Positions 1-32,000 of a stretch of DNA of 32,000 bases are shown one piece after another (position 1 is the stretch's first letter; the number at the start of each line of letters is the position of its first letter). Below the pieces are notes generated by a model. It had not been told where the DNA came from and ran no database searches. It saw only the letters and a list, made by a program, of their open reading frames with translations. A program made the translations under genes and the position numbers. The stretch is from Promethearchaeota archaeon (GTDB taxonomy: Archaea > Asgardarchaeota > Lokiarchaeia > Sigyniarchaeales > SOKP01), in NCBI GenBank assembly GCA_030606485.1, contig JAUWGH010000003.1:180001-212000 (forward strand), written 5' to 3'.

Positions 1-39
1 AGGGCATTTAACTTTAATTTTTTTGTACTGTACAGACAT
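1..39 (-). CDS. Partial CDS running off the window start (MSVQYKKIKVKCP...), possible small Cys/Zn-binding protein
   Basis: ATG at 39 on the minus strand opens 13 sense codons to the window edge, ending in KVKCP, which could be the first half of a CxxC motif; divergent from the 230 gene across an AT-rich spacer. Too short to assign. Confidence 0.4.
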   Translation of the reverse strand, partial: MSVQYKKIKVKCP

Positions 40-229
40 GATTTAGGATTTGTATTTTAAAATAAAATACAATGTATATTAAATTAATAGAATAAATATT
101 TTTTTATTGATTTTGAAATAAAACTAGTATTATTTCGAATATGAATTTAATCATGAGTATATTTTACTTAATAATTAAAAAGTTAATACATATATAATTA
201 TTATTTTAGATTAAAATAGAGGTTAAAAA

Positions 230-1132
230 TTGAGGTTTGGAATCCAACCAGTTAGTGTTGATAGTGTTATTGGACAAATAAAAGATTCACGAAATATTAC
301 AAATTCTTTAAAACTTAATTTCACTAAGATTGTTCTAGATGCAGTCAAACGTGGTTATAGACATATTGAAATTAGTCTTGATATGCATTACGTGCTGCCT
401 GAAGGATTTCAGAAAAAAGATATAGAAAATTTATTAAAAATCAAAGAAGAGCATAATATAACTTATTCAGTGCATCTTCCTCTTTGGTCGATTGAACTGA
501 GTAGTCCAAATCGTTATATTAGAAAAGGATCTACTGATTGTTTGATAAATGCAGTAAAGATAGTAGAACCTTTAGACCCGGAAGTATATGTTTTACATGC
601 AACTGGGGCATTAGCAGCAGAATTTTCACGTATAGAAATACCTGAACAATATAAAAAAATTGTAATGAACATATTCACAGATAATGGAGTGAGTGCAATA
701 AATCGTATGATTAAAGAAACAAATTTAGATCCAAATAAACTTGCCCTCGAAACGATTGAATTCCCTCTTGAAAATACACTTGACCAAATCAAGAAGGTTA
801 AAGGTGCAAAATTATGTATTGATACGGGACATGTTTTGGCGAAATATCCTGGTGATTACGACTTATTTGAACTCACTAAAAAATATATAGATATTACGAG
901 CGAATTTCATTTGCATGATGGATATAATTTTCCTAACAGAATAAAAGGAAAAAAAATAGAAGACCATATTGCTTTGGGTGAAGGACAATTACCAATAAAA
1001 TTTTTGAAATTATTATATGAAAAGAATTTTCGAGGACCTATTGTTTTTGAGTTAAATTTTGATCAAGCAAAAAAATCTTTAGAATTTATAAGAAAACACG
1101 TCCCAGAAATAGAAATTGATCTAAATGATTAA
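230..1132 (+). CDS. Sugar phosphate isomerase/epimerase / AP endonuclease 2 family TIM-barrel metalloenzyme (CbiR-like phosphodiesterase is one possibility)
   Basis: Metal-ligand pattern SVHLP, VLHAT, ALETI, CIDTGH, FHLHDG, EDHIALG, VFEL; TTG start preceded by GAGG. Confidence 0.75.
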   Translation: MRFGIQPVSVDSVIGQIKDSRNITNSLKLNFTKIVLDAVKRGYRHIEISLDMHYVLPEGFQKKDIENLLKIKEEHNITYSVHLPLWSIELSSPNRYIRKGSTDCLINAVKIVEPLDPEVYVLHATGALAAEFSRIEIPEQYKKIVMNIFTDNGVSAINRMIKETNLDPNKLALETIEFPLENTLDQIKKVKGAKLCIDTGHVLAKYPGDYDLFELTKKYIDITSEFHLHDGYNFPNRIKGKKIEDHIALGEGQLPIKFLKLLYEKNFRGPIVFELNFDQAKKSLEFIRKHVPEIEIDLND

Positions 1133-1360
1133 GAAAAAGAGAATCATTTATTTTAGAAACCTTAAATTTTAAACGTAACGACATATTAATAAAGAAATTT
1201 TTTCTACATTGCCATTTATCATTCTACTATATTTTAGTCTGGAGATATATATCCATTCCATTAATCTTAATAAATAAAGAAAATAATAATAATAAAATCA
1301 TAATAGAGAAATAATAATAAAAATAGAAATCAATACAAAAAAATAAGGTAATTTTTTTAT

Positions 1361-2479
1361 ATGACTATTGAAAATTCTGCTATATATCGAGAATTGCAAA
1401 AACATCTCGATAAAATGCCAATTGGATTTCCACAAACTAAATCTGGTGTGGAATTGCGTGTTTTGAGACACTTTTTTACTCCAGAAGAAGCAGAAATCGC
1501 TATAATGTTGAATTTCATGCCAGAGTCATTGAAGGTTATCTATAGACGTGCAAAAAAGAAGGGGATAACTATTGAGGAATTAGGAAGGATCTTGGATCAG
1601 ATGGTTCAGAAAGGATCAACAAACTTCGGAAAGAAAGTTGATGAAAAGGGAGAGGAAAAATTTTACTCCAATGCACTTTTAGTGGTCGGTATGTTCGAGA
1701 ACCAACTAAATAATCTAACTAAAGAATTTATTGAAGACTTTGAGCAGTACATGGATGAGGAATTTCTTAGAGAATTGAATAAAACACATATTCCCCAATT
1801 ACGCACAATCCCCATTGAACAAAGCATTACACCAGAGCATCATGTTGCAACATATGATGATATAAGAACAATTATTGAAAACGTAGGTGAGCCAATTTCT
1901 GTGGCTATCTGTATTTGTAAACAAGCAAAAGACCTCCTTGGGCAACCTTGTAGTCAAACCGACATGCGTGAAGTCTGTTTCCAATTCCGGACGGTAGCTA
2001 AGATTTTCATGGAGAAGGGGTTAGCACGTGAAGTGACTAAGGATGAAGCCCTTGAAATTTTAGGGAGGGCTGAGGAAGAGGGGTTGGTCCTCCAACCTGG
2101 GAATTCCCAGCGACCTAGTTATCTCTGTTGCTGTTGTGGTTGTTGCTGTGAGATTTTATCAAACCAGAAGAAACTTGAAAAATCAATAGAATTTTTCTCG
2201 ACTAATTATTACGCTGAAGTGAATCCTGAATTATGTACGGGGTGTGAGACATGTTTGGAACGCTGTCAAATGGATGCTTTGACCATTATTGACGATATTT
2301 CTACTGTAAACCTAGATAGTTGTATTGGCTGTGGACTTTGTATCCTTACTTGCCCGTCAGAGGCAATAACGCTTAAAAAAAAAGAGAAAGAGAGAGTTCC
2401 TCCGAAAAGGACGGCTGAAACCTACATGGAAATAATGAACAAGAAAGCGAAAATAGCCAGAGAGGAAAAGAATAGATAA
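1361..2479 (+). CDS. 4Fe-4S dicluster-domain protein with N-terminal HTH-like region and Cys-rich central motif
   Basis: C-terminal CTGCETCLERC and CIGCGLCILTCP ferredoxin motifs; central CICKQ and LCCCCGCCC; N-terminus of the type YRELQKHLD-PIGFP-T-SG-E-R-L. Confidence 0.85.
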   Translation: MTIENSAIYRELQKHLDKMPIGFPQTKSGVELRVLRHFFTPEEAEIAIMLNFMPESLKVIYRRAKKKGITIEELGRILDQMVQKGSTNFGKKVDEKGEEKFYSNALLVVGMFENQLNNLTKEFIEDFEQYMDEEFLRELNKTHIPQLRTIPIEQSITPEHHVATYDDIRTIIENVGEPISVAICICKQAKDLLGQPCSQTDMREVCFQFRTVAKIFMEKGLAREVTKDEALEILGRAEEEGLVLQPGNSQRPSYLCCCCGCCCEILSNQKKLEKSIEFFSTNYYAEVNPELCTGCETCLERCQMDALTIIDDISTVNLDSCIGCGLCILTCPSEAITLKKKEKERVPPKRTAETYMEIMNKKAKIAREEKNR

Positions 2480-2626
2480 AATTTTTCTTTTTTATTTATT
2501 TTATCTATGGGACAGGTAAATTCTTAGACTCAATTCTTAACCTTCTAATTGTTTATAAAAATTTGGTAATTTCTATAAAATTCCAAAATTTATTCCAATC
2601 CTCAATCTTTCCTTTTTTAGAAAGAC

Positions 2627-2861
2627 CAGCCTTAAGGTTATCAGGCTGTGCGCTCGTCGCCGAGTTCAAGACATACTTCATTTGTAACACTTTTTTCATT
2701 ACTTCGGAAGTCTTGAAGGAAGTTATCCCACAATGTTTGAAGAAGTCTTAGAATTGCAACCATTTGCGGTAGGGACTGCCCTTTTTCAATCGAGGCTCTA
2801 TAATATCCTCGACTTGTGAGAGCAACCGCTTGCAAATGGGCGGAAATTCTTCCTTGCAATT
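2627..2861. ncRNA. Candidate structured non-coding element (strand unknown)
   Basis: GC-enriched island in very AT-rich intergenic DNA with eight mutually compatible inverted-repeat stems found by eye; no known RNA family recognised. Confidence 0.3.
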
Positions 2862-3127
2862 TAAAACTCTCCTAACAATCTAAATAAAAAAATTAGAAAA
2901 TTTAAATCTACTGAGTGCGATGGATTTTTAATTTCAGATTTACATAAATACGGGAAGGAAACTATCTCTTTTTTTGATTTTTATAAGATTTTATAAATTT
3001 TTATAAATTTTTGATAAACAGTTAAAATAATAAAACACAATGTTCCGATTATTATTTTTTTTTAATATTTTTAGATTTTTCTCTAAAAATTCAAACTTTT
3101 TTATAAGAAAAGAATTAAGATGTTATT

Positions 3128-4636
3128 ATGCGTGGTTCAAAATCAAGATTAAAAGGTATATATTCCATATTATTATTTTTACCATTAATTATATTTTTAA
3201 ATACGGATATTGGTATTTTTATAACAAATCAAGTTTTAATTGCCGCAGAATTTGACTTAGGCGCAAAATTTGTAATTCTTGGATTAATTGCGGGATTATA
3301 TTACATAGTTCTTGCGGTTTTTACATTAATTGCTGGTTATTTTTCAGATATATTTAAGCGAAAATGGCTTTTAATTATTGCAGGTGGAATTTGGGCAGTT
3401 TCAGAAATTTTTACAGCCTTTTCAATCAATATTATTATGTTGAGTATTCTAAGAATAACTGCTGCAATTGGAATTGGAGCAGCAAGCCCAATTTCGATAA
3501 GTCTATTGGCAGATATATTTTCTTCCGAGAAGAGAGGGACTTCATTTGCTTGGTGGAGCCTTGCAACAACTTTAGGGGGACTTCTTGGGGGTGTCTTTTC
3601 ATTAGTAGTTAATGTTATTCCGTATGATTTCCCCGAAAATTGGTCTTTAGTGCAAAAAATCAGTTTTATTAAGTTGAATTACCCAGTAGAAATGACCTAT
3701 TGGCGATTACCTTTTTTATGGGCAGGATTGATTGGGTTTTGCTTAGTGTTTCTTTGTTTTTTAATTAAAGAACCGAAAAGAGCCAGTAAAGAAAGTATAT
3801 TAAAAGAGATATTATCAGACGAGAAAATTGATTATTCTCGCTCTTATCGAATAAAGATAAATGATTTGAAAAAAATTTTTACTAAACGTTCTAATTTCTG
3901 GTTGATTATAAATTTTGTAGATACGATTTTATATGGATTTTTATTAACATTTATCATAACATACATAACGATTGAGGTTGGATTTTCTCTAACAGATATT
4001 ACTTCAATTGTAATGTTATTAGTTTTTCTTTTACCAATCATAATTTCAATGTTTGCTGGACAGTTTTATTTTGCTAGATTAGGTGATAAAAAAGTATCTA
4101 AGGGAGATCCGGCAGGTCGAGTTAAAGTTGCTATTATATGTGGTTTGGCTCATATTCCATTTTTAATCTTTGGCTTTTTATTTTTTCCTAATGTATCGCA
4201 TTTAACTTTTTTTAAGGGTGCTCTAGATCTATCTAATTTGCTGCCACTATTTTTGATAATACTCATAATAATGAGTCTAATAATTGGAGTAGGCATGTTT
4301 TTCGAATTTGGAATAGGTCCCTGTTGGTTTTCCAGTATGGTGGATGTAAATTTACCGGAACATCGAGGTACTGCATATGCTATGGCAGCTATGATGGATG
4401 CAATTGGAAGGGCTTTAGGACCAATAATAGGCGGGTTATTGGTTGACCATTACACAAGTATTGGAGATATCTATCCTTTCGGCACGACTATAGTAATTTC
4501 TATATTATCTTTTGGTATAATTTCGGGGCTCTTATGGATTCCCATCTATAAATATTGCAACCGAGATTTTGCTGAAATTGGAGCAATATTAGAACAGAGG
4601 GCTGAAGAACTTAAAAAACAATTAGTTACAAAGTAA
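3128..4636 (+). CDS. Major facilitator superfamily transporter
   Basis: About 12 hydrophobic segments; MFS motif-A-like GYFSDIFKRK; RITAAIGIG, ADIFSSEKRG and NLPEHRGTA motifs. Confidence 0.9.
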   Translation: MRGSKSRLKGIYSILLFLPLIIFLNTDIGIFITNQVLIAAEFDLGAKFVILGLIAGLYYIVLAVFTLIAGYFSDIFKRKWLLIIAGGIWAVSEIFTAFSINIIMLSILRITAAIGIGAASPISISLLADIFSSEKRGTSFAWWSLATTLGGLLGGVFSLVVNVIPYDFPENWSLVQKISFIKLNYPVEMTYWRLPFLWAGLIGFCLVFLCFLIKEPKRASKESILKEILSDEKIDYSRSYRIKINDLKKIFTKRSNFWLIINFVDTILYGFLLTFIITYITIEVGFSLTDITSIVMLLVFLLPIIISMFAGQFYFARLGDKKVSKGDPAGRVKVAIICGLAHIPFLIFGFLFFPNVSHLTFFKGALDLSNLLPLFLIILIIMSLIIGVGMFFEFGIGPCWFSSMVDVNLPEHRGTAYAMAAMMDAIGRALGPIIGGLLVDHYTSIGDIYPFGTTIVISILSFGIISGLLWIPIYKYCNRDFAEIGAILEQRAEELKKQLVTK

Positions 4637-4764
4637 AAATCTTTGAATTTTTTGATAAAATTGAGTAATATCTTAAACCAAAACTCCCAAGATATCGATA
4701 ATTTCCAAAATTAATAATTATAACACGGAATAATAATAAAACCATAAAATTTAGTTATATATTA

Positions 4765-5574
4765 TCAAGTTTCTTTCGAAAAAAAAAATTTATAACAAGT
4801 ACAACATGGAATTCCAATTTTTATTTCATTTTGAAGAATATTGTCAATTTTTTTAGATTTTTTAATTAGAGCAAACAAACTTTCCCTTAATTTTATTAGA
4901 TCAGGGTTTTTACTAAAATAAAACTTTTTTAAATATGAAATATGATTTTCTCTCTTACAAATTGGGCAAATTAAAAATAAATTTAAAAACTTTTTATAAA
5001 ATCCTTTTTTTAAACCTCTTAATCTTTTCTCTAACTTAATAAAACTTGATTCTGAACCAAGGTTTTTAAGAATTTTACTTGCTAATTGGGTTAGTATAAT
5101 TTTTTTTTTGATTCCAATATGAGAGGATAATAGAAAAAAATCTTCAATTTGGTTGTTTTCAACAAAATGATTGATTTTATCATAAAGTTCTTCATAGTTT
5201 ATATCAGATTTATACCCTACTAAAAAGATTGGAATGTTATCGGTATTCTTTTTAATAATTCTTATCCAATAATACAAATTATTGAATAAATCATCTTCTG
5301 AAGCATCAAAAAATAATAAGCACCCTTTAGCACCTCTGAAAAAGTTGGGGTATATTGAACGAAATCTATCGCTACCATTTATATCCCAAATAGTCATTTT
5401 TAAAATATCTTCGTGATCATTTGAACATTTTACAACATTAATTGAAACACCTATAGTTAAAGAAGAGGTGTTATCAAAAGAATTTGAATATGGATCAATA
5501 CTATTAAAAAAATCAAATTTACCAGAATTATATGATCCAACTGCTATAACTTTAGAAATATATAATCCTGGCAT
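4765..5574 (-). CDS. Rab-like small GTPase with degenerate G motifs, fused to a C-terminal Cys4 (CPIC...CCTC) domain
   Basis: G1 GSYNSGKF, G2 TIGVSI, G3 IWDINGSDRFRSI, FFRGAKGCLLFFD (RabF-like), G4 GYKSD. Confidence 0.8.
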   Translation of the reverse strand: MPGLYISKVIAVGSYNSGKFDFFNSIDPYSNSFDNTSSLTIGVSINVVKCSNDHEDILKMTIWDINGSDRFRSIYPNFFRGAKGCLLFFDASEDDLFNNLYYWIRIIKKNTDNIPIFLVGYKSDINYEELYDKINHFVENNQIEDFFLLSSHIGIKKKIILTQLASKILKNLGSESSFIKLEKRLRGLKKGFYKKFLNLFLICPICKRENHISYLKKFYFSKNPDLIKLRESLFALIKKSKKIDNILQNEIKIGIPCCTCYKFFFSKET

Positions 5575-5828
5575 GTTATATCCACACGAATTAACTTAAA
5601 ACATTTATAATACTTAATCCCAATCAAATTAATAAAAATTTGGTAATATATATTTTCAGATTTTTCAATATTTTTGATTCGAATTAAAAATAACAAATTA
5701 TTAGTTAATTTTTCAACTTTTTTATTAGACAATTAAATTAAATTATAAAGAGCTCTCTGATAAGAAGGACAAATATATAAGAAAAAATATAATTATTTTA
5801 TTGAATTGGATTTAGATATAATTAGAGA

Positions 5829-7139
5829 TTAATAGAATTCTTCTTTTGGAGGTTTAGGTTTAAAAAATCTACGTGATTCAGCATCTCCCATCACATAATT
5901 GGACCCCCCACCGTGTATCATACAGTAGGGATCAAGTAAGCCTATAGGAGCACTATAATGTCTTGTAAAACCACGTCCACCCATTGTTCGAAAACAATGA
6001 ATAGAAGATTCAAAGGCTAATTCTGAAGCGGAAACCTTTAAGCCCATCGTTTGTTGAGCCATCTGTTTAGAGGTTCCTAATTGTGGATTCTGATCCAAAT
6101 TCCTGGCATGATTAATTATTGCTGCGATTAATGGATTTAACTCACGAACGCTTTTAGATATTGGAAATCTCATAATTTGATATTGATGGAGTAATTTTTT
6201 GAACTGTTTGCGTTGCAATGCAAAAGAATATGAATAAAGCAATTTTTTCATAGCATCACCGAGTGCTTCAGCACTTATAATTAATCTTTCTTCAGTTAAT
6301 TGATGAAATGCAATACCTAATCCACTTCCTTGGAGTAAATTCTTTTTAGGTATCCTAACTTCATCGAATATTAGACAGCTAACAAAAGCGTCCTCCATAC
6401 CGAATGTATTTACTCTACTAGCTTTAAAATTTTGTAGTTGCTGTTTTTCAGTATCAACAATAATTGCACCAATTTGTCCCTCATTTATTCTACCGTATAA
6501 TATTAGATAATCACAAATCATACCGTTTGTTATAAAGAGTTTTTTTCCTTTTGCAATGACTTCATCTCCATTTATTTGAAGATTTAATTCCATTCTTACA
6601 ATATCACTGCCAGCATTAAATTCAGTCATTCCGGAGGCGGCAACCGCCCCATCTCTTGCAACAGGAACTAAGAACCTTTCTCTTTGATATTCATTCGCTT
6701 TATAAGCCACAGGATTGCAAAATAAGGTCCCGCCAGATAGACGGCCCATCTCTACGCTCCAATTACCCGCTATATATTCCTCTCTTGTATCTGACCATCC
6801 TCCCCCAGATAAACCATAAGCAATAAGGACGTTTCTCATTATTCTCCCAACTTTATGTTTTTCCGGATTGAGAATGGTACTATAATATTCTTTTTTTGCC
6901 AACTTTTTAATTATTTTAACTATAAGATCTTTTTTTTTATCCTGAGTTGGTTCTTCCACAAAATAATTTAATTCTTCTAAAGCTTTTAAGTCTGTGTAGA
7001 GTTCTTTTTCTAAAAAATCATAAAATTTGGCTAGAAATTCCTTTTCTTGAGAATTTAAGAGTGAACTGTTCAATAAGTCCAATTCTGGAACATATTTTTG
7101 TATTTGAATTTCTTCAAATTCTTTTAATCTTGTATCCAT
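5829..7139 (-). CDS. Acyl-CoA dehydrogenase family protein
   Basis: MTEFNAGSD, GKKLFITNG, helix-G EERL, ALQRKQFKKLL..YQ, FRTMGGRGF. Confidence 0.9.
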   Translation of the reverse strand: MDTRLKEFEEIQIQKYVPELDLLNSSLLNSQEKEFLAKFYDFLEKELYTDLKALEELNYFVEEPTQDKKKDLIVKIIKKLAKKEYYSTILNPEKHKVGRIMRNVLIAYGLSGGGWSDTREEYIAGNWSVEMGRLSGGTLFCNPVAYKANEYQRERFLVPVARDGAVAASGMTEFNAGSDIVRMELNLQINGDEVIAKGKKLFITNGMICDYLILYGRINEGQIGAIIVDTEKQQLQNFKASRVNTFGMEDAFVSCLIFDEVRIPKKNLLQGSGLGIAFHQLTEERLIISAEALGDAMKKLLYSYSFALQRKQFKKLLHQYQIMRFPISKSVRELNPLIAAIINHARNLDQNPQLGTSKQMAQQTMGLKVSASELAFESSIHCFRTMGGRGFTRHYSAPIGLLDPYCMIHGGGSNYVMGDAESRRFFKPKPPKEEFY

Positions 7140-7276
7140 AATGATTTACACTTTTTTCTATTACTTATAAATAAATAAGGTTGATTTTAAGATAACAATA
7201 TATAAAACATATATAAAAATTAAAATTTAATTCTAAAAAGAAAAGTTGAATAAAAAAAAGAAGAATAAATTTTTTA

Positions 7277-9673
7277 TTATAGTGAACACTCTGTTCGAGC
7301 AATAATATCGTCTTGTGCATTTTGCGATAATTCAGTAAACAGAACAGAATAACCTGCAATTCTTACAACCAAACCTCTATATTCATCTGGATTTTTTTGA
7401 GCATCAAGAAGAATTTCTTTACCAACAATATTGAATTGTACCTGGAAACCACCATCAGGTCCAAAAAATGTTCGAATCAGAGCAGGAAATAATTCTAGTT
7501 TTAATGTATTTGGATGAAATGCCAAAATAAGCGAATTTCCGTTAGTCATTAAATGATTCTGAAGTTTGCCGACCGAGTTAAGAATAGCTGTGGGGCCATT
7601 TTTATCCATGCCATTTGAAGGACAGAGACTAGCTGAAAGGAAATCCCTTGATTTTCTTCCATTAGCAGAAGCACCTGTAAAGAAACCAAAAGCTAAATGA
7701 AATGATGTTGAGTAGAAACCAGGATTAAATTTTCCACCTCGATAATTTATATGCTTTGTAATTTCATCACAATATACTTTTACCACATCCATAGCAATTT
7801 GATCAACATAATCATCATCATTACCAAATTTAGGAACTTTATTAATAAATAACTGCCTCCATTCTGTTCCTTTTTTCCCTTGGTATATTCCTCTGTAGTT
7901 TTTTCTAAGCATTTCCACTAAATCTTCGAACGGGAGAATCTTTTCTTCAAAAACAAATTTCTTAATTACTGCAAGACTATCTACTACCGTAGCAAAGCCA
8001 ACTAATTGTGGTCCAGTAAAGTCATATACTGCACCACCATTTGTTATATCAAGTCCTCGTTCAATACAATCATCTATAGTTGCAGATAGAAATGGCTGAG
8101 GATTAAGTTCGGAAATTGCTTTATCAAGGGCATTCATAGTTGAAACCATATAGTTAATAAAATATGTCATTTGATTAACAAAGGCATCCCAAAGATCATC
8201 ATAACTGGCAATTTTCTTATCATTTTTATATCCATATTCCCTTCTAGTAAACATATCAATTCCATTTGTTAATGCTAATTCTAAACATTTAACGATATTA
8301 ATTTGGTTTGCGTTGGTTGACCCAAATGATTTATGTGGATGCTGCGGTTCAACACAGCCGATTGGTGCATATTCACGAGCATCTTCAAGTGTAAAACCAA
8401 GATTTACAAGTCCTTTTATCATCACTTGATCATTAAATAAAGCAATACTTGCACCTGATTTTATGGATTCTCCAACTTTAAAAAGAAAATCTTCTGGTGT
8501 CTCTTTATGAATTCGAACGGAAAAAGTTGGTTGAACAGTTTTTAAATTAGTATATGCATCTAAAAAGAGGTATGATAATTCATTTGTTGCATCGTTTCCC
8601 TCACGGTCAACTCCTCCTATCGTTAAATTTTCTGCTATCGGGGGCCCTTCTGAAGCAACAATCCCTTTACTTAGAAGATAATTCCACAATGTTGTTAATT
8701 TTATAAAAAATAATTCAATTAGAAATTGTACTTCTTCGTTTGAAATTTTTCCTTCATTTTTGTCTTTTAAATAATATGGGTATAAATATTGATCTAATCG
8801 CCCAATACTTATTGCAAAGCCACCATCTTCTAAACCAGATATTAAATGAGTAAAATGAATAAGTTGAAGAGCCTCTTTAAAAGACTTTGGTGGATTTTCA
8901 GAAATATTGTGACAAATTTCAGAAATTTCAAGAAGTTCTTCTTGACGTTTAGGATTTAATTCATTTTTCGCTAAATCTTTAGCCAAATTTGAAAATCTTT
9001 GAATGAAAGATTTTACTGCATTACAAACAATTGTAACAGACTGTAAAAAAATTCTTTTTTTGATATTTTCTGGAGTCGAACCATAAAAAATCTTCATTTT
9101 TTCCTCAGCTTTTTGAATTAGACCATTTATTCCATATTTTAAAACATTTTCATGTCCAGGAAAAAAATGACCAACACCATTAGAAAGTTCGGCATCAACA
9201 ACAAAAACAATTTTTTCCATCATATCTATTTCATCGGAATTTAAATAAGTCAAAAATCTTGCCCGAACAGTTTGTTCTTCATTTTTCCAATAAGGAATTA
9301 TCACTTCCTTTAGCATTTTTCTCTCTTCATCCGATATGATAAGTGGTTGTACAGGGCGACTCTCATAAGTATCACAATCTTGTTCAATTGTATCAACTCG
9401 AATTTCGGGATATAACGGAGTTCCTACAAATTTAGTCGTTCGGTTACCGACTATAAATTCATTATCCCAAATTATTATAGTCATATTAGATAAATAATAT
9501 TCCATAGCTTTTGCGAATCGAATTATTGGATTTTCTCCTTTTGTTTTTTTAAATGATTCCGTGATTAATTTGGCTCTTTCCATACAAATTTCTTTAGGCT
9601 GCTTCACAACTTTTTTTTTCATTTCTAGAGTTCTTTGTTTATAATTTAAATGGGAAACTTGCTCTAACTGCAA
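7277..9673 (-). CDS. Glycyl radical enzyme (PFL-like family), eliminase/dehydratase-type active-site loop
   Basis: Glycyl radical motif LVVRIAGYS at the C-terminus; Cys loop IGCVEPQ; typical N-terminus RTLEMKKK..PKEICMERAKLITES supports the TTG start at 9673. Confidence 0.92.
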   Translation of the reverse strand: MQLEQVSHLNYKQRTLEMKKKVVKQPKEICMERAKLITESFKKTKGENPIIRFAKAMEYYLSNMTIIIWDNEFIVGNRTTKFVGTPLYPEIRVDTIEQDCDTYESRPVQPLIISDEERKMLKEVIIPYWKNEEQTVRARFLTYLNSDEIDMMEKIVFVVDAELSNGVGHFFPGHENVLKYGINGLIQKAEEKMKIFYGSTPENIKKRIFLQSVTIVCNAVKSFIQRFSNLAKDLAKNELNPKRQEELLEISEICHNISENPPKSFKEALQLIHFTHLISGLEDGGFAISIGRLDQYLYPYYLKDKNEGKISNEEVQFLIELFFIKLTTLWNYLLSKGIVASEGPPIAENLTIGGVDREGNDATNELSYLFLDAYTNLKTVQPTFSVRIHKETPEDFLFKVGESIKSGASIALFNDQVMIKGLVNLGFTLEDAREYAPIGCVEPQHPHKSFGSTNANQINIVKCLELALTNGIDMFTRREYGYKNDKKIASYDDLWDAFVNQMTYFINYMVSTMNALDKAISELNPQPFLSATIDDCIERGLDITNGGAVYDFTGPQLVGFATVVDSLAVIKKFVFEEKILPFEDLVEMLRKNYRGIYQGKKGTEWRQLFINKVPKFGNDDDYVDQIAMDVVKVYCDEITKHINYRGGKFNPGFYSTSFHLAFGFFTGASANGRKSRDFLSASLCPSNGMDKNGPTAILNSVGKLQNHLMTNGNSLILAFHPNTLKLELFPALIRTFFGPDGGFQVQFNIVGKEILLDAQKNPDEYRGLVVRIAGYSVLFTELSQNAQDDIIARTECSL

Positions 9674-9878
9674 TTTAAATCACTAAAAGACATCGAATTT
9701 TTATTTTAATTTAATAGATTAAATAAAACTATATATTTAATTGAATAAAAAATTATCGAAGATAAAATGTAATTTGATTCATAAATCAAAAATTGGTTGA
9801 AGATAAAACAGTTTTTCCTTACATAGAAAAAGAAGATTAAATATGAAAATAAAAAAAAAGTATAAAATAGATTTGTAT

Positions 9879-10355
9879 TTAGATTTTTTCTTCAAAATAT
9901 AGGATATCTTTTAATGTTCCTTCCCTTTTTTCTTTGGGTTTAAATACAGCCTTAACCTTTACACCGCAAAAATCTCTTTTTAAATCTTTAGTTTTAATTA
10001 TCCCCAATAAAGCACCATCTGTTTTATCAATGTCAATCAGAGCAATGATCTTAGGTTCTTCCATTTTTTTTCCATGGGCATTTATCGTCGCAACTGTGAA
10101 AACTCTAACTGTGCCAGTTGCAGGAACCTCTAGCCAATCACTTTCGGAAATTTCCTGGAAACAATCCTCACAATATAATCTTGCGGGGAATAATACTTTT
10201 CCACATTTCTTACATTTTGTTGCAAGGAATGTATCTTTTTCCATCAAGTGTCTAAAGAATCGATCCCCTGCAACACCATTTGTATACATGTAGTCTGCTT
10301 GCATATCTCCACGCCAATGCATGGGGGAAGTTGGATCTGTCTGTTTTTCTAACAT
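9879..10355 (-). CDS. DUF35 Zn-ribbon/OB-fold thiolase partner protein
   Basis: CKKCGKVLFPARLYCEDC zinc ribbon followed by an OB fold ending VKAVFKP..REGTLKDI.YF. Confidence 0.9.
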   Translation of the reverse strand: MLEKQTDPTSPMHWRGDMQADYMYTNGVAGDRFFRHLMEKDTFLATKCKKCGKVLFPARLYCEDCFQEISESDWLEVPATGTVRVFTVATINAHGKKMEEPKIIALIDIDKTDGALLGIIKTKDLKRDFCGVKVKAVFKPKEKREGTLKDILYFEEKI

Positions 10356-10898
10356 TTATTCTTCACCTCCTCTAAAAGGTTTGAAGTATTTTATATCCGT
10401 AATTGACCCTTCTCTTTCGTTTTCTGGCTTCCAAACCGCTTTGACTTTCATACCAATCTTAAGTTCTTCAGGTTTCATCTCTCCAAAATAGTGCATAAAG
10501 CCATGCTTGGGAGATGCTCCGTCAATGGATATAACGCCAATAAGGATTGGTTCTTCAATTCTTCTTGCATCTGCGTCAAGATATGATAAGGAGAAGGTCT
10601 CTACCGTACCCGTATCTTTTAAATATACCCAATCGCTAGTTGGTCCATAGCAATATTCACAAAACATTCTAGGGGGAACTATTACTCTCCTGCATCTATT
10701 ACATTTTATGCCAATAATTTTCCCTGCTTTTAGTTCCTGCAAGAATCTACTCATTGCAGGGCCTAAACTCCAACTATACTGAACTTCTGGCTCCCACCAA
10801 GTGTATGTAATTTTTCGCTCATATATATCTTTATCATGTACGTGCGTTCCTGGGGCATATTTCGGATATGATTCTTTTTGTTCTTTCTTTTCAGTCAT
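10356..10898 (-). CDS. DUF35 Zn-ribbon/OB-fold thiolase partner protein
   Basis: CNRCRRVIVPPRMFCEYC plus OB fold. Start moved from the track's GTG (10907, inside the GGAGGTGA RBS) to ATG 10898. Confidence 0.9.
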   Translation of the reverse strand: MTEKKEQKESYPKYAPGTHVHDKDIYERKITYTWWEPEVQYSWSLGPAMSRFLQELKAGKIIGIKCNRCRRVIVPPRMFCEYCYGPTSDWVYLKDTGTVETFSLSYLDADARRIEEPILIGVISIDGASPKHGFMHYFGEMKPEELKIGMKVKAVWKPENEREGSITDIKYFKPFRGGEE

Positions 10899-10903
10899 TT
10901 CTT

Positions 10904-12064
10904 TCACCTCCTAAGCACAATAACGGTTGCCATTTGCATAATATCTCCCCACGCTTGGCCTACACCAACTCTTGGGTCTCCTGGTATCTGTCTTTTACCT
11001 GCTTTACCTGCTAATTGCCAATATACTTCGCAAACTTTTTGTCCCATTGTAGCTGCAATTGGGTTACCCACACCTAATAAACCTCCGGATGGACATATAG
11101 GAAGGTCGCCATCTCTTTGAGTAACGCCTTCCCGCGTTAGAATGGGAGCTTCACCCTTTTTACATAACAAAAGGCCTTCCATATGATGTAGTTCTTTGTA
11201 ATCAAATGGATCGTAAGGCTCTGCAAAGTCTATATCTTTTGGTGGGTTTGTAATTCCCGCCATTTTATAGGCCATTTTTGCAGCTGTTGCTACATAACGT
11301 GGGAAGCATAAGTCTCGATTAGTCCACATAGTACTGTCAATACCCCAACCCACACCATCTACCCAGATTGGGTCATCTGTAAACTGATGTACTTTATCTT
11401 TGCTACAATAGATTAATGCCGATGCTCCATCACTTGGAGGGCTAACATCTAATCTCTGCACAGGCCAAGCCATAACTTCAGAATTCAAAACATCATCAAT
11501 AGTGATGTTTGGATCTGCTAACTGGGCACATGGATGACCAACGGCATTTCTTTTGTTTTTCACAGCCACTCGTGCTATGTCTTCTTTTTTTATGTTGTAG
11601 ACCGTCATATATCTGTTCATTTCCATTGCAAATAACCAAATCAGATTGGGGTTGAGCGGTCTATCAATAATAGGGTCCCAAATATGTCTAAACGCTGTCT
11701 GAGGATGTGGATAACAAGAACCCATTTTTTCTTCGCATACTACCATTACAATATCAGCAACGCCTGATGCTACATGCCACCATCCTGCAATAGGAGCAAA
11801 AACACCTGTTCCCCCACCATTAAACACTCTAACATATGGCTTTCCTGCCGCAGCTGCACCATCTATTAGATTCTCTCCCTTCATATGAATGCCATCGAAA
11901 GCGTCAGGAGCACTTCCCATGACTACCATATCAAGATCTGACTTTTGAATGCCAGCTTCTTCTAAAGCCATTTTTGCTGCTAAAAAAGAAAGTTCCTTTC
12001 CAGTTTCCTTTAACCGTCTGCGGAACAAAGTCATCCCAGCTCCAATAACTGCTACATCTTTCAT
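10904..12064 (-). CDS. Thiolase-fold protein lacking the nucleophilic Cys (Ltp3-like)
   Basis: VAVIGAGMT; RVFNGGGTG where canonical thiolases have CxSG; EPYDPF; SGGLLGVGNP. Confidence 0.88.
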   Translation of the reverse strand: MKDVAVIGAGMTLFRRRLKETGKELSFLAAKMALEEAGIQKSDLDMVVMGSAPDAFDGIHMKGENLIDGAAAAGKPYVRVFNGGGTGVFAPIAGWWHVASGVADIVMVVCEEKMGSCYPHPQTAFRHIWDPIIDRPLNPNLIWLFAMEMNRYMTVYNIKKEDIARVAVKNKRNAVGHPCAQLADPNITIDDVLNSEVMAWPVQRLDVSPPSDGASALIYCSKDKVHQFTDDPIWVDGVGWGIDSTMWTNRDLCFPRYVATAAKMAYKMAGITNPPKDIDFAEPYDPFDYKELHHMEGLLLCKKGEAPILTREGVTQRDGDLPICPSGGLLGVGNPIAATMGQKVCEVYWQLAGKAGKRQIPGDPRVGVGQAWGDIMQMATVIVLRR

Positions 12065-12078
12065 TTTTTTTCCACCTC

Positions 12079-13323
12079 CTATCCCCTCTTAAATATTGCT
12101 ACTGCCCCACTTCCCGAGGGTATTCCACGCCAAGCTTGCGCAATACCAATTTCTGCACCTGGAACTTGTCTCTTTCCTGCGTATCCTCGCAACTGAGTAA
12201 CAATTTCTAAAGACTTTTGCAATCCTGTGGCTTCAAGGCTATTTCCCACTCCTAAAGAACCGCCAGAAGTGTTTGTTGGAAAGGACCCCTTTACATCCAG
12301 TACCCCTTCTTCAAGCATCTGAGCTGCTTCCCCTGGTCTTGCCAGTCCCATTGCTTCTAGATGTTGAAGTTCCTTATAGGAAAATCTATCATCTACTTCT
12401 GCGATGTCTATCTCTTTTCTTGGTTGTAGTATCCCTGCCATTTTATAAGCCATCTTTGCTGCTTTGGTTGCATAGGCAGCATCCATGCCCCTTGTTGAAA
12501 GCCATGGCGTTTCAGAGCTCCAACCAAATCCTGATAGGTAAATAAGTTCTACACCCAAATTCTTTGCTGTTTTCTCATCAGCAAGAACAAAACTCACTGC
12601 CCCATCGACATTGGGGCTAATATCCAATCTTTTTATGGGTTTGAAGAGATATTCAGAACTCATTACATCATCAACACTTATTTTTGCTTCATAATCTGCA
12701 TATGGGTTATTAAAAGCGTTTTTCTTGTTTTTTACTACAACTGATGCGCACTGTTCTTCTGTGGTGTTTGTTTTTCTTAGATAATGCTGCATCTCTAACC
12801 CTGCTAAAAAGTAAGGGTGAATTCGCTCTTTTTCATCTGTACTACCTACAAGAGGTTTTGGGCGCTCTTTGGAGTATGAAGGACTACCCGCATAATTTGG
12901 CCTTTCAACAGGCCCAGAAATTGGCCTTTCAAAAATTGGATCATAGGCAAACAGTACAATGTCTCCGTACGTAAGCATATCCGAAGCTTTACTATGAGCT
13001 TCTACTGCTACTACATCTACTATACCAGTCTTTATTTGCATATAAGCATTTCCTAATCCATATATTCCATCACCACAAACCGTACAACAAGGTCTCAATA
13101 CCGCTCCAATTTGATCGGGCACAAATTCATCGAAAATACTAAATCCTTCCCAATAATCTTCAGCACATGTTATAAAACTGTCTATATCTTTTCTAGGATC
13201 AACTCCGGCATCTACATATGATTTCTGACAAGCTTCATACATGATTTCTTTCCATTGCATATCTGGAGTCATGGAATTGAAATCTGTATGGCCAATTCCA
13301 ATAACACATACTTTCCTTGACAT
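12079..13323 (-). CDS. Thiolase-fold protein lacking canonical catalytic residues (Ltp4-like)
   Basis: VCVIGIGHT, DYWEG, DGAVSFVLA, EVDDRFSY, SGGSLGVGNS. Start placed at ATG 13323 after AGGGTGGTGA; the track's 13335 GTG lies in the RBS. Confidence 0.88.
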   Translation of the reverse strand: MSRKVCVIGIGHTDFNSMTPDMQWKEIMYEACQKSYVDAGVDPRKDIDSFITCAEDYWEGFSIFDEFVPDQIGAVLRPCCTVCGDGIYGLGNAYMQIKTGIVDVVAVEAHSKASDMLTYGDIVLFAYDPIFERPISGPVERPNYAGSPSYSKERPKPLVGSTDEKERIHPYFLAGLEMQHYLRKTNTTEEQCASVVVKNKKNAFNNPYADYEAKISVDDVMSSEYLFKPIKRLDISPNVDGAVSFVLADEKTAKNLGVELIYLSGFGWSSETPWLSTRGMDAAYATKAAKMAYKMAGILQPRKEIDIAEVDDRFSYKELQHLEAMGLARPGEAAQMLEEGVLDVKGSFPTNTSGGSLGVGNSLEATGLQKSLEIVTQLRGYAGKRQVPGAEIGIAQAWRGIPSGSGAVAIFKRG

Positions 13324-13682
13324 CTTTTTCACCACCCTTTATGAGGGTTTTTTCTATTTTTTGTTTTATAATTAGATTTAATCATATATTATCATCTTTG
13401 AATTTTTTTTTTTTGAAAATTTTTGTTAATAATTTATTACATAAAGGATTATATTAAAATTAATTAGATTAAGATGATTATTTATTTTTCTGATTTCATA
13501 TCGTTTCAATCTCTTAATTTAGTAAATCATTCTAAATTCTTGATATTGACAAATTTTTATTCTGTTATAATTAGATTTGTATTTTAAGAATAGTGAATTT
13601 AATTGTGAAACTAGAATCTTATATCTTATCTAATAATTAAATAATTATCAATATTCAATAAAAGCAAAAATGAACGGTTAAA

Positions 13683-15218
13683 ATGGTTGAAGTAGAGACT
13701 TTTTTTTGGTGGAATGATGAACAGAAAGAATTTGCTAAAAAAGTTGCTCAGTTTGTAGAGGATAATTTAGAGGAAGCAGAACTTTATTTTTGGAAGCAAA
13801 AATTCCCTCATTCAATAGTAAAAAAAGTTGCAAAAGAAGGTTTTTTCGGACCTGGCGTTCCAAAGAAATATGGAGGGTTAGAATTGGGAGCTACGGGAGG
13901 TTGCATTGCAGCCGAACAATTAGGGAGGTTATATGCAGTTGGACATGTCTTTACAGTATCAATGTTGGCCGGATTAGAACAAATTTTAAGATTCGGTACA
14001 GAAGAACAAAAGGAGGTGTGGCTTCCTTCTGTTGCAGATGGTTCGGAAATAGGGGCAGTATGTATTACGGAACCATTTGCAGGGTCGGATGCGGCAAATG
14101 TTATGACAACGGCAACTAAAGATGGAGATGAGTGGATTTTAAATGGTAAAAAGAGAATGATAACTGCTGCTGGAGTTGCTGATAGGTATTTTATATACGC
14201 TAAAACGAGCGACGATCCTGCGAACCGAAAGCAGTACGCGCATATAACCAGTTTTGTGGTCAAGAAAGGTACTCCAGGATTTAGTCTCGAAAAGATAAAT
14301 CCTCTTATAGGTTTTGATAATGCTCCTAATGGTTATATAGATTTTGATAACGTTAGGATCCCCGATTTCAATAGAGTTGGTGAAGTAGGGAAAGGATGGG
14401 CTGTTATGATGGCAGCTTTAAATTTTGAGCGGTTGATTGGTTCTGCAGTTTTAATAGGTGGGGTTAAGGATATCATCAAATTTGTCTTCCACTATACTAA
14501 ACGCAGAATTCAATTTAATAGGCCCATTAATCGTATCAGAAACATTCAGTTTGACATTGCTGATATCATCACTAAATACAAAATAGCGAGGTTATACTCA
14601 TATCATACTGCACATCAACTCGATTCCGGTATGGAGCCGATGATTGAAGCGTCAATTGCGAAGCTAATGAACACTGAATATCTTGTAGATATAACAAGAA
14701 AAGCCATACAGGTTTGCGGTGGCGACGCTCTTACTAAATTTTATCCCCTCGAAAGAATGTATAGAGAAGCGAAAATAGGTGAAATAGTAGCTGGAACTTC
14801 TGAAATCCAAAGATTGATTATATATCGCTTTTCAGCGATGCTTCCGAGGTGGAATGTCCCTATAAAATTCAGATGGAACGATGAGGTAAATGCTCCTTTA
14901 ATATCAAAGAGAGATTCCAGGTTTAAAGGTTTAGAAATTAACGAAGAAAATTTATTAAAAATAATTGCGGATGATTATAGGATAAATCCAGGGATTTACA
15001 TGACATTAGATGATATCAGAGAAGATATCGGGGGAAGTAGAGTTAAAATAAAACAGGGTATTGAATCTCTTGAAAATCAAGGATTGATTGTTTGTCATCG
15101 TGATCGAAGTGGAAAGATTGGTCTTGTTAAGGCTACATACAAAGGACTTTCAGAAGCCTTTCCAAAAGAATATTATAGATGGTTTCCTTCTTGGTATGAT
15201 GAAGCAGATAAATTCTAA
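13683..15218 (+). CDS. Acyl-CoA dehydrogenase (isovaleryl-CoA dehydrogenase-type catalytic arrangement) with ~115-aa C-terminal winged-helix-like extension
   Basis: ITEPFAGSD, LNGKKRMIT, LNFERL (helix-G Glu), EIVAGTSEIQR (Ala at the MCAD-type Glu position); extension MTLDDIREDIGGSRVKIKQGIESLENQGLIVCHRDRSG. Confidence 0.9.
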   Translation: MVEVETFFWWNDEQKEFAKKVAQFVEDNLEEAELYFWKQKFPHSIVKKVAKEGFFGPGVPKKYGGLELGATGGCIAAEQLGRLYAVGHVFTVSMLAGLEQILRFGTEEQKEVWLPSVADGSEIGAVCITEPFAGSDAANVMTTATKDGDEWILNGKKRMITAAGVADRYFIYAKTSDDPANRKQYAHITSFVVKKGTPGFSLEKINPLIGFDNAPNGYIDFDNVRIPDFNRVGEVGKGWAVMMAALNFERLIGSAVLIGGVKDIIKFVFHYTKRRIQFNRPINRIRNIQFDIADIITKYKIARLYSYHTAHQLDSGMEPMIEASIAKLMNTEYLVDITRKAIQVCGGDALTKFYPLERMYREAKIGEIVAGTSEIQRLIIYRFSAMLPRWNVPIKFRWNDEVNAPLISKRDSRFKGLEINEENLLKIIADDYRINPGIYMTLDDIREDIGGSRVKIKQGIESLENQGLIVCHRDRSGKIGLVKATYKGLSEAFPKEYYRWFPSWYDEADKF

Positions 15219-15373
15219 ACATTATTTCTTATCTTTTTTTTATTTTATGTATTAATATTATAATTTTCAAATATATTAAAAGAGCTTTAGAACCTTTTTA
15301 ATTCATAATAAAAATTTATAAAATAAATCAATAAATTCTAATTATTTCTTTTACCAATAAGTTTTTCATTTGA

Positions 15374-16366
15374 GTGAATGATTTGGAACATAACGTTGAA
15401 AACAAAACTGAAGATAAGAAAAGATATCTTAGTATAGATGTATTTAAAGGATTGACCATTGTATTAATGGTTTTTGTAAATTCAGTCCAATTATTTGAAA
15501 GTGTTCCTGCTTGGACTAAACACGCAGGAGATTATGGACTTACCTATGCAGATCTAATTGCTCCATTCTTTGTTTTCATGATGGCACTCAATTTTAAAAC
15601 ATCATTTCAGCGTCGATTAGAACAAAATGGAAGGTTAAAAGCATATATTCACTTTATTCGGAGATATTTAATACTAATTGGAGTTGGACTTCTAATGAGC
15701 ATTAATGAAGATATGGGAGTTATTTATTTTAGATGGGGCACACTTCAAGTGCTTGGTATATCGGGTCTTATATTATTGCCATTAATCGAATTAAAACCAG
15801 AGATAAGGATAATTTTTGCATGTGTAGGACTGGTTTTATATCAAATTCTAATAGGAACCGATGTGAGTGAAATAATATATGATGGAGTTGAAGGTGGAAT
15901 TATTGGCTCACTTTCTTGGGGTGTAATGATGATTTTATCTTCTGTTATAGCAGAAGGATTAGTTAAAAGAAAAACTAATATATATTTTCTGTTAGGGGGA
16001 ATAATTTGCACAATTTTAGGTATTAGCACACATTTTATCTGGGGAATTAGTAGGCCTTATGTATCTAGTCCATATATTTTAATAAGCGTTGGAATTGCTT
16101 CTTTATTATTTTATGGGATCTATTATATCTTCGAAATTTGGGGTAGGGACTATAAATTTTCACAAAAAGATAATTTTTTAAGTGTTATGGGGAAAAACGC
16201 CTTTATATTGTTTCTTTTGCATTGGCTTTTATTTATTATTACATATTTAATACTTCCATCAGACACTCACTTCTTAATTGTGTTTATTTGTGCTTTTATA
16301 AATATTTTTATCATTTGGATAATTGCTTTTATTATGAATCGAGAAAAGATATTCATTATAATATGA
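15374..16366 (+). CDS. Heparan-alpha-glucosaminide N-acetyltransferase (HGSNAT)-like membrane acyltransferase
   Basis: RYLSIDVFKGLTIVLMVFVN, WTKHA..GLTYADLIAPFFVF, RWGTLQVLG, SSPYIL; multiple TM segments; GTG start. Confidence 0.8.
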   Translation: MNDLEHNVENKTEDKKRYLSIDVFKGLTIVLMVFVNSVQLFESVPAWTKHAGDYGLTYADLIAPFFVFMMALNFKTSFQRRLEQNGRLKAYIHFIRRYLILIGVGLLMSINEDMGVIYFRWGTLQVLGISGLILLPLIELKPEIRIIFACVGLVLYQILIGTDVSEIIYDGVEGGIIGSLSWGVMMILSSVIAEGLVKRKTNIYFLLGGIICTILGISTHFIWGISRPYVSSPYILISVGIASLLFYGIYYIFEIWGRDYKFSQKDNFLSVMGKNAFILFLLHWLLFIITYLILPSDTHFLIVFICAFINIFIIWIIAFIMNREKIFIII

Positions 16367-16502
16367 TTGCTGTATAAGTTTTTAATTTTCCTTTCTCTAA
16401 AGAGTTATACTTACTAAATTTATTTGAAAAATAATAAAAAATAACAATTATTAATTCTTTTACTGAAAAGAATTATGTCAATATTTAATTGAGGTTAAAA
16501 AA

Positions 16503-17735
16503 TTGGAAAAAGTAGCAATAATTGGTATAGGAATTACTCCTTTTAAAGCACGTTATTTAGATAAAACCTATTTTGAGTTAGCTTATGATGCAACTAAATT
16601 AGCTCTCGAAGATGCAAATAAACAAGGCGCTGAAATTACACATAAAGATTTACAATCTACCGTATATGGGATTTATAATGAGTTATTTGAACGTCAATTT
16701 ATGCCAGATATATTTATTAATAGTTATATAGGGATGAACAATAAGCCAGGAACACGAATTGCTTCAGGTGGCGCAACTGGAGGATATACTGTGAGAATGG
16801 CTTACGCAGAAGTTGCTTCTGGTTTGTCAGATTTGTGCTTATGCTTAGGTGTGGAAAAGTGCAACGACTGTTATGATATACAAACCGGAACGACCACCCC
16901 CGAAGTTCTGAATGCGATTGCTTATTCAGCTGACATGACATATGAGTACCCAATGGGAATGATGGCAGCGTCCTCGTATGTATCTATGGTTAATGCCCAT
17001 TTCGAAGAGTTTGGTAGTCCAACGGAAGAGCAGATGGCACTTGTCAGTGTAAAAAATCACGGGAACGCAATAAATAATCCAAAAGCTCAATCACCAATGA
17101 AAATAACCGTAGAAGATGTAATGAATTCGAGAATTATTTGTTATCCGTTTAAAATGTTAGATTGCTGTTTATATTCAGAAGCATCCGCGGCATTAATTTT
17201 AGCCAACGAAGAAAAAGTTAAGGAATTGAAGATCGATAATCCAATCTGGATTACTGGTGTAGCTGCCGCAAATACAGATTGTTTTATTGGAAACAGAGAG
17301 GATATGGGAAGACTTTATTCAAATATATACGCAGCAAAAGCAGCCTATAAAATGGCAGGATTAGATTATAATAAAATCAAGGAACAAATAGATGTTGCAG
17401 AATTACATGACGCATTCTCTGGGCAAGAAGTAATTAGCTATGAAGAGCTAGGATTTGTTCCTTTCGGCGAAGGTGGTAAATGGATTGAAGAAGGAGGTCC
17501 TATGATAGATGGAGAATTACCTTGTTGTCCCTGTGGAGGATTGATTGGATGTGGACATGCTGTTGGGGCAACTGGAATAATGTCAACTGGCGAAGCGGCG
17601 CTTCAATTAAGAGGTGATGCTGGAAAACATCAAATAATAATTGAAAAGGGACGGGGTTTAGCGCATTCAATCGGAGGTCCTGGTGCAGCATATGCAGCTA
17701 TAATAATAATGGAAAATCAGGAGGCGAAAAAATAA
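16503..17735 (+). CDS. SCP2/SCPx-type thiolase-fold protein (nucleophilic Cys position replaced)
   Basis: VAIIGIGITPF, IASGGATG, VKNHGNAINNP, ELHDAF, GGLIGCGHAVGATG; TTG start after GAGG. Confidence 0.9.
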   Translation: MEKVAIIGIGITPFKARYLDKTYFELAYDATKLALEDANKQGAEITHKDLQSTVYGIYNELFERQFMPDIFINSYIGMNNKPGTRIASGGATGGYTVRMAYAEVASGLSDLCLCLGVEKCNDCYDIQTGTTTPEVLNAIAYSADMTYEYPMGMMAASSYVSMVNAHFEEFGSPTEEQMALVSVKNHGNAINNPKAQSPMKITVEDVMNSRIICYPFKMLDCCLYSEASAALILANEEKVKELKIDNPIWITGVAAANTDCFIGNREDMGRLYSNIYAAKAAYKMAGLDYNKIKEQIDVAELHDAFSGQEVISYEELGFVPFGEGGKWIEEGGPMIDGELPCCPCGGLIGCGHAVGATGIMSTGEAALQLRGDAGKHQIIIEKGRGLAHSIGGPGAAYAAIIIMENQEAKK

Positions 17736-17736
17736 A

Positions 17737-18228
17737 ATGGAATTTCAAGCACATCAAATAAAAGATATACTTAAAATTGATTATAGGTATACTATGGGAG
17801 GACAATCTAAGTTTTTCATAGAGTTGATGAATAATAAAAAACTATTAGGCACAAAATGTACTAAATGCGGAAAGATTTGGATGCCTCCAAGAATAAATTG
17901 CTCGGAATGCTACGAACCAGCGGAGTGGGTCGAGATGAAACAAACCGGAACAATAGAAGTTAGCACCATTGTATGGTATACTACATCTGCTTTTATTAAG
18001 GCGATTCCCTACGGAATTGGTTTTATTAGATTAGATGGTGCGGATACAGCGATGCTTCAAGGAATATTTTCCGAGAATTTAATTCCATCTAAAGTAAAGA
18101 AAGGAAAAAAAGTAAGAGCAGTATTTCAAAAAGAAAGGGAAGGAAAAATGACAGATTTTTTCTTTGTGCCAGAAGATGAATATGAATCTTGGATAATAAA
18201 ACCAGAATATGAGGGGGGTTCAGAATGA
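17737..18228 (+). CDS. DUF35 Zn-ribbon/OB-fold thiolase partner protein
   Basis: CTKCGKIWMPPRINCSEC plus OB fold; starts 1 nt after the thiolase stop. Confidence 0.9.
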   Translation: MEFQAHQIKDILKIDYRYTMGGQSKFFIELMNNKKLLGTKCTKCGKIWMPPRINCSECYEPAEWVEMKQTGTIEVSTIVWYTTSAFIKAIPYGIGFIRLDGADTAMLQGIFSENLIPSKVKKGKKVRAVFQKEREGKMTDFFFVPEDEYESWIIKPEYEGGSE

Positions 18229-18590
18229 ACGAAGCTAGAATAGAATTTGAAAAAATAATTGATTTAATAAATAAAACACCAAAATCAAAACAAGTTTTCG
18301 AATCAGAGGATTGGAGATATACTATTCAATTTAAATTGGATGGAGAAGATGATCCTTTTTTTCTCGTTGTCAAGGATGGAATTGGAAAAGTTATTGTAGG
18401 TGAAGATATTAATGCGGACATGTTAATCACTGGTGATAACAATAGTATTATAAAAACCAGTCAAGGGAAAGGTGATTTTACTCACGGAATTAGTCGTGAA
18501 GAGATTTCTGTTGAAAAAGGAAAAGTATTTGAATTAATGCGGATAAGTAGAGCAATCGGAGTTGCATTGAAAATACAAAAAGGGAAATAG
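18225..18590 (+). CDS. SCP2 sterol/lipid-binding domain protein
   Basis: TIQFKLDGE..PFFLVVKDG..KVIVGE..NADMLITGD pattern of SCP2 domains; ATGA overlap with the DUF35 gene. Confidence 0.75.
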   Translation: MNEARIEFEKIIDLINKTPKSKQVFESEDWRYTIQFKLDGEDDPFFLVVKDGIGKVIVGEDINADMLITGDNNSIIKTSQGKGDFTHGISREEISVEKGKVFELMRISRAIGVALKIQKGK

Positions 18591-18661
18591 AATTTATATT
18601 TCAATCAAATTATCTTTTTTTATTTTAATAATGTTCAATCATAAATTTTTAAAATTATTGT

Positions 18662-18700
18662 CATATCCTGTATAAATTGTGTTACCTCAATTTCAATTAT
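18662..18700 (-). pseudogene. Possible third, highly eroded remnant of the AACS 3' end
   Basis: Reads IIEIEVTQFIQDM versus AACS KVEIAVTKIIHGM; 27/39 nt identical by hand alignment. Confidence 0.35.
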
Positions 18701-18730
18701 TTATCTTTAATGATGTTTAAAATAACATAA

Positions 18731-18759
18731 TTATAAATATGTGTATGTGTATGTGTATA
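18731..18759 (+). promoter_or_regulatory. TATA-like box followed by (ATGTGT)3 direct repeat, putative promoter/operator of the vapBC pair
   Basis: TTATAAAT at 18731-18738, then ATGTGT x3 at 18739-18756, ATG at 18763. Confidence 0.45.
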
Positions 18760-18762
18760 AAT

Positions 18763-19002
18763 ATGACATCAAAAAATATTAGTATCACTAAAGAAGTGTA
18801 TAATAAATTAAAAAAAATTAAGGCTGAAAATGAAAGCTTTTCAGAACTATTTTTAAGATTACTTAAAGTTCAAAAATATAATATCGAAAAATCTTTTGGA
18901 GTATGGAAACTTTCAGAAAAAGAAATGGAAGATATTTGGGGAAATATTAATAATCGTGCTGGAAGACGTTGGAAAAAGTTAGATATTGGTGAAATAAAAT
19001 GA
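18763..19002 (+). CDS. vapB: Archaeal VapB-type antitoxin
   Basis: MTSKNISITKEVYNKLKKIKAENESFSELFLRLL; ATGA overlap with the PIN gene. Start moved to 18763 (the track's MCMCMC start is the repeat). Confidence 0.85.
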   Translation: MTSKNISITKEVYNKLKKIKAENESFSELFLRLLKVQKYNIEKSFGVWKLSEKEMEDIWGNINNRAGRRWKKLDIGEIK

Positions 19003-19406
19003 TTGTTCTTGATACTTCAGCTTGCATTGATTATCTAGATGGTAATGAGAAGTTAAAGGAAATTATTTTTGTACAGGAATCAATTATTCATATTACAGCA
19101 ATCACTGTTTATGAAATTAATATTGGATTAGAAAGAACAAAAAGGAAAATTTCTGAGGAGAGATATAAATATCTTTATAGAACATGGATGGAATTTATAA
19201 GTAGAATGGAAATTTTTCCGTTAGGGGTCAAAGAAGCTGAAAAGGCTGCGAAAATCTACGATATCTTGGAATCCAAAGGTCAAATAATTGATGATAACGA
19301 TATTTTAATAGCAGGTATTATGCTCACAAACGGGATAAAAAAAATAATTACGAAAAACGTAAAACATTTTGAAAGAATTGAAGGAATTGAGATTATTAAA
19401 TATTAA
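18999..19406 (+). CDS. vapC: VapC PIN-domain toxin
   Basis: IVLDTS, ITVYE, DNDILIAG, ITKNVKHF acidic PIN motifs. Confidence 0.92.
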   Translation: MIVLDTSACIDYLDGNEKLKEIIFVQESIIHITAITVYEINIGLERTKRKISEERYKYLYRTWMEFISRMEIFPLGVKEAEKAAKIYDILESKGQIIDDNDILIAGIMLTNGIKKIITKNVKHFERIEGIEIIKY

Positions 19407-19449
19407 TATTAAAAAAAAAGATAAATTAAATCTATTTAAAAATTTAAAA

Positions 19450-19578
19450 TTATTTAAGTTCCTCCTTGATTTTCTCGTAAAAATCGAGAGAAAATGGATT
19501 TCTAAGAGCGCCTCGATTTGCAACTGCTATTTCATGAATGATTTAAGTATAAACAATTTCAACTTTTTTTTTTTGAAA
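19450..19578 (-). pseudogene. Remnant 1 of the acetoacetyl-CoA synthetase 3' end
   Basis: Reads FQKKKVEIVYT*IIHEIAVANRGALRNPFSLDFYEKIKEELK* versus FSNKKVEIAVTKIIHGMEVANRSALRNPTSLDFYEKVKDELK*; 92/120 nt identical over 19450-19569; internal TAA at 19545-19543. Confidence 0.9.
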
Positions 19579-19623
19579 CTTATTAAAAAAGATTTATATT
19601 AATCTTTAAATTAAGAATAGACT

Positions 19624-20457
19624 ATGGAATTTGAAAATTTAATTTATGAAGAAAAGGATCAAGTGGCTTGGATTATACTTAATCGACCTGAAATCTTAAA
19701 TGCATTAAGCATGAAACTTTCTGATGAGTTAGTTGCTGCTATAGAAATTGTAAGGCAATCTACAAAACTTAAATTTTTAGTTATTAAAGGAGCAGGTAAC
19801 AATTTCAGTGTTGGAGATGACATTAAGGAAATGATTAAATGGGGCGATGCTAATGATATAACACGACGAGCGAGATATTATCAAAATATGGCTAATCAGC
19901 TTGAAGAGTTAGATAAAATCACAATTGCCGCTGTAGATGGATATGCTGTAGGTGGTGGCTTAGAAATTACTATGGTATGTGATTTTGTAATTGCCACTGA
20001 GCGCTCAAAATGGGGTATGCCAGAAGTGGATGTCGGAATAACTCCCGGATGGGGTGGTACCACAAGATTAGCTCGACTCATAGGTCGAAGGAGAGCTAAA
20101 GAAATTAATCTTATTGGTGCACTTCATTCCGGAAAAAAGGCGGTGGAATGGAATTTGTGGAACCGGGTTGTACCAAACGATCATCTTGATGATGAGGTGG
20201 AACAGTTATTGGAGGTACTTAAATCGAAAAATCAGCAAGGATTACGTCAATTAAAATTTATAATTAATCGTGGAGTAGAATGTGATTTGTATACTGCTCA
20301 GGGTTTTGAAGTTTTATCTGCTGGTTTAACTGGCGCTGTTAGTGGGATGTGGAAAATAAAAGATGCTGATCAGGGTAAGGGTATAATCGGCTTCACTAAT
20401 AAGGCTGGTCTATGGCAAACAAGAAGACGAATGGCAAAAGACTTTTGGGTTGATTAA
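19624..20457 (+). CDS. Enoyl-CoA hydratase/isomerase (crotonase) family protein
   Basis: LNRPEILNAL, FSVGDDI, GYAVGGGLE, GMPEVDVGITPGWGGT; both crotonase Glu positions present. Confidence 0.92.
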   Translation: MEFENLIYEEKDQVAWIILNRPEILNALSMKLSDELVAAIEIVRQSTKLKFLVIKGAGNNFSVGDDIKEMIKWGDANDITRRARYYQNMANQLEELDKITIAAVDGYAVGGGLEITMVCDFVIATERSKWGMPEVDVGITPGWGGTTRLARLIGRRRAKEINLIGALHSGKKAVEWNLWNRVVPNDHLDDEVEQLLEVLKSKNQQGLRQLKFIINRGVECDLYTAQGFEVLSAGLTGAVSGMWKIKDADQGKGIIGFTNKAGLWQTRRRMAKDFWVD

Positions 20458-20575
20458 AAGATTTTAATCTTAGATTATTTCCCTAAATGTTATTAGTTTT
20501 TTTATAAATTTAATTTAGATAGAGATATGATTTTTAAAAAATTAATAAAAAAAAATATTTTTTTTGAAGATATGA

Positions 20576-21418
20576 CTAAATTTTTAAAATTCGGTTTTCT
20601 TTTAGCCAATCTATTCCAAAGTCTACTATAGCTCGCAGTGATATTAATCGAGCTTCTGCCAAACCAATTTTACCAGGGCTATAATTAATTTTAGACTCAA
20701 AATCCTTTCCAAATTGCTTAAAATCATCACTATTATGATCCAAACCTTCCCATTCTACCCATCGTCTCTGAGTATTCACAGTCATTGCACATCCATTCGA
20801 AATAAATTTTTTTCCAGGGAAATCACTTCGATATTCTGCAAGATGCAATGAAGAGTTATTCTCATGGGTAACACCCACTAATAATATTTGTCCATCAAGA
20901 TCATAAAGACGGGAAATAGGAGAATCTTCCCCCAAATCTGCTGTTAATTTATGATTTTCAGTAATAAATTTTGCATATTTTCCCCAAGCAGCGAATGATG
21001 ATATGGGATGATTACTCCGTAAGACATTAGACCAATTTCTAAAAGTCTCTGCAATAACTCCCATTACTCTTGTAGGTGTTATTTTCGGCTTGAAGGCGGG
21101 CATCTCTTGTCTAATTGTATTCCACCAACTTTTAGGTACAGGAGGATTTTCCCATCGAGACGGGTCTGAGTTATCGCTAGTAAATGTTGGCATTACTAAT
21201 GTACCCTCTGAGGTTAGAACTTGCATTAGAGCTTTAATTACTGATACTGGTCCTCCAACAGTCCAACCTATCTTACTTAGTGAACTATGCAGTATTATTA
21301 TAGATCCATGCTCAACACCGAGTGTTTTAAAATCACGTTTTAATGAAGTTATAGTGTTAGGATATTTTGTTATTTTAACAACATCGCCTTCAGAGATCTT
21401 TTTCATTTCAATTTCCAT
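20576..21418 (-). CDS. AAC(3)/YokD family N-acetyltransferase
   Basis: LHSSLSKIGWTVGG, GTLVMPTFT, RSNHPISSFAAWG, LLVGVTHENNSSLHLAE. Confidence 0.9.
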   Translation of the reverse strand: MEIEMKKISEGDVVKITKYPNTITSLKRDFKTLGVEHGSIIILHSSLSKIGWTVGGPVSVIKALMQVLTSEGTLVMPTFTSDNSDPSRWENPPVPKSWWNTIRQEMPAFKPKITPTRVMGVIAETFRNWSNVLRSNHPISSFAAWGKYAKFITENHKLTADLGEDSPISRLYDLDGQILLVGVTHENNSSLHLAEYRSDFPGKKFISNGCAMTVNTQRRWVEWEGLDHNSDDFKQFGKDFESKINYSPGKIGLAEARLISLRAIVDFGIDWLKENRILKI

Positions 21419-21751
21419 AATATATTAAATAACTAATTTAGTTAATTACTTTTTTCTTATAGCAATAGCTTATAGAGAAATACCTTTAACCTTAAATCAA
21501 TATAGAAATAGATTTTTCTATTAAAATTATTGTTATAAAAAACTTTATAGACAAATTACACTCACACGACAAAAACCACCGACTAATAAAATTTAAGAAA
21601 GTTATCAACAGATCAATTTTCTATAGACTTAAATCTATTGGAATTTAAAAAAAATTTTTTATAGTTATTTTTAAGGAAATACTATTAAATATATCATATA
21701 ATATTTAGAATCCGTAGGCATAAAAGATGAGAGAAGAAAAGGTGGATTATT

Positions 21752-22330
21752 TTGGGTCTATTTGATACAATAATGTTTCCAAAACCAATTGGATGTAAAA
21801 AGTGCGGAAAACCTCACAAAAGTACACAAACGAAGCAATTTGAAAATTTGATGGTCACTTATTCAATAGGGGATATGGTCCCCGGAAATGTTATGAGTGG
21901 AGTTATAAAAGAAACTATTTTCTGCGACCATGGGGATATTGAAAACAAAGAAAATTATTCGTTCGATCAACCAATTTTTTTGGTAATATGGCACAATATT
22001 CTAACGGATATAGTAGAAAATTTAGAGGAAGCAGAAAATAAATTATCTAAATTTTCTCTGGGAGACCTATATATTTTATACAGGAATCTATACTTAGAAA
22101 AGATCAATTATCAAGTAAAATACGAAAGATTTAAGGCGCTAACACGAATATTTTTCGAGTATTTGGAGTTACCTCCAGAGAAACAAGAAAAAATTAGAAA
22201 AGGACAAGATAACACATTAGATAATATTCGATATTTGCATATAATTGAACATCTTGATAAAAAAAAACCGATAGAAGAAATTATTAAAAATCTAGATGGT
22301 CAAAAATTTACAGAAAAGCTTATTTTTTAA
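21752..22330 (+). CDS. Hypothetical protein with N-terminal CxxC (GLFDT..CKKCG..QTK)
   Basis: 192-aa ORF with protein-like composition, GGTGG upstream of the TTG; CKKC and later FCDH could bind Zn. Confidence 0.7.
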   Translation: MGLFDTIMFPKPIGCKKCGKPHKSTQTKQFENLMVTYSIGDMVPGNVMSGVIKETIFCDHGDIENKENYSFDQPIFLVIWHNILTDIVENLEEAENKLSKFSLGDLYILYRNLYLEKINYQVKYERFKALTRIFFEYLELPPEKQEKIRKGQDNTLDNIRYLHIIEHLDKKKPIEEIIKNLDGQKFTEKLIF

Positions 22331-22522
22331 AAAAAATCTACATCCGAAATAATTAAAAATCTAATCTTTAATATGTAATGATATGCTTTCCACATTTAAA
22401 ATTTTTCTAAAAACATTTATCTCCATCAGATTTAAAAGACAACATTATTATATTGTATGAAAAGAACTTTAAATTAGAATTAAAAAAAAAATAAGAAGTA
22501 AAAAATATTGAGAAATACTTCT

Positions 22523-22677
22523 TTATTTAAGCTTTTTTTTAATATTTTCATAGAAGGTAAATGATTCGGGGGGTTTTAAACACCTCTATTTGCCACAACC
22601 ATGTCATATATGATTTTTATAAAAGCAATCTTAACCTTTTTATTACTGAACGTATAAGGAATGCCATCGGGAGGAGT
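22523..22677 (-). pseudogene. Remnant 2 of the acetoacetyl-CoA synthetase 3' end
   Basis: Reads TPPDGIPYTFSNKKVKIAFIKIIYDMVVANRGV, 1-nt deletion near 22579, then LKPPESFTFYENIKKKLK*; AACS reads APPDGIPYTFSNKKVEIAVTKIIHGMEVANRSALRNPTSLDFYEKVKDELK*; 69/99 nt identical over 22579-22677. Confidence 0.9.
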
Positions 22678-22764
22678 CTATTTTTAAAAAAAAATACTAT
22701 TATCTTAGAAAATCCATATACTTTTCTGAAAAAAAATAAATATTCTGAAAATTATATATAATTT

Positions 22765-23025
22765 ATGACTACTCAAGATAAAACAATTGTTGGAAAAAAA
22801 GGAGAAATTTTACCAAAAAAACCATTACGGGATGCTTCAGGCATTAAGCCCGGAGATGAGGTATTAATTGAAGCCCATCAGGGTGAATTAATTATAAAAA
22901 AGATTTATTCTGTCGAAGAAGCATTAGCTATGCCCACGATTGCGACGGGTACTCCTGAAAGCATTGAAAGAGATATTGAAGAGGAAAGAGAAATGCAGGA
23001 GAAATTAACTAATGAAGAACATTAA
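22765..23025 (+). CDS. AbrB/MazE/SpoVT-family antitoxin
   Basis: VGKKGEILPKKPLRDASGIKPGDEVLIEA..GELIIKK; acidic C-terminus; overlaps the PIN gene. Confidence 0.85.
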   Translation: MTTQDKTIVGKKGEILPKKPLRDASGIKPGDEVLIEAHQGELIIKKIYSVEEALAMPTIATGTPESIERDIEEEREMQEKLTNEEH

Positions 23026-23512
23026 TTTAGTTATCCTCGATACAACATATGTTTTACCACTTTTTGGTATTAAAATGGATCTTTCTCCAGATTTTAAAGA
23101 AAAAATAAAAATACTGTGGAAAAATGGATTAAAGGGATATGAAATATATCTCCCCTCAACTTGTCTTATAGAAACTATTTTTAAACTACTTAATGAATAT
23201 AAGAAGAAGGAAGATTTTAGCATTTTAAAAAGATATCAATTAATTCTCCCAACAGTTCTAAATTCTCCTATTAAAATATTCAATCCCGAATTAAATCCAA
23301 AAGCCAGTTTAATAGCTTCAATCATAAGGCATTCTGGTCATCTTGATTTTATGGATTGTTGGATCGCTGGAACAGCAGCGGCTCTTAACGGGATCCTTTT
23401 AACAGAAGATAATGAGTTAGAAAAAGTCCTTAATGGTATTCCTGAAACTAAATCTATAATAGTTTGGTCATGGAATACTTTGGTAACAAAAATATTTAAA
23501 AAGAAAAAATAA
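23012..23512 (+). CDS. PIN-domain (VapC-like) toxin
   Basis: VILDTTY, CLIE, DFMDCWIAGTA, LLTED. Confidence 0.85.
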   Translation: MKNINLVILDTTYVLPLFGIKMDLSPDFKEKIKILWKNGLKGYEIYLPSTCLIETIFKLLNEYKKKEDFSILKRYQLILPTVLNSPIKIFNPELNPKASLIASIIRHSGHLDFMDCWIAGTAAALNGILLTEDNELEKVLNGIPETKSIIVWSWNTLVTKIFKKKK

Positions 23513-23542
23513 AATAAAATAAAAAAAGATTAATTTAAAGGT

Positions 23543-25528
23543 TTATTTAAGCTCATCTTTTACTTTTTCGTAGAAATCTAAAGATGTAGGGTTCCTAAGA
23601 GCGCTACGATTCGCGACTTCCATTCCATGAATGATTTTTGTAACAGCAATTTCAACTTTCTTATTGGAAAAGGTATAAGGTATTCCATCTGGGGGTGCTT
23701 CTAGAATGAGTTTAGGAACATGTCTTGGGGAAGTTTTTTCTCGTAAAGTTTTCCTTATCTTATCTTTTAACTCGTCAGTTAATTCATAACCTTCGTTTAA
23801 TAGGACAAACATTATAATACGAATATCTCCCTCCCATTTCTGCCCTATCACAAGAGTATCTGAAATTTCAGTTAGTTGTTCTATCACATTATAGATTTCG
23901 GCAGTACCAATACGGACACCACTAGGTTTTAATACTGCATCTGATCTACCCCAAAATGTAATGCCGCCAGTATCGCTGTGAATTACTATGTAGTCGCCAT
24001 GCCTCCATACATTTTTCCCAATATCCTTAAAGTGGTCAAAATATGCCGATTTATATTTTGTCATATTATCATCATCACCCCAGAAATATATAGGCATTGA
24101 AGGCGCAGGTGCTTCACATACGAGTTCAGCCTGCTCATCAAGGACTGGTTCTGCATTATCGTTATAAGATTTAATTTTCATTGCTAACGCAGGACCTTGT
24201 AATTCACCGGAATAGACAGGAAGAATTGGGATAGCACCAGCAAAGCAGCCATTGATATCCGTTCCACCACTTATTGAGTTAAAATATAGGTCTTTCTTGA
24301 TCTCCTTATAGACATATTCAAATCCTTCAGGTGAGAGTGTGGATGCAGTTTGGGATATTTCTCTTAATGTACTCAAATCGTATTTCTCAGCTGGTTTAGC
24401 GTCAACACCCATTAGATAATGAATGTAGGAAGCACTTGTACCAAAAACTGAAATTTTATGCTTTTCCATGAGTTCAAACATTCTAAGGGGATCCGGATAA
24501 AGGGGATTACCATCATAAAGGAAGATTGTTGCACCTACCGTTAACGAGCTTATCAGCCAATTCCACATCATCCATGAAGGCGCAGTGATATAGTTAATTA
24601 CATCGTTTCGTTTTAGATCTGTCGAGAGGATAAGTTCCTTTAAATGATTAATGAGTACTCCACCTGCTGATTGTACCATACATTTTGGCTTACCAGTTGT
24701 TCCCGAGGAAAATACAACATAAACGGGGTGGTCGAAAGGCAGTTGTTCGAATTGTATTTCTGGTTTATCCTCTTTAGAGATAAAATCATCCCAATGGACC
24801 GCATTAGGAAAACTACTAATATCAGGTTTGCCATCAGAGATATATGAAACAACAATGACCTTCTCTATTGAAGGTATAACTTCAACCACTTTTTTAGCAT
24901 TAGATATTATTTTAAAAATTTTATCTCTATAATAGTATCCATCAACTGTAAAAAGCACTTTAGGTTCAATTTGACCAAATCGATCAATTACAGCACTAGG
25001 TTGTAATTCAGCACCACAAGAAGCCCAAATTGCGCCAATACTAGTCGCAGCGAGCATAGCAATCGCGGTTTCAATCAAATTTGGAATATATGATACGACT
25101 CTATCTCCCACCTTAACTCCTATTTCACGTAGTGATTTCGCTAAACGAGCAACAACTTTATTTAACTCAGCATAAGTCATTTTCCTTGATACTTTTGTTT
25201 CACCTTGAAAAACAAACGCTAATTGCTTATCTTTAAATTTCAACATATTTTCAGCAAAATTTAATTTCGCTCCGGGAAACCATTTTGTTCCTGGATATAC
25301 ACTTAAGTCCTCAACTACCTTTTTATATGGTTGAGATGCTATTATTCCTCCAAACTTCCACATCGCATCCCAAAAATCTTCTATTTTTTCGACACTCCAG
25401 TTATAAAGCTCTTTCCCGGTAGAAATGTTTAGATTATATTTTTTATTAATAAATTCGATAAATCGAGTAGCTTCTGCATTTTTTATCCAATTCTCTGAGG
25501 GTTCCCATAATTTTTTTCGATCTGTTAT
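23543..25528 (-). CDS. Acetoacetyl-CoA synthetase (acetoacetate-CoA ligase, AACS)
   Basis: WFPGAKLNFAEN, FSSGTTGKPKC, SISGGTD, GRSDAVLKPSGVRIGTAEIY, SNKKVE. The frame stays open and homologous for 55 codons upstream of the track's ATG (LWEPS..RF..FIN..Y.L..LYNWSVEK.EDFW); probable start is ATA at 25528. Confidence 0.92.
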   Translation of the reverse strand: MTDRKKLWEPSENWIKNAEATRFIEFINKKYNLNISTGKELYNWSVEKIEDFWDAMWKFGGIIASQPYKKVVEDLSVYPGTKWFPGAKLNFAENMLKFKDKQLAFVFQGETKVSRKMTYAELNKVVARLAKSLREIGVKVGDRVVSYIPNLIETAIAMLAATSIGAIWASCGAELQPSAVIDRFGQIEPKVLFTVDGYYYRDKIFKIISNAKKVVEVIPSIEKVIVVSYISDGKPDISSFPNAVHWDDFISKEDKPEIQFEQLPFDHPVYVVFSSGTTGKPKCMVQSAGGVLINHLKELILSTDLKRNDVINYITAPSWMMWNWLISSLTVGATIFLYDGNPLYPDPLRMFELMEKHKISVFGTSASYIHYLMGVDAKPAEKYDLSTLREISQTASTLSPEGFEYVYKEIKKDLYFNSISGGTDINGCFAGAIPILPVYSGELQGPALAMKIKSYNDNAEPVLDEQAELVCEAPAPSMPIYFWGDDDNMTKYKSAYFDHFKDIGKNVWRHGDYIVIHSDTGGITFWGRSDAVLKPSGVRIGTAEIYNVIEQLTEISDTLVIGQKWEGDIRIIMFVLLNEGYELTDELKDKIRKTLREKTSPRHVPKLILEAPPDGIPYTFSNKKVEIAVTKIIHGMEVANRSALRNPTSLDFYEKVKDELK

Positions 25529-25735
25529 TATTAACGCCTCTTATTTGTTTATTTTATTTTAAAAATTTTTATTTAAATAATAATTGAGTAATAAAATAAA
25601 AGATAATTTTTGAAATTTATTTAAATTTAGATTTTTTTAGGGTTAATTAAAAATATTCAAAATATTTATTTTCAAAAATATCTTTATTAAATTGATTTTA
25701 AAATCTAAAAATATGTAAATAAATGGTGTTTTTAA

Positions 25736-26650
25736 TTGGAAGTATTTGAAACTAATCCAGAAAATAAATTGGTAATAAGTGCAGCGTTAGCAGGTGCAGT
25801 AACTAGAAAGGATCAAAATCCTGCAGTTCCTTACTCACCAGAAGAATTTGGAGATGAAGCTAAAAAATGCTATGAAGCGGGGGCCGCAATAGTTCATATT
25901 CATGCAAGAGATGTAGCACAGGGGGGTATTGCCACAGCAAATTTAGAAATTATTAAAGCCACAGTTGAAAATATAAAGCAAAAAGCACCGGACATTATAA
26001 TTAACTTGAGTTCCGCAATTAGCGCGGTAGTTACTGATCGGGAACGAATAATGCCCGTGAGAAAATTCAAACCTCCTTTAGCGTCATTAAACACTAATTC
26101 AATGAATTTTTCGGTCGGAGATTTTAAGGCAGGAAAAGTACTTATGGGTGCTGGAAATATTTTTAATAACTCGTTTAGCACAATTCAAAATTTTGCCAAA
26201 CATATGAGAAAAGCGCAAACCAGACCTGAGATGGAGGTTTATGATTTGGGGGGTATGTATAACATGCTATTTCTCAACAAACAAGAAGGTATGTTTGAAA
26301 AACCTTTACATTTTCAGTTTGTTTTCGGTGTTCTTGGTGGAATACCCTTCAGTCCTCAAAATCTAGGGCGTCTACTGGATTTAAAGCCCTCGGGAGCAAC
26401 ATGGAGTGTTTGTGGAATAGCAAAACAACAATTTCAAGCAGGTATGTGCGCTGCTGCATGTGGTGGGCATATTCGAGTTGGTTTAGAAGACAACATACGT
26501 AATATTAATGGTGATTTAGCTAAAGGCTCATGGGAACAGGTTACTTGGGCTAAAAAAGTGGCTGAAGACGCTGGGCGAAAAATTGCTCAAGGAGCAGAAG
26601 CCAGGAAAATATTCAACCTTTTTCGGGACGATGTAGATTTATCTGATTAA
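25736..26650 (+). CDS. Beta-keto acid cleavage enzyme (BKACE/DUF849, Kce-like)
   Basis: AGAAIVHIHARD (Zn HxH), SLNTNSMNF, PEMEVYD, GHIRVGLEDN; TTG start. Confidence 0.92.
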   Translation: MEVFETNPENKLVISAALAGAVTRKDQNPAVPYSPEEFGDEAKKCYEAGAAIVHIHARDVAQGGIATANLEIIKATVENIKQKAPDIIINLSSAISAVVTDRERIMPVRKFKPPLASLNTNSMNFSVGDFKAGKVLMGAGNIFNNSFSTIQNFAKHMRKAQTRPEMEVYDLGGMYNMLFLNKQEGMFEKPLHFQFVFGVLGGIPFSPQNLGRLLDLKPSGATWSVCGIAKQQFQAGMCAAACGGHIRVGLEDNIRNINGDLAKGSWEQVTWAKKVAEDAGRKIAQGAEARKIFNLFRDDVDLSD

Positions 26651-26682
26651 AAAAAATGCTAATAAACTAAGTCTAACCTTTC

Positions 26683-26694
26683 TTTTTTTTTTTT
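26683..26694 (+). terminator. Oligo-T tract between the convergent BKACE and ferredoxin genes, putative archaeal terminator
   Basis: Run of 12 T about 30 nt after the BKACE stop. Confidence 0.4.
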
Positions 26695-26710
26695 AATTTT
26701 TTTCATATTT

Positions 26711-26974
26711 TTAGCGATTTATCAGATAAACATAGAGATCTATTGCATTATTTGGGCATTTTCTTGTACATATATTGCAACCATAACATTGTCCAACTGT
26801 AACTGCCTTTCCATCGAGACCAAACTCTCGAATTTTCAATGGGCAAATTTTTATACAAGTTCCACAAGATTTACACTTAGATAAATCTGTTACTGCCTTA
26901 AATGCTCGTAGTTTTAATTCGTTTATTTTATTTTGTAAGGCAAGAGATGCAGCTTTCATAAACTGAGTTTTCAT
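26711..26974 (-). CDS. 2x[4Fe-4S] ferredoxin-like protein
   Basis: CKSCGTCIKICP and CYGCNICTRKCP. Confidence 0.85.
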   Translation of the reverse strand: MKTQFMKAASLALQNKINELKLRAFKAVTDLSKCKSCGTCIKICPLKIREFGLDGKAVTVGQCYGCNICTRKCPNNAIDLYVYLINR

Positions 26975-27043
26975 ACGTTTTTAATATAATATTTATTTAA
27001 AGAAAAGAAAAAAAGAAAAGATAATAAAATTCTATTCGATAAA

Positions 27044-28066
27044 TTAAGAAATATTTGAGCAAGCTTTCTTTAAGAGTTCTTCAGCTTTCTTAGTAAAACT
27101 ACTTAAGATGTCATCAACACTTAAAATATCATCAATCAATCCGACAGTTTGACCAACAGGTATGGCTCCATCCTCAACATCGCCTTCTGTATATACGATT
27201 TCATATCTGCGTAACTCTTCTAAAAATTCATCTAGATCATAGGCTAATTCTTGGGAAATTTTATCATCCTTAGAAATAATTTCACCATGTTCCAGAGCAT
27301 ATTTATTTTTTAGTAGTCTTATTGGACCAAAACCACCAGTTGTGAGTATAGTATCTCTTGCTGTTGCTGGAGGAATTAAATCCTTGTAATTTTGATGAAA
27401 TTCACTCTCTTTACAGGCAATAAATCGAGTCCCCATAGCAATTGCATCGGCACCCGCAGCAATACCGGCTGCAATTCCTTCAGGACTTGCAAATCCACCG
27501 CAAGCAACTATTAAATGTTCAGGATATTTTCGTAAAACTTGCTGTAGTAGAACTAAGGTTGAAATTTCTTCATAGGATTGATGCCCCCCTCCATCGATAC
27601 CTGTAGCCACAATACCATCACATCCTGCTTTAACGATTTTATCAACCAGCCATAAAGCAGGACCCACATGAAAATGTTTTACATAAGGCATTTTCTTTTT
27701 TATCCATTCAGAGGCAAATCTAGCCCCTCCAGCACTAGTTAATAAATATACTAACTGTTCTCTAATTTTTGGATTCTCTCTCATCCATTTTGGAAGGGTC
27801 CGTATTATTACCTTATGGTCGGTTTGGATCCTTGCAGTTCTAATATTTAATCCAAAAGGTTTATCGGTGCTCTCTATTACATGCATAATCTGTTCTTTCA
27901 TATCTGTAACAGAATTTTTTCCTCGTAAAGTGGCATGGCTCAAAACTCCCAGACCGCCTGCTTCAGAAACCGCAATCGTTAATTCCGTAGTATAAAAGGG
28001 GCCCATTGGAGCGCTCATAATGGGATATTTTAACCCGAACAGTTCAGTTATTCTGGTTTTTATCAT
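27044..28066 (-). CDS. Nitronate monooxygenase / FabK-like FMN oxidoreductase
   Basis: KYPIMSAPMG, VSEAGGLG, GIDGGGH, ACGGF, GADAIAMGTRF, GQTVGLI. Confidence 0.88.
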   Translation of the reverse strand: MIKTRITELFGLKYPIMSAPMGPFYTTELTIAVSEAGGLGVLSHATLRGKNSVTDMKEQIMHVIESTDKPFGLNIRTARIQTDHKVIIRTLPKWMRENPKIREQLVYLLTSAGGARFASEWIKKKMPYVKHFHVGPALWLVDKIVKAGCDGIVATGIDGGGHQSYEEISTLVLLQQVLRKYPEHLIVACGGFASPEGIAAGIAAGADAIAMGTRFIACKESEFHQNYKDLIPPATARDTILTTGGFGPIRLLKNKYALEHGEIISKDDKISQELAYDLDEFLEELRRYEIVYTEGDVEDGAIPVGQTVGLIDDILSVDDILSSFTKKAEELLKKACSNIS

Positions 28067-28401
28067 ATTTTTACTTCACTTAAAGTATTTTTAAGATTAA
28101 ATAAGTCTTATTTAATTATATGGATGTTAAATTTTTTATTTTGTATTCTTTTATTATTTCTAATTAATAATTCAATTAAAAATTGAGTATTTCCAGCCTT
28201 TAAAGAAAAAATTATTCCATTTTGTTCGATTTATAATATCTTGATGATTTGAAGTTAAATCTTTCGTATAAATTTCATTAGATATTCTCTTAATAATTTC
28301 ATTAATTATGAGAAATTTAAAATACAATTGAATACAGTATTAATAGTATTAATTTTCTTATTAAAAAAATATTAAAAAAAATTTGAGATGATTTTCAAAA
28401 A

Positions 28402-28860
28402 ATGAAAGGAGAAATTCTAACTACTAAAGGTGCTGTTAGAGCTGAATTTGATTTTTGGGTTGGACTTTATTTAGATAAATTCTTGGATGGTTTAGAGCAA
28501 AAAAAATTTATTGGTAATAAATGTTCTAAATGTGGAAAAGTATATATCCCACCCAGAAAAATCTGCGGAGATTGTTTTGAACACATTGAGGAATATGTGG
28601 ACCTACCAGATATAGGTGTATTAACTAATTTTACATTTACAAAATGGGCAATAAGTGAGAGAAGACCTAGACAATCTAAAAATATCAAAATGATAGGTCT
28701 TGTTAAGCTTGATGGAGCTGATTCAGCAATGCTTTTACCCATATTAAAGACAGAACCGGAAAATCTTAAAATTGGAATGAAAGTTCAAGTTGTATGGAGT
28801 GAAAAACCACAAGGTCAACCAACAGATATAAAAGGCTTTAAGCCAATAGGAGGTGCTTAA
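28402..28860 (+). CDS. DUF35 Zn-ribbon/OB-fold thiolase partner protein
   Basis: CSKCGKVYIPPRKICGDC plus OB fold (LKIGMKVQVVW). Confidence 0.9.
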   Translation: MKGEILTTKGAVRAEFDFWVGLYLDKFLDGLEQKKFIGNKCSKCGKVYIPPRKICGDCFEHIEEYVDLPDIGVLTNFTFTKWAISERRPRQSKNIKMIGLVKLDGADSAMLLPILKTEPENLKIGMKVQVVWSEKPQGQPTDIKGFKPIGGA

Positions 28861-28862
28861 TT

Positions 28863-30008
28863 GTGGAGAAAGTAGGTATTGTTGGATATTATCAAGTTAA
28901 ACCTGAAACCGATATTCAAATGAGTCGTCCTGAAATGATTTTTTATGCTGCTCGGGGTGCTTTAGACTATGCAGGATTGAAAAGAGATGACCTTACGACA
29001 GTTATTTCTGCTACTAATGATTATTATGACGGAAAAACTATCTCGAATTGTTTTACAGTAGAAGCAGGAGGTGCCTATCTTAAGGATGAGAGTAAAGTTG
29101 AAATGGATGGCGCACATGCGGTAAACTATGGATTAATGCGATGTCTTTCAGGTCATCATAAATTAGCGTTAGTGTGGGGTGCAAGTCAACCTTCAACATT
29201 TTATTATAGTTGTATAAGGGTGCTTGAAAATGATCCAACATTTGACCGTCCAATAAATCTTCTGAACGATTATACAGCTGCTGCACTAGGAATGAGAGCA
29301 TATATGAATAAATTTGGAGTTTCAGTTGAAGATATTGCAAAAGTTGGAGTTAAGAATCATAAAAACGCAGCAAAGAATCCTCTAGCTTGGAATGAAGCTC
29401 AATTACCAGATATTACTGTTGAGGATATTCTTAATTCGGAAATGTTAAGCAATCCTGTTACCAAATTGATGCATGCATTGCCTTGTGATGGAGCTACAGC
29501 ATTAGTATTAGCTCCCGAAGGATTGGCTAAAAAGATTATAGATGATCCTGTTTGGATTACTGGTGTAGGGCTCTGTCAAGAAACATATTATCTTGGAGAT
29601 AGAGATTTAAGTATCAGTGTTTCAATGGAAAAAGCTGCACAAAAAGCATATAAATTAGCGGGAATAAATGATCCGAGAAAAGATATTGATGTAGTAGAAC
29701 TATTTGAACATTCTGCTTATGAGGAATTAGTTCTTGCAGAGGCTTTAGGTTTATGTGAGAAAGGTAAAGGGTCAAGCTTATCTTCAGAGATCAACGGAGA
29801 AATACCAATTAATCCTTCTGGAGGAAATATAGGAGCTTTTACTCCTTGTGCAACAGGAATAACTAGAATAATAGAAGCTGTAAAACAAATTCAAGGAGAA
29901 GCAAAAGGTTATCAGGTAAAAGATGCAAATCGAGCGATTGCTCATGGGCAAATTGGTTTTTGTGCCCAAAATAATATTGTATTTATATTAGAAGGAGGTA
30001 AAAGATAA
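28863..30008 (+). CDS. Ltp4-like thiolase-fold protein
   Basis: DYYDG, ESKVEMDGAHA, DGATALVLA, INPSGG, AIAHGQIGFCAQNNIVFILEG resemble actinobacterial Ltp4 as I recall it; GTG start after GGAGGTG. Confidence 0.88.
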   Translation: MEKVGIVGYYQVKPETDIQMSRPEMIFYAARGALDYAGLKRDDLTTVISATNDYYDGKTISNCFTVEAGGAYLKDESKVEMDGAHAVNYGLMRCLSGHHKLALVWGASQPSTFYYSCIRVLENDPTFDRPINLLNDYTAAALGMRAYMNKFGVSVEDIAKVGVKNHKNAAKNPLAWNEAQLPDITVEDILNSEMLSNPVTKLMHALPCDGATALVLAPEGLAKKIIDDPVWITGVGLCQETYYLGDRDLSISVSMEKAAQKAYKLAGINDPRKDIDVVELFEHSAYEELVLAEALGLCEKGKGSSLSSEINGEIPINPSGGNIGAFTPCATGITRIIEAVKQIQGEAKGYQVKDANRAIAHGQIGFCAQNNIVFILEGGKR

Positions 30009-31255
30009 TGGGAGTACAACCAGCAATAGTTAGTGCGGGGTTTAGTGAACACGCATCAAAAAGATCGGATGTAAATATGGCAGAATTGATGAATGAGGCA
30101 ATTGAAGATGCTTTAAACAAATGTAATTGTACAATTGATGATATTGACTGTGTTATCAATGGAAATATGCCTGCATTCGAAGGTGCTAATATTCCAGAGT
30201 TGTGGATGACAGATCATATAGGAGCAAAAAATAAACCATTTATGAGGGTAACCACTGGTGGAACCACAGGAGGTTCAGTAGCGATTGCAGCATATTATGC
30301 TGTAGCATCAGGGTTATATGATACAGTTTTAGCAACATCATTTGAACAACAATCTTGTGGAAGTACTACAGTTGGTTTATCATCAGTTGCTTTAGGTGAA
30401 GTTTCAATATATCTACAATTGGGATATGATTTTGAAAAATTAAGAAGAAATATGGGTGCGGGAGCAGCAATCGGAATTGGTGCATATCAAGCGATAAATT
30501 ATATGAGACGAAGTCATTGCACTGAAGAAGATCTAGCCAGAGTTGTTGTTCAAAATAGACATAATGCTGCAAAAAATTGGTGGACTCATTTAAAAATGCC
30601 AAACATTACAATTGAGCAAATATTAGAAACACCTTATATCTCATATCCCTTGCGATTTGGTATGGTTACACCAGCTTCAGACGGTAGTTGCGCTATGATA
30701 TATACTACTGAAGAAAATGCTAAAAAATTTACAGATACTCCTGTTTATGTGAATGGAGTTGCAAGTGTTAGTAATGAAAATGCAATAGTAGCGCCAGAGG
30801 CTTCTGGTTGTGGGCAAATTGACCCTTGTGAGCAATTAAGCGCTACAATATCTGCAAAATTAGCTTATGAACAGGCAGGCATTTCATTTCCAGAGAAAGA
30901 AATCGATTATGTTGAAGTATATTCACCATTTCCAAATCAAGAATTTATGTGGCTAGAAAGATTGGGGCTATTTGAAGAAAATACCGCACCTATGCAATAT
31001 AGGGAAGGGGTAACAGCCCTTGATGGAGATTTACCGGTAAATTGCTCAGGTGGAGTAAATTCAACTAATGCTATTGGTGCTTCAGCAATGGAAAGAGTAG
31101 CAGAAGCGGCTTTACAGATCATGGGAAAAGCAGGGAATCAAAGTCCAAAAGAGATACATACAGCAATTGGTCATGGTTGGGGTGGTACTATTAATTTAAT
31201 TACATTATCCGTTTTGGCTGATCAACCAAGAAGAAAATATAAAGGAGGGATATAA
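30008..31255 (+). CDS. Ltp3-like thiolase-fold protein
   Basis: AFEGANIPELWMTDHIGAKNKPFMRVTTGGTTGGS, EVYSPFP, SGGVNSTNAIGASA. Confidence 0.88.
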   Translation: MGVQPAIVSAGFSEHASKRSDVNMAELMNEAIEDALNKCNCTIDDIDCVINGNMPAFEGANIPELWMTDHIGAKNKPFMRVTTGGTTGGSVAIAAYYAVASGLYDTVLATSFEQQSCGSTTVGLSSVALGEVSIYLQLGYDFEKLRRNMGAGAAIGIGAYQAINYMRRSHCTEEDLARVVVQNRHNAAKNWWTHLKMPNITIEQILETPYISYPLRFGMVTPASDGSCAMIYTTEENAKKFTDTPVYVNGVASVSNENAIVAPEASGCGQIDPCEQLSATISAKLAYEQAGISFPEKEIDYVEVYSPFPNQEFMWLERLGLFEENTAPMQYREGVTALDGDLPVNCSGGVNSTNAIGASAMERVAEAALQIMGKAGNQSPKEIHTAIGHGWGGTINLITLSVLADQPRRKYKGGI

Positions 31256-31256
31256 A

Positions 31257-31778
31257 ATGGTAAGATTAGAATATATTAAAAAACAATATACAAGAACAAG
31301 AAGAGTGCATGGAAATTGGTATTTGGCCTCATATCAATATAAATTCAATGTTAAAAGAATTAATCAGTGTCTTGAACATCTAAGGAAGGGAGAACTAGTT
31401 GGATTGAAATGTCGTTCTTGCAATACAGTGTCTTTCCCTCCCAGACTTATATGTCCCAAGTGTTTAAAAATGCCAGATGAATGGGTTCATTTGAGGGATA
31501 CAGCTACCGTAGCAACTTTTTCTGGAACTTACGCTCAAGAAGCTGGAGATACAGAACCAAGACCTTATCCTGTTGTAGCAATTCGTCAAGATGGTTCGGA
31601 TACAACTTGGCTTGCAAATTTACCGGAAGGCTATGATTTCTTTAAAGTCTATGTTGGGATGCCTTTAAAAGTTAAATGGGCGGAGGATAAAAAAGGAGAT
31701 TTTAGTGATATTGAATATTATGAGCCAATAGAAGATCCAAGCATTGAAATGAACAAAAAAGAGGAAGCAGAGAAATAA
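31257..31778 (+). CDS. DUF35 Zn-ribbon/OB-fold thiolase partner protein
   Basis: CRSCNTVSFPPRLICPKC plus OB fold (VGMPLKVKW). Confidence 0.9.
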   Translation: MVRLEYIKKQYTRTRRVHGNWYLASYQYKFNVKRINQCLEHLRKGELVGLKCRSCNTVSFPPRLICPKCLKMPDEWVHLRDTATVATFSGTYAQEAGDTEPRPYPVVAIRQDGSDTTWLANLPEGYDFFKVYVGMPLKVKWAEDKKGDFSDIEYYEPIEDPSIEMNKKEEAEK

Positions 31779-31940
31779 TTTAAGTATACATTGATTCTCA
31801 ATTATTTATTTTAAATATTTTTATTCTTTTTTTTTTACTTACTACATCTTAGATTTATATTTTGATATTTTCATAAAGATTTTTAATATAATACTAAGAG
31901 TTATTCATTAAGTAAAATAAAAAAGAGTATAAAAATTTTC

Positions 31941-32000
31941 ATGAAAGCGGCTGTTTTTAAGGGATTAAAAGAAAAAATAAAAATAATTGAAGATTATCCT
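31941..32000 (+). CDS. Partial CDS, probable Zn-dependent alcohol dehydrogenase (MDR) N-terminus
   Basis: MKAAVFKGLKEKIKIIEDYP runs off the window end; MKAAV.. is a typical MDR start. Confidence 0.55.
   Translation, partial: MKAAVFKGLKEKIKIIEDYP

Follow-up and report, generated by a model that had tools for sequence, protein, structure and literature searches.

How do spare ends of a metabolic gene come to lie in series behind the live copy? The question is raised by a 32,000-nucleotide stretch of an Asgard archaeon genome (the window; genome G000, with sister genomes G001, G002 and G003), in which two decayed copies of the final ~45 codons of an acetoacetate-CoA ligase (AACS) gene stand downstream of the live gene on the same strand (Table 1).

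Table 1 Features of the AACS locus in the window
Feature	Coordinates	Strand	Basis
Conserved distal flank: 330-aa gene, thiolase, DUF35/OB, SCP2	15374..18590	+	Pfam for thiolase, OB, SCP2; synteny
Candidate third remnant, marginal	18662..18700	-	27/39 nt identity
Cargo block, VapB antitoxin and VapC PIN toxin	18739..19406	+	Pfam PF02697, PF01850
Remnant 1, 5'-truncated AACS end, one TAA	19444..19578	-	tblastn and nhmmer
Enoyl-CoA hydratase gene	19624..20457	+	Pfam PF00378
Cargo, aminoglycoside 3-N-acetyltransferase family gene (AAC(3))	20576..21418	-	PF02522, E 3e-89
836-nt block with hypothetical 192-aa gene (21752-22330 +)	21641..22476		Present/absent polymorphism
Remnant 2, 5'-truncated AACS end, one frameshift, chimeric	22499..22679	-	tblastn and nhmmer
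Cargo block 1, AbrB/MazE-like antitoxin and PIN toxin	22765..23512	+	Pfam PF04014, PF01850
Live AACS 3' end, segment copied in remnants	23517..23781	-	nhmmer profile columns 2-266
Live AACS gene, 606 aa	23543..25363	-	ORF and TIGR01217

Displaced ligase ends and the genes between them

The live gene scored 735 bits against TIGR01217 (cut-off 521) and has orthologues in 19 relatives at 73-89% amino-acid identity. Searching the window with the ligase by tblastn and with an nhmmer profile built from 18 live AACS ends recovered both copies reported in a first-pass annotation: remnant 1 at 19578-19453 (-) (amino acids 565-606, 71% identity, E 1e-12) and 19574-19444 (E 2e-22), respectively, and remnant 2 at 22677-22528 (-) (amino acids 556-605, 56% identity, E 3e-10) and 22679-22499 (E 2e-26), its single frameshift lying near GGTGTTTAAAACCCC. 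The copied segment comprises the last ~240 nt of AACS and ~25 nt downstream; the live end and both remnants end, as had been noted, in the codons CTT AAA TAA followed by T-rich sequence. Remnant 1, which is present in G002 with the identical nonsense codon and absent from G001, differs from the live end mostly at wobble positions, again as first described (7/6/19 differences at codon positions 1/2/3, compared with ~6/3/24 between live ends). Remnant 2 is chimeric, with its last codons and downstream flank matching the live tail of G002 and its upstream part nearest the live end of G001. Between sister genomes, identity over the final ~400 nt of the live gene falls to 60-76% (150-nt windows), compared with 85-97% for the rest of the gene.

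For the third remnant that had been proposed, the identity count was correct, but its status as a remnant is marginal and was not confirmed. Among ungapped matches in the window it ranks fourth, after the live end and both remnants, but nhmmer gave no match there (--max, E<=10), and its local alignment score of 16 was equalled in 49 of 1,000 shuffles and 31 of 862 natural 148-nt windows (p ~0.03-0.05). Searching the genome for the ligase end found both remnants and also a longer orphan copy on another contig that had been missed (C5:12783-13058; amino acids 532-606, 76% nucleotide identity). This copy adjoins no ligase gene and is not accounted for by the explanation we favour below.

The order of genes from the live ligase was confirmed as AbrB/PIN, remnant 2, the hypothetical gene, AAC(3), enoyl-CoA hydratase, remnant 1 and VapBC. 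Block 1 consists of an antitoxin (22765-23025; its PF04014 match falls below that family's cut-off) and a PIN toxin (23012-23512), convergent with AACS. At this position G001 retains just the 3'-terminal ~50 nt of the PIN gene, indicating that the pair was deleted there, and a homologous pair stands after a remnant in G009. The 836-nt block, whose 192-aa product matched no Pfam or NCBIfam family, is bordered by an imperfect ~18-nt direct repeat and is missing from G002; metagenome contigs from four runs in four studies carry the empty joint (21640>22477; in the fourth run, 21645>22483), with the filled form also present in runs X2 and X4. AAC(3) has 96% amino-acid identity in G002 and is absent from G001, and the VapBC position is occupied by other genes in both G001 and G002. 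The hydratase (96-98% amino-acid identity in G001 and G002, 87% in G014) may be a long-standing neighbour and not cargo, since it also adjoins AACS in another genus (G014). Remnant 1 lies beyond this possibly ancestral gene, an arrangement less easily reconciled with simple serial insertion at the live end. Beyond the array, the distal flank is syntenic with G001 and G002 at 94% nucleotide identity.

Recurrence in relatives and a homing endonuclease at scarred genes

The pattern is not private to G000. Extra 5'-truncated AACS ends occur in ~27 of the 90 family genomes carrying a ligase end (~30%); those sharing a contig with the live gene all lie downstream on the same strand, separated from it by small cargo, mostly toxin-antitoxin pairs. 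The claim of the first-pass annotation that the array grew by serial end displacement was supported, since the relatives form a nested series: G002 has the live end, AAC(3), the hydratase and remnant 1, G000 adds PIN/AbrB and remnant 2, and contig C299 of G003 adds one further gene. The C299 remnant matches the G000 live end at 164 of 165 nt (window 23501-23665); the remnant shares 99% identity with the G000 live end and its flank 96% with the PIN flank, whereas the live gene of G003 is 78% identical. Independent metagenome contigs confirmed the array of remnants 1 and 2, showed many alternative continuations at block borders, and revealed one cargo block varying between presence and absence within populations. 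The 5' junctions of remnants occupy at least eight positions spread over ~110 nt. At least ten other genes in G000 carry the same scar of a displaced end, and N-terminal gene fragments also occur. Some scarred G000 genes have no endonuclease; Ldh_2, for example, is followed by a membrane protein, and a GH3 gene by ABC transporters.

Immediately after the live ligase stop, at least four relatives carry an intact, free-standing gene for a LAGLIDADG homing endonuclease, with a remnant beyond (2R3_4 (G003), LW40_87 (G096) and two contigs of DZ3M.111). The ORF (308-369 aa, motifs LGWLFAEG and LGFYDGDG) lies within ~45 nt of the ligase stop, is convergent with the ligase, and belongs to one lineage with 67-68% identity between members from assemblies of different genera. 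G083 (E 3e-12) and G051 (E 1e-5) have decayed copies at this position, and G016 and G020 have weak traces. An AlphaFold model (pLDDT 90) had as its top PDB matches only monomeric LAGLIDADG homing endonucleases (I-SceI, I-DmoI, I-Tsp061I and PI-PfuI). No Rfam family matched at four endonuclease loci (those of G003, G096, one DZ3M.111 contig and the phosphoglucomutase gene described below), hence no intron model applies and these copies are free-standing. The remnants linked to the endonuclease start at four different positions, so a single insertion site does not emerge and erosion or independent events must be assumed.

A homologue (41% identity) in G000 itself lies between the phosphoglucomutase gene and a displaced end of that gene, at a locus with clean empty sites in G001 and G003. 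The insert of 1648 nt comprises a foreign tail, the endonuclease and the foreign 5' part of a chimeric remnant whose 3' part and flank are native. More broadly, direct coding repeats flank 7 of 30 endonuclease loci and, in a second sample, 9 of 47 full-length loci, compared with 7 of 219 random ORFs of similar size, a 6- to 7-fold enrichment over a background in which ~3% of random genes also have flank repeats. Matches covering the endonuclease domain only, which are probably inteins, have them at 1 of 27 loci, and ~80% of free-standing loci have no flank repeat within 1.5-3 kb. Other host genes include those for a SNF2 helicase, a Zn-dependent dehydrogenase, a HAD hydrolase and a D12 methyltransferase. 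Across relatives, the cargo adjoining live ends is mostly toxin-antitoxin pairs, not endonucleases.

Origin of the displaced ends

The remnants are most likely scars of repeated insertions, each supplying a replacement gene end together with cargo. We favour insertion and displacement seeded by a homing endonuclease, to which we assign a probability of about 0.5. Both remnants would be former ligase 3' ends: incoming DNA with its own ligase end and extra genes would have recombined into the last ~200 nt of the gene, keeping it intact while the old end was shifted downstream to decay. The most likely seed would be the free-standing, two-motif LAGLIDADG lineage, which would cut the ligase end in alleles free of endonuclease; repair from the occupied allele would then copy the endonuclease, the linked foreign gene end and everything between that end and the old remnant. 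Live end and remnant would form direct repeats between which ordinary homologous recombination, the fallback of the first-pass annotation, could move, swap or delete DNA, and addictive cargo such as toxin-antitoxin pairs would tend to persist. In G000 the endonuclease at the ligase would have been lost, leaving scars and cargo. In favour of this reading are the recurrence of the scars, the signs that the replacing end is foreign (the C299 match, the kinship of remnant 2 with the live end of G001 and the divergent final part of live genes), the endonuclease behind the ligase stop in relatives, the phosphoglucomutase insert, the enrichment of flank repeats and the mobile ORF precedent described below. 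Against it count the predominance of toxin-antitoxin cargo, the differing starts of endonuclease-linked remnants, the many endonuclease loci with no flank repeat, the scarred genes with no endonuclease, the position of remnant 1 and the orphan copy on C5. The window holds no detectable endonuclease gene or relic (hmmsearch --max, E<=1), so a role for the enzyme in remnants 1 and 2 is argued by analogy with other loci.

A possible, more tentative reading dispenses with the endonuclease and treats the locus as a recombination hotspot. DNA from related strains would enter through homologous recombination within the conserved ligase gene, with the distal joint made by homology-facilitated illegitimate recombination or by a Campbell-type single crossover of a circle carrying a ligase-end fragment; the unreplaced part of the resident end would be the remnant, and endonucleases and toxin-antitoxin pairs would be selfish cargo surviving between repeats. 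Variable remnant junctions agree with this, as do the chimerism of both remnant 2 and the phosphoglucomutase remnant, the scarring of endonuclease-free genes, the N-terminal fragments and the window's lack of an endonuclease relic. Divergent tracts in live genes begin ~250 nt upstream of the remnant boundary, which fits an anchor crossover deep inside the gene, and a proposal of this kind exists for the displacement arrays of Rhs and T6SS (PMC5361080). It leaves unexplained why the position exactly after the ligase stop is taken by one endonuclease lineage in at least four assemblies of different genera, why flank repeats are enriched at endonuclease loci and why the ligase gene is affected in so many genomes.

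The integron-like array that the first-pass annotation envisaged is very improbable. On this reading a defined att site in the ligase 3' end would receive small cassettes with matching ends, inserted by a site-specific recombinase that acts in trans or has been lost. In its favour, cargo blocks have the size of cassettes (0.1-3 kb) and hold many toxin-antitoxin pairs, every remnant continues past the stop codon into the T-rich tail, and the polymorphic hypothetical-gene block has its flanking repeat. Against this stand the scattered junctions, with no common core among independent insertions, cargo genes in both directions, and the many unrelated genes with the same scars. As first noted, no integrase was found in the window; none of the scanned cargo ORFs encoded a recombinase, the genome gave only two tyrosine-recombinase matches (both on contig C1, one broken), and a search of viral and plasmid contigs found none with a ligase end. 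Local duplication of the gene end or an assembly artefact is less probable still. In G009 both remnants are nearest that genome's own live end (85-88%), as tandem duplication would have it, but simple duplication and decay was rejected for the window because remnant 2 is nearer the live end of G001 (80.5%) than its own (67%). The C299 remnant likewise equals the live end of another genome, the cargo between AACS copies is unique in the genome with no duplicated flank, and the array recurs in independent assemblies and metagenomes.

Relation to known systems

The statement that no such system was known proved too strong. In fungal mitochondria, mobile ORF elements (mORFs) at Allomyces macrogynus atp6 and Glomus atp6, atp9, cox2 and nad3 consist of a LAGLIDADG or GIY-YIG endonuclease ORF travelling with a foreign C-terminal region of the host gene; the host's own C-terminus is pushed downstream and persists as a remnant resembling close relatives, and the inserted end diverges, chiefly at synonymous positions (PMC3630166). 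The combination of endonuclease, foreign end and displaced native end is shared with our loci. Our loci differ in lying on archaeal chromosomes, in having nuclear-type metabolic and housekeeping genes as hosts, and in carrying the endonuclease as a separate, usually convergent gene rather than an in-frame fusion. Several rounds build arrays here, additional cargo (toxin-antitoxin pairs and an acetyltransferase) separates end from remnant, and the window itself has no endonuclease. In the literature searched, we found no report of mobile ORF elements in archaeal chromosomes.

C-terminal displacement arrays are also known at Rhs, CdiA and T6SS effector loci (Kirchberger 2017, PMC5361080; Jackson 2009, as cited there), for which a homologous anchor and an illegitimate distal joint, with no integrase, have been proposed for Rhs and T6SS (PMC5361080). 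There too, serial new 3' ends push older ones downstream, so that orphan 3' fragments accumulate in a row, interspersed with small genes. What is replaced in those systems is a variable toxin domain together with its immunity gene, under selection for toxin diversity, whereas here it is a conserved enzyme C-terminus whose replacement is functionally neutral. Integrons and integrase-borne islands (e14 at icd, SCCmec at rlmH) likewise gather cargo in order at a single gene end, the most distant being the oldest, with toxin-antitoxin cassettes common and the interrupted end restored by the incoming DNA; at our locus, however, junctions vary, cargo genes point both ways, and there is neither an integrase nor a defined att core. 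In the intronless homing of T-even phages, a free-standing endonuclease between conserved genes cuts its neighbour in endonuclease-free genomes and spreads by repair, co-converting flanking sequence; those cases are not known to leave a duplicated gene end and concern phage genomes, not cellular chromosomes. Relatives most likely link the ligase-end pattern of this archaeal family to a homing endonuclease, not to an integron-like system.

Ligase ends and cargo in the window

The source organism is an Asgard archaeon, its related assemblies are labelled Promethearchaeota, and the metagenomes in which the stretch occurs are of cold-seep and marine-sediment origin. Its acetoacetate-CoA ligase (AACS) gene retains an intact C-terminal end, a conserved region (83% mean column identity), and is followed downstream by two 5'-truncated, same-strand copies of that end, remnants 1 and 2 (r1 and r2), an arrangement that is also a feature of the mobile ORF elements (mORFs) of fungal mitochondria. 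Both remnants had been claimed by the first-pass annotation and both were recovered, by tblastn with the ligase and by a nucleotide profile of 18 live ends (E values of 2e-22 for r1 and 2e-26 for r2). The details of that reading also held: the live end, r1 and r2 all finish in CTT AAA TAA followed by T-rich sequence; r1 differs from the live end at 7, 6 and 19 first, second and third codon positions, respectively, a wobble-type pattern like that between live alleles; and the damage described, a single nonsense codon in r1 and a single frameshift in r2, is present. We treat the third remnant proposed at 18662-18700 as marginal and unsupported: it is the fourth-best match in the window (27/39 nt identity), was missed by the profile search and has marginal alignment statistics (p ~0.03-0.05).

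The cargo genes listed earlier between the copies were likewise found: an AbrB/PIN pair, a 192-aa hypothetical, an AAC(3)-family acetyltransferase (AAC3), an enoyl-CoA hydratase and VapBC. The distal flank of the array is a conserved thiolase/DUF35/SCP2 cluster. The 192-aa protein had no match in Pfam or NCBIfam, and the Atlas clusters that it hit were all unnamed; its CxxC-containing gene lies in an 836-nt block (21641-22476) whose flanks form an ~18-nt imperfect direct repeat (TTTTTTTTAAATTCTAAT).

Coordinates of ligase-end copies, displaced ends at other genes and associated elements (window positions unless a contig, C, of the source genome or a fetched locus, L, is named)
Feature	Location	Strand	Basis or remarks
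AACS gene, 606 aa	23543-25363	-	equivalog TIGR01217, 735 bits (cut-off 521)
Remnant 2, aa 556-605, one frameshift	22677-22528	-	tblastn of ligase against window, 56% identity, E 3e-10
Remnant 1, aa 565-606, one TAA	19578-19453	-	tblastn of ligase against window, 71% identity, E 1e-12
Orphan ligase 3' end, aa 532-606	C5:12783-13058 (L001)		longer than r1 and r2
mORF-like element: phosphoglucomutase gene, convergent 426-aa predicted LAGLIDADG endonuclease, displaced phosphoglucomutase end (aa 527-573)	C10:874402-877870 (L093)		outside the window
Endonuclease of that element	C10:874834-876114		homologue, 41% identity
Ldh_2 scar, 105-aa remnant	C1:7693-10389		93% identity; behind hydrophobic protein gene; without endonuclease
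GH3 hydrolase scar, 88-aa remnant	C1:279741-287322		92% identity; behind two ABC transporter genes and a PadR gene; without endonuclease
Glycosyltransferase scar, 85-aa remnant	C10:437664-440100		behind FkbM methyltransferase gene; without endonuclease
30-nt insert in relatives, examples	L035:796-825, L039:796-825, L006:1367-1396		window counterpart about 24560, between ...TGGATG and ATGTGG...

Read from its first start codon, the ligase ORF aligns to family models only from position ~55 onwards. In two sister genomes (G001:C46 and G002:C80) an extra ~2.2 kb, absent from the source genome (window 25363-25672), separates the ligase start from the next syntenic gene. Window positions 10000-13000 have 40-42% G+C against about 30% elsewhere, are unlike the corresponding stretch of both sisters and match no Rfam family.

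Recurrence and exchange of ligase ends among relatives

Orthologous ligase genes occur in 19 of 41 related genomes, seven of which have one or two same-strand end remnants downstream. A family survey of 121 genomes found a ligase end in 90 and additional partial copies in about 27 of these; every partial copy that shares a contig with the live gene lies downstream of it and co-oriented. Cargo between live end and remnant in relatives measures 0.1-3 kb, rarely 5-9 kb, and includes ParE, PIN_2 and DUF3368/UPF0175 toxin-antitoxin pairs together with a cold-shock protein, an eIF-1A paralogue, a methyltransferase and dehydrogenases.

The arrays of the same-genus sister genomes form a nested series. 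G002 has the order live end, AAC3, hydratase, r1; the source genome (G000) has live end, PIN/AbrB, r2, hypothetical gene, AAC3, hydratase, r1, VapBC; and the G001 array is a deletion derivative, in which some 50 nt of the PIN gene and a shortened r2 survive. The tail of r2 and its downstream flank match those of the G002 live gene, and its upstream part is closer to the live end of G001 (80.5%) than to its own (67%); r1 is equally near its own live end (76%). On contig C299 of the related genome G003, the ligase gene is just 78% identical to that of G000, and the remnant, lying beyond one extra gene, agrees with the G000 live end at 164 of 165 nt before continuing into the G000 PIN flank at 96%. 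Both here and at a phosphoglucomutase locus described below, the displaced end is clearly native and the live end foreign. When sister genomes were compared in 150-nt windows, the last ~400 nt of the live gene were 60-76% identical against 85-97% for most of the rest. These patterns indicate that ligase ends have been exchanged between lineages. Given the nested series, the affinities of r2 and of the C299 remnant, and the divergent last ~400 nt, we therefore reject tandem duplication with decay, the simple alternative of fixed gene order that had been named at first pass: sister gene orders differ, and r2 is not closest to the resident allele.

Contigs from independent metagenomes bear out the r1-r2 array. 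One contig of 3845 nt from another study joins 18500-21640 to 22477-22817, and the 836-nt block is polymorphic for presence and absence across four runs, each from a different study, two of which contain both forms. Block borders in the metagenome contigs have many alternative continuations; no excised circle was seen among the joints, although contigs are not a kind of data that can reveal one.

An orphan ligase 3' end on contig C5 of the source genome has no ligase gene nearby, and its nearest matches are live alleles of another genus. The copy lies in a defence-gene neighbourhood (Schlafen/AlbA2, RiboL-PSP HEPN and DUF3800 genes), between a HEPN gene preceded by an unassigned 192-aa ORF and a wHTH gene, and these neighbours were found downstream of the ligase in none of the fetched relatives.

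In six relatives (G003:C299, G009, G014, G015, G016 and G020) the ligase gene contains an insert of exactly 30 nt that includes an in-frame TAA. This insert is absent from G000 and single-copy in the four genomes that were pattern-searched. The insert folds as a 9-bp hairpin with three compensatory pairs and can be drawn by hand as a bulge-helix-bulge with a central helix of 3 bp plus A.G, in which cuts after the second base of each 3-nt bulge would excise exactly 30 nt. We regard it as a candidate mini-intron in archaeal mRNA, with translational bypass (ATG...ATG) or a split gene as alternatives.

A homing endonuclease and displaced ends at other genes

The extra gene on G003:C299 encodes 308 aa with a weak Pfam LAGLIDADG_3 match (PF14528, just above cut-off), and homologues of 67-68% identity occupy the same place in G096 (LW40_87) and on two DZ3M.111 contigs. 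These genes directly follow the live ligase gene, at most ~45 nt past its stop codon and convergent to it, with the remnant beyond. Decayed copies follow the ligase in G083 and G051, with faint traces in G016 and G020; in G014, a decayed copy precedes the ligase gene immediately upstream. An hmmsearch of six-frame translations of the window with the endonuclease profile found no such gene or relic at E<=1.

In alignment the protein retains two LAGLIDADG motifs with their acidic residues (LGWLFAEG and LGFYDGDG). Its predicted structure (pLDDT 90) had 56 PDB matches at E<=1e-3; the 50 listed were all LAGLIDADG enzymes, and the top ones were monomeric homing endonucleases of this class. On the two motifs and a predicted double-domain alpha-beta-beta-alpha-beta-beta-alpha fold, we assign the ORF in relatives and its phosphoglucomutase-linked counterpart to the LAGLIDADG homing endonucleases; the predicted fold matches active enzymes, and cleavage of element-free alleles is putative. 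No group I or II intron or other Rfam family reached gathering score in the window or in four endonuclease loci searched. In the related genome G115, the gene of a different LAGLIDADG_3-domain protein, 637 aa long, directly follows the live ligase end (L076:586-2499), next come AAA_15/DUF3696 ATPase and DUF6602 genes, and the remnant is 8.7 kb away; the site may thus serve a second endonuclease lineage as well.

The endonuclease family is present in 71 of the 121 family genomes and almost only in Asgard assemblies. Direct coding repeats flank 7 of 30 endonuclease loci and, in a second sample, 9 of 47 full-length loci, compared with 7 of 219 random control ORFs of like size and one of 27 matches that span the endonuclease domain only and are probably inteins. 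Roughly one free-standing copy in five has duplicated ends of a host gene on its flanks. Other host genes encode an SNF2 helicase (two genera), a Zn-dependent dehydrogenase, a HAD hydrolase and a D12 methyltransferase, the last with an N-terminal duplication.

At least ten other G000 genes, including those for Ldh_2, GH3 hydrolase, glycosyltransferase and phosphoglucomutase, have, 0.2-7 kb downstream, a C-terminal remnant that reaches the last residue. The phosphoglucomutase site is clean and empty in G001 and G003. Its 1648-nt insert in the source genome comprises a foreign tail, the endonuclease and the foreign 5' part of the remnant, the 3' part and flank being native; because there are two switch points about 45 nt apart and two native allele types, we do not claim a clean single crossover. 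The Ldh_2, GH3 and glycosyltransferase scars, among others, are recent. A 360-aa ORF in the Ldh_2 scar was considered as an endonuclease and set aside, as it matches no Pfam family and, being dominated by long hydrophobic stretches, looks by eye like a membrane protein. Genome-wide, C-terminal fragments lie downstream of 18 genes and upstream of 10, and N-terminal fragments downstream of 11 and upstream of 11. The excess of downstream C-terminal fragments is slight, and tandem paralogue debris makes up many of the cases; we therefore claim no genome-wide directional bias.

Origin and meaning of the arrays

The proposal of an integron-like array fails on every defining feature tested. The cargo ORFs scanned include no recombinase, whether the IntI-type tyrosine recombinase of integrons or any other; remnant 5' boundaries, read in register against live alleles, fall at no fixed crossover point at a conserved recombination site, since they scatter over at least eight positions across about 110 nt; cargo genes face both directions; and the same scars occur at other genes. 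A recombinase acting in trans, one of two options left by the first-pass annotation, is ruled against by a whole-genome scan for PF00589, which gave two matches, both on contig C1 away from the locus and one of them broken. An integrase-borne island fares no better, with no integrase in the 0.1-3 kb cargo blocks and no exact att core common to the copies (56-77% alike), and a scan of viral contigs with the ligase C-terminus alignment found no viral or plasmid carrier of the ligase end.

In fungal mitochondria, the endonuclease ORF of a mobile ORF brings a foreign C-terminal region that displaces the native one (PMC3630166), and the endonuclease-bearing Asgard loci have the same architecture. 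A homologous anchor with an illegitimate joint has been proposed for C-terminal displacement in Rhs and T6SS loci (PMC5361080), whose resulting arrays resemble those of ligase ends, although Rhs/CdiA/T6SS polymorphic toxins involve a variable toxic C-terminus and an immunity gene, whereas here the end is that of a conserved acetoacetate-CoA ligase. Our literature search found no description of such elements in Asgard archaea.

The phenomenon is, in our view, best classed as a variant of homing element whose fossil scars are preserved in the window. An endonuclease lineage homing to the ligase 3' end would seed duplicated ends; repair and ordinary homologous recombination would spread and reshuffle the DNA between live end and remnant; addictive cargo would persist; and the endonuclease would decay, as it would have done in the window. 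A hotspot driven purely by recombination, with no endonuclease behind it, stays a serious rival, because the window holds no endonuclease relic, junctions vary even among endonuclease-linked remnants and scars occur at genes without an endonuclease; we hold it to be possible, if somewhat doubtful. Extending the homing-element reading, Asgard archaea might possess a recombinase-free cassette system, which we think unlikely, in which free-standing LAGLIDADG endonucleases make duplicated ends at conserved genes, the ends serve as portable homology arms and host homologous recombination shuttles cargo between genomes. Circle pop-out and pop-in, or repair after endonuclease cuts, would then move toxin-antitoxin, defence and resistance-type genes.

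The observation itself is real, and stronger than a reading of the sequence alone could know. Displaced ends serve as markers that record the order of past insertions and make donor lineages identifiable, and the scars account for short orphan ORFs and apparent pseudogenes annotated downstream of intact genes. The homing-element reading would extend a mobile-element principle of fungal mitochondria to archaeal chromosomes, and it offers a concrete and testable way for Asgard (Promethearchaeota) chromosomes to acquire small accessory genes next to conserved ones with no need of integrases or transposases. The cassette system, if true, would be a functional analogue of integrons, assembled from a homing endonuclease and host recombination machinery.
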